Assembly: GCF_017995515.1 (NCBI RefSeq) | Contig: NZ_JAGOIT010000002.1 | Span: 2,542 to 66,541 of the forward strand | Direction: 5' to 3' | Origin: Propionivibrio sp. | GTDB taxonomy: Bacteria; Pseudomonadota; Gammaproteobacteria; Burkholderiales; Rhodocyclaceae | Length of the DNA: 64,000 nucleotides | Shown here: piece after piece, positions 1 through 64,000 of the stretch | How positions within the stretch are numbered: the stretch's first letter is position 1 | Layout: the number at the start of each line of letters is the position of its first letter | Program-made: the position numbers and the translations under genes | The notes under the pieces: model-generated | Told to the model about the DNA's origin: nothing | What the model saw: the letters and a program-made list of their open reading frames with translations, nothing else | The model's database searches: none

Positions 1-927
1 TGCGACGTCGCCGCCGCGATGATGGAGGCGCCGGCCGGCACGGCGCTGGTCGAGGAGTCGATCGCCGAGGCGCTCGACTTCCGCCGCGCCATGCGCAAGG
101 TCGATGAGGAGTGGGGCACCGACTGGTGGTTCAAGGTCTGGGGACCGGACGATTTGTCCGAAGAGGGCATCGAGGAGCGCGACGCCTGGATGCTCAAGCC
201 CGGCGAACGCTGGCACGGCTTCGGCCAGCTGTCCGACGGTTTCAACATGCTCGACCCGATCAAGGCGACGATCATCACGCCGGGGCTTGATGTGGACGGC
301 GACTTCGCCGAGAACTTCGGCATCCCGGCGGCGATCGTTACCAAGTACCTCGCCGAGCACGGCGTCATCGTCGAGAAGTGCGGCCTTTATTCGTTCTTCA
401 TCATGTTCACCATCGGCATCACCAAGGGTCGCTGGAACACGATGGTCACCGAGCTGCAGCAGTTCAAGGACGATTACGACAAGAACCAGCCGCTGTGGAA
501 GGTGCTGCCCGACTTCGTCGCCAAGAATCCGGTCTACGAGCGTGTCGGACTGAAGGATCTCTGTCACCTGATCCACGGCGTGTACGCGCTGAACGACGTG
601 GCGCGCCTGACGACTGAAATGTATCTGTCGAACATGGAGCCGGCGATGAAGCCGACCGACGCCTTCGCCAGGATGGCGCATCGCGAGATCGACCGCGTGC
701 CGATCGACGAACTTGAAGGGCGCATCACCAGCATCCTGCTCACGCCGTATCCGCCGGGCATTCCGCTGCTCATCCCGGGCGAGCGCTTCAACAAGACGAT
801 CGTGCGCTACCTCAAGTTCGCGCGCGATTTCAACGAGCAGTTCCCCGGCTTTGAGACCGACATCCACGGTCTGGTCAAGGAAGTCGTCGACGGCAAGCCG
901 GTGTATTACGTGGACTGCGTGCGCTAG
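1..927 (+). CDS. Orn/Lys/Arg decarboxylase (fold-type I PLP), C-terminal part; 5' end lies outside the window
   Basis: Frame is open from base 1 (CDVAAAMME...). Motifs MLDPIKATIITPG, EKCGLYSFFIMFTIGIT and LLTPYPPGIPLLIPGERF are typical of the AdiA/LdcC/SpeC family. Confidence 0.9.
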   Translation, partial: CDVAAAMMEAPAGTALVEESIAEALDFRRAMRKVDEEWGTDWWFKVWGPDDLSEEGIEERDAWMLKPGERWHGFGQLSDGFNMLDPIKATIITPGLDVDGDFAENFGIPAAIVTKYLAEHGVIVEKCGLYSFFIMFTIGITKGRWNTMVTELQQFKDDYDKNQPLWKVLPDFVAKNPVYERVGLKDLCHLIHGVYALNDVARLTTEMYLSNMEPAMKPTDAFARMAHREIDRVPIDELEGRITSILLTPYPPGIPLLIPGERFNKTIVRYLKFARDFNEQFPGFETDIHGLVKEVVDGKPVYYVDCVR

Positions 928-932
928 GCCGA

Positions 933-1418
933 TCAGATGCGCTGATAGACGGCGAAGGTGAAGTCGAGGCCGGCGCCGTTCTTCGCTGTCGAGCGCGAGA
1001 TTTCGGTCCAGTCGCTGGCGCTGAATTCGGGGAAGAACGCGTCGGCGTCGAAGTCGCGCGCCACCTCGGTCAGGTAGAGCCGCTGCGCCAGCGGCAGCGC
1101 CTGCCGATAGATCTCGGCGCCGCCGATGACGAAGACTTCCGCGTCGTCCTGCGCCAGCCGCACGGCCTCTTCGAGCGACCCGGCGAGCGTCGCGCCGGGC
1201 GCGTCGTACGCCGGGTTGCGGCTGATCACGATGTTGCGCCGGCCGGGTAGTGGACGGAAAACGTCAGGCAGCGATTCCCAGGTCTTGCGCCCCATGATCA
1301 CCGGCTTTCCGCGCGTGGTTTCGCGGAAGTAACGCATGTCTTCCGGCAGGTGCCAGAGCAGCTGGCCGTCCTTTCCGAGCGCCCTGTTTTGGGCGACGGC
1401 GGCAATCAGTGAAATCAT
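933..1418 (-). CDS. folA: Dihydrofolate reductase
   Basis: LIAAVAQNRALG, LLWHLPEDMRYF, VIMGRKTWESL, RPLPGRRNIVISR, VIGGAEIY; divergent from thyA. Confidence 0.97.
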   Translation of the reverse strand: MISLIAAVAQNRALGKDGQLLWHLPEDMRYFRETTRGKPVIMGRKTWESLPDVFRPLPGRRNIVISRNPAYDAPGATLAGSLEEAVRLAQDDAEVFVIGGAEIYRQALPLAQRLYLTEVARDFDADAFFPEFSASDWTEISRSTAKNGAGLDFTFAVYQRI

Positions 1419-1498
1419 CGTGTTGTGCTCTCGATCTTAAGGTTGCCCGTGGCGGGCCTTATACTGACGCCCGACGTCAAACGAACGGATTTTAAGAC

Positions 1499-2332
1499 AT
1501 GAAGCAGTATCACGACCTCCTCAGAGACATTCTCGCCAACGGCGTCGTCAAGGGTGACCGCACGGGGACGGGAACGACCTCCGTCTTCGGCCGGCAGATT
1601 CGTCATGACCTGACGCAAGGTTTCCCGCTGCTGACGACGAAGAAGCTCCACTTCAAGAGCATCGCCAACGAGCTGATCTGGTTCCTCAGCGGCAACACCA
1701 ACGTCCGCTGGCTGAACGAGCACGGGGTATCGATCTGGAACGAGTGGGCGACCGAGGAGGGCGAGCTCGGTCCGGTCTACGGAAAGCAGTGGACGGCGTG
1801 GCCGACCAGGGACGGCGGGACGATCAACCAGATCGACTACGTCGTCGATACCTTGCGCAACAACCCGAACAGCCGCCGCATCCTGTTCCACGGCTGGAAT
1901 CCGGAATATCTGCCGGACGAGTCGCAGAGCCCGCAGGAGAACGCGCGCCGGGGGCGCATGGCCTTGCCGCCCTGCCACTTGCTGTATCAGTTCTACGTCG
2001 CCAACGGGCGACTCTCGGCCCAGCTCTACATCCGCAGTTCGGACAGCTTCCTCGGCTTGCCCTACAACATCGCGTCGCTCGCCTTGCTGACGCACATGCT
2101 GGCGCAGCAGTGCGACCTCGTGGCGCACGAGATCGTCGTCAGCATCGGCGACCTGCACGCCTATTCGAACCACATGGCGCAGATCCAGACGCAGCTCGCG
2201 CGCGAGGTCCGCGCGTCGCCGCAACTCGTCATCAAACGGCGGCCCGGTTCGGTCTACGACTATGCGTTCGAGGACTTCGAGATCGTCGGCTACGACCCGC
2301 ACCCGTCGATCGCCGCGCCGATCGCGGTCTAG
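1499..2332 (+). CDS. thyA: Thymidylate synthase
   Basis: [30 protein letters not shown] (catalytic Cys), [20 protein letters not shown]. Confidence 0.98.
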
Positions 2333-2338
2333 ATTGCA

Positions 2339-2372
2339 GCTGACGGCCTGGGCTCGTGCGCCGGCCGTCAGC
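2339..2372. terminator. GC-rich hairpin between convergent thyA and the OYE relic
   Basis: Perfect 10-bp inverted repeat GCTGACGGCC (2339-2348) / GGCCGTCAGC (2363-2372); no clear U-tract. Confidence 0.4.
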
Positions 2373-2377
2373 GCACG

Positions 2378-2668
2378 TCAGCTTGGCTGGTAGCGTTGCA
2401 ACCAGTGGGCGTACGGGGCGGGCAGTACCCACGACGGCTTTTCCTCTCCCAGTTCCAGCGCGGTCTGGTACGGCCAGTACGGGTTGGCGAGATGCTTGCG
2501 GCCGACCATGACGAGATCCATCTGGTTCTCGGCGACGACGCGGTCGGCGGTCACCGGATTTTCGATTCCCCACGACGAGGCGACGGGCAGTTCGGCCTCG
2601 CGCCGCACGCGTTCGGCGATCGGGGCGAGGAAGGCCGGGCCTCAGGGGATGTTCGCGGTCGGCGTCGA
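2378..2668 (-). pseudogene. Relic of the C-terminus of an XenA-type NADH:flavin oxidoreductase (Old Yellow Enzyme)
   Basis: Minus frame reads STPTANIP*GPAFLAPIAERVRREAELPVASSWG...DLVMVGRKHLANPYW...WVLPAPYAHWLQRY. This matches the XenA C-terminus (IPWGPAF...PAPYAHWLERY) as I recall it, with TGA at 2642-2644 replacing Trp. No N-terminal two thirds are present. Confidence 0.85.
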
Positions 2669-2797
2669 CGATGATTGCCGCGGCAGACTTTCCGGTGCGG
2701 CTGGCTTCCATGGGGGTGACTTGCGGCATCGGTCGCCGGTCTTATACTATCGGGATACCTTCATTCATCCCGCTGGCCGGGGAAAAGCTGGGGCGTC

Positions 2798-4327
2798 ATG
2801 ATCCTGAACCTCTTCTCGTCGCGCCCGGATCATCCTCTGGGTGATCCCAGGGAACTCAAGCGAGTCATCGCCGAGTTGCCGCTCGATAATTCATTCCGCG
2901 CCGTCGACGAGGTTTACGGCTGGTATGAATCGCTGATGGTCGCGAACGATTTTCGCATCGACCATTTGTTCGACGTCGTCCGGCAACTCGACGAAGCGGC
3001 GCAGCCCTTCATCCGCCGCCTTTCGCGTGACTACCTGCATTCGCCGAGGCTGTCCAAGAACGAGGAGCGGCGCCTTTCGGGCATGTGCTACAACTACTGG
3101 GGCGAGGTTTCGATCCTTTACGCGCGCTGTGCCGAACGCGCACGGCAGAGTCCCAAGGACAAGGGCAGCGAAGCGCTCAGGAATTCCTTGCCTCTGCTCG
3201 CGACACGCCTGATGGCGGCGCGTGCGACACAGCTCAAATGGGTCGAATACCGCTACGGGCCGATCGGCGAAGATCTCTGGCGCGGGCTGGGCCAGCAATA
3301 TCTTGCCGCCGAAGAAGCGGGCTTCGCGACGAAACCGGTGCCGCTCTACCCGTCGCTGTCCGGGATGACCAACGTCACGCAGCAGTACCTGCAGGCGTTG
3401 ATCGTGCATTCGTCGTCGATGGACAGCCTGTTGCCGCTGGAGATCGAGCTGGCCGACCGGCTGATCGCGCATTTTCTGCCGGGTTTTGTTTTCACCGCCA
3501 CGTGCCAGCCGGACAGCGTGTATTGGGTCGATGCGGCCGTTGGAACGCCGCCCGTCCGCCTCGCACGTAATCCCGGCCAGATGTCTGCAAGCCTGCGCTT
3601 CTTCTCGCCGGGCACGGCGCCACAGGCGCTGAACGAACTGATCCGCAGCGTCGAGCGCGGCGGTGTTCCGGCCAACCTCAATCTCGGCGGCGAATACCCG
3701 GCCAAGGTCCTGCTGCCGGTCTTGCGGCATCTGGCGACGTATTGGGCGAACGAGCCGCCGCAGCGCGAGTTCCAGCGCCACGCGGTGAAGACGCGCATCT
3801 CCGTGCTGCAGGGCTTCGATGACTGCTTCACCGTGCTCGCCGGCGATGTGGCGCGTCTGGGCAAGGAGCGCGCGGCGGAGAGCTGGGTGGTAGAGAACGT
3901 CAGTCTAAGTGGCTTCGGCGCCGGCATCGACGCGCAGAGCGGCGATTGGGTGAAGATCGGTGCGCTCCTTTGCATGCAGCCCGAAGGCGGCGAGAACTGG
4001 GTGCTCGGCGTCGTCCGCCGCTACCACAAGGAATCGGATTCGCGCGCCAGCGTCGGCATCAAGGCGCTTTCCAAACGGGCGAAGAGCATCGAACTCTGGC
4101 CGCGCACCTCCGGTTTCTCGGCGACCGGTGCGATTCCCGGCATCTGGCTGTGCGAAGGCGAGGTGAAGGGCGAAACGCGCCTGGTCTTGCCGAGCCTCAC
4201 CTTCGACCTGCGCGAGTCGCTCGAATTCATCAACGAAGGCCGGCGCTACCTGCTGACGCCGATCGATCTCGAGGAATCGGGCAGTAACTACGAGATCGGG
4301 CGCTACCGCGAGAGCGTTCTGGACTGA
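2798..4327 (+). CDS. Hypothetical protein, FimW-like, with a C-terminal PilZ-like c-di-GMP-binding domain
   Basis: 509 aa ORF with a helical N-terminus; RxxxR (REFQR) followed by NxSxxG (NVSLSG) and WVLGVVRR; TATACT -10-like box at 2743-2748. Confidence 0.6.
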   Translation: MILNLFSSRPDHPLGDPRELKRVIAELPLDNSFRAVDEVYGWYESLMVANDFRIDHLFDVVRQLDEAAQPFIRRLSRDYLHSPRLSKNEERRLSGMCYNYWGEVSILYARCAERARQSPKDKGSEALRNSLPLLATRLMAARATQLKWVEYRYGPIGEDLWRGLGQQYLAAEEAGFATKPVPLYPSLSGMTNVTQQYLQALIVHSSSMDSLLPLEIELADRLIAHFLPGFVFTATCQPDSVYWVDAAVGTPPVRLARNPGQMSASLRFFSPGTAPQALNELIRSVERGGVPANLNLGGEYPAKVLLPVLRHLATYWANEPPQREFQRHAVKTRISVLQGFDDCFTVLAGDVARLGKERAAESWVVENVSLSGFGAGIDAQSGDWVKIGALLCMQPEGGENWVLGVVRRYHKESDSRASVGIKALSKRAKSIELWPRTSGFSATGAIPGIWLCEGEVKGETRLVLPSLTFDLRESLEFINEGRRYLLTPIDLEESGSNYEIGRYRESVLD

Positions 4328-4488
4328 GGGCTGCGGTTCTTTCGAACGCCTTGGCTATTCCTGTATTGCCTGAAGATCGGCGAATACAGGCGCCATGATC
4401 AATTTCCCGCAGGCCGAGAGCCATACTCCGTTGAGTACGGGATCTGGATCGCCTGTCTGCACGGTACCCAGGCCGGGACCGTGCCGAC

Positions 4489-5487
4489 CTATCGCGCTTG
4501 CGGCCCCAATGAACTTTCTCTGATGACGAGGCGGACCGGGTGCACGCTCTTCAGCGTTGTACCCGTTGCATCGAGCAGCCACGTCACCGCTTCGCGTCCC
4601 AAGGCTTCTTTTTCCACGGCCACCGTGGTCAGCGATGGGTGCGCCGTCGCGGCCGATGCGATGTCGTCGTAGCCGCAGATCCCGATGTCCTCGGGAACAC
4701 GCAATCCCCTGCGCTGACAGCGTCCGAGCGCGACAAGGGCGGTCAGATCGTTGAAGGCAAAGATGGCATCGGGTGGGTTCGGCAGATCCAGAAGCTGATC
4801 CGCACACAGGGCCGATGCTTCCGCCTGGTCAAGCCCGTCCCGGTAATAGGTTACGTAGTCCGGGTCGGCGAGGACGCCAGCATCGAACAGCGCCTTGCGA
4901 TAACCGCGCTCGCGCAGGTGTATCGAGTAGTGGCTGACCGGCCCCGAGATGAAAGCGATGCGCTTGTAGCCGCGTTCCAGAAGATGCTGAACCGCCGCAT
5001 AGGCTCCGGCAACGTTGTCGTCGTTGATGGTTGCCACGTTGGCGGCAAAGTGATCGACCATGACCAACGGCAACCCGCACTGAATGACTGCCTGCAGCAC
5101 TTCTGCCTCGAAATAGCCGGCGCAGATGATCGCGTCCGGTTCGTGGATGCGCACCAGATCGGCCACGTTCTGGTCGATACCCGCGGAAGCGAAGGAAAGC
5201 GCTATGCCGGCTTCGGCGCAGGCGTCTTCCACACCATGCAGGACCGGCGAATAGAACAGGTTCGAGTGAGCACTCGAATGCTGCTTGTGCAGCAGAAACA
5301 GAATCCGCCGCAGGCGCCGGACGCGCAGATTGTCGCGGTTATAGCCGAGTTGGTCGGCGATTTCAAAAACGCGAGTTCGCGTCTCCTCGGACATTCCCTG
5401 CTGGCTCTTGAAGGCGCGCGACACGGTTCCGGGGGAGACGCCGGCGATACGGGCGATATCGCGAATCGTTACGTTGGGGCTGTTCAT
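4489..5487 (-). CDS. LacI-family transcriptional regulator
   Basis: N-terminal HTH TIRDIARIAGVSPGTVSRAF; sugar-binding domain motifs PDAIFAFNDLTALVAL, VPEDIGICGYDD, PSLTTV. ATG at 5487 preferred over TTG at 5496. Confidence 0.95.
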   Translation of the reverse strand: MNSPNVTIRDIARIAGVSPGTVSRAFKSQQGMSEETRTRVFEIADQLGYNRDNLRVRRLRRILFLLHKQHSSAHSNLFYSPVLHGVEDACAEAGIALSFASAGIDQNVADLVRIHEPDAIICAGYFEAEVLQAVIQCGLPLVMVDHFAANVATINDDNVAGAYAAVQHLLERGYKRIAFISGPVSHYSIHLRERGYRKALFDAGVLADPDYVTYYRDGLDQAEASALCADQLLDLPNPPDAIFAFNDLTALVALGRCQRRGLRVPEDIGICGYDDIASAATAHPSLTTVAVEKEALGREAVTWLLDATGTTLKSVHPVRLVIRESSLGPQAR

Positions 5488-5564
5488 TGCGATCAAACGG
5501 GAGTGGTTATTTGACAGCCTCCATTATAGCGATGACGAGGAAATGTTGAGCAAAAAACAAAATG

Positions 5565-5594
5565 TTGACGTGAACAATATTTGTTCGCTAAAGT
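5565..5594 (+). promoter_or_regulatory. Candidate sigma70 promoter of the sugar ABC operon, with an inverted repeat (candidate operator) in the spacer
   Basis: TTGACG (5565-5570)-N18-TAAAGT (5589-5594); GAACA-N5-TGTTC at 5572-5586. Confidence 0.5.
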
Positions 5595-5667
5595 TGTCTG
5601 TGTTTACGCAACAACGTGTGCTAAACGCTGAATCAGAGATCAACATCCACGGGAAGGAGTCGAATAA

Positions 5668-6954
5668 ATGAGAAAATCAAAGTACGCAGCTGTGCTCTTC
5701 GCGCTCTTGTCGGCTGGCGCGTTTGCCAAAACGACGGTCACCGTCTGGGTCCCTTGGGGCGGGCCCGACGGCGACGCGATCTTCAACGCCGCGAAGGAAT
5801 TCAACGGTACGCAGGATGAAATCGAGGTCAGGCCGACGATGGTGGCGGGTGCCGGCCTCGACGGCGGTGGCGCCGGTCGCTTCATGACCGCAGTCGCCAG
5901 TGGAATGCCGCCCGATCTGATCCTGTACTGGGGGAACGACACGATCGCGGGATTGGCCAAAAACAACGCGATCATGCCGCTCGATGAATTAATGGCCAAA
6001 ACCGGCCTGAACCCTTCGGCGTTCAACGCCGCTGCCTTCGGCTCGATAATGTATGGCGGCAAGGTCTACGGCGTGCCCGAGATGATCAACGCCCGCATGC
6101 TCTACATCAACAACGACCACGCCGTCGCTGCGGGGCTTGACCTGCAGAATCCGCCGAAGACCCTGGACGAGCTAAACGCGTGGTCAGACAAGATGACCAA
6201 GCGCGAAGCCGACGGCAAGATTCTGCAGATGGGTTTCATCCCGTGGCTTGGGCAAGGCAAGGCAGAGATACTGACTGGCTACATGGGCGGTTCGCTGTGG
6301 GATGCGGCGGCCGGCAAGCCGGCGATCAGGAACGACGGAACCGCCGTCGTGGCCGACTGGTTTGCCGGAGTATTGACGAAATACGGCACGAACAACGTGA
6401 GCCGTTTCACCGCCAGTTTCGGCAAGGCATTGCAGTCTTCCGGGTCTGATCCGTTTGTCGGCGGCGTGGTGTCGATGCAAATCAATGGGGGCTGGCATGC
6501 CAACTTCATCAGGAAGTACAACCCGACGATGAAATACACGGTGGCGCCGGTTCCGGTCGCCGGCAACGCCACGTATGGTAGTTCCTTTGTGGATGGCAAC
6601 ACGTGGATGATTCCACGCGGCGCGAAGGCGCCCGAGGCCGCCATGAAGTTCGTCACCTGGTTCAGCCAGCCGGAACGCAGTGCCAAGGTCGCCGGGGCCG
6701 TATTCAATGTCACGCCATTGCGCGAAGGTCTCGCGCTGCAATCGACCACCGACAATGCGGCGATGGCCTTGAGCGTCAAGATGGCGTCAAGCAGCGGCAA
6801 CTTCGGCTTGCCGGCAGTCGATCCGATGCTGGTTATTCGCCGTGAACTGGAGAGCGGGTTCAACAAGCTCACCGCCGGACAGATCGAGCCCGCACCGATG
6901 CTCGAAGCGGTAGCCAAATCGGTCGATACCGCCATCGCGCAGGGACGCTTCTAG
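5668..6954 (+). CDS. Carbohydrate ABC transporter (CUT1) substrate-binding protein
   Basis: AAGGAG RBS, Sec signal peptide (LLSAGAFA), GKVYGVP, PPKTLDEL, F..G.VSMQINGGW, YTVAPVP; first gene of an ABC operon. Confidence 0.93.
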   Translation: MRKSKYAAVLFALLSAGAFAKTTVTVWVPWGGPDGDAIFNAAKEFNGTQDEIEVRPTMVAGAGLDGGGAGRFMTAVASGMPPDLILYWGNDTIAGLAKNNAIMPLDELMAKTGLNPSAFNAAAFGSIMYGGKVYGVPEMINARMLYINNDHAVAAGLDLQNPPKTLDELNAWSDKMTKREADGKILQMGFIPWLGQGKAEILTGYMGGSLWDAAAGKPAIRNDGTAVVADWFAGVLTKYGTNNVSRFTASFGKALQSSGSDPFVGGVVSMQINGGWHANFIRKYNPTMKYTVAPVPVAGNATYGSSFVDGNTWMIPRGAKAPEAAMKFVTWFSQPERSAKVAGAVFNVTPLREGLALQSTTDNAAMALSVKMASSSGNFGLPAVDPMLVIRRELESGFNKLTAGQIEPAPMLEAVAKSVDTAIAQGRF

Positions 6955-7048
6955 ACGCCCAATCGCCCCGGGCCCTCGAGGCGCATTTCTGGCCTCAAGG
7001 GCCGCTGGCTGCGGTCTTTTCTTGGTGTTATTCCCCGGACATGCTCTC

Positions 7049-7954
7049 ATGACCCCCTCCGAAGAAATTCGCGGGCGCAGTCTTGCGCGTACCGCCATCG
7101 GCATGGCGTTCATTTCGCCGTGGCTGCTTGGCTTCATCGCCTTGACGGCCTACCCGTTTTTCGCCTCGCTGTACTTTTCCTTCACCAAATACAGTGTGTT
7201 GTCGCCACCGCAGTGGGTCGGCCTGAAGAATTACTCCGACCTCCTTTCCGACTCGAACGTCCTCGTCGGGACGATCAATACCCTGTACTACACGTGCTTT
7301 GCCGCCCCCGGTGGCGCCATCATCGCGGTACTGCTCGGCGTCCTGTACAACCAGAAGATGCCCGCGAAGCATCTGTTGCGGGCATTGATGTTCATTCCGC
7401 TGGTGGTGCCGACCGTCGCCAGCGCGATTCTCTGGATGGAGGTCTTTCGGCCCGACAGCGGCATGCTCAACACGATTCTCGGTCTGGTCGGGATCAACGG
7501 CCCGGCATGGCTCGGTGATGTCGATTGGTCGAAGGCGGCGATGGTCATCATGATGCAATGGGGGGTCGGCGGTAACACCTTGCTGGTGCTCGCCGCGTTG
7601 CAGGATGTGCCGCGCTCGCAGTACGAGGCGGCGGATCTCGATGGTGCGAACGCCTTCCAGAAATTCCGGCACATCACCTTGCCGATGATCTCGCCGGTGG
7701 TGCTCTACATTCTGATCATCAACGTGATCTATTCCTTCCAGTTCTTTACGGAGCCGTTCGTCATGTCGGGCGGAACCGGCGCACCGGGCGATTCGCTGCT
7801 GTTCTACCCGATGTACCTCTATCAGCAGGCGTTCCGGTTCATGAACATGGGCTATGCGTCAGCACTGGCGTGGATGCTCTTCATCGTCGTGCTGGTATTT
7901 ACGGTGATTCTTGTCAAAACCTCAGCCAAATGGGTGGTCTATGAGCGCAGCTGA
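7049..7954 (+). CDS. Carbohydrate ABC transporter permease (MalF-like)
   Basis: Multiple TM segments; EAA loop QYEAADLDGANAFQKFRHITLP; start taken at ATG 7049. Confidence 0.93.
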   Translation: MTPSEEIRGRSLARTAIGMAFISPWLLGFIALTAYPFFASLYFSFTKYSVLSPPQWVGLKNYSDLLSDSNVLVGTINTLYYTCFAAPGGAIIAVLLGVLYNQKMPAKHLLRALMFIPLVVPTVASAILWMEVFRPDSGMLNTILGLVGINGPAWLGDVDWSKAAMVIMMQWGVGGNTLLVLAALQDVPRSQYEAADLDGANAFQKFRHITLPMISPVVLYILIINVIYSFQFFTEPFVMSGGTGAPGDSLLFYPMYLYQQAFRFMNMGYASALAWMLFIVVLVFTVILVKTSAKWVVYERS

Positions 7955-8825
7955 AAACACGGCCGATCTTCCGCTCGCCGACGAAGAGGCTCGCTTGCGA
8001 ATGGGTAAGCGCGTGCGGTCCGCTCTTCCCTTCCTGGTCGCACTGCTGGTGACGGCGGCCTTCGTGCTGCCCCTCTACTGGATGGTGATCGGTTCGTTGA
8101 AGGAGAGCGTCGAGTTCTTTCAGCGACCGCCAACCTGGTATCCGCACCGGCCGCGCTTCGAAAACTACCTTGATGCGATTACACGGATTCCCTTCATGAG
8201 CTACTTGAAGAATTCGCTGTATTACGCGGTAGGTTCTGCTCTCGGTGCCTGCCTTTCGTCGGCGATCGTGGCTTATGGCTTCGCCAAGCTGAAATGGAAG
8301 GGGCGGGATGTGGCGTTCAGCGTTGTCATGCTGACCATGTTCCTGCCCTATCAGGTCACCATGATCCCGACCTTTCTGGTCTTCCGCGCCGCCGGTCTGG
8401 TCGATTCGCTGTGGCCGCTGATCCTGCCGGCGTTTTTCGGCAACGCCTTCTTCATCTTCCTGATGCGTCAGTTCATACGCACGCTGCCGGATGAACTGCT
8501 CGACGCCGCGCGCATGGACGGCTGCAGCGAGTTCGGTGTGTTCTTGCGCGTGGTCATCCCCCTGGTCAGACCGGCGTTGGTCGTGGTTTTCCTGAACCAG
8601 TTCCTGAATGCCTGGAAGGACTTTCTCGGACCGCTGATCTACATCACAGACGACAGCAAATGGCCTCTGTCACTGGCCTTGCAGCAGTTCCAGAGTGCAC
8701 AGGATTCCGAGGTCAACCTGATTCTCGCCTGTGCCACGGTCTTCACGATTCCTTTGCTGGTGATCTTCCTGTTCACCCAGCGCTATTTCATCGAGGGCGT
8801 GACCTTCTCGGGCCTCAAGGGCTGA
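7941..8825 (+). CDS. Carbohydrate ABC transporter permease (MalG-like)
   Basis: EAA-like motif LPDELLDAARMDGCSEFGVF; overlaps the previous gene by 14 nt (coupling). Confidence 0.93.
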   Translation: MSAAENTADLPLADEEARLRMGKRVRSALPFLVALLVTAAFVLPLYWMVIGSLKESVEFFQRPPTWYPHRPRFENYLDAITRIPFMSYLKNSLYYAVGSALGACLSSAIVAYGFAKLKWKGRDVAFSVVMLTMFLPYQVTMIPTFLVFRAAGLVDSLWPLILPAFFGNAFFIFLMRQFIRTLPDELLDAARMDGCSEFGVFLRVVIPLVRPALVVVFLNQFLNAWKDFLGPLIYITDDSKWPLSLALQQFQSAQDSEVNLILACATVFTIPLLVIFLFTQRYFIEGVTFSGLKG

Positions 8826-8863
8826 ATGCCCACGCTCGCTACGTATTAATTCTGGGAGAAATA

Positions 8864-10756
8864 ATGGATTCCATCTATCCACGCCGCGAGTCGGCGTTTG
8901 AACTTGGCTGCAATTACTGGCCGCGGCTTTCCGGCCCCCGCATGTGGCGCGACTTCGACGAAGCGCAGATCGCCGAAGAACTCGAGCTGATTCGCGCCTC
9001 GGGGATGACGACGGTGCGCGCTTTCTGTTTCTGGCCGGATTTCATGCCGACCAAAACCCGTGTTGAACCCGAAATGCTGGCCCGCCTCGAACGCTTCATG
9101 GCGCTTTGCCAGTCCGCAGGGGTCGGCGTATTCCTGACTCCCATCGTCGGCCACATGAGCGGCGAGAACTGGCCGCCGGCCTGGCTGGAAGATCCGGCGC
9201 ACCTCTATTTTGATGAAGAACTCCTGTCCATCCAGGCGTCCTACGTACGGACGATCGCCGCGACGGTCGCCGCCTGTCCCGCGCTGCGCGGCCACATCAT
9301 CAGCAATGAGATGCCCCTGTTCGCCGGCGTTGGCGAGCTGGCCACGGTCACCGCCTGGGCGAGGCGGCTTTATGCCGCGGTGCGTGCCGGCGATGCGGAT
9401 CACCCGATCTCGATCGGCGACGGCGTGTGGTCGCTGTGGGGCGAGCCGACCGGGTTCCGACCCGGCCACCCGCAGGACTTCCTTGGCCTGCACATGTATC
9501 CGAGCGAAACCGATCCGCTGCGTCACACCTTCCTGTTCGGGCTGAACGTGCGTATGGCGGCGATGTACGGCAAGCCGGTGCTGATGGAGGAATTCGGCGC
9601 GCAGCATACCGTTTTCGGCGAAAAGGAAATCGGCGGCTTCGTTAGCTCGGTGCTCTACGAGAGCTGGGCCAACGGTGCCACCGGCGCGCTGTGGTGGTGC
9701 AGCTTCGATTTTCCACTGCCGGACGATCTCCCCTACAGCCACCATCCGTTTGAGCTCAAGTTCGGCATGCACGATACGGATGGGCGCGCCAAGCCGGCGG
9801 CGCAGGCCTTTCACCGCTTCGCCACGGCCTTGCCGTTGCTCGACGGACTGAATCCGCAGCTGGCGCAGGTCGCGCATCTGATCCCGTCGTTTCTCAATAC
9901 CCGCTACCCGTTTTCATGGGATGACCTCGACGGCATGAAGCGCGGCCATCTGCAGGCGTTCACGCTGGCACGGCTGGCCGGCGCGCCGATCGGTACGCTG
10001 ATGGAGCCGGCCGATACGCGCGAGAACCGGAGCGCCGCCGTCCTCGACATCCCCGCCAATCTGCGCGCGATCCATGCCGGCGCGATCCACAAGCTTCGCT
10101 CGTCGAGCTGGCGCGAGATCGATCGATGGGTGCACGCCGGCGGCACCTTCGTGATGAGCTTCGACTTCAGCAGCAATGAAGTGCACGTCGGCACCTGGCA
10201 TCAGGATTTTCGGGGGTTCTTCGGCCTTGAGCCGCGCATGCGTTTTGGCTTGACCGAAGTCGCGCCGAAGTCGATGACGCTGACCCGGGACGTCGGCCGC
10301 TTGAAGGCAGGCATGACGATGCAGCTACCGGCATCCATCAATGCCTGGCACGGTACGCCGCTGATTGCCGACACTATCGATGCAGAAATCCACGCCGTCG
10401 ATGACCTCGGTCGTCCCTGCCTGTGGCGCACGCGTCGCGGCGAAGGGGCGGTCTGGCTGTTCGGGTTCCCGGTCGAGCATTCGCCGTCGTGGACCGATGA
10501 TGAATACTCCGCGCGAGCCGCGCTGTTGCGCGAGATTTTTGCCGGCGCCGGCGTGACCTTGCTGGAAGAACAAGCCCTTGGTGTGGTGGGCTGCGGCGAT
10601 GCCAATCGGCGGGTGTGGATGAACCATTCGTGGCAGCCGGTCAGCGTCAATCTGCCCGACGGCGCATGGACGTCGCTCGATGGCGCGGTTGTGGCCGGCA
10701 CTGTCACGCTCGCGGCAAAGGCGTTTGACGTATTTACCCGTTGTACGGAGAACTGA
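8864..10756 (+). CDS. Clan GH-A glycoside hydrolase, GH5-like (possible beta-mannosidase), with C-terminal accessory domains
   Basis: GGAGA RBS then ATG 8864. GCNYWPR, VRAFCFWPDF, VGHMSGENW, acid/base motif SNEMP and nucleophile motif LMEEFG. No signal peptide. Confidence 0.75.
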   Translation: MDSIYPRRESAFELGCNYWPRLSGPRMWRDFDEAQIAEELELIRASGMTTVRAFCFWPDFMPTKTRVEPEMLARLERFMALCQSAGVGVFLTPIVGHMSGENWPPAWLEDPAHLYFDEELLSIQASYVRTIAATVAACPALRGHIISNEMPLFAGVGELATVTAWARRLYAAVRAGDADHPISIGDGVWSLWGEPTGFRPGHPQDFLGLHMYPSETDPLRHTFLFGLNVRMAAMYGKPVLMEEFGAQHTVFGEKEIGGFVSSVLYESWANGATGALWWCSFDFPLPDDLPYSHHPFELKFGMHDTDGRAKPAAQAFHRFATALPLLDGLNPQLAQVAHLIPSFLNTRYPFSWDDLDGMKRGHLQAFTLARLAGAPIGTLMEPADTRENRSAAVLDIPANLRAIHAGAIHKLRSSSWREIDRWVHAGGTFVMSFDFSSNEVHVGTWHQDFRGFFGLEPRMRFGLTEVAPKSMTLTRDVGRLKAGMTMQLPASINAWHGTPLIADTIDAEIHAVDDLGRPCLWRTRRGEGAVWLFGFPVEHSPSWTDDEYSARAALLREIFAGAGVTLLEEQALGVVGCGDANRRVWMNHSWQPVSVNLPDGAWTSLDGAVVAGTVTLAAKAFDVFTRCTEN

Positions 10757-10757
10757 G

Positions 10758-11840
10758 ATGGCCAGCGTTGAGTTGATCAGGATTCGCAAGAGTTACGACA
10801 CGGCGGCAGAGGTGATCAAGGGCGTCGACCTTTCGGTAAAGGACGGCGAGTTCATGGTTTTCGTCGGCCCCTCCGGCTGTGGAAAATCGACCTTGCTGCG
10901 CATGATCGCCGGTCTCGAGGATATTTCCGGCGGCGAACTGCAGATCGAGAAGCGCCGCTGCAATTTCCTGCCGGCGTCGAAACGCGGTGTGGCAATGGTT
11001 TTCCAGAACTATGCGCTGTATCCGCACATGACCGTTTTCGACAACATGGCCTTCGCTTTGAAGCTTGCCGGCGTCAACAAGAACGAGGTGAAGACGCGGG
11101 TGCATAAGGCTGCGGCCATTCTCCGGCTCGAGGCGTTGCTGGAGCGAAAGCCGGCGGCGATGTCTGGCGGACAGCGCCAGCGCGTGGCGATCGGTCGGGC
11201 CATCGTGCGTAATCCCGGCGTCTTCCTGTTCGACGAACCGCTGTCCAACCTGGATGCCGCCCTGCGCGTCCAGATGCGCATCGAGATCGCTCGGCTGCAC
11301 AAGGAGTTGGGTACGACGATGGTTTACGTGACGCACGATCAGATGGAGGCCATGACGCTCGGCGATCGCATCGCGGTGTTCAACGAAGGCCGGATCGAAC
11401 AGGTCGGTGCGCCGCTTGAGCTTTATGAACAGCCTGCCAACCTGTTTGTCGCCGGCTTCATCGGATCGCCGAAGATGAACCTGATCGAGGCGCTGGCCGT
11501 TGACGGGGAGATTCGCTTTGGCACCGGCAGCAAAGTCGCGCTTCCCGTTGGCTTGCCGCTCGCCGCTGGCAAGTGCCATCTGGGAATTCGCCCCGAGCAT
11601 CTGGTGATCGGCGATGCCTCAACGCCGGGCATCGACGCCATGCTCGTTTTTGTCGAGCAGTTGGGCGATGCCACCTTGCTTTACGTTCAGGTCGACGGCA
11701 TCGAGGAAACCCTGACCGCGCGCCAGCAAGGCATCGTGCGCAACCTGGAAACCGGCGAGCGAGTACGATTGTCCGTGTTGCCGGAGTATCTGCATCTGTT
11801 TGACGCGAGCGGCAAGCGCGTCGGCAGAGCCCGTCTCTGA
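10758..11840 (+). CDS. Sugar ABC transporter ATP-binding protein (MalK/MsmX family)
   Basis: Walker A GPSGCGKST, signature MSGGQRQRVA, Walker B FLFDEP, YVTHDQ, C-terminal TOBE GIRPEH. Confidence 0.96.
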   Translation: MASVELIRIRKSYDTAAEVIKGVDLSVKDGEFMVFVGPSGCGKSTLLRMIAGLEDISGGELQIEKRRCNFLPASKRGVAMVFQNYALYPHMTVFDNMAFALKLAGVNKNEVKTRVHKAAAILRLEALLERKPAAMSGGQRQRVAIGRAIVRNPGVFLFDEPLSNLDAALRVQMRIEIARLHKELGTTMVYVTHDQMEAMTLGDRIAVFNEGRIEQVGAPLELYEQPANLFVAGFIGSPKMNLIEALAVDGEIRFGTGSKVALPVGLPLAAGKCHLGIRPEHLVIGDASTPGIDAMLVFVEQLGDATLLYVQVDGIEETLTARQQGIVRNLETGERVRLSVLPEYLHLFDASGKRVGRARL

Positions 11841-11871
11841 CAAGGCGGCCAGCCCGACAAACAAGCTTGCC

Positions 11872-12097
11872 GACAAGTGCACGCGCCACTTGGTCAGCGC
11901 CACGCGCTTCGTGATCACCCGAAGCGCGCTACAAGGCCGGTATCAAGGAAGCGCGCGGCTGGCTCGCCGATACCTTCGATCTCGCCGAACAGCACTTCTG
12001 GGAAGCGGCGGCGCAGCTTTACGCCGCCGACGAGGCCGGCCCGGACTGGAAGACGCCCTCCAGCCGCAGGCAGAATGCCAACATGCACGCCTGCGAA
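11872..12097 (+). pseudogene. Relic of an AGE-family epimerase/isomerase (D-mannose-isomerase-like)
   Basis: Two fragments in different frames: TRHLVSATRFVIT (11881-11919) and KAGIKEARGWLADTFDLAEQHFW...LYAADEAGPDW...RQNANMHACE (11933-12097). No start codon or RBS. Confidence 0.8.
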
Positions 12098-12149
12098 GTC
12101 GACTTGCTGCGCGCTCTGGGCGAACTTGAAAATGGGTGGCTGTGGCGGG

Positions 12150-12698
12150 CTACTCTTCGTTCGCGGAGCTTTCCGGGGTGGAGGCACCGCGATCTGCCTC
12201 CACCGCGTTCTCCAACTCCTTGAGCCGCTGGAAAAGCGCGCGGTAGCTGCGCGGCGGCTTGTTTTGTTCCTGCTCCTTGAGCGCTGCGCGCCGCAGCGAG
12301 CGCAAGTGCTGCAGGTCGACGCCGGGGTAGCGTTGCGCGATTTCGTGCACGGCCTTTTCGTCGGCCAGAAAATCGGCGCGCAGGCGCTCCAGACGGTGCA
12401 GCTTGGCCGTTTCGCCGGCCGACTCGCCGCGCACCAGCGCCAGCGCAGCGCAAATCGGTTCGACATCGACGCTGCGCATCAGCTTGCCGATGTACTGCAT
12501 CTGGCGGCGCCTGGCTTCGTCGTGCCGTGTCATGCGTTGCGCTTCGCTGACGGCGCTGCGCAGATCGTCGGGGATATCGATGCGCTTGACCTGGTCGGCC
12601 GCGAGCGCGACCAACTCCTCGCCGAGCGCCTGCAATTCCTCCATGGCTTGCTTGCGTTTTGTTTTCGAGAGCGGGAGGTCGTCGTCGGGTGTAGTCAT
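12150..12698 (-). CDS. yjgA: Ribosome biogenesis factor YjgA/DarP (DUF615)
   Basis: SKTKRKQAMEELQALGEELV, RRRQMQYIGKLMR, LHRLERLRADFL; divergent from pmbA, the usual arrangement. Confidence 0.93.
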   Translation of the reverse strand: MTTPDDDLPLSKTKRKQAMEELQALGEELVALAADQVKRIDIPDDLRSAVSEAQRMTRHDEARRRQMQYIGKLMRSVDVEPICAALALVRGESAGETAKLHRLERLRADFLADEKAVHEIAQRYPGVDLQHLRSLRRAALKEQEQNKPPRSYRALFQRLKELENAVEADRGASTPESSANEE

Positions 12699-12786
12699 CG
12701 GTGGCGTCGGGGCTGGGGGTGGGCGGCCGGGATGGCCGGAAGGGAACTGCTATGATAACGACTTTCCACGCACCGATCGTTACCCC

Positions 12787-14160
12787 ATGTCGCGAACTCC
12801 TCCTTCCCCGGTCTCCGAATCGCGCTTCAGCCATCCGCTGGAGACCTTGCAGCAATTGGCGCAGGACGTTCTCGCGCATGCGAAGCATCTCGGTGCGAGC
12901 GACTGCGAGGTCGACGTCTCCGAAGGCTTCGGGCAATCGGTCACCGTGCGTTGCGACGAGGTCGAGACGATCGAGTACAACCGCGACAAGGGGATCGGCA
13001 TCACGGTCTATCTCGGGCAGCAGAAAGGGCACGCGAGCACGTCGGATTTTTCCGCATCGGCGTTGCGCGAGACGGTCGAGGCCGCGCTCAGCATCGCCCG
13101 CTTCACCGCGCCCGACCCGTGCGCCGGCCTGCCCGGGCCGGAGTTGCTGGCGACGCGTGAGCAGGCGTTCGCCGACCTCGATCTCTATCATCCGTGGACC
13201 GTTTCTGTCGACGAGAGCGTCGATCTGGCGCGGCGCTGCGAGCAGGCCGCGTTTGCCGTCAGCCCGGAAGTGACCAACTCGGAAGGAGCGACCGTCTCGA
13301 TTCAGGAGGGGCATTTCATCTCGGCCAACAGCCTCGGCTTCATGGGCGGCTACCCGACCTCGCGCCACTACCTCGCGTGTTCGGTGATCGCCGGCAAGGA
13401 CGAGACCATGCAGCGCGACGACTGGTATTCGACGGCGCGTGACGCACGCAATATCGCGACGCCCGAGGAAATCGGCGACTACGCGGCACGACGTGCGTTG
13501 GCGCGTCTGGGTGCGCGCAAGATCAAGACCTGCAAGGTGCCGGTGCTGTTCGAGGCACCGCTCGCTTCGTCGCTGATCGGCAACTTTGTACACTCGGTAA
13601 GTGGCGGCAGCCTTTACCGCAAGGCGACTTTTTTGGTGGATAGCCTGGGCAAGCCGGTGTTCTCGAAAAACGTGAAGATCAGCGAGCAGCCGCATCTGCC
13701 CGGCGGCCTGTCGAGCAGCACGTTCGACAGCGACGGCGTGGCGACGCGCGAGCGCGAGGTGGTCGTCGACGGCGTGTTGAACGGCTACTTCCTGAGCGCC
13801 TATTCGGCGCGCAAGCTGGGCATGCAATCGACCGGCAACGCCGGCGGCTGCCACAACCTGGTCGTCAAACCGGGCCGTCACAACTTCGAAGCGCTGCTCA
13901 AGAAGATGGGCCGCGGCCTTGTCGTCACCGAACTGCTCGGCCAGGGCGTCAATTACGTGAACGGCGACTACTCGCGCGGCGCCGCCGGCTTCTGGGTCGA
14001 GGACGGAAAGATCGTGCATGCGGTCGAGGAAATCACCATCGCCGGCAATCTGCGCGACATGTTCCGCCACGTCGCCGCGGTCGGCAATGACGTGCTGGTG
14101 CGCGGATCGAAGCAGGTCGGTTCGCTGCTCATCGAGCAGATGAAGGTCGCCGGCAACTGA
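12787..14160 (+). CDS. pmbA: Metalloprotease PmbA/TldE
   Basis: EYNRDKGIGITVY, KGHASTSDFS, FDSDGV, VTELLGQGVN, GDYSRGAAGFWVE, EITIAGNL; start taken at ATG 12787. Confidence 0.95.
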   Translation: MSRTPPSPVSESRFSHPLETLQQLAQDVLAHAKHLGASDCEVDVSEGFGQSVTVRCDEVETIEYNRDKGIGITVYLGQQKGHASTSDFSASALRETVEAALSIARFTAPDPCAGLPGPELLATREQAFADLDLYHPWTVSVDESVDLARRCEQAAFAVSPEVTNSEGATVSIQEGHFISANSLGFMGGYPTSRHYLACSVIAGKDETMQRDDWYSTARDARNIATPEEIGDYAARRALARLGARKIKTCKVPVLFEAPLASSLIGNFVHSVSGGSLYRKATFLVDSLGKPVFSKNVKISEQPHLPGGLSSSTFDSDGVATREREVVVDGVLNGYFLSAYSARKLGMQSTGNAGGCHNLVVKPGRHNFEALLKKMGRGLVVTELLGQGVNYVNGDYSRGAAGFWVEDGKIVHAVEEITIAGNLRDMFRHVAAVGNDVLVRGSKQVGSLLIEQMKVAGN

Positions 14161-14191
14161 GCGCGGCCAGCGACGCGCCGCAAACGACGCC

Positions 14192-14803
14192 ATGACCCGA
14201 ATCTGCTTTGCCCGTCACGGTGAGACGGACTGGAATATCGAACTGCGCATGCAGGGCCACGTCGACATCCCCCTGAACGCGACCGGGCTGGCGCAAGCTG
14301 CGGCCTTGGGTCGGCGCTTTGCCGCAGGCATGGAAGCCGCAGCGATCTACAGCAGCGATTTGCTGCGTGCGCGGCAGACCGCGCAGCCGATCGCCGAGGC
14401 GCTCGGCTTGCCGGTCGTTCCTCTCGCCGGTTTGCGCGAGCGCAGTTTCGGCCGCTGCGAGGGGCTTGTCATCGCCGAGATCCTCGAACGCTTTCCCGAA
14501 GAAGGTCTGGCCATGAAGCGCCGCGACGCCGACCACGTGCCGCAGGGCGGCGAGAGCCGCCGCCAGCATCAGGAGCGCATTCGTGCCTGCGTGCGCGAAT
14601 TGGCTGGTTGTCATGCTGAACAATCGTTGGTTGTTGTGACGCATGGCGGTGTGCTCGATGTTGTTTATCGAATCGCTACCGGCCTGCCGATCGAGGCGCC
14701 GCGCAACTATCCGATCGGAAATGCCGGCATCAACTGGGTGCGCGTCGAGGGCGAACAGTGGGCGATCGAGTCCTGGGGCGAGGTCGCTCACCTGAGCGAA
14801 TAA
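14192..14803 (+). CDS. Histidine phosphatase family protein (GpmB/CobC-like)
   Basis: RHGETDWN, SSDLLRARQTA, LRERSFG, VVTHGGVL. Confidence 0.92.
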   Translation: MTRICFARHGETDWNIELRMQGHVDIPLNATGLAQAAALGRRFAAGMEAAAIYSSDLLRARQTAQPIAEALGLPVVPLAGLRERSFGRCEGLVIAEILERFPEEGLAMKRRDADHVPQGGESRRQHQERIRACVRELAGCHAEQSLVVVTHGGVLDVVYRIATGLPIEAPRNYPIGNAGINWVRVEGEQWAIESWGEVAHLSE

Positions 14804-14879
14804 CTTGCGTTCCGGCCAAATTCCGCTATTGGGCTGCATGCTATAATCGCCCTCTTTTCAACGGCTTGTGAGGCAAACG

Positions 14880-16130
14880 ATGTTTTCAGCGAAAGACACC
14901 CTGGCTAAAGTTGATCCGGAACTCTGGAAGGCGATTGAAAGCGAAAATCATCGTCAGGAAGAGCACATCGAACTGATCGCCTCCGAGAACTACGTGAGCA
15001 AGGCGGTCATGGAAGCGCAGGGCTCGCAACTGACCAACAAGTATGCCGAAGGTTATCCGGGCAAGCGCTACTACGGTGGTTGCGAGCACGTCGATGTGGC
15101 TGAGTCGATTGCCATCGACCGGCTAAAGAAACTGTTCGGCGCCGACTGCGCGAACGTGCAGCCGAACTCCGGTTCGCAGGCCAACCAGGCAGTGCTGATG
15201 GCCTTCGCCAAGCCGGGCGATACGATCATGGGCATGAGCCTGTCGGAAGGCGGCCACCTGACGCACGGCATGCCGCTGAACATGTCGGGCAAGTGGTTCA
15301 ACGTCGTCGCCTACGGTCTCAACGAGAAGGAAGAGATCGATTACCCGAAGATGGAAGCGCTGGCGCGTGAGCACAAGCCGAAGATCATCATCGCCGGCGC
15401 CTCGGCCTACTCGCTGCGTATCGACTTCGAGCGTTTCGCCAAGATCGCCAAGGAAGTCGGCGCGATCTTCTGGGTCGACATGGCGCACTACGCCGGCCTG
15501 ATCGCTGCCGGTTGCTATCCGAATCCGGTGCCTTTCGCCGACGTCGTGACCTCGACGACGCACAAGACGCTGCGCGGCCCGCGCGGCGGCGTCATCCTGA
15601 TGAAGGCCGAGCACGAGAAGGCCATCAATTCCGCCATCTTCCCCGGCCTGCAAGGCGGCCCGCTGATGCATGTGATCGCCGCCAAGGCCGTCGCGTTCAA
15701 GGAAGCTGCGTCGCCCGAGTTCCGCGCCTACCAGGAACAGGTCGTCGCCAACGCCCGCGTGCTCTCGCGCGTGCTGTCGGAAGAGCGCGGCCTGCGCATC
15801 GTTTCGGGCCGTACCGAATCGCACGTCTTCCTGATCGACCTGCGCGCCAAGAACATCACCGGCAAGGAAGCCGAAGCAGCGCTCGGCCGTGCGCACATCA
15901 CGGTGAACAAGAACGGCATCCCGAACGATCCGCAGAAGCCGATGGTTACCTCCGGCATCCGCATCGGCACGCCGGCGATGACGACGCGCGGCTTCACCGA
16001 GATCGAAGCCGAGGAAGTCGCGCACCTGATCGCAGACGTGCTCGACGCACCGAACGACGAAGCCGTGCTTGAGCGCGTGCGCAAGCAGGTTTCCGTACTC
16101 TGCAAGAAGTTCCCCGTTTACGGTGCCTAA
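14880..16130 (+). CDS. glyA: Serine hydroxymethyltransferase
   Basis: [46 protein letters not shown]; TATAAT at 14842-14847 upstream. Confidence 0.99.
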
Positions 16131-16136
16131 GCTGCA

Positions 16137-16607
16137 ATGAAATGCCCGTTCTGCGGCGCGTCCGAAACGACGGTCGCTGATACGCGAATCAACGACGACG
16201 GAGACATCGTTCGCCGTCGTCGTCGTTGCATGACCTGCGACAAGCGGTTTTCGACCTATGAGCGCGCAGAGATCCGCTTGCCGCAGGTGGTCAAAAAGAA
16301 CGGCCTGCGCGTTGAGTTCGACCGCGAAAAACTTTCCGCCAGTCTCTGGTTGGCATTGCGCAAACGGCCGGTAACGGTGGAGGCGGTCGATGCCTCGGTC
16401 GCACGGATTGAAGAGAAGTTGCTGACGCTCGGCGAGCGCGAAATTCCCTCGGAAAAGATCGGCGAGATGGTCATGCAGGAACTGAAGAAGATCGACAAGG
16501 TGGCGTACGTGCGCTTCGCCTCGGTCTATCGCAATTTCGAAGACGTGGACGCGTTTTCCGATCTGGTGCGCGAAGTCTCGCTTCCGGCCCCGCGGCGCGG
16601 CCGCTAG
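16137..16607 (+). CDS. nrdR: Transcriptional repressor NrdR
   Basis: MKCPFC, RRRRRC..C.KRFSTYE, ATP cone, [10 protein letters not shown]. Confidence 0.98.
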
Positions 16608-16614
16608 TTTTCAA

Positions 16615-17715
16615 GTGTTCAGCGCCGCCGATCACGAGTTCATGGCGCAGGCGCTACGCCTTGCCGAGCGCGGGCTGTATACCACCACCCCGAATCCGCG
16701 CGTCGGCTGCGTCATCGTCAAAGACGGCAAGGTTGTCGGCGAAGGTTGGCATCAAAAAGCGGGCGAAGCACACGCCGAGGTCCACGCGCTGCGCGCCGCC
16801 GGTGAGGGCGCACGGGGCGCGACAGTCTACGTGACGCTCGAACCCTGTAGCCACCATGGCCGCACGCCGCCCTGTGCCGATGCGTTGGTCGCTGCCGGCG
16901 TGGCGCGCGTCGTCGCAGCCATGCAAGACCCCAATCCCCAGGTTGCCGGACGAGGAATCACGCGCCTGCAGGCGGCGGGTGTCGTCGCCGAATGCGGTCT
17001 GCTTGAGGCCGAAGCGCGCGAACTCAACATCGGTTTCGTCGCGCGCATGACGCGCGGACGGCCGTGGCTGCGCCTGAAGGTGGCGGCCAGCCTGGACGGA
17101 AAGACGGCGCTCGAGAACGGCGTCAGCCAATGGATCACCGGGCCGGCGGCGCGCCAGGACGGCCATCGCTGGCGTGCCCGCGCTTGCGCCATCCTGAGCG
17201 GTATCGGAACGGTGCGTGACGATGATCCTCGACTCAATGTGCGCGGCGTTCAGACCTCTCGCCAACCGGTCAAGGTCATCGTCGACAGCCGGCTTGCCTT
17301 GAGCCTCAATGCGAAGTTGCTGGATGCTGGCGAAGTGATTGTCGCGACGGCCTGCGAGGATCGGGCAAGAATGGACGCGCTGCGCGGCGTCGGCGCGGAT
17401 ATCCTGCATTTGCCGGACGCCAATGGAAAGGTCGATCTATCGGCGTTGCTGCAGGAACTCGGACGGCGCGGCGTCAACGAATTGCACGTCGAAGGGGGCG
17501 GGCGACTCAACGGAACCCTGGTTGATGCCGGTTTGATCGACGAACTGCTGCTTTACCTGGCGCCCTGCCTGATCGGCGATGTTGCTCGCGGGATGTTCAG
17601 CCTGCCGGCGCTGGCGTCGCTCGAAGAAAAGAAATGTTTGGCCATTCGCGACGCGCGCATGGTCGGCAGCGACCTGCGCATTCTGGCGCGTCTGAATAGC
17701 GTTATGGGCGGATAA
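16615..17715 (+). CDS. ribD: Bifunctional riboflavin deaminase/reductase RibD
   Basis: PNPRVGCVIV, HAEVHAL, TLEPCSHHGRTPPC, SLDGKTA, LHVEGG; GTG start. Confidence 0.97.
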   Translation: MFSAADHEFMAQALRLAERGLYTTTPNPRVGCVIVKDGKVVGEGWHQKAGEAHAEVHALRAAGEGARGATVYVTLEPCSHHGRTPPCADALVAAGVARVVAAMQDPNPQVAGRGITRLQAAGVVAECGLLEAEARELNIGFVARMTRGRPWLRLKVAASLDGKTALENGVSQWITGPAARQDGHRWRARACAILSGIGTVRDDDPRLNVRGVQTSRQPVKVIVDSRLALSLNAKLLDAGEVIVATACEDRARMDALRGVGADILHLPDANGKVDLSALLQELGRRGVNELHVEGGGRLNGTLVDAGLIDELLLYLAPCLIGDVARGMFSLPALASLEEKKCLAIRDARMVGSDLRILARLNSVMGG

Positions 17716-17745
17716 AGAAAAAGCCAGCGCAAGGCTGGCTTCTTC
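17714..17745. terminator. Bidirectional intrinsic terminator between ribD and tRNA-Ile
   Basis: Stem AAGCCAGC/GCTGGCTT with a 5-nt loop; A-tract on the left gives a U-tract for the minus-strand tRNA transcript. Confidence 0.75.
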
Positions 17746-17749
17746 GAAT

Positions 17750-18032
17750 TGGTGGGCCTCCCGTGAGTCGAACACGGCACCAACGGATTCTGGTTTGTGT
17801 GGCTTTCGCCACTCCCCGGACTATGCCTTCACCATCGCTTTCGCCTTAGGTGGGTGCCGTCTAGTCTCTACACCTTCAACAGCACTTTCGTGCTGAAGCT
17901 TGGCTCGGCGTTGCCATCCGCATCGCTGCGCTTAGGTTTCGCCGAATTTGACACCATCCCATACGCAGTTTCCAAACGTATGGCACAAATTTTATGAGTC
18001 CGCTGCTCTAACCAAGCATGAGCTAGAGGCCC
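17750..18032 (-). tRNA. ileX: tRNA-Ile2 (anticodon CAT), split by a group I intron: exon 1 18032-17994, exon 2 17789-17750
   Basis: The spliced sequence forms a full cloverleaf: acceptor GGGCCTC/GAGGCCC+ACCA, D stem GCTC/GAGC, anticodon stem GCGGA/TCCGT with loop CTCATAA, T arm CCGTG-TTCGACT-CACGG. TAGAAT -10 at 18042-18047. Ile2 rather than Met is inferred from the position after rpoD and from the Azoarcus precedent. Confidence 0.93.
17790..17993 (-). ncRNA. Group I self-splicing intron (IC3, Azoarcus tRNA-Ile type), 204 nt, no ORF
   Basis: Inserted directly 3' of the anticodon CAU. IGS GUG pairs with CAU (U.G at the 5' splice site) and the intron ends in G. P3 GGUGUC/GGCACC, P4 UCGGCG/CGCCGA, P7 GACUA/UAGUC, P9 GUGGC-GAAA-GCCAC, L2 GAAA. 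Confidence 0.95.
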
Positions 18033-18105
18033 GAAACCGCGATTCTACCGGGACTTCGCCGGCTTTGACGAAGAATTCGGACGGTATCGGTAAATCGTTC
18101 TGCCA

Positions 18106-20055
<1,950 letters not shown>

Positions 20056-20100
20056 GACCAAGTCCCGGTTAGCGTTAAACTGGAAAAACCCTAGATTTTA

Positions 20101-21852
20101 TCACAACTTACGTGCGAGATCAGCGTCCGCATTCGAGCGCAGGAGCTGGCGGTATTGCTCCTTTTCCTCGCTGGAAAGGCCGGGAAGCCCAAGCTTGATG
20201 ACTTTCTCCTGCAGTTGCTCGAAGGCGCGCTTGTTTTCCGCTTCACGTAGTCTCTGAATGATTCCTTCAAACTCGTCGTCAATGCCCTCTTCGGCAAACG
20301 GGTGCAGCATTAGTTCGGCGGCAGATTCGTTCAACACGCTATCTTGCTCACCACCCCGCAATTGCTCTAGCAGGACTGTGTAGGTTGGCGGCGATTCTTC
20401 GTAGTCCTGTATCGTTTCGCACAATCGCTTTACCGCAAACGCCTCTGCGTGATTGTCTGGCAACGCTGCATGCGGCACTCGCTTCGCCAGTTCGGGTTTC
20501 TGCAGCAAGAGTCTAAGCAACGGCCTGAACAAGGAGGGAGCCTTGCGTGGTGCGACTGCCGGTGCTGCTCGTGCCACCGGGCGCAGATCGCACAGCCGTT
20601 CCACTTCGCTTTGCGAGAACCCGCTAGCTTCCGCAAGCCTCTTGACCAACTGTAGTCGCAATAAGGGCGTTTGCAAGCGCGCCAGAAGTGGCTTGGCTTC
20701 GGCAACGAGCTTGGCGCGACCTTCTGCGCTGGTCATGTCGCAGCGCGTTGACAGCTCTCTCAGAAGGAATTCGGAAAGCGGTAGTGCTTGCGCGACCATA
20801 CGCTCAAACGCATCCTTGCCCTGGTTGCGCACGAAACTGTCCGGGTCGTCCTTTTCAGGCAGGAAAACAAAACCGATGCTCTTTTGTTCGGGCAAGGCTT
20901 CAAGGCTGTTTTCGAGCGCGCGCCATGCCGCCTTCTTGCCGGCTGTGTCGCCATCGAAGCAATAGACGATACGGTCGACCTGGCGCAGAAGCTTCTTGAC
21001 GTGCGTCCCGGTGGTTGCCGTTCCGAGGGTGGCGACGGCGTTGCCGATGCCGTGCTGGGCGAGCGCGACGACGTCCATGTAGCCTTCGACGACGACCGCT
21101 GTGTTTGTGTCGCGCAGGGCGCTTCGTGCTTGCGGCAAGCCGAAAAGTTCGCGCCCCTTCTCGAATAGGGGGGTCTCCGGCGAATTCAGATACTTGGGTT
21201 CGCCCGCACCAAGTACGCGGCCGCCAAATGCGATAGTTTCTCCCTTCTGGTTCTTGATCGGGAACATGATCCGGTCGCGAAAACGATCGTACAGGCGGCC
21301 TGTTTCGTGTTTGATCACCATGCCTGTCTGTTGCAAGTCCGTGCGGGTGTAGTCCTCGAATGCTGTGCCAAGGTTTTGTGAGCCGTTGGGTGCATAACCG
21401 ATTCCGAACTTCTGCGCAATCGCGCCGCTGACGCCGCGATTTCTTAGGTAGTCAATGGCCTTTTCGGATCGCTTCAGCTGTTCGTAGTAGTACCTTGCCG
21501 CGATGTCCATCACTTCCGTCAGGCTGGACAGCTTCGGGCCACTCGGGGTGTTGCGCCCATCCTGCTCGGGGAGTTGCATGCCAGTGCGTCCGGCAAGATC
21601 CTTTACGGCATCGATGAAGCCAAGGCCCGAGTATTCCATGAGAAATCCGATGGCCGTCCCGTGCGCTCCGCAACCGAAGCAGTGGTAGAACTGCTTTGTC
21701 GGGCTGACCGTGAAGGACGGCGACTTCTCGCTGTGAAACGGGCAGCACGCTGCGAAATTGGCGCCAGCTTTCTTTAGGGGGACGAATCCGTCGATCAGGT
21801 CGACCAAGTCGGTCCGGTGCAGCAATTCCTGAATGAAAGACTCGGGAATCAT
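20101..21852 (-). CDS. dnaG: DNA primase
   Basis: CHC2 zinc finger CPFHSEKSPSF...YHCFGCG, DRFRDRIMFPI, KYLNSPETPLF, TOPRIM VEGYMDV and FDGD. Confidence 0.98.
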   Translation of the reverse strand: MIPESFIQELLHRTDLVDLIDGFVPLKKAGANFAACCPFHSEKSPSFTVSPTKQFYHCFGCGAHGTAIGFLMEYSGLGFIDAVKDLAGRTGMQLPEQDGRNTPSGPKLSSLTEVMDIAARYYYEQLKRSEKAIDYLRNRGVSGAIAQKFGIGYAPNGSQNLGTAFEDYTRTDLQQTGMVIKHETGRLYDRFRDRIMFPIKNQKGETIAFGGRVLGAGEPKYLNSPETPLFEKGRELFGLPQARSALRDTNTAVVVEGYMDVVALAQHGIGNAVATLGTATTGTHVKKLLRQVDRIVYCFDGDTAGKKAAWRALENSLEALPEQKSIGFVFLPEKDDPDSFVRNQGKDAFERMVAQALPLSEFLLRELSTRCDMTSAEGRAKLVAEAKPLLARLQTPLLRLQLVKRLAEASGFSQSEVERLCDLRPVARAAPAVAPRKAPSLFRPLLRLLLQKPELAKRVPHAALPDNHAEAFAVKRLCETIQDYEESPPTYTVLLEQLRGGEQDSVLNESAAELMLHPFAEEGIDDEFEGIIQRLREAENKRAFEQLQEKVIKLGLPGLSSEEKEQYRQLLRSNADADLARKL

Positions 21853-21923
21853 CGACGTGGCGCGTGGTGAATGGTTCGGACTGCCGGTGTTGCGGTTGGG
21901 GTGGAGCCCCGTCGCGGTAAGGG

Positions 21924-22376
21924 TTAAGCCTTGGGCGCGAGTGCGCCCTTGACGCGCCTGGAGACTTCAGTCATGTCGGCGCGGCCGGCGAGTCGTGCTT
22001 TGAGTATGCCCATGACCTTGCCCATATCGCCAGGGCCTATCGCGTCTGTCTCGGCAATCGCAGCGTTTACCGCCGTGTCAACTTCCGCGCTGGAAAGTCC
22101 CGCTGGCATGTAGTCGCTGAGCAGCGATGCCTCGAACTTCTCTGCGTCGGCCAAGTCCTGGCGCCCTGCAGACTCGTACTGGCTGATCGAATCCCGGCGC
22201 TGCTTCAGCATCTTGTCGATAACCGTGACGATCGCGGCATCGTCGAGTTCGGTGCGCTCGTCGACTTCTTTTTGCTTGATTGCTGCGAGCAGAAGGCGAA
22301 TTGCGCCGAGTCGTGCGGGCTCCCTGGCGCGCATCGCCGCTTTCATGTCTTCAGTGATACGATCTTTCAGTGTCAT
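21924..22376 (-). CDS. GatB/YqeY domain protein
   Basis: LKDRITEDMKAAMRA, KQRRDSISQY...GRQDLA, DMGKVMG; between rpsU and dnaG. Confidence 0.93.
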   Translation of the reverse strand: MTLKDRITEDMKAAMRAREPARLGAIRLLLAAIKQKEVDERTELDDAAIVTVIDKMLKQRRDSISQYESAGRQDLADAEKFEASLLSDYMPAGLSSAEVDTAVNAAIAETDAIGPGDMGKVMGILKARLAGRADMTEVSRRVKGALAPKA

Positions 22377-22495
22377 TGAAAGGTTCCTTGGCGAGGAGGC
22401 TTCCCGCGTCAGTCAAGCAGCGCGCCGAACGGCACAAACAAGAAAAGCCGCCAAGTTGAACCAACGGGCGGCTATCTGACAGGCAGCGGTACGGT

Positions 22496-22708
22496 TTAGT
22501 AGAGTTTTGGCGGCAGCGTCTGGCTGCGCATGCGCTTGTGGTGGCGCTTGACTGCGGCGGCGAGCTTGCGCTTGCGCTCGGCGGTGGGCTTTTCGTAGAA
22601 CTCGCGGGCGCGCAATTCAGTCAGCAAACCAGTCTTTTCGACGGTACGCTTGAAACGGCGGATCGCTACTTCGAACGGTTCGTTTTCCTTCAGGCGAATG
22701 GCAGGCAT
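22496..22708 (-). CDS. rpsU: 30S ribosomal protein S21
   Basis: [21 protein letters not shown]...[14 protein letters not shown]; 70 aa from ATG 22708. Confidence 0.98.
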
Positions 22709-22822
22709 TAACTCTATCCTAATTTCAAAAGTCGTCAGATTACTGCTGAGCCCAGTATTATAAACAAAGAGTCGTCGAAAGTCCAAGCGCTTTTACGTGT
22801 TGCTTCGCCTCGGGGGCTTCGC

Positions 22823-23308
22823 TCACTGCGAGGAGGCCCCGGTTTCTCTGGTCAGACTTCGTTGTGCGGCGAGTCGATCGGGAAGTTCCAGTATGGCGTC
22901 GCGATTGCTCCAGGAGAATACTTTGGCAGCAGCCTCTTCGTAGTCCAGCCAGCAATAGCCAGTATGTTCTCCAGGCGCCGTGATTACGGGCGTGTTTTCT
23001 TCCACGGCGAGCGAAAAGACATGCTCCGTGTTGTATCGAACGTCTGGTGCGTAGCGATGGCGCCATTCCTCGAAGATCTCGAAGGTGTTTGTCCTGTTCC
23101 AGTCAGCCATGCTTGCGGCGGTTGTGGCTATCCCGGTTTCTTCACGAACTTCGCGCGTGGCGGTTTCGATGAGGGTTTCGCCTTCTTCCTGGCTGCCGGT
23201 GACTGATTGCCAGTAGCCGGGATGCAGTGCTCGCTCAAGCAGCAGTATCTTCAAGTTGTATGTGTGAATCACAACGAGTACGGAGATAGGCCGTTTGAAC
23301 TGGGTCAT
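22823..23308 (-). CDS. nudB: Dihydroneopterin triphosphate diphosphatase (Nudix)
   Basis: FKRPISVLVVI, WQSVTGS, Nudix box ATREVREETG, YAPDVRYNTEHVF. Confidence 0.93.
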   Translation of the reverse strand: MTQFKRPISVLVVIHTYNLKILLLERALHPGYWQSVTGSQEEGETLIETATREVREETGIATTAASMADWNRTNTFEIFEEWRHRYAPDVRYNTEHVFSLAVEENTPVITAPGEHTGYCWLDYEEAAAKVFSWSNRDAILELPDRLAAQRSLTRETGASSQ

Positions 23309-23766
23309 GCGAAGAGTTGGGGTTGTGCCGAAGTAGCGTTATCCGGGGTGTCGGTCAGGTAAAAAATCCAGAATGGCACGTCACGCGACTTCCACTCTTC
23401 CACGGCGCTTGCGAGAACCTGGTTGAATGCGGCGAAACTCGTCGGGGTCGCGCTTAAGGACGAAAGGCCGTCAAGCAGAATGACGTATCCCGGTGCCGGA
23501 TGCCAGGAAAAATCTGTAAGGCAGTCGTTGAGGGCGTCGAGGTTGTTGCCGAACCACTCGGGGAGCTTCAAATCCCGTTTCATGGCTCGGATGAAGCCGG
23601 GGACGTTGCGAGCGTCTTTCAAGTCGACATGAAAACAGGCGAGCTTGAGTTCGTCAGCCGCCTTCAGCATACCGTCGAGGTCGGTACGAGCCAGCTTGAA
23701 GATGCCGGCCGTTGCAGGCTTATGTATTCTTGAGTCCGGTGCTGACGGCGTCGGGACGGGCGTCAT
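23305..23766 (-). CDS. Barstar-family ribonuclease inhibitor
   Basis: LPEWFGNNLDALNDCLTD barstar motif; coupled by a 4-nt overlap to the upstream RNase. Confidence 0.9.
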   Translation of the reverse strand: MTPVPTPSAPDSRIHKPATAGIFKLARTDLDGMLKAADELKLACFHVDLKDARNVPGFIRAMKRDLKLPEWFGNNLDALNDCLTDFSWHPAPGYVILLDGLSSLSATPTSFAAFNQVLASAVEEWKSRDVPFWIFYLTDTPDNATSAQPQLFA

Positions 23767-24173
23767 TCTTCTCTAATCCTGCGAAATGTGCGGTAGTGAT
23801 CGGCTGTGTAGTAGTACTCGCCTGATGTGGCGACCGAATTGTTACTTCCTTTGCCGGCGACGATACGTCGTGCGCCACGGTCGGTGCGCCATGGTGTCGG
23901 GACGGTGTATTCGCGATAGTAACCTCGGGCTTGGGGTGGCAAGCGTCGCTCGAAATTTCCGAAGACGCTGCCGTCCTTGTGCGGGTAAGGAAAGGGACCG
24001 CCTTGCCGAATCAACTGGAGCGTCTGTTTCGCTTCTGCGGGGAGGGACGAGATCGCGACCGCTGCAATAGATGCGCTGTGCGCCTGGTCTCGCGCCAGCG
24101 TTGGCGACAATCCGCACACTCCAGCCAGCGCCAGAAAAAGCGCCAGTCGGAAGAGTGCGGCGAGTCGCGCCAT
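23763..24173 (-). CDS. Secreted guanyl-specific ribonuclease (N1/T1/Sa/barnase family)
   Basis: Hydrophobic signal peptide; GGPFPY..DGSVFGNFERRLP, YYREYTV (catalytic Glu), RGARRIV, YYTADHY (catalytic His). Confidence 0.92.
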   Translation of the reverse strand: MARLAALFRLALFLALAGVCGLSPTLARDQAHSASIAAVAISSLPAEAKQTLQLIRQGGPFPYPHKDGSVFGNFERRLPPQARGYYREYTVPTPWRTDRGARRIVAGKGSNNSVATSGEYYYTADHYRTFRRIREE

Positions 24174-24181
24174 GGCAGGAC

Positions 24182-25984
<1,803 letters not shown>

Positions 25985-26026
25985 GCTGTTTCCGGGTTAC
26001 GAGTTTGGTTTTTGGTTAGGGCCCAT

Positions 26027-26644
26027 CTAGTACTTGGTTTTGCTCGGCGGCGCGACAACGCCCATCGAAATGATGTACTTGAGTGCTTCGTCGACGGCCA
26101 TATCGAGCTCAATGACTTCGTTCTTCGGCATCATCAGGAAGAATCCGGACGTTGGGTTCGGTGTGGTCGGAACATAGACGCTGACGTAGTCTCCCTTGAG
26201 ATGATTTTGCACATCGCCACCCGGTATGCCCGTGAGCAGGGCAATGGTCCACGATCCCCGGCGAGGGTACTGGACAAGCAGTGCCTTGCGAAAGGCATTG
26301 CCTGATGAGGAAAAAAGGGTGTCGGAGACCTGTTTTACGCTGTTGTAGATCGAGCTGACAACGGGAATGCGAGCCAGCAGGCGCTCCCACCATTGAACGA
26401 GCCTCTGGCCGATGAAGTTGGCGGCCAGTATCCCCGTAATCAGGATGATGAGCAGGGATACGGCGATTCCGGCGCCCGGGATGTCGTAGCCAAGGATACT
26501 GCTGGGGCGCGCCGACTCGGGAAGAAACCGCAAGGATTGGTCCGCCGCACCGGCAATCAACGTCAGCACCCACGCGGTAATCGCCAGCGGCACCCAGATC
26601 AGTAGTCCGGTGATGAAGTAGCGCTTGATCAGCTGCTTGCGCAC
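26027..26644 (-). CDS. DUF502 family membrane protein
   Basis: KRYFITGLLIWVPLAIT, IYNSVKQVSD, VYVPTTPNPTSGF; GTG start at 26644 inferred. Confidence 0.9.
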   Translation of the reverse strand: MRKQLIKRYFITGLLIWVPLAITAWVLTLIAGAADQSLRFLPESARPSSILGYDIPGAGIAVSLLIILITGILAANFIGQRLVQWWERLLARIPVVSSIYNSVKQVSDTLFSSSGNAFRKALLVQYPRRGSWTIALLTGIPGGDVQNHLKGDYVSVYVPTTPNPTSGFFLMMPKNEVIELDMAVDEALKYIISMGVVAPPSKTKY

Positions 26645-26895
26645 GCTTCCACTCCGGCACAACCTTGGCACGGCGAGGTGCTTTCGGATTTGGGTGGGGG
26701 CACGCTGGTTTTCCCCCCTTTGAAGTCGGTCGCGTACCAACCATTGCCCTTAAGCTGGAAGCCGGCCGCCGTTACCTGTTTCAGGTAACTCTCCTGGTTG
26801 CATTCCGGGCAGGTGTTCAGCACAGGGTCGCTGAGTTTTTGCAGATGGTCCTTTTCAAAACCGCAGGCATTGCATCGATAGACGTAAATCGGCAT
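26629..26895 (-). CDS. FmdB-family zinc-ribbon protein
   Basis: MPIYVYRCNACG...CPEC...FQLKGNGWYATDF. Confidence 0.92.
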   Translation of the reverse strand: MPIYVYRCNACGFEKDHLQKLSDPVLNTCPECNQESYLKQVTAAGFQLKGNGWYATDFKGGKTSVPPPKSESTSPCQGCAGVEACASS

Positions 26896-27003
26896 GGGCT
26901 TACCTTCACAGAAGCACGAAGTCAGAAATTATACTCGAACGGGTATGGTCGGATCTGCCAACCCGGATTCTGAAATTGAGGCAAAGGCTCTGTTTTCAAG
27001 TAA

Positions 27004-27867
27004 TTACATCAAGCGAAGATAAGCTTGGGTCAGATCATTGCCCCAGAAGAGGGCAAGTAGCCCCGCGGCTGCAAGGTAGGGGCCGAATGGAATAGGGATG
27101 TTCCGCCCTCGCTTGGTTACGACGATCAGGACGATGCCCACGATTGCGCCGACCAGCGACGAGAGCAGGATGATCAAAGGCAGGATTTGCCAGCCGAGCC
27201 AGGCACCAAGGGCCGCCAGCAGTTTGAAATCACCGTAGCCCATCCCCTCTTTGCCGGTCGCCAGCTTGAATCCCCAGTAAACGATCCAGAGTGACAGATA
27301 TCCAGCGATCGCGCCGATGACCGCGGAGTGAAGATCGGTGTAGATAGCCGATAAGTTGAAGAGAAGCCCCGCCCATACCAGCGGTAACGTGATCGAGTCT
27401 GGCAGCAGCTGTGTGTCGATATCGATGAAGGTCAGTGCCACAAGCGCACTTATCAACAAGGTGGCTCCCGCTGCAGCCCAGCCATAGCCGAATTCTACGG
27501 CCGCGAAGGCGAACAGCGCCCCGGTAAGTGCTTCGATGATCGGATATCGTGGTGAGATCGGCGCATGGCAGGCCGAGCAGCGCCCACGCAGTGCAATCCA
27601 GCTAAAGATCGGGATGTTTTCAAGCGCGGTAATCTGATGTCCGCATGCCGGACAGCGCGACCTTGGTTTTGAGAGCGAGAGCGGTTCTTGTGAAGGATTG
27701 TCTTCCTCGCGCAATTCTGCGCACTGGAGGAGCCAGTCATGCTCCATCATCTTTGGCAGTCGATGGATCACGACGTTGAGAAAACTGCCAATCAGAAGAC
27801 CAAGAATTCCCAGTGAAAGTACGGCTAACACCTGCGACTGCTCCAGCATGGCCCACGCCGCACCCAT
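27004..27867 (-). CDS. pilD: Type IV prepilin peptidase/N-methyltransferase
   Basis: GSFLNVVIHRLP, SRCPAC...GRCSAC, IDIDTQLLPD, GMGYGDFKLLAALG, IPFGPYL. Confidence 0.97.
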   Translation of the reverse strand: MGAAWAMLEQSQVLAVLSLGILGLLIGSFLNVVIHRLPKMMEHDWLLQCAELREEDNPSQEPLSLSKPRSRCPACGHQITALENIPIFSWIALRGRCSACHAPISPRYPIIEALTGALFAFAAVEFGYGWAAAGATLLISALVALTFIDIDTQLLPDSITLPLVWAGLLFNLSAIYTDLHSAVIGAIAGYLSLWIVYWGFKLATGKEGMGYGDFKLLAALGAWLGWQILPLIILLSSLVGAIVGIVLIVVTKRGRNIPIPFGPYLAAAGLLALFWGNDLTQAYLRLM

Positions 27868-29099
27868 TAAACAACAGCGCCCAGCTTGAAAATCGGCAAA
27901 TACATTGCTATGACCATGCCACCGATCAGCGTTCCCAGTACGACCATGATTATCGGCTCCATAAGGCTGGAGAGCGCTTCGACCGCATCATCAACTTCTG
28001 CTTCGAAGAAATCGGCCACTTTTGCCAGCATGGAGTCCAGCGCACCAGACTCTTCGCCAATAGCAACCATTTGGATGACCATGTTCGGGAAAAGTTGAGT
28101 GTTCTGCATCGACGAAGTCAGGCTTGTTCCGGTACTTACTTCCCCTTGAATTTGCTTGGTGCCAAATTTGTAAACAACGTTTCCGGCGGCCCCCCCTACC
28201 GAATCGAGGGATTCCACCAAGGGAACCCCCGCCGCGAACATGGTTGCCAAAGTCCGGGTCCATCGTGCCATTACCGATTTTCGGACGATGATTCCAAACA
28301 GCGGTAGGCGTAGTAACAAACGGTCCATTGCAAACTGGACTGTTTCTGAGCGCTTCCAAGAATAGAAGAAGGCGTAAAGGCTGAGCCCGATCGATCCGAA
28401 GATCGCCCACCAATAAGCGACGAAATAGTCCGAAATTGCGATTACGAGCAGTGTCGGTGCCGGCAGGTCTGCTCCAAAGCTCGTAAATACTTGCTTGAAC
28501 GCGGGAATGACGAAGATCATGATTACTGCGGTAATTACGAACGCCACCACGATGACTGCCACGGGATAGAACAGTGCCGACTTGATCTTCGACCTGATGG
28601 CAAGCATTTTCTCCTTGTATGTCGCCAAGCGATCCAGCAGCGTTTCCAGAATCCCGGCTTGCTCTCCTGCTGCAACCAGGTTGCAATAGAGCTGATCAAA
28701 GTGGAGCGGATACTTTCTGAAAGCCTGTGATAGCGAGCTGCCTGTTTCGACGTCCGATTTGATATCAAGAAGCAGCTTGCCAACCGCAGGATTGTCGTGG
28801 CCGCGTCCAACGATATCGAAGGTCTGGAGCAGCGGTACGCCAGACTTCATCATCGTCGCCAATTGTCTTGTGAATAGCGCCACATCCTTTTCTGATACTT
28901 TTCCGCCACTCCTAAAGCGTTGCTTTGAGACCTTTTCTACCAGTATGCCCTGGCGCCTTAAGGTCGCATTTACTACAGCTTCGCTCGGTGCTCGCAGCTC
29001 TCCGCGTACGATTTTTCCGGACTTGTTTTTTCCGGTCCACAGAAATGTGAACTCCTTGGCCTCCTGAGAGCGCTTTGCTGGTTTCACTGCTGTTGCCAT
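27867..29099 (-). CDS. pilC: Type IV pilus platform protein PilC
   Basis: FTRQLATMMKSGVPLLQ, GEQAGIL, IKSALFYP, GEESGALDSML, LMEPIIMVVLG. Confidence 0.97.
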   Translation of the reverse strand: MATAVKPAKRSQEAKEFTFLWTGKNKSGKIVRGELRAPSEAVVNATLRRQGILVEKVSKQRFRSGGKVSEKDVALFTRQLATMMKSGVPLLQTFDIVGRGHDNPAVGKLLLDIKSDVETGSSLSQAFRKYPLHFDQLYCNLVAAGEQAGILETLLDRLATYKEKMLAIRSKIKSALFYPVAVIVVAFVITAVIMIFVIPAFKQVFTSFGADLPAPTLLVIAISDYFVAYWWAIFGSIGLSLYAFFYSWKRSETVQFAMDRLLLRLPLFGIIVRKSVMARWTRTLATMFAAGVPLVESLDSVGGAAGNVVYKFGTKQIQGEVSTGTSLTSSMQNTQLFPNMVIQMVAIGEESGALDSMLAKVADFFEAEVDDAVEALSSLMEPIIMVVLGTLIGGMVIAMYLPIFKLGAVV

Positions 29100-29121
29100 G
29101 CTGAGCCCTTTGTCATCTCGT

Positions 29122-30837
29122 CTATACGTTAGTGCTGCCTAGAACTTCATCAAGTGAAGTCAGTCCCCGCTTGACTTTCAGAAGGCCTGAGCGGCGCAGA
29201 TCATCAACGCCCTCTCTTCTTGCCTGTTCTGCGATGTCGAGTGCAGTACCATTTGCCATGATCAGGCGCTGAATCGCTTCGGTGACAGGCATTACCTGGT
29301 ACAAGCCCACCCGTCCCTTGTAGCCGGTCCCCTTGCAGCGATCGCAGCCGGCCGGTCCGTAAAGATGCCAACTCCCGTCGATATCCGACTCTGTAAAGCC
29401 GGCATCCAGCAAGGTTTCAATCGGTGTATCGAGCGTCTTCTTGCAAGTACATAGCCGACGCACAAGTCGCTGCGCGGTAATGAGGAGGACGCTCGACGCA
29501 ATGTTGAACGTGGGAATGCCCATGTTCATCAAGCGGGTCAGTGTCGATGGTGCATCGTTCGTGTGCAGCGTTGACAAGACCATGTGGCCGGTTTGCGCCG
29601 CCTTGATTGCGATTTCTGCGGTTTCGAGATCCCGGATTTCGCCGACCATGATGATGTCAGGGTCTTGGCGCAAGAACGCCTTCAATGCAACAGGAAATGT
29701 AAGGCCCTGCCTGTCGTCGACGTTGACCTGGTTGATGCCGGGCAAGGGGATTTCCGCTGGATCTTCCGCGGTGGAGATATTTATTCCCGGTTTGTTCAGA
29801 ATATTGAGGCAGGTGTAAAGCGAGACGGTTTTTCCGGAACCCGTCGGGCCCGTTACCAGCACCATGCCGTAGGGGCGCTGAATCGCGTCGAGCAGTATCG
29901 CCTTCTGATCCGGCTCGTAACCAAGTGCATCAATTCCCAAGGTTGCGCTGCTCGGGTCCAGGATACGCAGCACAATCTTTTCGCCGTACATTGTCGGCAA
30001 GGTGCTCACACGAAAATCTATGGCCCGACTCTTCGACAACACGAGGCGCATGCGTCCATCCTGTGGGACACGTTTTTCGGCAATATTCAGTCGGGAAATG
30101 ACCTTGATGCGGGAGGCGATCTTTTCCTTGATGACGAGCGGTGGCGACGCCACTTCTCGCAGCACGCCATCGGTGCGGAATCGGATGCGGTAGTTCTTTT
30201 CGTACGGCTCGAAGTGGATGTCGGATGCGCCATCGTTGATGGCGTCCAGAAGCATCTTCTGGATGAATTTGACGACCGGCGCGTCGTCAACGTCAAGCGC
30301 CGCGGGGTCGTCTGCTTTTTCGGCTGATTCTTCGTCGGTGAACTCGAGGTTGATGTCTTCGTTGGCCAGGCTCTTGAGGGTTTCTTCCGCTGACTCGGAA
30401 AGTTTTGTGACCAGCGGTGATAACTGCCCTTCATCGACGATAACCGGGTCTACCGCCATGCCGGTCTGGAACCGGATCTCGTCGAGAGCCCTCAGGTTGG
30501 TCGGGTCTGCGATTGCTACCGAGAGCCGGTTGCCTCGTTTGTGCAGAGGGATGACACGATGCGTGGCGATCAGCTTTCGGTCAATTGCGGTCTTCAGGAT
30601 GTGGGCATCGTCAAATGCCGTAAGATCAAGAAGCGGATAGCCGAAAGTGTCAGAGGCAAAACGTGCGATTTCTCCCGAACTTGCCTTCTTGGCGCCAACC
30701 AGTTGCTCGATGAACGATGTTCTTGTGGAGGCGGATTGCGTCAGCAACGCCTCAGCTTCGGCTTCTTTGATTCGGCCGGCTTGAACAAGTGCGCGGGCAA
30801 GGCCGCTGAGCGTTGATTGTTGCGGATTGGCTGCCAT
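29122..30837 (-). CDS. pilB: Type IV pilus assembly ATPase PilB
   Basis: ASDIHFEP, IAEKRVPQDGR, Walker A GPTGSGKT, EDPAE, LRQDPDIIMVGEIRD, HMVLSTLHTND, Cys motifs; start ATG 30837. Confidence 0.98.
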   Translation of the reverse strand: MAANPQQSTLSGLARALVQAGRIKEAEAEALLTQSASTRTSFIEQLVGAKKASSGEIARFASDTFGYPLLDLTAFDDAHILKTAIDRKLIATHRVIPLHKRGNRLSVAIADPTNLRALDEIRFQTGMAVDPVIVDEGQLSPLVTKLSESAEETLKSLANEDINLEFTDEESAEKADDPAALDVDDAPVVKFIQKMLLDAINDGASDIHFEPYEKNYRIRFRTDGVLREVASPPLVIKEKIASRIKVISRLNIAEKRVPQDGRMRLVLSKSRAIDFRVSTLPTMYGEKIVLRILDPSSATLGIDALGYEPDQKAILLDAIQRPYGMVLVTGPTGSGKTVSLYTCLNILNKPGINISTAEDPAEIPLPGINQVNVDDRQGLTFPVALKAFLRQDPDIIMVGEIRDLETAEIAIKAAQTGHMVLSTLHTNDAPSTLTRLMNMGIPTFNIASSVLLITAQRLVRRLCTCKKTLDTPIETLLDAGFTESDIDGSWHLYGPAGCDRCKGTGYKGRVGLYQVMPVTEAIQRLIMANGTALDIAEQARREGVDDLRRSGLLKVKRGLTSLDEVLGSTNV

Positions 30838-31005
30838 ATTTTGTAAAGGACGGACGCCTGTTGGCGCCAATGACTCAGGGCTGCAAAACGTGCCCACCGA
30901 CCATGCCAGATCGATGATGCATGGAGTCGGGGGCTTTGTAAATAGCGGCTGCCAGCATGGGCCGTCACTGGCGTTTGTTCACCTCGACCGAGAAAAGTAG
31001 TGTCG

Positions 31006-31848
31006 CTAGATGCGCCCGAGAATGAATTCAGAGACGAATCGGCTGCCGACATAGGCCAGCATGAGGACGAGAAAACCCGCTAGCGTCCATCGCAGTGCGA
31101 TTCGCCCGCGCCAGCCATAAGCGCTGCGACCGATCAGCAATGCGGCAAAGATGCCCCAGGAAAAAAACGCAAAAAGAGTTTTGTGATCGAGTACTACCGG
31201 TTTGTTGAAGATTTCTTCCGAAAACATCACGCCGCTTGCGAGAGCGACAGTCAGGAGAGAGAACGCGACGCTAATCATCCTGAATAGCAGTGATTCCATG
31301 GCCAGTAGCGGCGGCAGGTTGGCAAACTTCAAGCCAATGTCGGCGCGTTGATGAAGGCTCCTCTCGACAATACCCATGAAGACCGCATGCATGGCGGATA
31401 GCGTAAACACACCATAGGCGAGCATCGCGGTAAGGAAGTGGAGCTTGAAGCCCCACGCGGCGGCGTGGCCGATAAGGTGAACTTGCGGGAACAGCGTCGG
31501 AAGTGCCGCGCACACTGCGGCCAGAGGGAGTACCAGTGGTTGCAAGCCGTCCATGCGCGAACGAAAGCTCTCCAGCCAGTAGATGATTACGGCAAGCCAG
31601 AGCATCAATGAGAGGGCAAAACTGAAGGAAAAGCGCATTCCCTCCGCGCTGAAAAGGCCGTCGTACAGCCCGATTCCTTGCAGAATTACAGCGACAAGGA
31701 TGCCGGTACGCTCCCAGCTTTGCATCGTGAGAATATGCGCCGGCTGCCCCTTGTGGTGCCAGCGCGTATGCCAGAAATGCAGACCAAGTCCCGCGTAGAG
31801 CAGCGATGAGGCGATGTGGGGGAGAAGGTGCAGTAAAATGTCCGACAT
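31006..31848 (-). CDS. Cytochrome c assembly (CcsA/YpjD) family membrane protein
   Basis: Multi-TM; LPPLLAMESLLF, HKTLFAFFSW, GWRGRIA; divergent from ffh, the usual arrangement. Confidence 0.88.
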   Translation of the reverse strand: MSDILLHLLPHIASSLLYAGLGLHFWHTRWHHKGQPAHILTMQSWERTGILVAVILQGIGLYDGLFSAEGMRFSFSFALSLMLWLAVIIYWLESFRSRMDGLQPLVLPLAAVCAALPTLFPQVHLIGHAAAWGFKLHFLTAMLAYGVFTLSAMHAVFMGIVERSLHQRADIGLKFANLPPLLAMESLLFRMISVAFSLLTVALASGVMFSEEIFNKPVVLDHKTLFAFFSWGIFAALLIGRSAYGWRGRIALRWTLAGFLVLMLAYVGSRFVSEFILGRI

Positions 31849-31878
31849 TTTTTGAGTTTACACCAAGCCGGAAATCAA

Positions 31879-33234
31879 ATGCTCGATAACCTGACCCAGC
31901 GACTAGCTCGCGTCATGAAGACGCTACGAGGCGAAGCTCGCCTCACCGAAGACAACATTGCAGAAGCCTTGCGCGAAGTTCGCCTGGCATTGCTCGAGGC
32001 CGACGTCGCGCTTCCTGCGGTCAAGGCATTGATCTCGGCGGTCAAGGAAAAAGCGATCGGCGAAGAGGTTATTGGCTCATTGAGTCCTGGTCAGGCGCTG
32101 ATCGGAGTCGTCCATCAGGAACTGACGCGGTTGATGGGCGAAGCGCATACGGGGCTCAACCTTGCGACGCAGCCGCCGGCGATTGTCTTGATGGCTGGTT
32201 TGCAGGGAGCGGGCAAGACGACGACGGTCGGGAAACTGGCGAAGCTTCTGCGCGACACGCAAAAGAAGAAGGTTCTGGTGGTCTCGTGTGACGTGTATCG
32301 TCCGGCGGCAATTGAGCAGTTGAAGACGGTTGCGGGCCAGGCCGGTGTGGATTTCTTCCCGTCGGCACCGACTGACCGGCCGGTCGATATCGCGAAAGCG
32401 GCGGTCGATTGGGCGAAGAAGCACTTCCACGATGTATTGCTCGTCGATACGGCAGGACGCTTGTCCATCGACGAGGCGATGATGAAGGAGATTGCCGAGC
32501 TTCATTCGGCCATTTCCCCCATCGAAACATTGTTTGTCGTTGACGCCATGCTCGGGCAGGACGCGATCAATACGGCGAAGGCGTTCAGCGAGGCGCTGCC
32601 GCTGACCGGCATCGTTCTGACCAAACTGGATGGTGACGCGCGAGGCGGTGCCGCACTTTCGGTGCGCCATGTGACAGGGAAGCCGATCAAGTTCGCCGGC
32701 ATTGGAGAGAAGCTGGCGGGCCTCGAAGCCTTTCATCCGGAACGAATGGCTTCCCGTATTCTCGGGATGGGTGATGTTCTATCGCTGATCGAGGAAGCGA
32801 AGAAAGGGATCGACGAGCAACAGGCGGTCGAGTTTGCGAAGAAGCTGAAGAGCGGAAAAGGCTTCGATCTGAACGATTTCAAGGAGCAGATCGGGCAAAT
32901 GCGCAAGATGGGCGGCCTGTCGGCGATGATGGACAAGTTGCCCGCACAGTTCGCTCAAGCAGCCAGCCATTTGCCAGCCGGCGGCGAGGACAAGGCAGTG
33001 CGGCGTATCGAGGGCATCATTAACTCCATGACGCCGCTTGAGCGGTCCAGGCCGGAGTTGCTGAAGGCGTCACGTAAGCGCCGGATCGCGGTGGGTGCTG
33101 GCGTGCACGTTCAGGAGGTGAACCGGCTGCTGAAACAGTTTGAGCAATCGCAGAAGATGATGAAACAGTTCTCGAAAGGCGGGATGGCGAAACTGATGCG
33201 CGGCATGAAGGGGATGTTGCCGGGCATGCGGTAG
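31879..33234 (+). CDS. ffh: Signal recognition particle protein Ffh
   Basis: GLQGAGKTTT, DVYRPAA, DTAGR, TKLDGDARGGAALS, RILGMGD, Met-rich M domain. Confidence 0.99.
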   Translation: MLDNLTQRLARVMKTLRGEARLTEDNIAEALREVRLALLEADVALPAVKALISAVKEKAIGEEVIGSLSPGQALIGVVHQELTRLMGEAHTGLNLATQPPAIVLMAGLQGAGKTTTVGKLAKLLRDTQKKKVLVVSCDVYRPAAIEQLKTVAGQAGVDFFPSAPTDRPVDIAKAAVDWAKKHFHDVLLVDTAGRLSIDEAMMKEIAELHSAISPIETLFVVDAMLGQDAINTAKAFSEALPLTGIVLTKLDGDARGGAALSVRHVTGKPIKFAGIGEKLAGLEAFHPERMASRILGMGDVLSLIEEAKKGIDEQQAVEFAKKLKSGKGFDLNDFKEQIGQMRKMGGLSAMMDKLPAQFAQAASHLPAGGEDKAVRRIEGIINSMTPLERSRPELLKASRKRRIAVGAGVHVQEVNRLLKQFEQSQKMMKQFSKGGMAKLMRGMKGMLPGMR

Positions 33235-33248
33235 CCTGTCGTGTGGTG

Positions 33249-33851
33249 TCAGCGCGACGCTACACGGTTCGCTGTATAGGTCCAGTGCCGGTCCCAGGCT
33301 CCGCGAACGAGGTTTGGATACTGCGGTTGCCCCAGGCTGCCGTTGTAGCGGCCCAGTGCTCGGTAAAGATCGCCTTTCTCAATGTCCAGGTAGTGGCGCA
33401 AGATTGTGCAGCCGTAGCGCAGATTGGTGCGCAGGTGAAAGAGATTGTCGTCGCCGCGCCCAATCACCTTGATCCAGAACGGCATCACCTGCATGAACCC
33501 GCGTGCTCCGGCGCTTGAAACAGCGTACTTCTTGAAGCCGCTTTCCACCTGAATCAAGCCGAGAACAAGCTGAGGGTCGAGGCCGGCGCGCGTCGCCTCA
33601 TAGTGCACGGCGCGCAGAAACTCCAGGCGACCTTCTCTATCCGGGATTCGCTTCTCAAGTCGAAGGGACATTTCGGACAGCCAGTCAATGGCTTCCATCG
33701 AGTCGAGAAACGAACTCCTCGGCGGCGCTTGGTCGGAAATGGTGCGGGAAAGCGCCGCCCGGACGCTGTCCGACAGCGGCTCATACTTCTGCGCTCCCGC
33801 GGATGCGGTGAGCGGCAAGAGCAGAGCCGCAATCAAGACTAGTCGGAACAC
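33249..33851 (-). CDS. Lytic transglycosylase (SLT domain), exported
   Basis: Signal peptide; LIQVESGF (catalytic Glu), [26 protein letters not shown]. Confidence 0.9.
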
Positions 33852-35560
33852 AGCCTCGCCTTCACGAACTCGCAGACGTCAACGGTTGCGACCATCTGCG
33901 TCTCGGCGTCGCGACGTCCCTTGTACTCCAGCTTGCCTTCTGCGAGTCCCCGTTCGCCAACCACGATCCGATGCGGGATGCCAACGAGTTCCATGTCGGC
34001 GAACATGACCCCCGGGCGTTCATTGCGATCGTCGAGCAACACGTCAATGCCGCCTGCTCTCAACTGCGCGTAAAGGCTGTCGGCCTCCTGCTTGACCGAG
34101 TCGCTCTTGTGGTAACCCATGGGGACGATACAAGCCTCGAACGGGGCAATCGCTTTCGGAAAAATGATTCCTCGATCATCGTGATTCTGCTCGATCGCAG
34201 CGCCGACGATGCGTGAGACGCCGATGCCGTAGCAACCCATCTCCATGACCTGGCTCTGACTGTTCTCGTCGAGGAAGCAGCATTTCAGCGCTTCAGCGTA
34301 CTTTGTTCGCAACTGGAAGATGTGGCCGACTTCGATGCCGCGGCAGAGTTCAAGCGAGCCTTTCCCGTCGGGCGAAGGGTCGCCGGCGACGACATTGCGG
34401 AAGTCACCGATGGTTTCGACCTCCGGCAGATCGCACCCGAAGTTCACGCCGGTCAAATGGAAGCCGGCTTCGTTTGCACCGCACACGAAATCGCTCATCG
34501 CGTTGACTGACCGATCGGCAAAAACGGTGGCCGATACATTTACCGGGCCAATGTATCCGGGCTTGCAGCCGAGCTTTTCGACGATCTCGTCATCACGAGC
34601 GAAGCGAAAATCGCCAACAATCTTCTGCGTCTTGATTTCGTTCAGGTCGTGATCGCCGCGCAGCAATATAAGCGCAAAGCGTGCGGGGTTGTCTTCCGGG
34701 AGGTCGCGAATGATCGCGATGGCCTTGACCATCTGAGTGATCGGGATGTTGAGAAAGCTTGCGACGTCCTCGCACTTCGTCTTGCCCGGCGTGGACACCT
34801 TTTGCATGGTGGCGATCGCGGCACCTCGCTTGGTAGCCGGGGCAACCGCTTCGGCCAGTTCGACGTTGGCGGCATAGTCCGAGTCGGGGCAATAGGCGAG
34901 GGCGTCCTCACCAGAGTCGGCCAGTACATGAAACTCGTGCGAGCCGGTTCCGCCGATCGAACCTGTGTCGGCAGAGACGGCACGAAATCTCAGCCCGAGG
35001 CGGTCGAATATCCGGCCGTATGTCTCATACATGTTGCGGTACTCGCGCTGCAGGTCTTCAAAGCTGGTGTGGAACGAGTAGCCGTCTTTCATGAGGAACT
35101 CCCGGCCGCGCATTACGCCGAAGCGGGGACGGATTTCGTCACGGAATTTCATTTGTACCTGATAGAAATGCAGCGGCAACTGGCGGTAACTTTTCACTTC
35201 CTTGCGGACCACGTCGGTGATTACTTCTTCGTGAGTTGGTCCGATAACGAAGTCGCGCTGATGCCGGTCCTTCAGGCGGAGCAGCTCCGGGCCGTACTTC
35301 TCCCAGCGCCCGGATTCCTGCCAAAGCTCGGCGGGCTGCACGGCGGGCATCGAAAGTTCGATTGCGCCGGCTCGATCCATTTCCTGGCGGATGACGTTTT
35401 CCACCTTGCGCAGTACCCGCAACCCCATCGGCATCCAGGTGTAGATGCCGCCAGCCAGTCGCTTGACAAGGCCGGCGCGAAGCATGAGCTTGTGACTGAC
35501 GATTTCCGCATCGGAAGGTGCTTCTTTGAGCGTGGACAAGAAAAATTGCGAAGTGCGCAT
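33839..35560 (-). CDS. proS: Prolyl-tRNA synthetase (with INS editing domain)
   Basis: [58 protein letters not shown]. Confidence 0.99.
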
Positions 35561-35733
35561 AGCGTTTCTGTTTTCGTGGTGAGAAAACCAAATTCTACAA
35601 GACTGAACTTGCGGTGGCGACGGCAACCGGGCTTTTGCGCGTTCTTCATTCCAGTGCCGGTGCCGAGGCTCGGCTTTCCAAGCGTTTGGAAATATGGAAG
35701 AATGTGCCCAACTCTTAATTTGTTAGGTTCAAC

Positions 35734-36273
35734 ATGCTTGATCGTGAAGGCTATCGCCCTAACGTCGGCATCATCTTGTGTAACGCAAAGAACGAGGTCT
35801 TTTGGGGTAAGCGAATTCGCGAGCATTCATGGCAGTTCCCGCAGGGTGGCATCAAGCGGGGGGAGTCGCCCGAGCAGGCGATGTACCGTGAGTTGTACGA
35901 AGAGGTCGGGCTGATCCCGGAGCAAGTCAGCATCCTTGGTAGAACCAAGGATTGGTTGCGTTACGATGTGCCGATTCATTGGGTAAAACGCGAGTGGCGC
36001 GGCAGCTACAAGGGGCAAAAGCAGATCTGGTTTCTGTTGCGAATGCTTGGTCGTGATACCGACGTCTGTCTGCGTGCGTGCGATCATCCGGAATTTGATG
36101 CGTGGCGCTGGAATCAGTATTGGGTTTCGCTTGACTCCGTCATCGAGTTCAAGCGGCTGGTTTACGAAAAGGCGCTTAATGAGCTCGCCCGTTATCTGGA
36201 TGCCGATCATCGACGTGCGCGGCGTGTGTCGAGTGCCGCTCACAAGGAGCAGCCGCTCGTCGGGGAGTCGTGA
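35734..36273 (+). CDS. rppH: RNA pyrophosphohydrolase
   Basis: [17 protein letters not shown], Nudix box [28 protein letters not shown]. Confidence 0.97.
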
Positions 36274-36289
36274 ATTGGACGGTGTTTGC

Positions 36290-36829
36290 GTGCGTGGATG
36301 TCGTTTGGCTCGGATGTGTGTCGGAGTTTTTTCCGTGTTCGGTCTTTTGTTCTCCCAGTCTTCTTCGGCGGCTGCTGAGTTTGACAATGAGTACGACGAG
36401 AAGCCGTGGGCCGAAGTAGAAGTTCATCTCCCGTCCTTTCCCGAAGCGGGAAACCTGATCCCGTTCCGAGTCGGGGCGATCTCAGATACGAAGTTCTTTG
36501 TTGATGCGCAGTCTTTATCCTACGGAACCGATGGTGTGTTGCGTTTCACGCTAGAGGTTGTGAGTCCGTCGGGTGCCAAGAATGTCAGCTACGAAGGGAT
36601 GCGGTGCGCGACGGGCGAGCGGCGGTTCTATGCGTTTGGGCGCGCGGACGGGACTTGGTCGAAAGCGCGCGGCAATCAGTGGATAAAGATTTCCGGAACG
36701 AGCAACAACCATCATGTTGAGTTGTTCTCGAACTACTTCTGCCCTCCGGGTTCTCCCGCGGTGAGTTCTGTGGACGAGGCTCAAGGTGTTTTGCGGCATG
36801 GCGGGCAGATGTCGGTGCCAAACCGCTAG
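36290..36829 (+). CDS. CNP1-like family exported protein (start uncertain)
   Basis: KPWAEVEVHLPSFP, FFVDAQSL..G.DGVLRFTL, NVSYEGMRC, two Cys; signal-peptide-like N-terminus; follows rppH. Confidence 0.7.
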   Translation: MRGCRLARMCVGVFSVFGLLFSQSSSAAAEFDNEYDEKPWAEVEVHLPSFPEAGNLIPFRVGAISDTKFFVDAQSLSYGTDGVLRFTLEVVSPSGAKNVSYEGMRCATGERRFYAFGRADGTWSKARGNQWIKISGTSNNHHVELFSNYFCPPGSPAVSSVDEAQGVLRHGGQMSVPNR

Positions 36830-36932
36830 CATGACGAATCGCGTTTGCTTATCTGGCGCTGTCGTACGCGCGTTCGCATGGGCGGCTTGTCCTTGAGATC
36901 TGCCATGATCTACTACCCGATGAGTCCTGATC

Positions 36933-37556
36933 GTGTCGCTTGACTCGGTAATTGTTGCGATTGATAAAGCCTTGCGATCATTGTTCGGTTCTCGGGCAAG
37001 TTCGGGGCGCGCACCCGGAGCAGAATTGCCGGAGCCGAGTTTGTCGCCTGGGGACAGGCGGCACGCTGGCGCGCTGATGCGCATCAATCATGTCGGCGAA
37101 GTTTGTGCGCAGGCGCTTTATCAAGGCCAGGCCGTTGTTTGCCGCGACCCATTGATTCGAGCTTCGCTTGACCGTGCGGCAGGTGAGGAAGTGGAGCATC
37201 TCGAGTGGACCGCGCGGCGAATCCGGGAGCTGGATTCTCGGGTAAGTTGCCTGAATCCGTTCTGGTACTCGGGGGCGTTCGTCATTGGGGTTCTTGCCGG
37301 AAAATGTGGTGACCACTGGAGTCTCGGGTTCCTGGCTGAAACCGAGCGGCAAGTCGGTGCGCATCTTGATGGGCATCTGCGCTCATTGCCTGTCATGGAT
37401 GCAAAGTCGCGAGCGATTGTGCGCCAAATGCGAGACGATGAAATCGCTCATGCCGAAATGGCCGTGGCTCTCGGGGGGCGGGCGCTTCCGCCGCCTGCTT
37501 GTGCCTTGATGCGCGTGGCTGCAAAAGTCATGACGCATGCTGCTTACCACATCTGA
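36933..37556 (+). CDS. coq7: Demethoxyubiquinone hydroxylase Coq7
   Basis: Di-iron motifs MRINHVGEVCAQALY, EEVEHL, ETERQVGAHL, DEIAH; GTG start. Confidence 0.93.
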   Translation: MSLDSVIVAIDKALRSLFGSRASSGRAPGAELPEPSLSPGDRRHAGALMRINHVGEVCAQALYQGQAVVCRDPLIRASLDRAAGEEVEHLEWTARRIRELDSRVSCLNPFWYSGAFVIGVLAGKCGDHWSLGFLAETERQVGAHLDGHLRSLPVMDAKSRAIVRQMRDDEIAHAEMAVALGGRALPPPACALMRVAAKVMTHAAYHI

Positions 37557-37575
37557 TGATTCGCGCGTCTGCCGG

Positions 37576-37604
37576 TTGACCGTGTTTTTGACTGAGGTCA
37601 TAAT
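37576..37604 (+). promoter_or_regulatory. Distal sigma70-like promoter upstream of rplM
   Basis: TTGACC-N17-CATAAT. Confidence 0.55.
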
Positions 37605-37736
37605 CCGGCGGCTTTTGGGGCGGTTTGAAAAGCGTGGCCGCCATTGTTTTCCGCGAAAGCTCTCGTGACGTATCTTCCGTAATGGCTAGGATTGCGCCGC
37701 GCGTACCCGCTTCTCTCAGCGGGTGCTATATGGTGA

Positions 37737-37766
37737 TTGACATTCCTTGAATTGTTGCTGTAGGAT
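37737..37766 (+). promoter_or_regulatory. Proximal sigma70-like promoter of rplM-rpsI
   Basis: TTGACA-N18-TAGGAT. Confidence 0.55.
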
Positions 37767-37807
37767 GCTCGGCTTTCCGTTATCGGCATATAAGGACGGC
37801 GTTTCAA

Positions 37808-38236
37808 ATGAAGACTTTTTCCGCCAAATCGCATGAAGTGAAGCGCGAGTGGCTCGTGGTTGATGCCACTGACAAGGTGCTCGGGCGCCTCGCCGCAGAA
37901 ATCGCTCGCCGCCTGCGTGGTAAGCACAAGCCAGAGTTTACTCCGCACGTTGATACCGGCGACTACATCGTTGTGACCAACGTTGAAAAGATTCGCGTGA
38001 CGGGCAATAAATCGGAAGACAAGATGTACTACCGCCACACCGGCTTCCCGGGCGGGATCTACGAGACCAATTTCAAGAAGATGCAACAGCGTTTCCCGGG
38101 GCGTGTGCTCGAAAAGGCCGTTAAGGGGATGTTGCCGAAAGGTCCGCTTGGCTACGCAATGCTCAAGAAAATGAAGTGCTACGCAGGGGCCGCTCATCCA
38201 CATGCTGCCCAGCAGCCCAAAGTTCTGGAAATCTAA
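37808..38236 (+). CDS. rplM: 50S ribosomal protein L13
   Basis: [44 protein letters not shown]. Confidence 0.99.
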
Positions 38237-38245
38237 GGGGTCGAA

Positions 38246-38638
38246 ATGGCTGGTAATTTTTACTACGGTACGGGCCGTCGCAAAAGCGCAGTTGCTCGCG
38301 TTTTCATGAAGCGTGGATCTGGCGCTATTGTTGTCAACGGCAAGCCGGTCGACGAGTTCTTTTCTCGGGTGACCGGGCGCATGATCGTTCGTCAGCCGCT
38401 GGAGCTTGTTGATCAGGTTTCTGGTTTTGACATTCAGGTTAACGTGTCGGGCGGTGGCGAGTCGGGTCAGGCAGGCGCTGTGCGTCACGGGATTACGCGC
38501 GCTTTGATCGAATACGATGCCGCGCTGAAGCCTGCGCTGTCGAAAGCTGGCTTTGTTACGCGCGATGCGCGTGAAGTTGAGCGGAAAAAAGTCGGTCTGC
38601 ACAAAGCGCGTCGGCGCAAGCAGTTCTCCAAGCGTTAA
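38246..38638 (+). CDS. rpsI: 30S ribosomal protein S9
   Basis: [43 protein letters not shown]. Confidence 0.99.
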
Positions 38639-38659
38639 GCGCGTTTACACTCTCCAGTC

Positions 38660-38685
38660 AAAGGCCGCCAATTGGCGGCCTTTGT
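38660..38685 (+). terminator. Intrinsic terminator of rplM-rpsI
   Basis: AAAGGCCGCC-AATT-GGCGGCCTTT palindrome followed by TG. Confidence 0.75.
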
Positions 38686-38762
38686 GCATCTGCTTCTAGC
38701 GTTTGTCGTTCTGCGGTGCAGTGCCCTCTGGGTACTGCACCGCAGTCATTCATTGAATCAGT

Positions 38763-39503
38763 TCACTCTTCCTCGGTGCTGCTGGGTTCGAAGTCGCAGC
38801 CTGCCGGGCACACGTGTCTTGAGAGCGCGGGGACGTTGGGGATGAAGTAGCCGCGTCCTTGCGGGACGATCAGTCCCGCTTCTTGCAGTTCGCGGAACGC
38901 GCGGGACAAATGCGAGTTGGTGATGCCGAGGCGGGATGCCAGCTTGTTGCGCGGGAAAGGTAGGTCAAGGCGGTAAGAGCCGTCGGGTGTTCTTGGCGCC
39001 TTGTTGAAGTGACAGAGAAGGTAGCAGACCAGTCGTGCCGCCGCTTTTTTTGTGCGGAGCGTCAACATGTCGTTACTCAGGTAATTCACGCGCTGCGCAA
39101 TGTGCGACAAGAGCATGCGCGCGAACTGGGGGTGCTGTTCCTGCCATGCTTCGATTTGCTCGTTCGGCAAATGGAGGATGGCGGCTTCCGTCAGTGTCCT
39201 TGCTGAATATGGCAATGGTCGCGCTATCAGTAGTGTTTCCTCGGCCAATGTGTTTCCGGCTTGCACGAAATCAATGACTTTGTCTTGCCCCCGGCGGTCG
39301 ACCGTGAACAGTTCGACGACGCCATGAACGACAAGGAATAGCCCCGGATCAAGTTGCCCCTCCGTGACGAAGATTTCGTTCGCCGGCAAAGCTAACTGTG
39401 CACCGGCATTGTGTTCGAGCATTTCGCAGACAGCGCCCGAGGGTACGTCGCGCAAAATGTGCGATATCTTTACGAGTGCGAGTTCGGTGTCGCTGAATGG
39501 CAT
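38763..39503 (-). CDS. Crp/Fnr-family transcriptional regulator (Dnr/NnrR-like fold)
   Basis: cNMP-binding-like domain (EGQ...LFLVVHGVVEL), AARLVCYLL, HTH LASRLGITNSHLSRAF. Confidence 0.88.
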   Translation of the reverse strand: MPFSDTELALVKISHILRDVPSGAVCEMLEHNAGAQLALPANEIFVTEGQLDPGLFLVVHGVVELFTVDRRGQDKVIDFVQAGNTLAEETLLIARPLPYSARTLTEAAILHLPNEQIEAWQEQHPQFARMLLSHIAQRVNYLSNDMLTLRTKKAAARLVCYLLCHFNKAPRTPDGSYRLDLPFPRNKLASRLGITNSHLSRAFRELQEAGLIVPQGRGYFIPNVPALSRHVCPAGCDFEPSSTEEE

Positions 39504-39530
39504 CGAGCGAAGGGCTGTCGAAAGCTGCGG

Positions 39531-40091
39531 TTATCCGATGGCGCGTGCCTTCTTGTGGGCCCAGGGAACATCGCCGTGCCCTTCGCGCTTGTTCAGCGCT
39601 CGCCCAAGCACGAACAGTAGGTCGGAAAGCCGGTTCAAGTACTTGCGCGTCCAATCGCTAACGCTTTCGCTGTTGCCGAGACGGACGATGCGGCGTTCGG
39701 CCCGCCGGCAGATGGTGCGACAGAGGTGCGACAGTGCAGCCGCGCGCGTACCACCGGGAAGAATGAACTCCTTGAGCGGGGCAAGTTCGCTGTTGAAGTT
39801 TGCAATCAATACCTCCAGGCGGCCGACATGTGTTTCGCCGATGACGCTTGATCCTGGAATGCAGATCTCGCCGCCGAGGTCGAAGAGGTCGTGCTGTGCC
39901 GCCATCAACGCGTCGCGGATTTCGTCGGGAAGATGTTCTGCAAGCAGGACTCCCAAGCTAGAATTCAGCTCGTCGATTTCGCCAATCGCGTCGATGCGCA
40001 GGCCGTCTTTAGCCACTCGCGATCCGTCTCCCAGGCCAGTGGTTCCGGCATCTCCGGTGCGGGTGACGATTTTTGAAAGACGATTGCCCAT
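39531..40091 (-). CDS. pduO: PduO-type ATP:cob(I)alamin adenosyltransferase
   Basis: KIVTRTGDAGTTGL, GEIDELNS, QHDLFDLG, FILPGG, RTICRRAER, YLNRLSDLLF; start ATG 40091. Confidence 0.95.
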   Translation of the reverse strand: MGNRLSKIVTRTGDAGTTGLGDGSRVAKDGLRIDAIGEIDELNSSLGVLLAEHLPDEIRDALMAAQHDLFDLGGEICIPGSSVIGETHVGRLEVLIANFNSELAPLKEFILPGGTRAAALSHLCRTICRRAERRIVRLGNSESVSDWTRKYLNRLSDLLFVLGRALNKREGHGDVPWAHKKARAIG

Positions 40092-40205
40092 GGCTGGCTT
40101 CCTGATGGATACGGGTGGCGGACGATTATATCGGAAGGGCTCGTTGTTCAAGAATTCGCGTCCTTTCATGTCGATACGGGCAGGGGATGGGGAGAATGAA
40201 AATTC

Positions 40206-41081
40206 ATGGTATTTGACAAGTCGCTTCTCGTCGATCTCACGGGCGAAGAGGAAAATCGCGTCAAACGATTGCTTGAGCGCGGTGTGACCATACCGGCGCA
40301 GCCGCGCGTCTTGCTTGAATTGCAGGATCAACTGGCACGTGGTGTCTCCGATGTGCGCCTTCTTGCACGAACTATCGAGCAGGATCCGGGAATCGGTGCG
40401 ATGTTGTTCAAGGTGGTCCAGGGGGCTGCCTTCAGAAGGCTGCAGCCGTTGGCGTCGCTAGAGCACGTCCTGCAGGCAATCGGTCTCCAGCAGACCGGCA
40501 ACCTCGTACGGGCCATCGCGTTGTCCGCTGCCGTGCCGGCCAAGCACAACCAAAAGGCCTTCGAAGCGTACTGGGCGCGTTCGCGGGCCGTTTCCGAGTT
40601 GGCCATGTTGATTGCCGACGAGCGCGTGACCGTGTGCAACATCTTCCCCGATCAAGCGTGCCTCGCAGGTGTTTTCCACGATTGTGGCGTCCCGGTGCTC
40701 ATGCAGCGGTTTTCGTCGTATTGCCGCGATATGCGCCTTGAACTCGCTGGGGGCTGGATCGACTTGCAAGAGGAGGATGCGCGCTTCAATGCCGATCACT
40801 GTGTCATTGGCTACCTCGTTGCGCGTCATTGGAAGCTGCCGGACTTCATCTGCGACGCCATCCGTTTTCATCACGACATGACGCTCATTCACCACCACAC
40901 GGCGCGCACGATGGTGGCGATATTACAGCTCGCGTTCCACCTGTATCACCACGAACAACATTTGCCGTCGCCGGAGTGGTCTTCAGTGCAGGATGAGGTG
41001 CTCGACGAGCTCGGATTGGGTGCGGATACCTTGCCTGAGTTGGCAGACGTGGTTCTCGAGCGTTATCACGGTGCAGCATGA
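40206..41081 (+). CDS. HDOD-domain protein
   Basis: IPAQPRVL, IEQDPGI, LAGVFHDCG, DHCVIGYLVARHWKLP, AIRFHH. Confidence 0.9.
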   Translation: MVFDKSLLVDLTGEEENRVKRLLERGVTIPAQPRVLLELQDQLARGVSDVRLLARTIEQDPGIGAMLFKVVQGAAFRRLQPLASLEHVLQAIGLQQTGNLVRAIALSAAVPAKHNQKAFEAYWARSRAVSELAMLIADERVTVCNIFPDQACLAGVFHDCGVPVLMQRFSSYCRDMRLELAGGWIDLQEEDARFNADHCVIGYLVARHWKLPDFICDAIRFHHDMTLIHHHTARTMVAILQLAFHLYHHEQHLPSPEWSSVQDEVLDELGLGADTLPELADVVLERYHGAA

Positions 41082-41145
41082 TCGAGCGCGGTGAGCGGTA
41101 CGTGCGTGATACGCTTCCCGCCACAGGGAATGTCGCACCGGGGAG

Positions 41146-41910
41146 ATGATGCCAATAACGATAGATGCCTGCGTCGCCCAGCATCAGGGTGATCGCAAGG
41201 AACAACAGGACAGGGTGTCGCTTGTCCCCCATCCCAAGGGCGGTGGGGTGGCGCTTGCCGTCGTCGCCGATGGCATGGGGGGGCACACGGGGGGGGTTCT
41301 TGCTGCGCAGCAGGTCATCCATACCGCGTCCAGCAACCTGGGCCAATTTTCGGCGCGTTCCGAGTCTGCGCGTTCAATGCTCGAGGCGAGCCTCAACGAG
41401 GCGCATCTCTTGATCAAGGCGTCGCGCTTCATCAATGAGAAGGATCCTCACAGCACGGCCGTCATGCTCCTTCTCCAGCCTGGAAAAGTCAGCTGGGCGC
41501 ATTGCGGTGATAGCCGCCTTTATCGATACCGCGGTGACCGGCTGATGTTCCGGACCACCGACCATTCCTACGTCGAGCAGTTGGTCGCCAAGAGAAAGAT
41601 CACGCCGGAGCAGGCGTTGGTGCATCCGAACCGGAATATCCTGGTGACTTCGCTGGGCGGCGACGAGGCGCCGCGGATCGACTTTGGCGAGGCGGACGAT
41701 CTGCGGGCGGGTGATTCATTCCTGCTGTGTTCCGATGGCCTGTGGGCGTATCTGGGCGAGGCAGAGCTGGGCGGAGTGCTGGCCGCGCATACGGCGCGCG
41801 CCGCCTCGGAGCTGCTGATTGAACGGGCGCGGACGCGCGCGCAGGGCGAAGGTGACAACGTGTCGCTGGCCGTCCTGAAGCTGGTCGAGGCGCCATCGAA
41901 GAAAGCTTGA
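41146..41910 (+). CDS. PP2C-family Ser/Thr phosphatase
   Basis: GDRKEQQD, VADGMGGH, AHCGDSRLY, LLCSDGLW, GDNVS. Confidence 0.93.
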   Translation: MMPITIDACVAQHQGDRKEQQDRVSLVPHPKGGGVALAVVADGMGGHTGGVLAAQQVIHTASSNLGQFSARSESARSMLEASLNEAHLLIKASRFINEKDPHSTAVMLLLQPGKVSWAHCGDSRLYRYRGDRLMFRTTDHSYVEQLVAKRKITPEQALVHPNRNILVTSLGGDEAPRIDFGEADDLRAGDSFLLCSDGLWAYLGEAELGGVLAAHTARAASELLIERARTRAQGEGDNVSLAVLKLVEAPSKKA

Positions 41911-41943
41911 GCGACGCCAGTGCCGGTCTGGGCCAGGCTTGCC

Positions 41944-43404
41944 TTATTTCCGTCCCAGACCGCCGAGCAGGGCGGCGACGACGCGCCGTGGCTTGTGCGG
42001 ATGCTCCATGCGCGCCGCGGCCTGGGCCTTTTCGATATCGGTCGGTGCGGCTGCGGGATGGGGATCGGCGCTTTCGTAGGGCTTGCTGAAGTCGAAACCG
42101 TCGGCCGCGATGTGGCTTGGCCGTCGCGGGCTGCGGCGGTCGTTCGCATAGGCGTCGGGCTGATCGCGGCGCGACTTCGCTGCCGGAGCCACGGAAGCGG
42201 CCGGTGCGGGCGGCCGGCGATGGTGGCCCTTCTTTCCCGTCGGTGGGTATTCGTAGTCGTATTCGGGGTCGAAGCCGGGAACGATTACCTGTTCGATCGG
42301 TTTCTTGATCAGCTTCTCGATGTCGACGAGATACTGGACCTCATGCGCCGAGACGAGCGAAATCGCGGTGCCCTGCTTGCCGGCGCGACCCGTCCGGCCG
42401 ATGCGGTGGATGTAGTCTTCCGGCGTATGCGGCAGCTCGAAGTTGATGACGTGCGGCAGTTCATCGATGTCGAGGCCGCGTGCAGCGACATCGGTGGCGA
42501 CAAGCACCAGCGTGCTGCCGTCCTTGAATGCTTCCAGCGCCTTCAAACGATCAAGCTGGCTCTTGTCGCCGTGAATCGAGTCGGCGGCGATGCCGGCGCG
42601 CTGGAGCTCGCGCGCGAGTTTGTTGGTCTCGATCTTGGTGCGCGTGAAGACGAGTACCTGATTGAATTCCGAAGATCTGAGCAGCTTTACCAGAAGCGCG
42701 CGCTTGGCGTCGGCGGCCACCGGGTGTACGCGGTGCGTGATGGTCTCGGAGACGGTATTGCGTCGCGCGACTTCGATCAGCACCGGCGACTGGAGCATCC
42801 GGTCGGCGAGTTTCTTGATTTCGTCCGAGAAGGTCGCAGAAAAGAGCAGGCTCTGGCGTTGCTTGGGCAACAGGCTGATGATGCGGGTGACATCCGGGAT
42901 GAAGCCCATGTCCAGCATGCGATCGGCTTCGTCGAGAACGAGCGCTTGCACGCTGCCGAAGTTGAGGCACTTCTGTTCGACCAGGTCGAGCAGGCGTCCC
43001 GGTGTTGCCACGAGCACTTCGATACCGGCGCGGATTTCTTCGATCTGTGGCTTGATGTCGACGCCGCCGTAAGCGCACAGGCTTCGTATCGGGACGTACT
43101 TGCTGTAGGTCTTGACCGACTCGTGTACCTGGATGGCGAGTTCGCGCGTCGGCGCGAGCATCAGGATCCGCACCGGATGGCGCGCTGGCGACGGACTTGG
43201 GCTGGCAAACGGAAGGATGCGCTGGAGAAGCGGCAACGTGAAGGCCGCCGTTTTACCCGTTCCGGTCTGCGCACCGCCCATCAGATCCTTGCCCGAGAGA
43301 ACGATCGGGATGGCCTGCGCTTGAATCGGCGTCGGGTTGGTGTAACCCTCTTCAGTAATGGCTCTCAGGATTTCCGGCGCCAGGCCGAGTTCATCAAAAC
43401 GCAT
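41944..43404 (-). CDS. rhlE: DEAD-box RNA helicase RhlE
   Basis: Q motif PTPIQ, GTGKT, PTRELA, TPGRLLD, DEAD, SAT, ARGLD, HRIGRTGR. Confidence 0.95.
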   Translation of the reverse strand: MRFDELGLAPEILRAITEEGYTNPTPIQAQAIPIVLSGKDLMGGAQTGTGKTAAFTLPLLQRILPFASPSPSPARHPVRILMLAPTRELAIQVHESVKTYSKYVPIRSLCAYGGVDIKPQIEEIRAGIEVLVATPGRLLDLVEQKCLNFGSVQALVLDEADRMLDMGFIPDVTRIISLLPKQRQSLLFSATFSDEIKKLADRMLQSPVLIEVARRNTVSETITHRVHPVAADAKRALLVKLLRSSEFNQVLVFTRTKIETNKLARELQRAGIAADSIHGDKSQLDRLKALEAFKDGSTLVLVATDVAARGLDIDELPHVINFELPHTPEDYIHRIGRTGRAGKQGTAISLVSAHEVQYLVDIEKLIKKPIEQVIVPGFDPEYDYEYPPTGKKGHHRRPPAPAASVAPAAKSRRDQPDAYANDRRSPRRPSHIAADGFDFSKPYESADPHPAAAPTDIEKAQAAARMEHPHKPRRVVAALLGGLGRK

Positions 43405-45601
43405 CGGCAACGCCCATAAATAAATTAGGAATCAATAGCATAGGGCCGCGATTATACACACTTTGCCAATGCGCGGACGGGTCAGGGTGCGCGCCGGGCA
43501 TCTGTCCGAGCGCGCGTTCGGCGGCCTGGTCAAAAAGTGACACGGCAGAAAGGATGCGCGCGTTGCCGCCAGTCAGTTGCTGCTCGAGGAATGCTCGTTC
43601 GAGGGCCACGGCGTAGCCCCAGTCGGAGTTGAACAACAGAACACTGCCCGAATCGGGCGCTGCGCCGCAGTGCAAGCCGCAGTGTTCTTCATCGTCCGGC
43701 AGTCGGAAGGCGATCCAGTCGCCTTGCCGGGCGGTCGAATTGTCTGCGCGCCATGCCGGCACGGCAGGCGTGGATGAGCCGAAATACTGTACGAGCTTTC
43801 CGTTACTTTCGAGAATCTCGGTCTTGCGCGAGCTGCCGGGTGTGCCGGGTTCGTTCGAGTTGATCTCGACCGTGGTGGGGTTGATCTGGCGGGAAGGCGA
43901 TGACATCGCCGTGCCGGGCCGGTTGCGCAGCGCTGCGGTTTGCAGATCGAAGCAGGCGTTCAGGAAGGGCGTTCGCGCTTCCGTCGATACGTCAAGTTGG
44001 TCGAGTTCTGAATTCAGGCGCTTGAGCAGCGCGGGTACCAGGGCGACGAGGCGCTTGCGTTCTTCGGGCGCCTGCTTGGGCTGGATGCTCCAGAGTAGTT
44101 CCGCAAATGTTGTGTTCGACGCCTTCCAGCGCTCACCGCCAACACCACCGTTTTCGGCAGCGCTTTGCATGATGCGCACTCCATGTTCCGCAAGGAAGTC
44201 ACGAATCGCAGGCGCCGAACATCGCGCAAGTTGCTCGTTCAGCCACTTTTTTGCCAGAACGCCTGCGTTCAGCCGCCGTTCGTGATGGTTGACGAGATGC
44301 ATGTACGGTTGTGAGTTGAGCTGGTGCGATTGGTCGCGCTCGGCGATCAGTCTTTCCAGCTCTTCGAGCTGCGGCTTCAGCCCGGATTCGTTGCTTTCCA
44401 TCGCGGCGCGCGCCGAGTCGGCGAGTTGGCTCAACCGTTCGCTCAGCGGGTGGTCGCGCCCAGCGTCCGGGGGCAAACCGCACGCAGCGCGTGCCATGCG
44501 GTTGATCAGCTGCCGCGCCGGATGCTGTGTGTTGGCAAAGAAGGTGTCGTCCAGGATGGCCGTCCTGAGCGAGGGAATCTGCAGTCGGCCGAGGATCGAC
44601 TTGACGACGTCGGGGAGATCCGGTGTGGCAAAGAGGGCGTCAAAGATCAGCGAGAGTGTGTCGAACGCGACGGCAGCGGATTTGCCGAGCGGCAGGTCGA
44701 GATCTCTTGCGCGGATGGCGCGCAGCGGTTGCTGCGTGTCGGGCGCGTCGAGTGGGAGCGTGCCCTGGGGGGTGGTGATCTGTCGCTGCTCAAGCGTATT
44801 GAGCCGTTCCCTCAGGTGATTCAGCATGGTCAGCGTCGAGGCACTCAGGGCTGCGTTGCCCACAACCGGGCCGTCATCTGACGCCCCCGCTGAAACGCCG
44901 ACCTCGCCGGATTGCTCGAACAACTTGCTTTGCAAGGCGGAGAGCGCGTTGGCCGGCAATGTGCCGGACCGCGCAGCGGCCTCTGGCGTGACTGTACTGC
45001 CGCTACTGCGCTGAATGGGGCGCGTCGGCGGTAACGCGACGCCGCGCTGTTCGAGAAGGGCGTTGAGCTCTCGATATAGGTCGGGTAAGCCAGCCTGTAG
45101 TTGCGCCTCGAGTCGATCGAGGATGTCGAGGTTTTGCTCGAGGCCGGCCTTGGTCGTCTGGCAGATCGCCCACAGGCCGCGGCTGACCGGCTCGAGTCCG
45201 GCCGGGTTGTCCTCGGCCGTCATCTTCGGTCGGTCGAGCAAGGTCATGTAGCGGAGTTGCACACGCCAGCGATCGATGCGTTCGTTCCCCTTCAGTCGGG
45301 TGATGATGTCGCCAATGCGGATTTCCACTTCGAGATCGTCGTTGCCGACGAGACTGATGCGCGATGCCGTCAGGCCATCTGTCTGCCCGAAGCCGTCCGC
45401 TCTGGACGATGCGGCAAGCTCGTCGTGTGCCGTCGCGATCTCGCGCACAAAGGCATCGATAACCGCGGGCGCGCTAACACCGGCTTGGCGGACAATTTCG
45501 GCGAGGCCGCGCTGGAAGCGTTCCCTGCAGTCGCGCAGAATGAAGAACGCGTCTTCGCAGGGGGCGGCTGGCGCGCCGGCTACTCCGGTCGGGTCTGGCA
45601 T
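43394..45601 (-). CDS. DUF1631-family protein
   Basis: ISLVGNDDLE...NPAGLEP, LGRLQIPSLR.A..D..FF....HPARQLIN, WSIQPK...ERKRLV, C-terminal LFDQAAERAL. Confidence 0.75.
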   Translation of the reverse strand: MPDPTGVAGAPAAPCEDAFFILRDCRERFQRGLAEIVRQAGVSAPAVIDAFVREIATAHDELAASSRADGFGQTDGLTASRISLVGNDDLEVEIRIGDIITRLKGNERIDRWRVQLRYMTLLDRPKMTAEDNPAGLEPVSRGLWAICQTTKAGLEQNLDILDRLEAQLQAGLPDLYRELNALLEQRGVALPPTRPIQRSSGSTVTPEAAARSGTLPANALSALQSKLFEQSGEVGVSAGASDDGPVVGNAALSASTLTMLNHLRERLNTLEQRQITTPQGTLPLDAPDTQQPLRAIRARDLDLPLGKSAAVAFDTLSLIFDALFATPDLPDVVKSILGRLQIPSLRTAILDDTFFANTQHPARQLINRMARAACGLPPDAGRDHPLSERLSQLADSARAAMESNESGLKPQLEELERLIAERDQSHQLNSQPYMHLVNHHERRLNAGVLAKKWLNEQLARCSAPAIRDFLAEHGVRIMQSAAENGGVGGERWKASNTTFAELLWSIQPKQAPEERKRLVALVPALLKRLNSELDQLDVSTEARTPFLNACFDLQTAALRNRPGTAMSSPSRQINPTTVEINSNEPGTPGSSRKTEILESNGKLVQYFGSSTPAVPAWRADNSTARQGDWIAFRLPDDEEHCGLHCGAAPDSGSVLLFNSDWGYAVALERAFLEQQLTGGNARILSAVSLFDQAAERALGQMPGAHPDPSAHWQSVYNRGPMLLIPNLFMGVADAF

Positions 45602-45736
45602 GGCTGCGATCCGGGCCTTGCTATCTGAGGCAGTCGTTGCGCGTGACCAATCGGCATTCTTCTTGATTCATGACGCATCCTTCTTGTTTGCCGGCGCCCG
45701 TCGCACGGGCTGGCGCTTCTTCCGCTGGGCACGCGC

Positions 45737-46129
45737 TCAGTGTTGTGCGGTCGTTGCCTTGGTATCCGGCGTGGCTTTGCTCTCGTTCGCCGCAACATCT
45801 TCTTTTGTCGCCGCGGCTTTCTTCTTTGCTGTCGTTGGCGGCGCGACCGGTGGCAGCTGCGGTTCGACCGTTTCCAGCTTGTTGTCGCGCATGTACGCAT
45901 CCATGTCGCGCCAGCCCTCGTAGATGGAAGCCTTGGGCAGCCAGGAGTAGATCGAGTAGCAGTCTTCGATGGCGCGGCCGGACTGGCGGCAGGCACCGCC
46001 GACCGCCCTGCCCTCAGCATCGGACTGAGCGGCTTTCTCCGCGGGGTCGACGATTCCCATGCGTTGCTTGACGACGTCGCAGCCCGATAAACCGATCAAC
46101 AATAGCGTTGCGATCAGGGCTGTTCGCAT
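45737..46129 (-). CDS. Conserved hypothetical lipoprotein
   Basis: Lipobox LSGC; GGACRQSGRAIEDCY...GWRDMDAYMRDNK; Ala/Lys-rich tail. Confidence 0.75.
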   Translation of the reverse strand: MRTALIATLLLIGLSGCDVVKQRMGIVDPAEKAAQSDAEGRAVGGACRQSGRAIEDCYSIYSWLPKASIYEGWRDMDAYMRDNKLETVEPQLPPVAPPTTAKKKAAATKEDVAANESKATPDTKATTAQH

Positions 46130-46324
46130 GGTGCTGCCGGTCTCTGGCACGTCTTTTTCCGGAAGAAGGTTGGAATAGCGGGCATTTTAACCACAATTGC
46201 TGGTGCGTCCATCGCTGGCTCGTACTTTGTTAAATCGGCGATTCGATCGCGGGATCATCCTTCGTCCAAACCGTGTCTGCGCCACTATAATTGTCGGCTC
46301 TGTCGTTTTTGCCGAGGAAACCAA

Positions 46325-47617
46325 ATGCTTTGCTCCCGAATTCTCATGGCCGCTGGCGGTCTCGTTCTCGCTGCGCCCGTTCTTGCCGTTCCCGCGGCGA
46401 CGCCGGTTCAACTCGAGTTGTCGCATCGTCTCGATGAAGTCCGCGCCGAGCGCCTGCTGCCGTTGATTGCCAGTTTCAACAAGGAAAACAAGGATGTTCA
46501 GGTCACGCTCGTCCGCCGTGGCGAGGGTGACGCGCCGAAGCAGTTGAACTTCGTGACGCGCGAGGAGTATTCGCGCTTCGTGGCCAACAAGACCAAGTTC
46601 AAGCCGCTGCACGAGGTGATGCGCGAGGCCAAGGAGAAGTTTGACGCCAGCAAGCTTTCGCCCGAACTGCGCGACGGTCTGACTGACGCCAAGGGGCAGC
46701 TTTTCGCCCTGCCGGTCGCGTTTTCGACGCCCGTGCTCTATGTGAACAAGGCGTTGTTCCGCAAGGCTGGCCTTGACCCCGAGAATCCGCCGAAAACCTG
46801 GTTCGAGGCTCAGGAAGCCGCCGGTAAACTCGCGGACGCGGGAAACAGTTGCCCGTTCACCACGTCATGGCCGGTGCAGGTGTTCATCGACAACGTCAGC
46901 GCCTGGGATGGCGCCGAAGTCAACGACGCCAAGGGCAAACTGGCTTTCAATGGCCTCGCCCAGGTCAAGCACATCGCGATGATGGCCACCTGGTACAAGA
47001 GCAAGTACTTCTCCTATTTCGGCCCCAAGGACGAGGCCGACGACCGGTTCGCCAAGGGCGAGTGCGGTATGTTGACCAGTTCTTCGTCGCTGTTCGCCTC
47101 TTTCAACGAGAACAAGTCGCTGGACGTGGGCGTTTCGCCGTTGCCATATCACGATGATGTTTACGGCGCGCCGAAAAACACGCTGGCCGACGGCGCTTCG
47201 CTGTGGCTTGCCTCCGGGATGAAGCCTGCCGAGATCAAGGGGGTCGCGAAGTTCGTGAACTACGTTCTCGGGCCGGAGGTTCAGATTGGCCTGACGTTGG
47301 CGGGGGGTTATCTGCCGATGACACCGGTGGCGCGCGCTGCCGCCAGCACCAAGCTGCTCGGCGCCGACCTCGGTGGATTGAAGATCGCCTATGCGCAACT
47401 GCAGGGCAAGGGCGTGCCGCCAAAGGTGCGCGTCGCGCAGATCGAACAGGTTCGCCAGATCGTCGAAGAAGAACTGGAGACCGTCTGGGCCGACAAGAAG
47501 CCGGCCAAGGAAGCGCTCGACAGTGCGGTGGAGCGGGGCAACGCCGCGATGCTGAAGATTGCCGCGCTGGACACGGCAACGGCTGCACCCAAGTCCAGGG
47601 GTAAGGGCAAGAAGTGA
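46325..47617 (+). CDS. UgpB-like extracellular solute-binding protein
   Basis: Signal peptide; LFALPVAFSTPVLYVNKALFRKAGLDP, PPKTW, GGYLP; coupled to a GDPD gene. Confidence 0.8.
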   Translation: MLCSRILMAAGGLVLAAPVLAVPAATPVQLELSHRLDEVRAERLLPLIASFNKENKDVQVTLVRRGEGDAPKQLNFVTREEYSRFVANKTKFKPLHEVMREAKEKFDASKLSPELRDGLTDAKGQLFALPVAFSTPVLYVNKALFRKAGLDPENPPKTWFEAQEAAGKLADAGNSCPFTTSWPVQVFIDNVSAWDGAEVNDAKGKLAFNGLAQVKHIAMMATWYKSKYFSYFGPKDEADDRFAKGECGMLTSSSSLFASFNENKSLDVGVSPLPYHDDVYGAPKNTLADGASLWLASGMKPAEIKGVAKFVNYVLGPEVQIGLTLAGGYLPMTPVARAAASTKLLGADLGGLKIAYAQLQGKGVPPKVRVAQIEQVRQIVEEELETVWADKKPAKEALDSAVERGNAAMLKIAALDTATAAPKSRGKGKK

Positions 47618-48357
47618 TCCGTCCTGCGCCGGCCTGGGAAGTCCCGCGCGTGATTGCGCATCGCTGCTGCGGTGCGCTGGCGCCGGAGAATACCTTGGCC
47701 GGACTGCCGATCGCCGCGGCGCTCGGCTATCGCGCGGTCGAGTTCGACGTCATGCTCTCGGCCGACGGCACGCCGTGGGTGATCCACGATGAAACCCTGG
47801 AGCGCACGACGAACGGGCGCGGCAACGTTTGCGGAACCCCGGACACGATCTTGCGCACGCTCGACGCCGGTGCTCATCAGCACCGTGCGTTTGCCGGCGA
47901 ACCGCTGCCGACATTCGAGGCCGTCGCGCGCGCGTGCCGGACGCTCGGGCTCCTCGCCAACGTCGAGATCAAGCCGGCGCAAGGTTTCGAGAAAATCACC
48001 GGCGAAACCGTGGCACGGCGGATTCTCGAGTTGTGGGGCGACGCGCCGTTGCCCTTGGTGTCCTCCTTCTCCGAAGAAGCGCTTGTCGCCGCCCGGCACG
48101 TCGCGCCGCAGCTGCCGCTCGGTTATCTCTGCGTTCGTCCGCCGGAAGACTGGATGCGCCGAATGGACGCGGTCGCCGCGTACAGCCTGCACTGCGCCGC
48201 GCGCAAGCTGGACGATTCGGTGCTCGCCACGGCGCGGGCGGCCGGCATTCCGGTTCTTTGCTTTACCGTCAACGACCGTCAGGATGCCGAGGCGCTACTC
48301 GCTCGCGGTGTCACCGCTGTCTTCAGCGACCGTATCGATTCCTTGCGCGGCCTGTAG
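47614..48357 (+). CDS. ugpQ: Glycerophosphodiester phosphodiesterase
   Basis: IAHRCCGALAPENT, VEFDVMLS.DG, HDETLERTT, NVEIK, VSSF, FTVND, SDR. Confidence 0.9.
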   Translation: MIRPAPAWEVPRVIAHRCCGALAPENTLAGLPIAAALGYRAVEFDVMLSADGTPWVIHDETLERTTNGRGNVCGTPDTILRTLDAGAHQHRAFAGEPLPTFEAVARACRTLGLLANVEIKPAQGFEKITGETVARRILELWGDAPLPLVSSFSEEALVAARHVAPQLPLGYLCVRPPEDWMRRMDAVAAYSLHCAARKLDDSVLATARAAGIPVLCFTVNDRQDAEALLARGVTAVFSDRIDSLRGL

Positions 48358-48499
48358 GGCGGCGCTTCTCTTCGCTCTTCCGATCAGGCCCTGAGGCCTT
48401 GCCGGCAATGCCTTGCGAATCGTCGGGCGGTCGGTCTGTGTACTTTTCGGTGCTAAAATCAAAACCCTTTGAAATCCGCCCCTTCAGGGACAAATACCG

Positions 48500-51115
<2,616 letters not shown>

Positions 51116-51133
51116 CGGTCGATATGCGTTGAA

Positions 51134-51318
51134 CCTGAAAAACTCGCTTCTTCACCGCAAAGGCGCAAAGATCGCAAAGGTTCGCAAAGAAAATCAAAGC
51201 GCTACGCGAACAGCACCTGTCTTCCATCGCCACCACAGGGTGAATGGCCAAGTACGATCCACCTGTTGTTTCCTTTGCGATCTTTGCGCCTTCGTGCCTT
51301 TGCGGTGAGGTTTTCAGG
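51134..51318. repeat. 185-bp MITE-like inverted-repeat element with CGCAAAG repeats
   Basis: Terminal IR CCTGAAAA/TTTTCAGG flanked on both sides by TTGAA; internal perfect 19-bp IR GGCGCAAAGATCGCAAAGG (51162-51180) / 51272-51290; no coding capacity. Confidence 0.75.
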
Positions 51319-51403
51319 TTGAATCAGGCGGCCGCCTCGTATCGTCGAGGTGGCCGTTTTTTCTCCACCGTGTGGCGGCGGAGGAAGTACGGGAGAGCGG
51401 CGA

Positions 51404-52186
51404 ATGAGTGGCGTGGAAGCGGAAGCGTATTGGCTGGTTCGTGTCGGCGGCGAGTTCGTCGTAACGCCGGGGGCGGCGCCGGGCGAGCTATTTCCGCAGG
51501 GCTGCGGAAACGCGCTTGCCGGACTCGATCAGGCCTTGCATATCGGCGAATGGCAGGGCGCGCCGTGCTACGCCATCGACGTCGAAGCGCTGCCACGCGC
51601 GCTTGCCGGCGAACCGGTACCGATCCGGGCCGTGTTCGGACTGGGCGGTGCCGAGGCGTTCGCCCTCGTCTGCCGCGCGGCGCAACTGCTCGACTGGAAG
51701 AAGAATCATCGCTACTGCGGTCGTTGCGGTACGCCGACGACCAGGAAGCCGGATGAGTTCGCGATGCAGTGCCCGTCCTGCGGCCTGATAACCTACCCGA
51801 GAATCTCGCCGGCGGTCATGGTGCTCGTCCGGCGCGGCGACGAACTCCTATTGGCGCGCAGTCCGCATTTCCGGCCCGGCATGTTCAGCGCACTGGCAGG
51901 GTTTGTCGAGGCGGGTGAAACGGTCGAACACGCGGCGGTGCGCGAAGTGCGCGAGGAGGTCGGGATCGAGATCGCCAACCTGCGCTACTTCCAGAGCCAG
52001 CCGTGGCCTTTCCCGGATTCGCTGATGCTGGCCTTCTTCGCTGACTATGCCGGGGGCGAGATTGCGCCCGATCCGGCCGAGATCGAGGAAGCCGGCTGGT
52101 TCGCTCTCGACGCGCTGCCGCCGCTGCCCGATCCGGTGAGCATTGCGCGCCGCCTGATCGACGCGGCGGTCCTTACAGGGTCCTGA
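51404..52186 (+). CDS. nudC: NAD(+)/NADH diphosphatase
   Basis: Zinc ribbon YCGRCG...CPSC, YPRISPAV, Nudix box GFVEAGETVEHAAVREVREEVG, SQPWPFP. Confidence 0.96.
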   Translation: MSGVEAEAYWLVRVGGEFVVTPGAAPGELFPQGCGNALAGLDQALHIGEWQGAPCYAIDVEALPRALAGEPVPIRAVFGLGGAEAFALVCRAAQLLDWKKNHRYCGRCGTPTTRKPDEFAMQCPSCGLITYPRISPAVMVLVRRGDELLLARSPHFRPGMFSALAGFVEAGETVEHAAVREVREEVGIEIANLRYFQSQPWPFPDSLMLAFFADYAGGEIAPDPAEIEEAGWFALDALPPLPDPVSIARRLIDAAVLTGS

Positions 52187-52661
52187 TCTTCTCGAGCAGG
52201 GCGGTCGTCGATTTCTGGTGAATGAAGGGAATCGACACGGTGCGGCCGCCCCAGCCGGCGACTTCGACGTTGCCCACGATCTTCCCGACCGGCCAGTCGC
52301 CGCCCTTGACGAGTACGTCCGGGCGACATTCGAGGATGCGCTCGATCGGCGTGTCCTCGTCGAACCAGGTGACGAGCGAAACGCATTCGAGCGCGGCGAT
52401 GACGGCGAGGCGGTCGGCTAGCGTATTCACCGGCCGGTCGTCGCCCTTGCCCAGGCGGTTGACCGAAGCGTCCGAGTTGAGCGCGACGACCATGGCGGCA
52501 CCGAGCGCGCGCGCCTGCCCGAGCAGGGTCACGTGGCCGCGGTGCAGGATGTCGAAGCAGCCGTTGGTGAAGACGAGCGGCCGGGGCAATTGGGCCAAGC
52601 GGCCGGACAAGGCCTCGGGCGCGACGATCTTGCGCTCAAAGACAGGAACGGGAAAATTCAT
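52173..52661 (-). CDS. rfaE2: D-glycero-beta-D-manno-heptose 1-phosphate adenylyltransferase (stand-alone)
   Basis: VFTNGCFDILHRGH, ALNSDASV, RPVN...R, PDVLVKGGDW, STT. Confidence 0.92.
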   Translation of the reverse strand: MNFPVPVFERKIVAPEALSGRLAQLPRPLVFTNGCFDILHRGHVTLLGQARALGAAMVVALNSDASVNRLGKGDDRPVNTLADRLAVIAALECVSLVTWFDEDTPIERILECRPDVLVKGGDWPVGKIVGNVEVAGWGGRTVSIPFIHQKSTTALLEKIRTL

Positions 52662-52686
52662 TGGCGTACCTTGAAGGCGAGGGCGA

Positions 52687-53337
52687 CTACGGATTCCGGA
52701 CTTCGGCCGCTTTGCCGTTGCCGCTTACCTTCTGTACTCCGTCGATTTCGCGCGCTTGGGCGGGCGAAATGATTTCCATCAGATTCACCACCTTCTTGAC
52801 GCCCGTGGTTGTGCGCGCCACGTTGATTGCCGAGTCCGCTTCGGCCTGCGTGACGATGCCGAGCAGGTAGGCCGTCCCGGCTTCGGTGACGACCTTCACG
52901 TGAATCGGGTTGAATTTGCCGGCATCGACCGAACGGCTCTTGATCTTGGAGGTGACGAAGGCGTCGTTGCTGCGGTTGGTGTAGGAACTCGCCGGGCCGA
53001 CAACGAGCTCGTTGTGCACGCCCTGGACGTTGGGCAGCCCGCCGACGATGCGCTCGGCTTCGCTCTTGGCGTCCTCGCTCGGCACTTCGCCGGTGATCAA
53101 CACCTTGCGGTTGTAACTGGTGAAATTGAGGTGCGCCTTGTCACCGACTTTTTCGCTGACCTGCGCGTTGGCTTTCCATTCGATCGTTTCGTCGTCGGTC
53201 TGGACGCCGAGCGTGCGGCGGTCGACGGTCGCCATCACGCCGGAGGTGACGCCGGCGGCGACGACCGGGAAGCAGCCTTGCAGGGCAGGCAGGACGGTGG
53301 CGCCGATCAACAGTGTTGCGATAAGGCTCTTTTTCAT
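52687..53337 (-). CDS. BON-domain lipoprotein (YraP/DolP-like)
   Basis: Lipobox LQGC; DRRTLGVQTDDETIE, VLITGEV, DAFVTSKIK, two BON repeats. Confidence 0.92.
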   Translation of the reverse strand: MKKSLIATLLIGATVLPALQGCFPVVAAGVTSGVMATVDRRTLGVQTDDETIEWKANAQVSEKVGDKAHLNFTSYNRKVLITGEVPSEDAKSEAERIVGGLPNVQGVHNELVVGPASSYTNRSNDAFVTSKIKSRSVDAGKFNPIHVKVVTEAGTAYLLGIVTQAEADSAINVARTTTGVKKVVNLMEIISPAQAREIDGVQKVSGNGKAAEVRNP

Positions 53338-53927
53338 TCTTCAACTCCTAATAGCAGGCAATCGATGCCGTCGCACAGGCAGTGGAGGGTGAGCAGATGC
53401 ACTTCCTGGATGCGGGCGGTGCGGTCGGACGGGACGCAGAGGTGGATGTCCGAGTCGCGCAACATCTCGCCAATCTGGCCGCCGCCCTTGCCGGTCAACG
53501 CGACGACGCGCAAATCGTTGTCCTGCGCCGCCTGGATGGCCTCGATGACGTTCGGCGAGTTGCCGGACGTCGAGATGGCGAGCAGGACGTCGCCGGGCTG
53601 CCCGAGTGCGCGCACCTGGCGCTCGAAGATCGCCTTGAAACCGTAGTCGTTGGCGACGGCGGTCATGATCGAGGTGTCGGTGGTCAGCGCGATCGCGGCC
53701 AGTCCCTGGCGCTCCATCTCGAAGCGCCCGACGAGTTCGGCAGCGAAATGCTGCGCGTCGGCGGCCGAGCCGCCGTTCCCGCAGGCCAGAATCCTGCCGT
53801 TGCCGACGAGGCTGCCGACCATCACTTCGACGGCGCCGGCGATCGGCGCGGCGAGCAGCTCGATCGCTTCGAGCTTGGTGTGCGCGCTGTCGGAAAACTG
53901 CTGACTGATGCGTGAGATCAAATCCAT
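53334..53927 (-). CDS. gmhA: SIS-domain phosphoheptose isomerase GmhA (DiaA-like locus)
   Basis: CGNGGSAADAQHFAAEL, NDYGF..IFERQ, ISTSGNSPNV, ARIQEVH. Confidence 0.9.
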   Translation of the reverse strand: MDLISRISQQFSDSAHTKLEAIELLAAPIAGAVEVMVGSLVGNGRILACGNGGSAADAQHFAAELVGRFEMERQGLAAIALTTDTSIMTAVANDYGFKAIFERQVRALGQPGDVLLAISTSGNSPNVIEAIQAAQDNDLRVVALTGKGGGQIGEMLRDSDIHLCVPSDRTARIQEVHLLTLHCLCDGIDCLLLGVEE

Positions 53928-53979
53928 GGGGGTTGTCGCGTGAAAAACAGGCCGTTAGTCTATCACCAGAGAATCGTTA

Positions 53980-54366
53980 TCACAGGACGAGGAAAACCTC
54001 GAACTCGATCCGGCGCCATGGGTCGGGGTCGTCGCGTACTGCCGATACGCGCGCTTCCAGTGCCTCGCCGGCGTCGAGCGCCTGCGCCACGGCACGGTTT
54101 TCGGCGCGCGGGACGTAGCCGAGCTTCTGCCCGTTCCAGTCGACGCGCACGGCGTTGCGGTCGTGGCGGTTGTCCGCTTCGCGCGTCAGCGTCAAGCGGT
54201 CGCCGACGCGAATCTCGCCGCGCAGGCGCTTGGCGCCGTAATACTGGCTGCCGGCGAGCGGCGAACTCTGGACGAGGATCTTGATCGACTCGGCGAAAGC
54301 CGCCGCGTTCAGCCACAGCGAGAGAAGCAGCACCCGGCCGAATCGTTCAGTCCAGCGAGAAGGCAT
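53980..54366 (-). CDS. HIRAN-domain protein with a predicted signal peptide
   Basis: LAGSQYY, LTREADNRHDRNAVRV, KLGYVPR; N-terminal RVLLLSLWLNAAAFA-ES. Confidence 0.8.
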   Translation of the reverse strand: MPSRWTERFGRVLLLSLWLNAAAFAESIKILVQSSPLAGSQYYGAKRLRGEIRVGDRLTLTREADNRHDRNAVRVDWNGQKLGYVPRAENRAVAQALDAGEALEARVSAVRDDPDPWRRIEFEVFLVL

Positions 54367-54727
54367 CGCGCAGCCATTCAATGTCATTACTGGACGTGCC
54401 GCTCAGGAGAATGCAGTCGAAGCGACAGTCGTCGTCGGTCAGCGCGTTCGCCATCAGAAAGTGCTGGGCGGCGAGGATGATCCGGCGTTGCTTGGTTGCC
54501 GTTACGCTGGCAGCGGCGCCGCCGAAAGCGGCGTTCCGGCGCAGGCGGACCTCGACGAAGACGAGTACCTTCCCGTCACGGCAGATAAGGTCGATTTCGC
54601 CGCCGCGGCAGCGGTAGTTGCGCGCGATGATCCTGAACTTTTTCTTTTCCAGGAAACGCGTCGCCAGGTCCTCGGCCTGCCGACCGGCGCTGCCGCTCGT
54701 TTGCTGCGTGGTATCGTTGTCGCTCAT
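54347..54727 (-). CDS. yraN: YraN (UPF0102) family protein
   Basis: GRQAEDLA..FL, ARNYRCRGGEIDLI, VFVEVR, CRFD; start ATG 54727. Confidence 0.93.
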   Translation of the reverse strand: MSDNDTTQQTSGSAGRQAEDLATRFLEKKKFRIIARNYRCRGGEIDLICRDGKVLVFVEVRLRRNAAFGGAAASVTATKQRRIILAAQHFLMANALTDDDCRFDCILLSGTSSNDIEWLRDAFSLD

Positions 54728-54743
54728 TGATCCGGTGACCGAA

Positions 54744-55583
54744 ATGACAGAAGAATCCCCCGCATTATATGTAGTGCCGACGCCGCTCGGGAATCTGGCC
54801 GACATGACGCAGCGCGCCATCGACGTGCTGCGCCGCGTGCCCTGGGTGGCTGCTGAAGACACGCGTCACAGCGCGCCCCTGCTGAAGCACTACGGGGCGG
54901 GCGCACGTCTGTTGCCGGCGCACGAGCATAACGAGGAGGGCGCGGCGCAGCAGGTGATCGGCAAGCTCGCGGCGGGCGAGTCGGTCGCGCTCGTCTCGGA
55001 CGCTGGCACGCCGGCCGTTTCCGATCCCGGCGCGCGTCTCGTGGCGCGCGTGCGCGCCGCGGGCTTTCGCGTGATTCCGCTGCCGGGCGCGTGCGCAGCG
55101 GTGACGGCGCTGTCGGCGTCGGGCCTCGCCGAGCCGCACTTCCTCTTCTACGGCTTCCTCCCGGCCAAGACCAAGCAGCGCGAAGACGAATTGCGGGCGT
55201 TGTCGGGGCTGCCGTACGCGCTGCTCTTCTACGAGGCGCCGCACCGGATACTGGAGACCGTCGAGTCGATCGCCAGGGTTCTTGGCAACGACAGGACGCT
55301 CGTTCTGGCGCGCGAGTTGACCAAGCTGTTCGAGACGATTCACAGCTGTCCGTCGGGTGAGGCGCTCGCCTGGCTGCAGGCCGATGCCAACCGGCAGCGC
55401 GGCGAGTTCGTTCTGCTTGTTTCGGGTGTCGTCGATTCCGGGAATTCCGGGGAAGGCGAACGCGTGCTGAAGTTGCTCCTCGACGACGGTATCTCGGTCA
55501 AGCAGGCCGTCCGTCTGGCGCACGCAATTACCGGTGCGCCGAAGAACGCGATGTACGATCTGGCGCTGAGTCTCAAGGAGTAA
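54744..55583 (+). CDS. rsmI: 16S rRNA C1402 2'-O-methyltransferase
   Basis: LYVVPTPLGNLAD, AEDTR, VSDAGTPAVSDPG, FYEAPHR, ARELTKLFE. Confidence 0.97.
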   Translation: MTEESPALYVVPTPLGNLADMTQRAIDVLRRVPWVAAEDTRHSAPLLKHYGAGARLLPAHEHNEEGAAQQVIGKLAAGESVALVSDAGTPAVSDPGARLVARVRAAGFRVIPLPGACAAVTALSASGLAEPHFLFYGFLPAKTKQREDELRALSGLPYALLFYEAPHRILETVESIARVLGNDRTLVLARELTKLFETIHSCPSGEALAWLQADANRQRGEFVLLVSGVVDSGNSGEGERVLKLLLDDGISVKQAVRLAHAITGAPKNAMYDLALSLKE

Positions 55584-55665
55584 CGTGGCGACAGATGCGG
55601 CGATGAAAGGCGCGCCGCAGGAGGCTTTCAACTAGAATGCAGGCGTTACGTTTTCTGGCCTTATC

Positions 55666-56727
55666 ATGCCAAACAGCCAAACCGCATCCCTCGCTCGAAT
55701 CACCCTGACGCGTCCCGATGACTGGCACCTGCACCTGCGCGACGGTGACGCGCTCAGGTCCGTGCTGCCGCACAGCGCGGCGCAGTTCGCCCGGGCCATC
55801 GTCATGCCCAATCTGCGCCCGCCGGTGACGACCGTGGCCGCGGCCGGCGAGTATCGCCAGCGCATTCTCGCCGCGCTCCCCGAAGGTGCAAGTTTCGAGC
55901 CGCTGATGACGCTCTACCTGACCGACAACACGCCGGCCGACGAGATCCGGCGCGCCGTCGACAGCGGCTTCGTCAAGGCGGTCAAGCTCTATCCGGCCGG
56001 GGCGACGACCAACTCCGACGCGGGCGTAACCGATCTTGCCAAGTGTGACGCGGCGCTCGCCGAGATGGAAAAGGCGGGCATGCCGCTGCTGGTGCACGGC
56101 GAAGTCACCGATCCGGCGGTCGACATCTTCGATCGCGAGAACGTCTTCATCGAGACGGTGCTGCAGCCCCTGCTGGTCCGGCGACCCGGGCTGCGCGTCG
56201 TGTTCGAGCACATCACGACGGCCGATGCCGCAGAGTTCGTTGCGACGGCTGGCGACAACGTTGCGGCGACGATCACCGCGCATCATCTGCTCTACAACCG
56301 CAATGCCCTGTTTACGGGTGGTGTTCGTCCGCACTATTACTGCCTGCCGGTGTTGAAGCGCGAGAAGCACCGCGCCGCCCTGGTCGGCGCGGCGACATCG
56401 GGCAGCAAGAAATTCTTCCTCGGTACCGATTCGGCGCCGCATGCGCGCCACACCAAGGAGGCGACCTGCGGTTGTGCCGGTTGCTACACGGCACACGCGG
56501 CGCTGGAACTTTACGCCGAGGCGTTCGAGGTGGCCGATGCGCTCGACCGGCTGGAGGCCTTTGCCAGCTTCAACGGCCCGGACTTCTATCGGCTCCCGCG
56601 CAATTCGACGCGCGTGACGCTGGAGAAAACGCCGTGGCAGGTGCCCGAGGCGTTTGAATTCGCCGGCGGCGATGCGCTGGTGCCCCTGCGCGCAGGTGAG
56701 TCGCTCGCCTGGCGCCTTGTTGGCTAG
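55666..56727 (+). CDS. pyrC: Dihydroorotase (type II)
   Basis: [47 protein letters not shown]. Confidence 0.98.
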
Positions 56728-56745
56728 TTTCTTGCGGAGGCGTTC

Positions 56746-57231
56746 GTGATTCGACTCAGCTTTATTCCGCGGTGGATCGTGTTGGCGCTGCTGCCGCTCC
56801 TGGCCGCGTGCACCGACCTTCGCGCAACCTTCGAAATCAAGGGCAGCGCGCATGCACTGAGCCTGATCCGGGTAACCGGGATGTTTTGGGAGAAGACGGC
56901 GGAGTACTCGATCGTCGCCGCCCGCATGCCGGACTGCATGCGCCGCCACGCGCTCGGCAAGGCGGCGCTCAAGGCCCGGGTCGAGGTCTATTCGCCCGGC
57001 AACGATGCCTGGATTCTCAGGCAGGGCAAGCAGATGTACGTGGTCGAGACGCGCACTTGCGAAGGCTTTGCCAAGCTGGATAAGGAACCCGACAGCGGAC
57101 TCGGCGTGCCGATGGGTGCCTTCGAGATGCGCGGCAGCGAGCTTGTTTTCACGCCGGCGGTCAAGGCAGAGCCACCGCCCGCGGCGGCGCCCGCGCCGGG
57201 CGAACCAGCGACTGACGCCACGCAGAGCTGA
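56746..57231 (+). CDS. Hypothetical lipoprotein
   Basis: GGAGG RBS, GTG start, lipobox LAAC, Cys pair (PDC...RTCEG), Pro/Ala-rich tail. Confidence 0.7.
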   Translation: MIRLSFIPRWIVLALLPLLAACTDLRATFEIKGSAHALSLIRVTGMFWEKTAEYSIVAARMPDCMRRHALGKAALKARVEVYSPGNDAWILRQGKQMYVVETRTCEGFAKLDKEPDSGLGVPMGAFEMRGSELVFTPAVKAEPPPAAAPAPGEPATDATQS

Positions 57232-57261
57232 TTTGTCCGCCGGACCGCGTATAATCGCGGC

Positions 57262-57666
57262 GGGAAGTCGGCCAGGCAACCGCTGGGGGAGAGGCGAAAG
57301 TCTCGAACCGGGAGGAAAGTCCGGGCTTCACAGAGCAAGATGCCGGCTAACGGCCGGGCACCGCAAGGTGACGGAAAGTGCAACAGAGAATAGACCGCCT
57401 AAGTCCGGGGTAGCCCGGGCCGGCAAGGGTGAAACGGCGCCCCGGCTATAGCCGGGGCGGTCGGGCGCAAGCCCGGCCGAGGTAAGAGCTCACCGCGGAC
57501 GTGGTAACACGGACGGCACGGCAAACCCCATCTGAAGCAAGACCAAATAGGGAAGCGCATGGCGTGGCTCGCGTTGCTTCCGGGTAGGTTGCTTGAGCGC
57601 ACTGGCAACAGTGCGCCTAGAGGAATGGTTGCCCACGACAGAACCCGGCTTATCGGCCGACTTCCC
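57262..57666 (+). ncRNA. rnpB: RNase P RNA (bacterial type A)
   Basis: GAGGAAAGTCCGGGC (57312-57326) and AGAACCCGGCTTAT (57640-57653) conserved regions; P1 GGGAAGTCGGCC/GGCCGACTTCCC; TATAAT at 57250-57255. Confidence 0.97.
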
Positions 57667-57742
57667 ACTGCTCTCTGCCGCCGCGTTTGACAGAGCGTCT
57701 GGTGGCGTCAATACTGGTTTTCACCCTGCGCAGCGCACCTTC

Positions 57743-59092
57743 ATGGACAACACGGATCGTCCCCGGCTCAATGTCATCGCTGGCCCCATTCTGGGCGAGT
57801 TTCTTCTCGGCTACACGGTGGTCATCGTCGGTCTGTGGCTGGCGTCGCACACCTCCGACGGCGCGGCGGGCAGTCTCGGTCTCGCCAATCAGGTGCTTGA
57901 AACACTGTTCGTGCTCTATCGCGTGCTGGCGATCGGCATGGGCGTCGTCATTACCCAGCTGCTCGGCGGGCAACAAACCGAAAGCGTGCGCAGAACGGCG
58001 CTGGCCGGTCTCGGCGCGGCGACCTGGGCGGGCGTGTTCGTGTTCGGCTGGCTGGTGTTCGGCAACGATCTGATCCTCGACGTGCTGAACGCGCCGGCGG
58101 AAATCCTGCCGATGGCCGCGCCTTACCTGCAATTGCTGGCACCCGCTGCGCTACTTGAAGGCTACAACCTGATGATGGCGGCGATCCTGCGCGCCCACCT
58201 GCACGTCAAGGATTCCCTGCGCGTGATGATCGCCATGCATTGCAGCCACTTCGTGCTGGCCGTGCCGCTGATGCTCGGTGTGGGGCCGTGGGATGGGTTT
58301 GGCCTCAACGGATTTGCCATCGCGTTGCTGTCCAGCCGCGCAATTGGCCTGGTTCTGCACCTGCGCCTGTGGCGCCGGCGCATGGCGCTGGTGCCCGCGC
58401 TGTCCGACTGGTGGGCGTTCTGCCCTCGCATCCTGGCGCCGGTCCTGCGCATCGGCGTGCCGGGGGCGACGACCGAACTCGGCTACCGGGCAGCGTTCAT
58501 GGTGTCGCTGGCGGCGACCGCGCGACTCGGCGTCGTGGCGCTGGCGACGCATTCCTATGTCCTGCAGTTGCTGCGCTACGTCTTCCTGATCAGCCTGTCG
58601 ATCGGCTGGGCGTGCGAGATCATCGTCGGACGCCTGATCGGCGCCGGCCAGTTCAGTCAGGCGCGTGCCCTGGTGATCAAGGGAGTACGCAATGGCCTGG
58701 TCGCATCGGGCTCGATCGCCGTGGTCGCGGCCTTCGCCGCGCCTTGGCTGATGCGCATTTTCACCAAGGATCCGGCGGTGATCGAGGCGGCGCAGGTTCT
58801 CCTCTGGATCGCGGTGGTCCTCGAGTGCGGGCGCGTCTTCAATCTGATCGTCACGGGCGCCTTGCGCGCGACGGGCGATGCGATTTATCCCGTCGTTGCC
58901 AGCGTCGGTTCGTTCGCGCTGGTGCTCGGTGTCGGCTCCTATTTTCTCGGGCACGCCATCGGACTACCCGGGATTTTCATCGCCTACGCCGCCGACGAGT
59001 GGGTGCGTGGCCTGCTGATGTTCGTTCGCTGGCGCTGGCACGGCTGGGTTCCGCATGCGCGCAACGCGCAGCGGCGCGTGCGGCGCGGGTGA
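57743..59092 (+). CDS. MATE-family efflux transporter
   Basis: About 12 TM segments; IAGPILGEFLLG, VITQLLGG, LRIGVPG, IVGRLIGAG, GALRATGD; start ATG 57743. Confidence 0.9.
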   Translation: MDNTDRPRLNVIAGPILGEFLLGYTVVIVGLWLASHTSDGAAGSLGLANQVLETLFVLYRVLAIGMGVVITQLLGGQQTESVRRTALAGLGAATWAGVFVFGWLVFGNDLILDVLNAPAEILPMAAPYLQLLAPAALLEGYNLMMAAILRAHLHVKDSLRVMIAMHCSHFVLAVPLMLGVGPWDGFGLNGFAIALLSSRAIGLVLHLRLWRRRMALVPALSDWWAFCPRILAPVLRIGVPGATTELGYRAAFMVSLAATARLGVVALATHSYVLQLLRYVFLISLSIGWACEIIVGRLIGAGQFSQARALVIKGVRNGLVASGSIAVVAAFAAPWLMRIFTKDPAVIEAAQVLLWIAVVLECGRVFNLIVTGALRATGDAIYPVVASVGSFALVLGVGSYFLGHAIGLPGIFIAYAADEWVRGLLMFVRWRWHGWVPHARNAQRRVRRG

Positions 59093-59370
59093 TTACTCCC
59101 CGATCTTGATCGCCAGCGGGGCGCTGATCGGCGTTCCGTGTCGCCCCGTCCATCGCTACGCCATCCCGATGCGCTGAGATCCCTCGCGCATTGTTCAACG
59201 GATCTGGCTTTTGGCCTATGTTCGTCACAAAGCACTTTAAGTTGTAATTTTTCCTTGTTGTTTTTTAACAGAAATTTACCGTGAACGTTTCTCCGGAAAC
59301 GCTTGTAAGTCATTGTCCGCATTGGTTTTTTTGGTGAAAAACAGCTTGCTTGTGCAAAATCTTTGCCTTA

Positions 59371-59407
59371 AAGTGGGAGGCGGTGGTGAAAAGTGGGGAA
59401 TCGGGGG
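59371..59407 (+). promoter_or_regulatory. MraZ-binding direct repeats (dcw promoter)
   Basis: GTGGG (59373), GTGGT (59383), GTGGG (59393) and GGGGG (59403) at exact 10-bp spacing upstream of mraZ, matching the known TGGGN-repeat MraZ site. Confidence 0.8.
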
Positions 59408-59461
59408 TTTCTCACGAAGGTTTTCACAAGGGCAACGGTTACAGGCGAGGGCACGGGTTTG

Positions 59462-59905
59462 ATGTTTCAGGGAGCGGCAGCGCTAAGTCTCGACGCGAAA
59501 GGTCGGCTCGCCATTCCGGCGCGCCACCGGGATGCGCTCGTGGCGGCTTCCGCCGGCCAGCTCGTGCTGACTGCCCATCCGCATCGTTGTTTGCTCCTTT
59601 ATCCGGCCGGCGCGTGGGAGCCGATTCGCGACAAGGTGCTCGCCGCGTCGAGCCTTGATCAGCGCTCCGCTGCCATCAAACGTCTTCTGGTCGGTAATGC
59701 GCGCGAAGAAACGCTGGACTCTGCCGGTCGCCTGCTCGTCGCGCCGGAATTGCGCCGCTTTGCCCAGTTTGAAAAGCAGGTCTGGCTGGTCGGGCAGGGC
59801 AGCCACTTTGAAATCTGGTCCGATGCCGGCTGGCAGAAGGAGCAGGAGGCGGTCTTTGCCCTTGGCGACCAGTTGCCGCCGGGTCTTGAGGATCTGGCGC
59901 TGTGA
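59462..59905 (+). CDS. mraZ: Division/cell-wall cluster regulator MraZ
   Basis: MFQG....[30 protein letters not shown]. Confidence 0.97.
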
Positions 59906-60843
59906 CCGCTGCCCTGTCGCATCAGACAGTGCTACTGCGGGAGGCGGTTGAGGCTTTGACGATAAAGCCCGCCGGCGTCTACGTCGATGGCACGTTCGGC
60001 CGCGGTGGCCACAGCCGGGCCATTCTCGAACAGTTGGGTCCGAACGGGCGACTCATCGCCTTTGACCGCGATCCACAAGCCATCGCCGCCGCGCAGTCGA
60101 TGAATGACTCCCGCTTGACGATCGTGCACCGCGCTTTCGGCGACCTGGCCCCGGTTTTGGCCGAGGTCGGCGTGTCGGCGGTGGATGGCGTGCTCCTCGA
60201 CGTTGGTGTTTCCTCGCCGCAGATCGATGACGGTGAGCGCGGTTTCAGTTTCCGTTTCGATGCGCCGCTCGACATGCGCATGGACACGACGCAGGGAGAG
60301 ACGGCGGCCGAGTTTCTGGCGACGGCCGGCATAAAAGACATTACGGAGGTGATTAGGAGTTATGGCGAAGAACGGTTTGCTTTCCAGATTGCAAAGAAGA
60401 TTGTGGCTACTCGGAGCGAGCGGCCTCTTACAACCACAGGCCAACTCGCCGCGCTTGTACGCGAAACCGTGCGGACCCGCGAGCCCGGCCAGGATGCGGC
60501 GACGCGTACCTTTCAAGCTCTACGGATTCACGTCAATCAAGAGCTCGAGCAACTCGCTCTAGTCCTGCCGCAGGCGCTGGACGTGCTGCAGCCCGGAGGG
60601 CGCCTGGTCGTGATCAGCTTCCATTCGCTGGAAGACCGCATCGTCAAGCGTTTCATGCGCGACGAAGCGAGCGTCGATCGTCTGCCCAAGAATCTCCCCT
60701 TGCGCAGCGTCGATCTGCCGCAGCCGCATTTGCGCCTCGTCGGCAAACCGGTCAAGGCGGGTGACGAGGAAGTCGCTGGTAATCCGCGCGCGCGCAGCGC
60801 CGTGATGCGCGTGGCCGAAAAGCTGGGCGAACGAGGCGAATAG
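59902..60843 (+). CDS. rsmH: 16S rRNA m4C1402 methyltransferase
   Basis: [51 protein letters not shown]. Confidence 0.98.
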
Positions 60844-60844
60844 G

Positions 60845-61120
60845 ATGCTGCGCCTCAATCTTCTTCTGCTCATCGTTGCGGTCGTCTGCGCACTCAGCGT
60901 TGTGACGTCGCAGCACAAGGCGCGCCGCCTCTTCCAGGCGCTGGAAAGCGAGCAGGAGCGCGCCGAGCATCTGGATGTCGAGTTCGACCAATTGCAGCTC
61001 GAACTGTCGACCTGGGCGACCTCGCCGCGCATCGAAAAGATCGCGCGCGACAAGCTCAAGATGCGCACCCCCGAGCCGGCCAAGGTGGTCGTCGTCAGCC
61101 CCGTCGAGGTGTCGCGATGA
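60845..61120 (+). CDS. ftsL: Cell division protein FtsL
   Basis: Single TM then coiled coil; LQLELSTWA...RIEKIARDKLKM. Confidence 0.92.
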   Translation: MLRLNLLLLIVAVVCALSVVTSQHKARRLFQALESEQERAEHLDVEFDQLQLELSTWATSPRIEKIARDKLKMRTPEPAKVVVVSPVEVSR

Positions 61121-62877
61121 TGAACTTCAAGGGGCCGAAGGGGCACAAGTTCGCCGAGAGCCCGGTGCTCAAGCTCCGCCTGCCGGCCTGGCGTTCGCGC
61201 CTGATGGCGCTCCTGATCCTCTCCTGCTTTGGCGTGCTGATCGGACGCGCGTTCTACCTGCAGGTGCTGAACAACGACTTCTTGCAGGAAAAAGGCGAGT
61301 CGCGCTACCGGCGTGACCTGGAAATCCCGGCCTCGCGCGGCCGCATTTCCGACCGCAACGGCGACATCCTGGCGGTGTCGACGCCGATGAAATCCGTCTG
61401 GGCGATTCCTTCGGAAGCACGCCTGAACAACGAGCAGATCGGGCTGCTGGCCAATCTGCTCGAAATGGGTACGAAGGAACTTGCGCAGAAGCTGGCCAGC
61501 GACAAGACCTTCGTCTTCCTGCGCCGCCAGTTGCCGCCGGACATCGGCGAGCGCGTCGCGGCGCTCAAGCTGCCGGGAATCGGTCAGGACAAGGAGTATC
61601 GTCGTTTCTATCCGGGCGGCGAGATGACCGCGCACATGGTCGGCTTTACCGGCGTCGACGACAAGGGGCTGGAAGGCGTCGAGCTGGCCTTTCAGCGGCA
61701 GCTCCTCGGGCACGCCGGCAGCCGCAGCGTGATCAAGGACCGGCGCGGCCGGATCGTCGAAGATGTCGGTTCGATCAAACCGCCGCAGGACGGCAAGGAC
61801 ATTCGCCTGGCGATCGACTCCAAGGTGCAGTACATGGCCTACAGCCAGCTGAAACAGGCGGTTACCGACTTCAAGGCCAAGGCGGGCGGTGTTGTGGTTG
61901 TCGATACCAAGACCGGCGAGATCCTCGCGCTCGCCAACTGGCCGACCTACAACCCGAACAACCGCGAACGGTTGAGTGGCGCGCAACTGCGCAATCGGGC
62001 ATTGACTGACACCTATGAGCCGGGTTCGGTGATGAAACCGTTTACCGCCGCGCTCGCGCTCGAATACGACAAGGTGCGTTTCGACACGGTGATCGCTTGC
62101 GCGCCAGGACGGCTGACGATCGGCTCGGCGACGATCTCCGATGCACATCCGCACGGCGATCTGACCGTCGCCCAGGTCATCCAGAAGTCGTCCAACGTCG
62201 GCACCGCGAAGATTGGCGCGATGCTGTCGCCCGAGCAGATGTGGACGATGTTCGATGCCATTGGCCTCGGGCAGCAGCCGGGTCTGGGCTTCCCCGGCGA
62301 AGTGACCGGCCGCTTGCGGCCGTGGAAGAGCTGGCGGCCGATCGAGCAGGCGACGATGTCGTACGGCCACGGTCTCTCCGTCTCGTTGATGCAACTGGCG
62401 CGCGCCTACACGATTTTCGCGCGCGAAGGCGACATGGTTCCCCTGAGCCTGACCAGGACCGACGGAATGCCGATACCGACGAAGCAGATCTTCAGCCAGC
62501 AGACAGCGCGCGAAGTGCGGACCATGCTTGAAATGGCCGCGCAGCCCGGTGGAACGGCACCGAAGGCGCAGATTCCCGGCTATCGCGTCGGCGGCAAGAC
62601 GGGCACCGCGTACAAGATCGAAGGCGGTCAGTACGTCCGCAAGTACGTCGCTTCGTTTGTCGGCTTCGCGCCGGTCTCCGATCCGCGCCTCGTGGTTGCA
62701 GTGATGATCGACGAGCCGAGCGCCGGTGGACACTACGGCGGCGACGTGGCCGGGCCGATTTTTTCCAGCATCATGGGCGGCGCCCTGCGCACGCTGGGCG
62801 TCCCGCACGATGCGCCGATCCAGGTCGCGCAGAGCGGGGCAGCCGGAAAAGCACCGGCCGGAAAGGGAAAACTATGA
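61117..62877 (+). CDS. ftsI: Peptidoglycan transpeptidase FtsI (PBP3)
   Basis: RGRISDRNG, RFYPGG, YEPGSVMK (SxxK), KSSNVG (SxN), GGKTGT (KTG). Confidence 0.98.
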   Translation: MMNFKGPKGHKFAESPVLKLRLPAWRSRLMALLILSCFGVLIGRAFYLQVLNNDFLQEKGESRYRRDLEIPASRGRISDRNGDILAVSTPMKSVWAIPSEARLNNEQIGLLANLLEMGTKELAQKLASDKTFVFLRRQLPPDIGERVAALKLPGIGQDKEYRRFYPGGEMTAHMVGFTGVDDKGLEGVELAFQRQLLGHAGSRSVIKDRRGRIVEDVGSIKPPQDGKDIRLAIDSKVQYMAYSQLKQAVTDFKAKAGGVVVVDTKTGEILALANWPTYNPNNRERLSGAQLRNRALTDTYEPGSVMKPFTAALALEYDKVRFDTVIACAPGRLTIGSATISDAHPHGDLTVAQVIQKSSNVGTAKIGAMLSPEQMWTMFDAIGLGQQPGLGFPGEVTGRLRPWKSWRPIEQATMSYGHGLSVSLMQLARAYTIFAREGDMVPLSLTRTDGMPIPTKQIFSQQTAREVRTMLEMAAQPGGTAPKAQIPGYRVGGKTGTAYKIEGGQYVRKYVASFVGFAPVSDPRLVVAVMIDEPSAGGHYGGDVAGPIFSSIMGGALRTLGVPHDAPIQVAQSGAAGKAPAGKGKL

Positions 62878-64000
62878 CTCAGCAAACGGATTTCATGCCG
62901 GCCGCTGCTGGCGAAATCACGCCGGAGCGCATAATCCGGCGCTTCGCCGACCTGGGCGTTCAGCTGACCGGCGTCGCCGACGACAGCCGCAAGGTGCGTC
63001 GTGGCGACTTGTTCATGGCCTACCCGGGCGACCTGAACGACGGGCGGCGCTTCATCGCCGACGCCATCGCGCGCGGTGCCGCGGCCGTGTTCTGGGAAGC
63101 GCGCGGCGACTTCGTCTGGAATGCCGACTGGCGCGTGGCGAACCTCTCTGGTACGGGCCTGCGCGCCCTTTGCGGGCCGCTCGCGCACGCCGTCTTCGGC
63201 CAGCCGAGCGAACGCCAGTCGGTGATCGCCATCACCGGCACCAACGGCAAGACGACGATCAGCCAGTGGCTCGGTCGCTCGCACCCGCGCTCCTGTGCGG
63301 TGATCGGTACGCTCGGCGCCGGTTTTGTCGGCGATCTGGACGATACCGGCCTGACGACGCCCGAGGCGACGAACCTGGCGCGCTACCTCGCCGACTTCGC
63401 CCATGCCGGCGCGCAAGCGTGCGCCGTCGAGGCCAGTTCGATCGGCATCGAGGAGGGGCGGCTCGATGGTACGCGCGTCGACGTCGCCGTCTTCACCAAT
63501 CTCACGCGCGATCACCTCGACTACCACGGTTCGATGGAGAGCTACGCCGAGGCCAAGAAGCGACTGTTCGCCTGGCCGCGGCTGCGCCTCGCCGTGGTCA
63601 ATCTGGACGATCCGTTCGGCGTCGAGCTGGCAGAAATGACCACGGCGGCGAAAGTGGTTGGATATACGCAAGGCGACGGCTTTGCCGACCGGCAAGGCGT
63701 GGTGCGCGCCGAGGACGTGGAAGAGGCGGTGACCGGCTTGCGCTTCCGCCTCTCCGCGCCGAGCGGCAGAGCAACGGTTGAAACCGGCCTGGTCGGGCGC
63801 TACAACGTATCCAATCTGCTCGCCGTAGCCGCCGTATTGCTCGATGCGGGACTCAAGCCGGCCGAGGTCGCGGCACGCTTTGCCGAGCTGACGCCGCCGC
63901 CCGGACGCCTGGAAAAGATCGGGGGCTACAACGAACCGCTGATCGTCGTCGACTACGCGCATACGCCCGATGCACTCGAAAGTGCACTTGCGGCCTTGCG
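62874..64000 (+). CDS. murE: UDP-MurNAc-tripeptide synthetase MurE; runs off the window end
   Basis: ATGA overlap with the ftsI stop; DSRKVRRGDLF, VIAITGTNGKTT, TTP, EASS, FTNLTRDHLDYHG, PPGRLE, VDYAHTPDAL. Confidence 0.97.
   Translation, partial: MTQQTDFMPAAAGEITPERIIRRFADLGVQLTGVADDSRKVRRGDLFMAYPGDLNDGRRFIADAIARGAAAVFWEARGDFVWNADWRVANLSGTGLRALCGPLAHAVFGQPSERQSVIAITGTNGKTTISQWLGRSHPRSCAVIGTLGAGFVGDLDDTGLTTPEATNLARYLADFAHAGAQACAVEASSIGIEEGRLDGTRVDVAVFTNLTRDHLDYHGSMESYAEAKKRLFAWPRLRLAVVNLDDPFGVELAEMTTAAKVVGYTQGDGFADRQGVVRAEDVEEAVTGLRFRLSAPSGRATVETGLVGRYNVSNLLAVAAVLLDAGLKPAEVAARFAELTPPPGRLEKIGGYNEPLIVVDYAHTPDALESALAAL

Follow-up and report, generated by a model that had tools for sequence, protein, structure and literature searches.

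A probably self-splicing group I intron orthologous to that of Azoarcus BH72 splits an ileX-type tRNA-Ile2(CAU) gene

Results

Layout of an interrupted tRNA gene downstream of rpoD

The window (the whole 64-kb stretch of DNA analysed here) carries on its minus strand a tRNA gene in two parts, in which a 39-nt 5′ exon and a 40-nt 3′ exon are separated by a 204-nt group I intron (Table 1). Intron positions are numbered such that position n corresponds to window position 17994-n. In silico joining of the exons yielded a 79-nt standard cloverleaf with the anticodon CAT and an encoded CCA end. An earlier note on this DNA had already given the coordinates, the intron length and the splice borders, and had placed the insertion directly 3′ of the CAU anticodon. 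These proved exact when ARAGORN was run in intron mode, a check which that note had itself proposed: the gene was recovered with identical borders (ctcat-intron-aatcc), ...CTCAT being followed by AATCC..., and the joined exons again formed a standard cloverleaf with the anticodon CAT. The program names every CAT anticodon "Met", hence its label on the joined tRNA. With default settings, ARAGORN reported not a single tRNA anywhere in the window, as anticipated by the suspicion that tRNA finders may miss the gene. The region is overlapped by two short ORFs. No homing endonuclease is encoded within the intron, again as previously claimed; all 204 nt are accounted for by ribozyme helices, and an element of this size has no space for such a gene. 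The element is present in one copy within the window.

TABLE 1 Features of the interrupted tRNA gene and its surroundings, in window coordinates
Feature	Position	Strand	Description
dnaG	20101-21852	minus	
rpoD	18106-20061	minus	
Sigma-70-like promoter candidate	18042-18071	minus	-35 TCGTCA, 18-nt spacer, -10 TAGAAT; consensus match
Interrupted tRNA gene	17750-18032	minus	39-nt 5′ exon, 204-nt intron, 40-nt 3′ exon
5′ exon, tRNA-Ile2(CAU)	18032-17994	minus	39 nt, GGGCCTCTAGCTCATGCTTGGTTAGAGCAGCGGACTCAT, end ...GACTCAT; acceptor 5′ strand, D arm, anticodon-stem 5′ strand, C-U-C-A-U
Group I intron, Azoarcus-type, IC3 by homology	17993-17790	minus	204 nt, AAAATTTGTGCC...CAAACCAG
P1	CAU (last 3 bases of 5′ exon) with IGS GUG	minus	C-G, A-U and U.G invariant in 76/76 sequences
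Internal guide sequence (IGS) GUG	17984-17986 (intron 8-10)	minus	Pairs with anticodon CAU; U.G at the 5′ splice site
P2 hairpin, GAAA L2 tetraloop	17959-17983 (intron 11-35)	minus	6/7 pairs change on both sides
P3 5′ strand	17950-17955 (intron 39-44)	minus	Partner 17853-17858 (intron 136-141)
P4 (intron 49-54/84-89) around P5/P5a (58-80)	17905-17945	minus	
J5 11-nt receptor, CCUAAG...GAUGG	within 17905-17945	minus	G63.G76; receptor role taken from Azoarcus (PMC4705646)
P6/P6a, GAAA L6a loop	17872-17904 (intron 90-122)	minus	All 5 P6a pairs covary
P7 5′ strand GACUA	17862-17866 (intron 128-132)	minus	Partner UAGUC, 17819-17823 (171-175)
P8 hairpin, L8 = GAAA, J8 11-nt receptor CCUAAG...GAUGG	17831-17851 (intron 143-163)	minus	G149.G158
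G177, immediately 5′ of P9.0	17817	minus	A in the other 75 sequences; seen in DNA runs
P9.0 (178-202, 179-201), P9 hairpin (182-195), 3′ tail, omega-G204 at 17790	17790-17816	minus	
3′ exon, tRNA-Ile2(CAU)	17789-17750	minus	40 nt, AATCCGTTGGTGCCGTGTTCGACTCACGGGAGGCCCACCA, AATCCG...CCCACCA; A37 A38, anticodon-stem 3′ strand, variable loop, T arm, acceptor 3′ strand, encoded CCA
Intrinsic-terminator-like hairpin followed by U run	17717-17745	minus	-19.3 kcal/mol, z = -4.7
ribD	16615-17715	plus	Convergent with the tRNA gene
Short ORF	17437-17775	minus	
Short ORF	17948-18193	plus	

The genes dnaG, rpoD and the tRNA gene follow one another in the same orientation, with the tRNA gene 73 nt downstream of rpoD. 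As the order in Escherichia coli K-12 is rpsU-dnaG-rpoD-mug-ileX, the window gene thus occupies the position of ileX. The 73-nt spacer between rpoD and the tRNA contains the promoter candidate, which ends 10 nt before the tRNA (1 site found versus 0.4 expected). On the other side, the terminator-like hairpin begins 5 nt past the CCA end and, with ribD and the tRNA gene converging from either side, may serve both of them. The hairpin and its U run came from folding; a terminator pattern scanner listed none at the locus.

In the acceptor stem, the window gene has the pairs G3:C70, C4:G69 and C5:G68, of which 4:69 and 5:68 were C:G in all 76 distinct sequences of this gene that we compared (see below). 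The pairs by which TilS tells tRNA-Ile2 from tRNA-Met are G3:C70 and C4:G69 in Burkholderia cenocepacia and C4:G69 and C5:G68 in E. coli (PMC11947777). When the spliced tRNA was compared with 5,426 E. coli genomes, the top full-length matches, at 74.7% identity, were all annotated as tRNA-Ile; their median number per genome was 2, which would correspond to ileX and ileY. The E. coli genes ileX and ileY share with the window gene the CAU anticodon, C4:G69, C5:G68 and a G27.U43-type anticodon stem but, unlike it, have no intron. Given the TilS pairs, the E. coli tRNA-Ile matches and the ileX position, the assignment as tRNA-Ile2 is well supported. In this tRNA, the CAU anticodon would be converted by TilS to lysidine-AU, which reads AUA.

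The intron contains a complete group I core

All elements of the group I core that had been described before (IGS GUG, P3, P4, P7, P8, P9 and the terminal G) were found, and the reported P6a, CAGCAC-GAAA-GUGCUG, was located at intron positions 99-114. Both P3 (6 pairs), which forms the pseudoknotted core, and P7 (5 pairs) were invariant and 100% paired among the sequences compared. Within P7, G128-C175 is presumably the guanosine-binding pair, by homology to the Azoarcus structure. Four of the five P9 pairs covaried, its loop L9 was GAAA in 76/76 sequences, and omega-G204 (position 243 of the pre-tRNA) was invariant among the orthologues compared. For P9.0, an alternative register (179-202/180-201) was dropped in favor of 178-202/179-201 on the basis of 5 compensatory cases. 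The minimum free energy fold of the intron recovered P2, P4, P5, P6a, P8 and P9 (z = -3.0). Because the U.G pair and omega-G fix the splice site, the insertion lies between positions 36 and 37 of the tRNA; most other bacterial group I introns in tRNA anticodon loops are inserted at 37/38 (PMC4033280).

A search with the Rfam group I covariance model (RF00028), the other check put forward in the earlier note, was performed with permissive filters and aligned the model over its full length (1-253 of 253) to 17797-18005 on the minus strand, with 49.3 bits and E=1.6e-11. Since this is 0.7 bits lower than the curated gathering score of 50 bits, a default Rfam scan of the window did not report the intron, its sole match being an RNase P RNA elsewhere. 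Out of 18 clear orthologues subjected to the same model, 9 passed the gathering score (at 50.5-64.5 bits), so that this threshold splits the tRNA-Ile(CAU) intron family. The match itself is far beyond chance, and the cut-off is an annotation criterion rather than a biological one. Two weak Rfam matches in the region, Bp1_162 (E=0.44) and TB8Cs3H1 (E=5), were put down to chance.

Orthologous introns and covariation

We scanned genomes, one per species, with a 17-nt motif spanning J6/7-P7-P3′ and obtained at least 120 stretches. Among these, at least 78 were intron-bearing tRNA(CAU) genes, mostly with introns of about 190-255 nt, and all full-length copies listed had an Ile2-type acceptor stem and a CTCAT|...|AATCC junction. 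Besides that of the window, at least 75 other distinct sequences had the same intron at the same locus. Hosts among the matches listed belonged to the Rhodocyclaceae, Oxalobacteraceae, Methylophilaceae, Polynucleobacter and other Burkholderiaceae, and further to Chitinibacter, Chitiniphilus, a Neisseriaceae isolate, Thiobacillaceae and Nitrosomonadales. Many copies from the Rhodocyclaceae, Oxalobacteraceae, Methylophilaceae, Polynucleobacter, Chitinibacter/Chitiniphilus (Neisseriales in the NCBI taxonomy) and Thiobacillaceae were located adjacent to rpoD. Azoarcus itself was not among the matches listed, and the motif also matched intron-bearing tRNA-Arg genes in metagenome-assembled genomes (MAGs) of alphaproteobacteria. 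A primer-derived 17-mer from P2 of Azoarcus gave at least 120 matches in metagenomes, all of them by chance and none with a group I core nearby.

Betaproteobacterial tRNA-Ile(CAU) introns such as those of Pseudoduganella ginsengisoli (L093), a Propionivibrio MAG (L009), Chitinibacter (L020), Massilia (L034) and Polynucleobacter (L004) have the same architecture after rpoD and covarying helices in common with the window copy, with identities of 75-96% across the whole pre-tRNA. They differ among themselves in the type of P1 extension, in the length of P5a and P8, and in copy number. Genomes of Polynucleobacter contained additional partial intron copies from which the 5′ half was missing. Their interpretation as attachment repeats of an integrative element was rejected, as no integrase was found in the one pair examined and the copies are in the wrong order for such an element.

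For a structure test, the tRNA arms and P1-P9 were specified explicitly and scored on 76 distinct sequences (the window and 75 others). Standard pairing was observed in 95.8% of cells, compared to 34-41% if partners were slid by 1-3 columns. Changes on both sides were found for 35 pairs, and none of 500 shuffles matched any of the observed measures. P1, P3 and P7 did not vary, whereas P2, P5a, P6a, P8 and P9 covaried. The L2 loop was GAAA in 70/76 sequences, and the other 6 could be read as GAAA one base out of register. Moreover, the pre-tRNA was 92-96% identical to that of loci whose adjacent rpoD DNA was only 74-84% identical, which argues for strong purifying selection on the ribozyme and the tRNA. 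Among the matches listed, the flanks of the window gene were most similar to those of a Propionivibrio MAG (81-84%) and a Rhodocyclaceae MAG (78%).

Comparison with the Azoarcus ribozyme

The precursor of Azoarcus BH72 consists of 39 + 205 + 40 nt (PMC13168695). As a reference we used the 197 nt running from its guide sequence through to the terminal G, with wild-type bases at seven randomised sites (PMC8890501), to which the window intron was identical at 167/195 positions (85.6%), with 4 gap columns. Both introns share the host tRNA, the insertion point CAU|AA, exons of 39 and 40 nt, the lack of an ORF, and a length of 197 nt from the IGS GUG to omega-G; the window intron (204 versus 205 nt) has one nucleotide fewer ahead of the IGS. 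The strands of P3, P4 and P7 as well as J4/5, J6/7 and J8/7 are identical, and both introns have GAAA in L2 and L9 and 11-nt-type receptors in J5 and J8 (PMC4705646). Given this homology over the whole length, in the same tRNA and at the same site, the window intron can be regarded as a natural orthologue of the Azoarcus ribozyme, as the earlier note had proposed.

The differences are clustered in P2, P5a and P6a, which bears out the previous description of a near-identical core with divergence in these three elements. Nine changes fall in P2, two compensatory pairs among them. P5a, with a GCGA loop, is shorter than its Azoarcus counterpart by 2 nt, and P6a is longer by 2 nt, with GAAA as its loop where that of Azoarcus is non-GNRA. 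L8 in the window is GAAA, and its first G is equivalent to the lab-evolved A153G change of the Azoarcus ribozyme. Both receptors read GAUGG in the window versus UAUGG in Azoarcus, which results in G.G in place of G.U. The window intron also has A177G, G-C for G.U in P9, and A for G before omega-G.

Other small, ORF-less group I introns in tRNA anticodon loops are found in cyanobacterial and plastid tRNA-Leu(UAA), cyanobacterial tRNA-fMet and alphaproteobacterial tRNA-Arg (PMC4033280). These other bacterial tRNA introns differ from that of the window in host tRNA, guide sequence and insertion position.

Lineage-specific changes at both tetraloop receptors

In Azoarcus, L2 docks on the 11-nt receptor in J8 and L9 on that in J5 (PMC4705646). 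Both receptors of the window intron retain CCUAAG and the AUGG part, and L2 and L9 are GAAA. At the receptor's closing pair, 59/76 sequences had G.U or its isostere A.C in P5, and 67/76 did so in P8. A G.G closing pair was found in the window only, and there in both receptors (G63.G76 and G149.G158). The window was also alone among the 76 sequences in having G177, next to P9.0, where the others have A. A177G was its single departure at columns conserved to at least 97%, fewer than in many relatives, indicating that the window lineage is not generally degraded.

Window DNA was present in wastewater and sludge metagenomes. Contigs of four DNA runs from four studies, dated 2019-2024, had zero differences across the whole intron. 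The G.G pairs and G177 are therefore not sequence errors, and the variant, being stable, is tolerated. RNA-derived libraries carried the same variant, with the exact intron sequence and no mismatches.

In a tectoRNA assay, replacing the receptor pair G6:U7 by G:C cost +4.33 kcal/mol, with G:A or a lone G being similar (PMC2275092); in a high-throughput study, the cost of substituting U7-G6 varied with the pair, between practically nil and >2 kcal/mol (PMC10243134).

Exon junctions in environmental RNA

Contigs from metatranscriptome or otherwise RNA-labelled wastewater runs covered both exons and the intron. No exon joint was seen in the first four metatranscriptome runs. Among the second four RNA-labelled runs, a contig of run X30 skipped 204 nt; its breakpoint is ambiguous by two bases, a range that takes in exactly 17789|17994. 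The junction recurred as a loose end in run X28, and the joined sequence was likewise present in a contig of DNA run X2. Hence, intronless tRNA-Ile2 genes with identical local sequence occur in these communities, and the RNA junction is not assignable to the window genome. The run data consist throughout of contigs assembled from mixed communities, and DNA may be present in some RNA-labelled libraries. The RNA junction is consistent with splicing, but we do not count it as proof.

Discussion

An ileX-type tRNA-Ile2 gene is very probably split here, between positions 36 and 37, by a self-splicing group I intron orthologous to that of Azoarcus BH72. We infer self-splicing of the window intron from its homology to a ribozyme with demonstrated splicing and from its pattern of conservation. 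Transcription would proceed from the gene's own promoter just past rpoD or by read-through from rpoD. The P3-P9 core would then fold, and GUG and CAU would form P1 with U.G at the splice site, a structure to which the covariation attests. By homology to Azoarcus, whose ribozyme splices in two steps in vitro, an external guanosine would attack after U36 and the 3′-OH of U36 would subsequently attack after G204, joining ...CUCAU to AAUCC... and releasing the intron. The ends would be trimmed by RNase P and 3′ processing. Since splicing first creates the anticodon loop, TilS would have to act afterwards. An essential decoding tRNA would thus presumably depend on the intron, although only 64 kb of the genome are visible and a second, intronless copy is possible.

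The two G.G pairs and A177G raise the question whether splicing is intact but docking weakened, such that the intron needs higher Mg2+, a chaperone or other helper, or more time, in which case the supply of tRNA-Ile2 for AUA decoding could become condition-sensitive. That the window alone among 76 sequences has G.G at both receptors, and alone has G177, speaks for such an effect, and the persistence of the variant in four DNA runs from 2019-2024 would mean that it is tolerated. We nevertheless regard this as unlikely: G:G may be benign, as the effects of substituting U7-G6 start near zero (PMC10243134), the remaining ribozyme is as conserved as those of its relatives with one departure at columns conserved to at least 97%, and no candidate cofactor was identified. 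An inactive ribozyme in a decaying pseudogene, with AUA read by a tRNA-Ile2 gene elsewhere in the genome, seems scarcely credible. It could draw on three substitutions at otherwise strongly constrained positions, on the ambiguous splicing signal with its joint also in DNA run X2, and on the fact that 64 kb of the genome are visible, in which ARAGORN finds no other tRNA. However, all helices are intact, with no change in P1, P3, P7, the IGS, omega-G or either GAAA loop; departures at highly conserved columns number one, fewer than in many relatives. Joined, the exons give a flawless tRNA in which every TilS identity pair is present, and a promoter-like site and a strong terminator are retained. 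Conservation is far higher in the pre-tRNA than in the flanks, and the sequence is identical across studies and years.

Recent gain of the intron, or of the whole tRNA-intron cassette, by lateral transfer is likewise very improbable in our view, even though the closest pre-tRNAs listed (94-96%) span families (Pseudoduganella ginsengisoli, a Propionivibrio MAG, a Burkholderiaceae MAG and Brachymonas), other Oxalobacteraceae have a different P1/P2 type, and extra partial copies exist in Polynucleobacter genomes. Strong purifying selection on the ribozyme and tRNA already predicts high identity, there is no homing endonuclease, the window holds one copy, and the rpoD-adjacent locus is common to Rhodocyclaceae, Oxalobacteraceae, Methylophilaceae, Polynucleobacter, Chitinibacter/Chitiniphilus and Thiobacillaceae. 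With no endonuclease gene and the same rpoD-adjacent locus in many betaproteobacterial families, the intron looks like an ancient passenger, passed on by vertical descent and kept functional by selection on the tRNA.

Reviews place such introns in cyanobacteria and in "few" or "some" alpha- and betaproteobacteria (PMC4033280, PMC11408192). Judging by the number of copies found here, the tRNA-Ile(CAU) intron would seem to be common rather than rare among Betaproteobacteria, which makes the window copy less remarkable; it is a further member of a known intron family and leaves the picture of such introns unaltered. Work on folding, catalysis, fitness landscapes and the origin of life relies heavily on the Azoarcus ribozyme as a model, to which the 76 distinct natural versions at one locus add natural covariation as well as loop and receptor variants. 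The double receptor change is one lineage's unexpected variant. If splicing is good, it might be a natural receptor variant that runs counter to the severe weakening of docking seen in vitro with G:C, G:A or a lone G at this pair, or else a coordinated retuning of the two long-range contacts, although we hold this to be unlikely; if retuned, maturation of tRNA-Ile2 could depend on ions or a helper factor.

For genome annotation, a probably essential tRNA gene escapes both default ARAGORN and the curated Rfam threshold, the latter of which misses half of the tested orthologues as well. Because default tools overlook such genes, genomes of this group can seem to be without a decoder of AUA.

Distribution of the Azoarcus-type tRNA-Ile(CAU) intron

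Among the 120 matches listed by the genome scan with the 17-nt J6/7-P7-P3' core motif (loci L001 to L120), 78 were intron-bearing tRNA(CAU) genes. Their hosts belonged to many betaproteobacterial families, and rpoD often adjoined the gene. Judged from the matches listed, Azoarcus-type introns in tRNA-Ile(CAU) occur widely. In reviews, such introns are described for "few" or "some" beta-proteobacteria (PMC4033280, PMC11408192). The 17-nt motif was also present in introns that ARAGORN placed in non-Ile tRNAs, with hosts including Alphaproteobacteria, Chloroflexota/Anaerolineales, a Rhizobiaceae metagenome-assembled genome (MAG), and others. Some of these isotype calls may be artefactual. One such locus, L096, adjoins rpoD, and its match to the window runs onward from position 47.

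Features and loci identified in the window and among the core-motif matches
Feature	Locus	Position	Strand	Host or remark
RNase P RNA, bacterial class A	Window	57264-57668	+	276.7 bits, full-length match
tRNA-Ile copy lacking the 5' half	L011	5065-5316		Polynucleobacter sp. AP-Kaivos-20-H2; about 9.7 kb upstream of L033
Full tRNA-Ile gene	L033	3039-3331		Polynucleobacter sp. AP-Kaivos-20-H2
Introns with natural peripheral insertions (P5a or P8)	L104, L021, L012, L045, L006, L007, L110, L097	595-924 (L104)
Core-motif intron in tRNA-Arg CCG/UCG/ACG	L028, L089, L091, L103, L044			ARAGORN
Core-motif intron in tRNA-Thr CGU	L048			ARAGORN
Core-motif intron in tRNA-Asn GUU	L065			ARAGORN
Core-motif intron in other tRNA, further loci	L095, L096			ARAGORN

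Natural variation in loops, peripheral elements, and P1/P2

In an alignment of 76 distinct intron-bearing tRNA-Ile(CAU) sequences, L6a (intron positions 105 to 108) was GAAA in at least 56 and read AGAA in 14 further sequences, the latter apparently representing GAAA one base out of register. L8 (intron positions 152 to 155) was GNRA in 26 of the 76. The non-GNRA L6 and L8 of Azoarcus, proposed to be a "negative design" against misdocking (PMC4705646), are the exception within the intron family. At window position 17842 (intron G152), the equivalent of Azoarcus A153, the window naturally carries G, as do many relatives; A153G, together with U184C, marked a lab-evolved Azoarcus variant that was highly active at 2 as well as 25 mM Mg2+ (PMC8890501).

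Peripheral insertions left the core untouched. P5a was larger by about 50 nt in L104, a natural insertion, and the P8 stem-loop was extended (CAATCGTTATGATTG type) in several Methylophilaceae. Pseudoduganella ginsengisoli (L093) shared the AAAATTTGTGCCATACG type of P1/P2 with the window, Brachymonas, and Chitinibacter. Since it differs in this from the other Oxalobacteraceae compared (L019, L034, L041, L046, and L076), which have the ATGTAAATGTGCCTTGCG type, intron type is not fully congruent with taxonomy, and this incongruence may reflect exchange of the intron cassette.

Two wastewater-community DNA runs were compared with the window. In run X4, one contig carried the same exon sequences at window positions 17789 and 17997 with a different 253-nt insert between them, so this wastewater community harbours a further variant of the intron; in run X2, an intronless joined form was present. 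The window also encodes a class A RNase P RNA, and RNase P is the enzyme that should process the 5' end of the tRNA-Ile2(CAU) precursor by removing its leader.

Partial and multiple gene copies

Several loci (L003, L011, L016, L017, L052, L081, L087, L098, and L100) contained the intron and an intact tRNA-Ile 3' half without the 5' half, retaining only ...CTCAT upstream of the splice site. One such copy, in Polynucleobacter sp. AP-Kaivos-20-H2, was separated from the full gene by metabolic cargo genes, with genes for an AbiEii toxin and an rve transposase located beyond the two copies. Examination of this one pair revealed no tyrosine integrase. Some ∼2-Mb genomes possessed two to four copies or fragments of the intron-bearing gene, with differing P5a and P8 variants—i.e., those of Polynucleobacter sp. 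MWH-HuK1 (L039, L042, L102, and L107), P. sinensis (L004, L016, L067, and L084), and Burkholderiaceae ZE-4 (L035 and L080).

Detection and apparent assembly blind spots

When 18 clear orthologues (L093, L020, L034, L008, L023, L085, L064, L032, L043, L055, L004, L029, L060, L036, L046, L082, L038, and L024) were scored against the Rfam group I intron model RF00028, only 9 reached its gathering score, at 50.5 to 64.5 bits. The family straddles the threshold, and about half of its copies would therefore stay unannotated. Moreover, about 22 of the loci listed had contigs ending inside the intron (e.g., L009, L075, L013, L015, L018, L022, L053, and L074). L009 and L075, both contigs of one Propionivibrio MAG that is closest to the window among the matches listed, each ended in this way. 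The conserved intron seems to fragment metagenome assemblies, and this would hide the tRNA-Ile(CAU) gene further.

What the first reader, a model, noticed from the sequence alone, without database searches (positions are those of the whole stretch)
57438..57478. RNase P RNA carries a 41-nt double-hairpin insertion in helix P13
Seen: between GUGAAACGG and GAG-GUAAGAG-CUCACCG lie a perfect 22-bp palindrome CGCCCCGGCTATAGCCGGGGCG (57438-57459) and a GCAA-tetraloop hairpin GTCGGGC-GCAA-GCCCGGC (57460-57477). Known: in type A RNase P RNAs this segment is a continuous P13 (CGGUGNG-GUAAGAG-CNCACCG) in the specificity domain. The insert replaces the single U that would pair with A57492. Inference: a novel peripheral element next to the tRNA T-loop recognition module. 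The palindrome loosely resembles IS200/IS605 or REP-type hairpins, so it may be a domesticated insertion. Whether it relates to processing of the intron-containing pre-tRNA is speculative.
Basis: partly seen in the sequence, partly recalled or inferred. Interest (0 to 1): 0.65.

Follow-up and report, generated by a model that had tools for sequence, protein, structure and literature searches.

The report
Common two-hairpin branch in RNase P RNA
The RNase P ribozyme gene of this Propionivibrio-type bacterium does carry 40 extra bases that form two small hairpins branching from helix P13, but the same branch occurs in about a fifth of related genomes and in other phyla, so it is an ordinary lineage-variable decoration and not a new or mobile element.

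Summary
rnpB (RF00010, 276.7 bits, window 57264-57668, + strand) has 40 extra nt inside P13, and they fold into two hairpins.

Three details need correction:
- The insert is 40 nt, not 41.
- It does not replace a U. C57438 keeps that position opposite A57492, as it does in congeners without the insert.
- Comparative data favour two equal 20-nt hairpins (57439-57458 with a UAUA loop; 57459-57478 with a GCAA loop). This makes P13 a four-way junction.

The element is not new and does not look mobile:
- A strict pattern finds a two-hairpin P13 insert in 57 of 301 Rhodocyclaceae genomes (27 of 89 genera) and in 33 of 401 genomes of the order.
- It also finds at least 120 species genomes in the public collection, including Thauera, Azoarcus, Dechloromonas, Chromobacterium, Nitrospirota, Acidobacteriota and Planctomycetota.
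- Both stems covary strongly (14 of 16 pairs show compensatory changes) and contain many G-U pairs, so selection acts on the sense-strand RNA.
- The window's genome has no second copy of the sequence.
- Inserted and uninserted congeners interleave on the rnpB tree, and three congeners carry a tandemly duplicated four-hairpin version. The module is therefore dispensable and evolves quickly.
- It shows no association with the tRNA-Ile group I intron.

Interest is low.

The parts
57264..57668 (+). rnpB, bacterial class A RNase P RNA (405 nt)
   Evidence: cmscan RF00010, 276.7 bits, E 2.7e-89, model 1-367, not truncated; the same hit appears in the whole-genome search.
57250..57255 (+). TATAAT hexamer 8 nt upstream of the RNA 5' end; possible -10 box
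   Evidence: Read directly from the sequence. The consensus scan did not call it because no good -35 box is present, so this is inference only.
57435..57438 (+). P13 outer stem, 5' strand (CGGC). C57438 lies opposite A57492 as a C.A mismatch.
   Evidence: Alignment A1 columns 8-11 pair with columns 65-68. Columns 9 and 10 are invariant G-C. Column 11-65 is U-A in 16 relatives and C.A in 10. Uninserted congeners have the same CGGC...ACCG.
57439..57458 (+). Inserted hairpin 1: GCCCCGGC-UAUA-GCCGGGGC (8 bp, non-GNRA tetraloop)
   Evidence: Helix 2: 96.6% of cells paired and 6 of 8 pairs show compensatory changes. The MFE fold agrees. The UAUA loop is shared only with two close relatives (L051, L197); most relatives have GNRA here.
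57459..57478 (+). Inserted hairpin 2: GGUCGGGC-GCAA-GCCCGGCC (8 bp including one U.G pair; GNRA tetraloop)
   Evidence: Helix 3: 96.2% of cells paired and 8 of 8 pairs show compensatory changes. The loop is GNRA in 25 of 26 aligned relatives and in 85 of 129 two-hairpin inserts overall.
57479..57491 (+). P13 inner stem GAG/CUC with the conserved L13 loop GUAAGAG (57482-57488)
   Evidence: Helix 4 (column 53-63 is A-U in 16 relatives and G-C in 9). The loop is invariant across A1.
57492..57495 (+). P13 outer stem, 3' strand (ACCG)

Best explanation
The 40 nt are a lineage-variable structural expansion of helix P13 of RNase P RNA. Two self-contained 8-bp tetraloop hairpins are inserted into the 5' strand between the fourth and fifth base pairs of P13. 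This turns P13 into a perfectly paired four-way junction while leaving the outer stem, the inner stem and the conserved L13 loop (GUAAGAG) intact.

Shown:
- The position of the insert.
- The two helices, supported by covariation.
- Selection on the sense-strand RNA.
- Wide but patchy distribution, with the insert present and absent among close relatives.
- Growth by tandem duplication in some congeners.
- A single copy in the window's genome.

Inferred:
- The insert stays in the mature RNA.
- The outer and inner P13 stems keep stacking on each other, so L13 and P14 hold their normal tertiary contacts. The two new hairpins stack on each other and project from the outer helical layer formed by P13/P14 and P18.
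- At most the module acts as a small, dispensable folding or stability brace, possibly through docking of the well-conserved GNRA loop of hairpin 2. It is not needed for catalysis or substrate choice, because sister species lack it.
For: - Position and register.
- Covariation: on 26 relatives, 95.3% of cells are paired against 29-48% when partners are slid. 14 of the 16 insert stem pairs show changes on both sides. None of 500 shuffles reached the observed values.
- Strand: G-U and U-G pairs are frequent (for example column 34-49 is U-G in 12 relatives and column 13-30 is G-U in 8). These would be A.C mismatches on the other strand, so the structure is selected in the rnpB sense RNA.
- Architecture: 129 of 141 distinct inserts fold as two hairpins. 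Loop 2 is GNRA in 85 of 129 and loop 1 in 57 of 129.
- Dispensability and turnover: on an rnpB tree built without the insert columns, inserted and uninserted congeners interleave. Well-supported branches force at least 4 changes and parsimony gives 6-7.
- Growth: three congeners have inserts of about 80 nt with four hairpins, and the two halves are 27-32 of 40 identical.
- Placement: P13/P14 and P18 form the smaller, peripheral helical layer of type A RNAs (PMC8457005), so a side branch there is sterically plausible.
Against:
- No three-dimensional model was made, so the stacking arrangement and any GNRA docking partner are inference.
- In this window loop 1 is UAUA, not GNRA. Any loop-1 contact present in relatives would be lost or different here.
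- Frequent loss among congeners fits a nearly neutral passenger as well as it fits a stabilising brace.
- The rnpB tree is short (354 columns) and poorly resolved, and recombination could mimic repeated loss.
Confidence: 0.8

Rival explanations
1. The insert is a neutral passenger. It arose by local duplication or slippage and is tolerated because it folds on itself. The covariation only reflects selection against disrupting P13, and the insert has no positive function.
For: Repeated presence and absence among rnpB genes that are about 94% identical. Size changes by tandem duplication. Loop 1 is not conserved: UAUA here, GNRA in only 57 of 129 inserts.
Against: Similar two-hairpin architecture recurs in many families and phyla with unrelated sequences. 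Loop 2 is GNRA in 25 of 26 close relatives. This is more regular than pure tolerance would predict, although GNRA loops are also simply the most stable hairpin caps.
Confidence: 0.35
2. The insert is a domesticated REP-type or IS200/IS605-type palindromic mobile element that landed in rnpB.
For: Hairpin 1 plus flanking bases is a perfect 22-nt palindrome. The genome encodes two Y1-transposase-family (PF01797) proteins, on contigs C15 and C60. Repeat-derived hairpins do occur in rnpB of CPR bacteria (earlier scan notes).
Against: There is no second copy in the 3.56-Mb assembly at up to 3 mismatches or by blastn-short. Homologous inserts in relatives differ in sequence but keep their pairing through G-U-containing compensatory changes, which indicates selection on the RNA and not on DNA. 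The Y1 transposase genes are on other contigs. The assembly has 194 contigs, so collapsed repeats could be missed.
Confidence: 0.04
3. The insert is an intervening sequence that is cut out after transcription, as with RNase III-excised 23S rRNA IVSs. That would leave a fragmented RNase P RNA.
For: Excised or suspected excised hairpin inserts have been proposed for CPR rnpB (earlier scan notes; unchecked).
Against: The stems are only 8 bp each, far shorter than the roughly two helical turns that RNase III typically needs (established knowledge). The GNRA caps and tight junction look like a built-in structural element. No read data were available.
Confidence: 0.03
4. The insert adapts RNase P to the intron-containing pre-tRNA-Ile(CAU) encoded in the same window.
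For: Both features occur in this genome (for the intron at window 17750-18032).
Against: Within the genus, group I intron hits occur in 5 of 14 genomes with the insert and 3 of 16 without it (Fisher p = 0.42; p = 1.0 if two weak hits are dropped). Both discordant classes exist. The insert also occurs in many lineages where the intron was not examined. The genomes are incomplete MAGs, so absences are soft.
Confidence: 0.02

Closest known systems
Bacterial class A RNase P RNA (Rfam RF00010; E. coli M1 RNA, Thermotoga maritima and Thermus thermophilus P RNAs)
   Same: Full-length match with all core helices, including P13 with the L13 loop GUAAGAG and P14 with GGUAACA. P13/P14 belong to the peripheral helical layer (PMC8457005).
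   Different: In the model RNAs P13 is a continuous hairpin of about 7 bp. Here two 20-nt hairpins branch from its 5' strand and make a four-way junction. cmscan treats them as a 40-nt insertion.
Two-hairpin P13 inserts of other Rhodocyclaceae and Chromobacteriaceae rnpB genes (for example Thauera linaloolentis, T. aminoaromatica, Azoarcus, Dechloromonas, Sterolibacterium, Chromobacterium piscinae, Iodobacter, Vogesella)
   Same: Same insertion site, the same two-hairpin layout and mostly GNRA caps. The Propionivibrio copies are clearly homologous in sequence.
   Different: Loop 1 is UAUA here and in two close relatives only. Stem sequences differ between genera. I found no paper in the searchable library that describes or names this variant.
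Lineage-specific peripheral helices and helix extensions of bacterial RNase P RNA (variable P3, P12 and P19; extra helices such as P16.1; large extensions in CPR bacteria, Lui et al. 2021, PMC8172020)
   Same: Extra, covariation-supported helices at the periphery, patchy in phylogeny, that leave the conserved core untouched (for CPR, Table 3 of PMC2858038, for the list of optional helices).
   Different: Those cases mostly lengthen a helix tip or add a helix at a junction. Here a branch is placed in the middle of a short helix. From memory, and not verified here, Butler and Fuerst (2004, IJSEM) reported P13 inserts in planctomycete RNase P RNAs. That would be the nearest published precedent.
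Repeat-derived hairpins inside rnpB
   Same: A palindromic insert sits inside a peripheral helix of rnpB.
   Different: Those elements are multi-copy in the host genome. This sequence is single-copy and evolves under RNA pairing constraints.

Membership tests
Bacterial RNase P RNA class A (RF00010) | Covariance-model score above the curated gathering threshold over the full model | tested here: met
   276.7 bits against a gathering score of 100; model positions 1-367 of 367; not truncated.
Bacterial RNase P RNA class A (RF00010) | Type A specificity-domain signature: P13 and P14 present with their conserved loops, and not the type B P10.1 | tested here: met
   GUAAGAG (57482-57488) and GGUAACA follow in the expected order and pair as in the model.
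Bacterial RNase P RNA class A (RF00010) | Catalyses 5' maturation of pre-tRNA | not testable with these tools
   Needs a biochemical assay.
Lineage-variable structural expansion of a stable RNA | Extra helices supported by compensatory base changes across relatives | tested here: met
   14 of 16 insert pairs show changes on both sides; 95.3% of cells paired; 0 of 500 shuffles reached the observed values; slid controls gave 29-48%.
Lineage-variable structural expansion of a stable RNA | Located in a peripheral element with the conserved core and loop left intact; present or absent among close relatives | tested here: met
   The L13 loop and both P13 sub-stems are conserved. 14 of 30 congeners have the insert and 16 lack it, and the two states interleave on the tree.
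Lineage-variable structural expansion of a stable RNA | Retained in the mature RNA | not testable with these tools
REP / IS200-IS605-type palindromic elements | Many dispersed copies of the palindrome in the same genome, mostly intergenic | tested here: not met
   Only the rnpB copy was found at up to 3 mismatches. blastn-short gave no other hit better than a 14-nt exact match, E >= 0.3.
REP / IS200-IS605-type palindromic elements | A cognate Y1 (HUH) transposase or RAYT encoded in the genome | tested here: inconclusive
   Two PF01797 hits on contigs C15 and C60. They are not linked to rnpB and no cognate hairpins were identified.
Excised intervening sequence (rRNA IVS type) | A long, continuous double-stranded stem suitable for RNase III | tested here: not met
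   Two separate 8-bp stems.
Excised intervening sequence (rRNA IVS type) | Absent from the mature RNA | not testable with these tools

The most novel reading that the evidence does not exclude
The two-hairpin branch of P13 may be an undescribed, recurrent structural module of type A RNase P RNAs. On this reading it is a perfectly paired four-way junction whose two stacked hairpins form a roughly 17-bp rod. The well-conserved GNRA loop of hairpin 2 would dock on a neighbouring S-domain helix, bracing the outer P13/P14 layer. The module would arise by hairpin duplication, expand by tandem duplication, and have been gained or lost many times across at least ten phyla. That would make it a natural system for studying how a ribozyme acquires and discards expansion segments.
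Probability: 0.25. Interest if true: 0.4.

Novelty: new member of a known kind. Interest (0 to 1): 0.2.

Why it matters
This finding matters little on its own. It is one more rnpB gene with a peripheral decoration typical of its family, and it needs no special annotation beyond 'RNase P RNA'.

Three modest points follow:
- Covariance-model annotation treats the branch as an unstructured insertion. It is in fact a well-supported pair of helices found in roughly a fifth of Rhodocyclaceae genomes and in other phyla, so structure diagrams and alignments of type A RNAs could include it as an optional element.
- The mix of uninserted, two-hairpin and duplicated four-hairpin forms within one genus gives a clean small example of expansion-segment turnover in a ribozyme.
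- The analysis removes a suspected case of a mobile element inside rnpB.

Tried and rejected
- Mobile or REP origin: rejected after a pattern search of the window's genome and blastn-short found no other copy. The PF01797 hits are unlinked.
That pair holds in 2 of 26 relatives, against 16 of 26 U-A pairs for the alternative register.
- Link to the tRNA-Ile group I intron: no association found.
- Literature: six full-text searches and several 'find' look-ups found no description of a branched P13. Haas and Brown 1998 is not held under its DOI. A remembered report of P13 inserts in planctomycetes could not be verified.
- Earlier scan notes concern CPR rnpB inserts and the intron in this window. 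None describes this element.
- Excision by RNase III: considered unlikely because the stems are short; not testable here.
- Search for a GNRA receptor by covariation, and 3D modelling: not attempted because no suitable tool was available and the signal would be subtle.

Full report
**What is there.** Window 57264-57668 (+) is a complete class A RNase P RNA (RF00010, 276.7 bits, E 2.7e-89, model positions 1-367). In the specificity domain, cmscan places 51 nt where the model has 11, between GGUGAAACGGCG and CACCG, which is inside helix P13. The sequence reads GGUGAAA-CGGC-[GCCCCGGC UAUA GCCGGGGC]-[GGUCGGGC GCAA GCCCGGCC]-GAG-GUAAGAG-CUC-ACCG. The segment folds more stably than all 200 shuffles. 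Folded from the closing CGG/CCG pairs, its minimum-energy structure is a four-way junction with two 8-bp hairpins.

**Size and register.** I extracted rnpB from 60 relatives. Sixteen congeners have an uninterrupted P13, GGTGAAACGG-CGAG-GTAAGAG-CTCACCG, with 62 nt between two fixed anchors against 102 nt in the window. The insert is therefore 40 nt. The uninserted genes already carry C opposite A at the fourth P13 pair, so the insert did not replace a U.

I aligned 26 relatives whose P13 segment has the same length (68 nt, alignment A1) and compared two registers:
- Register '4 outer pairs, 8-bp hairpin, 8-bp hairpin, 3 inner pairs': 95.3% of cells paired. The fourth outer pair is U-A in 16 sequences and C.A in 10.

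The best description is two 20-nt hairpins at 57439-57458 and 57459-57478. The two registers differ only by branch migration of one pair at the junction.

**Evidence for a selected RNA structure.** In one search, 14 of the 16 insert stem pairs show compensatory double changes. Each of the five summary measures exceeds all 500 shuffles, and sliding the 3' partners by 1-3 columns drops pairing to 29-48%. G-U and U-G pairs are common (for example 12 U-G at columns 34-49). These would be A.C mismatches on the complementary strand, so the constraint acts on the rnpB sense RNA and not on DNA. The L13 loop GUAAGAG and both P13 sub-stems are conserved.

**How common it is.** It is.
- Matching contig lengths between and the titled records places the window's GTDB genus at Propionivibrio (for example Candidatus Propionivibrio dominans). 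One record is labelled Accumulibacter by NCBI.
- Within the genus, 14 of 30 scorable rnpB genes carry a P13 insert at the same site. Eight are close homologues of the window's 40-nt (or 36-nt) insert. Three have a two-hairpin insert of different sequence. Three have a four-hairpin insert of about 80 nt.
- The strict exact pattern GGTGAAANGG-N20-50-GGTAAGAGCNCACC gives a lower bound. It hits 57 of 301 genomes and 27 of 89 genera of the family, and 33 of 401 genomes and 20 of 168 genera of the order.
Hits include Thauera linaloolentis, T. aminoaromatica, Azoarcus, Aromatoleum, Azonexus, Dechloromonas, Sterolibacterium, Sulfuritalea, Rugosibacter, Chromobacterium piscinae, Iodobacter, Vogesella, Chitiniphilus, Jeongeupia and Deefgea. 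Outside the Betaproteobacteria they include Nitrospirota, Thermodesulfovibrionales, Acidobacteriota, Planctomycetota/Brocadiia, Gemmatimonadales, Cytophagales, Elusimicrobiota, WOR-3 and Patescibacteria.
- Nearly all of these hits have the GAGGAAAGUCC rnpB signature upstream.
- Of 141 distinct inserts, 129 fold as two hairpins when the P13 stems are constrained. Loop 2 is GNRA in 85 of 129 and loop 1 in 57 of 129. In the 26-sequence alignment, loop 2 is GNRA in 25. The window's UAUA in loop 1 is shared only with two close relatives.

**Origin and turnover.**
- The palindrome has no other copy in the window's 3.56-Mb assembly at up to 3 mismatches. blastn-short with the 41-nt finding interval (57438-57478, which contains the insert), either hairpin or the whole P13 gives nothing better than 14-nt exact matches at E >= 0.3.
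- The genome does encode two Y1-transposase-family proteins on other contigs. Without dispersed copies, a REP or IS200-type origin has no support.
- The three four-hairpin congeners are tandem duplications of the 40-nt unit. Their halves are 27, 28 and 32 of 40 identical, and in G035 the first and third hairpins are identical. The window's own two hairpins are 12 of 20 identical, which is compatible with an older hairpin duplication but does not prove one.
- On an rnpB tree built with the insert columns removed (354 columns), inserted and uninserted species interleave. A strongly supported 12-member clade (100/99) contains 5 inserted and 7 uninserted genes. Well-supported branches force at least 4 state changes and parsimony gives 6-7.
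- The inserted copies inside and outside that clade are homologous. The simplest reading is one gain followed by several precise losses, or exchange by recombination. Either way the module is dispensable on a short time scale. The tree is short and partly unresolved, so the counts are approximate.

**How it probably works.** P13/P14 and P18 form the smaller, peripheral helical layer that stabilises the extended type A fold through tertiary contacts (PMC8457005). From established knowledge (the models of Massire et al. 1998 and the crystal structures of the T. thermophilus S-domain and T. maritima RNA), L13 docks on P12 and L14 on P8. The insert leaves L13, the inner stem and the outer stem intact, and the junction has no unpaired nucleotides.

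I infer that the two P13 sub-stems remain coaxial, which preserves the native contacts. The two new hairpins would stack on each other as a side rod pointing away from the core. The enrichment of GNRA in loop 2 suggests an extra A-minor-type contact or simply a stable cap. I put about 0.8 on 'retained, self-folding, dispensable peripheral expansion of P13'. Within that, I split roughly evenly between a mild stabilising brace and a neutral passenger.

**Link to the intron-containing tRNA.** Across the genus, intron hits occur in 5 of 14 genomes with the insert and 3 of 16 without it (Fisher p = 0.42; p = 1.0 without two weak hits). There is no sign of a functional link.

**Context.** Upstream lie rsmI (54618-55583), an amidohydrolase (55666-56727) and a 161-aa ORF with no Pfam hit (56746-57231). 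Downstream lies a MATE-family transporter (within 57593-59092). A TATAAT hexamer at 57250-57255 sits 8 nt before the RNA 5' end, but the scan did not call it as a promoter. The scan found no intrinsic terminator after rnpB.

**Comparison with what is known, and novelty.** The gene is an ordinary member of RF00010. Optional peripheral helices and helix extensions are a familiar feature of RNase P RNA evolution (PMC2858038 Table 3; PMC8172020). I found no paper in the searchable library that describes a branched P13. I recall, but could not verify, a report of P13 inserts in planctomycetes (Butler and Fuerst 2004). Because the same insert is present in many long-available genomes of cultured bacteria, this window adds a further member and not a new kind. 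I rate it 'new member of a known kind', interest 0.2. The most novel reading still open is that the two-hairpin P13 junction is an under-described, recurrent S-domain module with a GNRA-mediated contact and unusually fast gain, loss and duplication dynamics. I give that probability about 0.25 and interest about 0.4 if true.

Noticed in passing
L032 (G006), L043 (G022), L050 (G035): P13 region of rnpB: Three congeners carry P13 inserts of about 80 nt with four hairpins. These are tandem duplications of the 40-nt two-hairpin unit: the halves are 27-32 of 40 identical, and in G035 hairpins 1 and 3 are identical.
   Followed up: partly
G028:C74:2591-2832 (-) and G021:C113:4372-4552 (-): Weak Intron_gpI (RF00028) hits (26.7 and 27.4 bits, below the gathering score of 50) lie on the opposite strand 0.2-0.8 kb downstream of rnpB. 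Both are in congeners that carry the different-sequence two-hairpin P13 insert. They may be chance hits or another structured RNA.
   Followed up: no
L014 (G011), L040 (G015), L022 (G042): P12 region of rnpB: P12 is greatly lengthened, by tens of nucleotides with several GNRA-capped sub-hairpins, in some relatives. This contributes to rnpB lengths of 417-514 nt within one genus and order.
   Followed up: no
window 57438 and 57492: The fourth P13 pair is a C.A mismatch in this lineage, in both inserted and uninserted genes (10 of 26 aligned relatives). Most other relatives have U-A. The insertion site is immediately 3' of this mismatch.
   Followed up: partly
window 56988-57383 (-), 57005-57451 (+), 57593-57743 (+): Long mechanical ORFs overlap rnpB and would be false protein calls. 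The listed 499-aa MATE ORF starts inside rnpB, so its true start must lie downstream, for example at the ATG at 57744.
   Followed up: no
window 57687-57715 (+): A sigma-70-like promoter match (TTGACA-17-AATACT, 10 of 12) lies between rnpB and the MATE transporter gene. No intrinsic terminator was detected after rnpB.
   Followed up: no
G000 contigs C15:675-1010 (-) and C60:15051-15302 (+): Two Y1-transposase-family (PF01797) matches occur in the window's genome. Any associated IS200/IS605 or REP hairpins were not examined.
   Followed up: no
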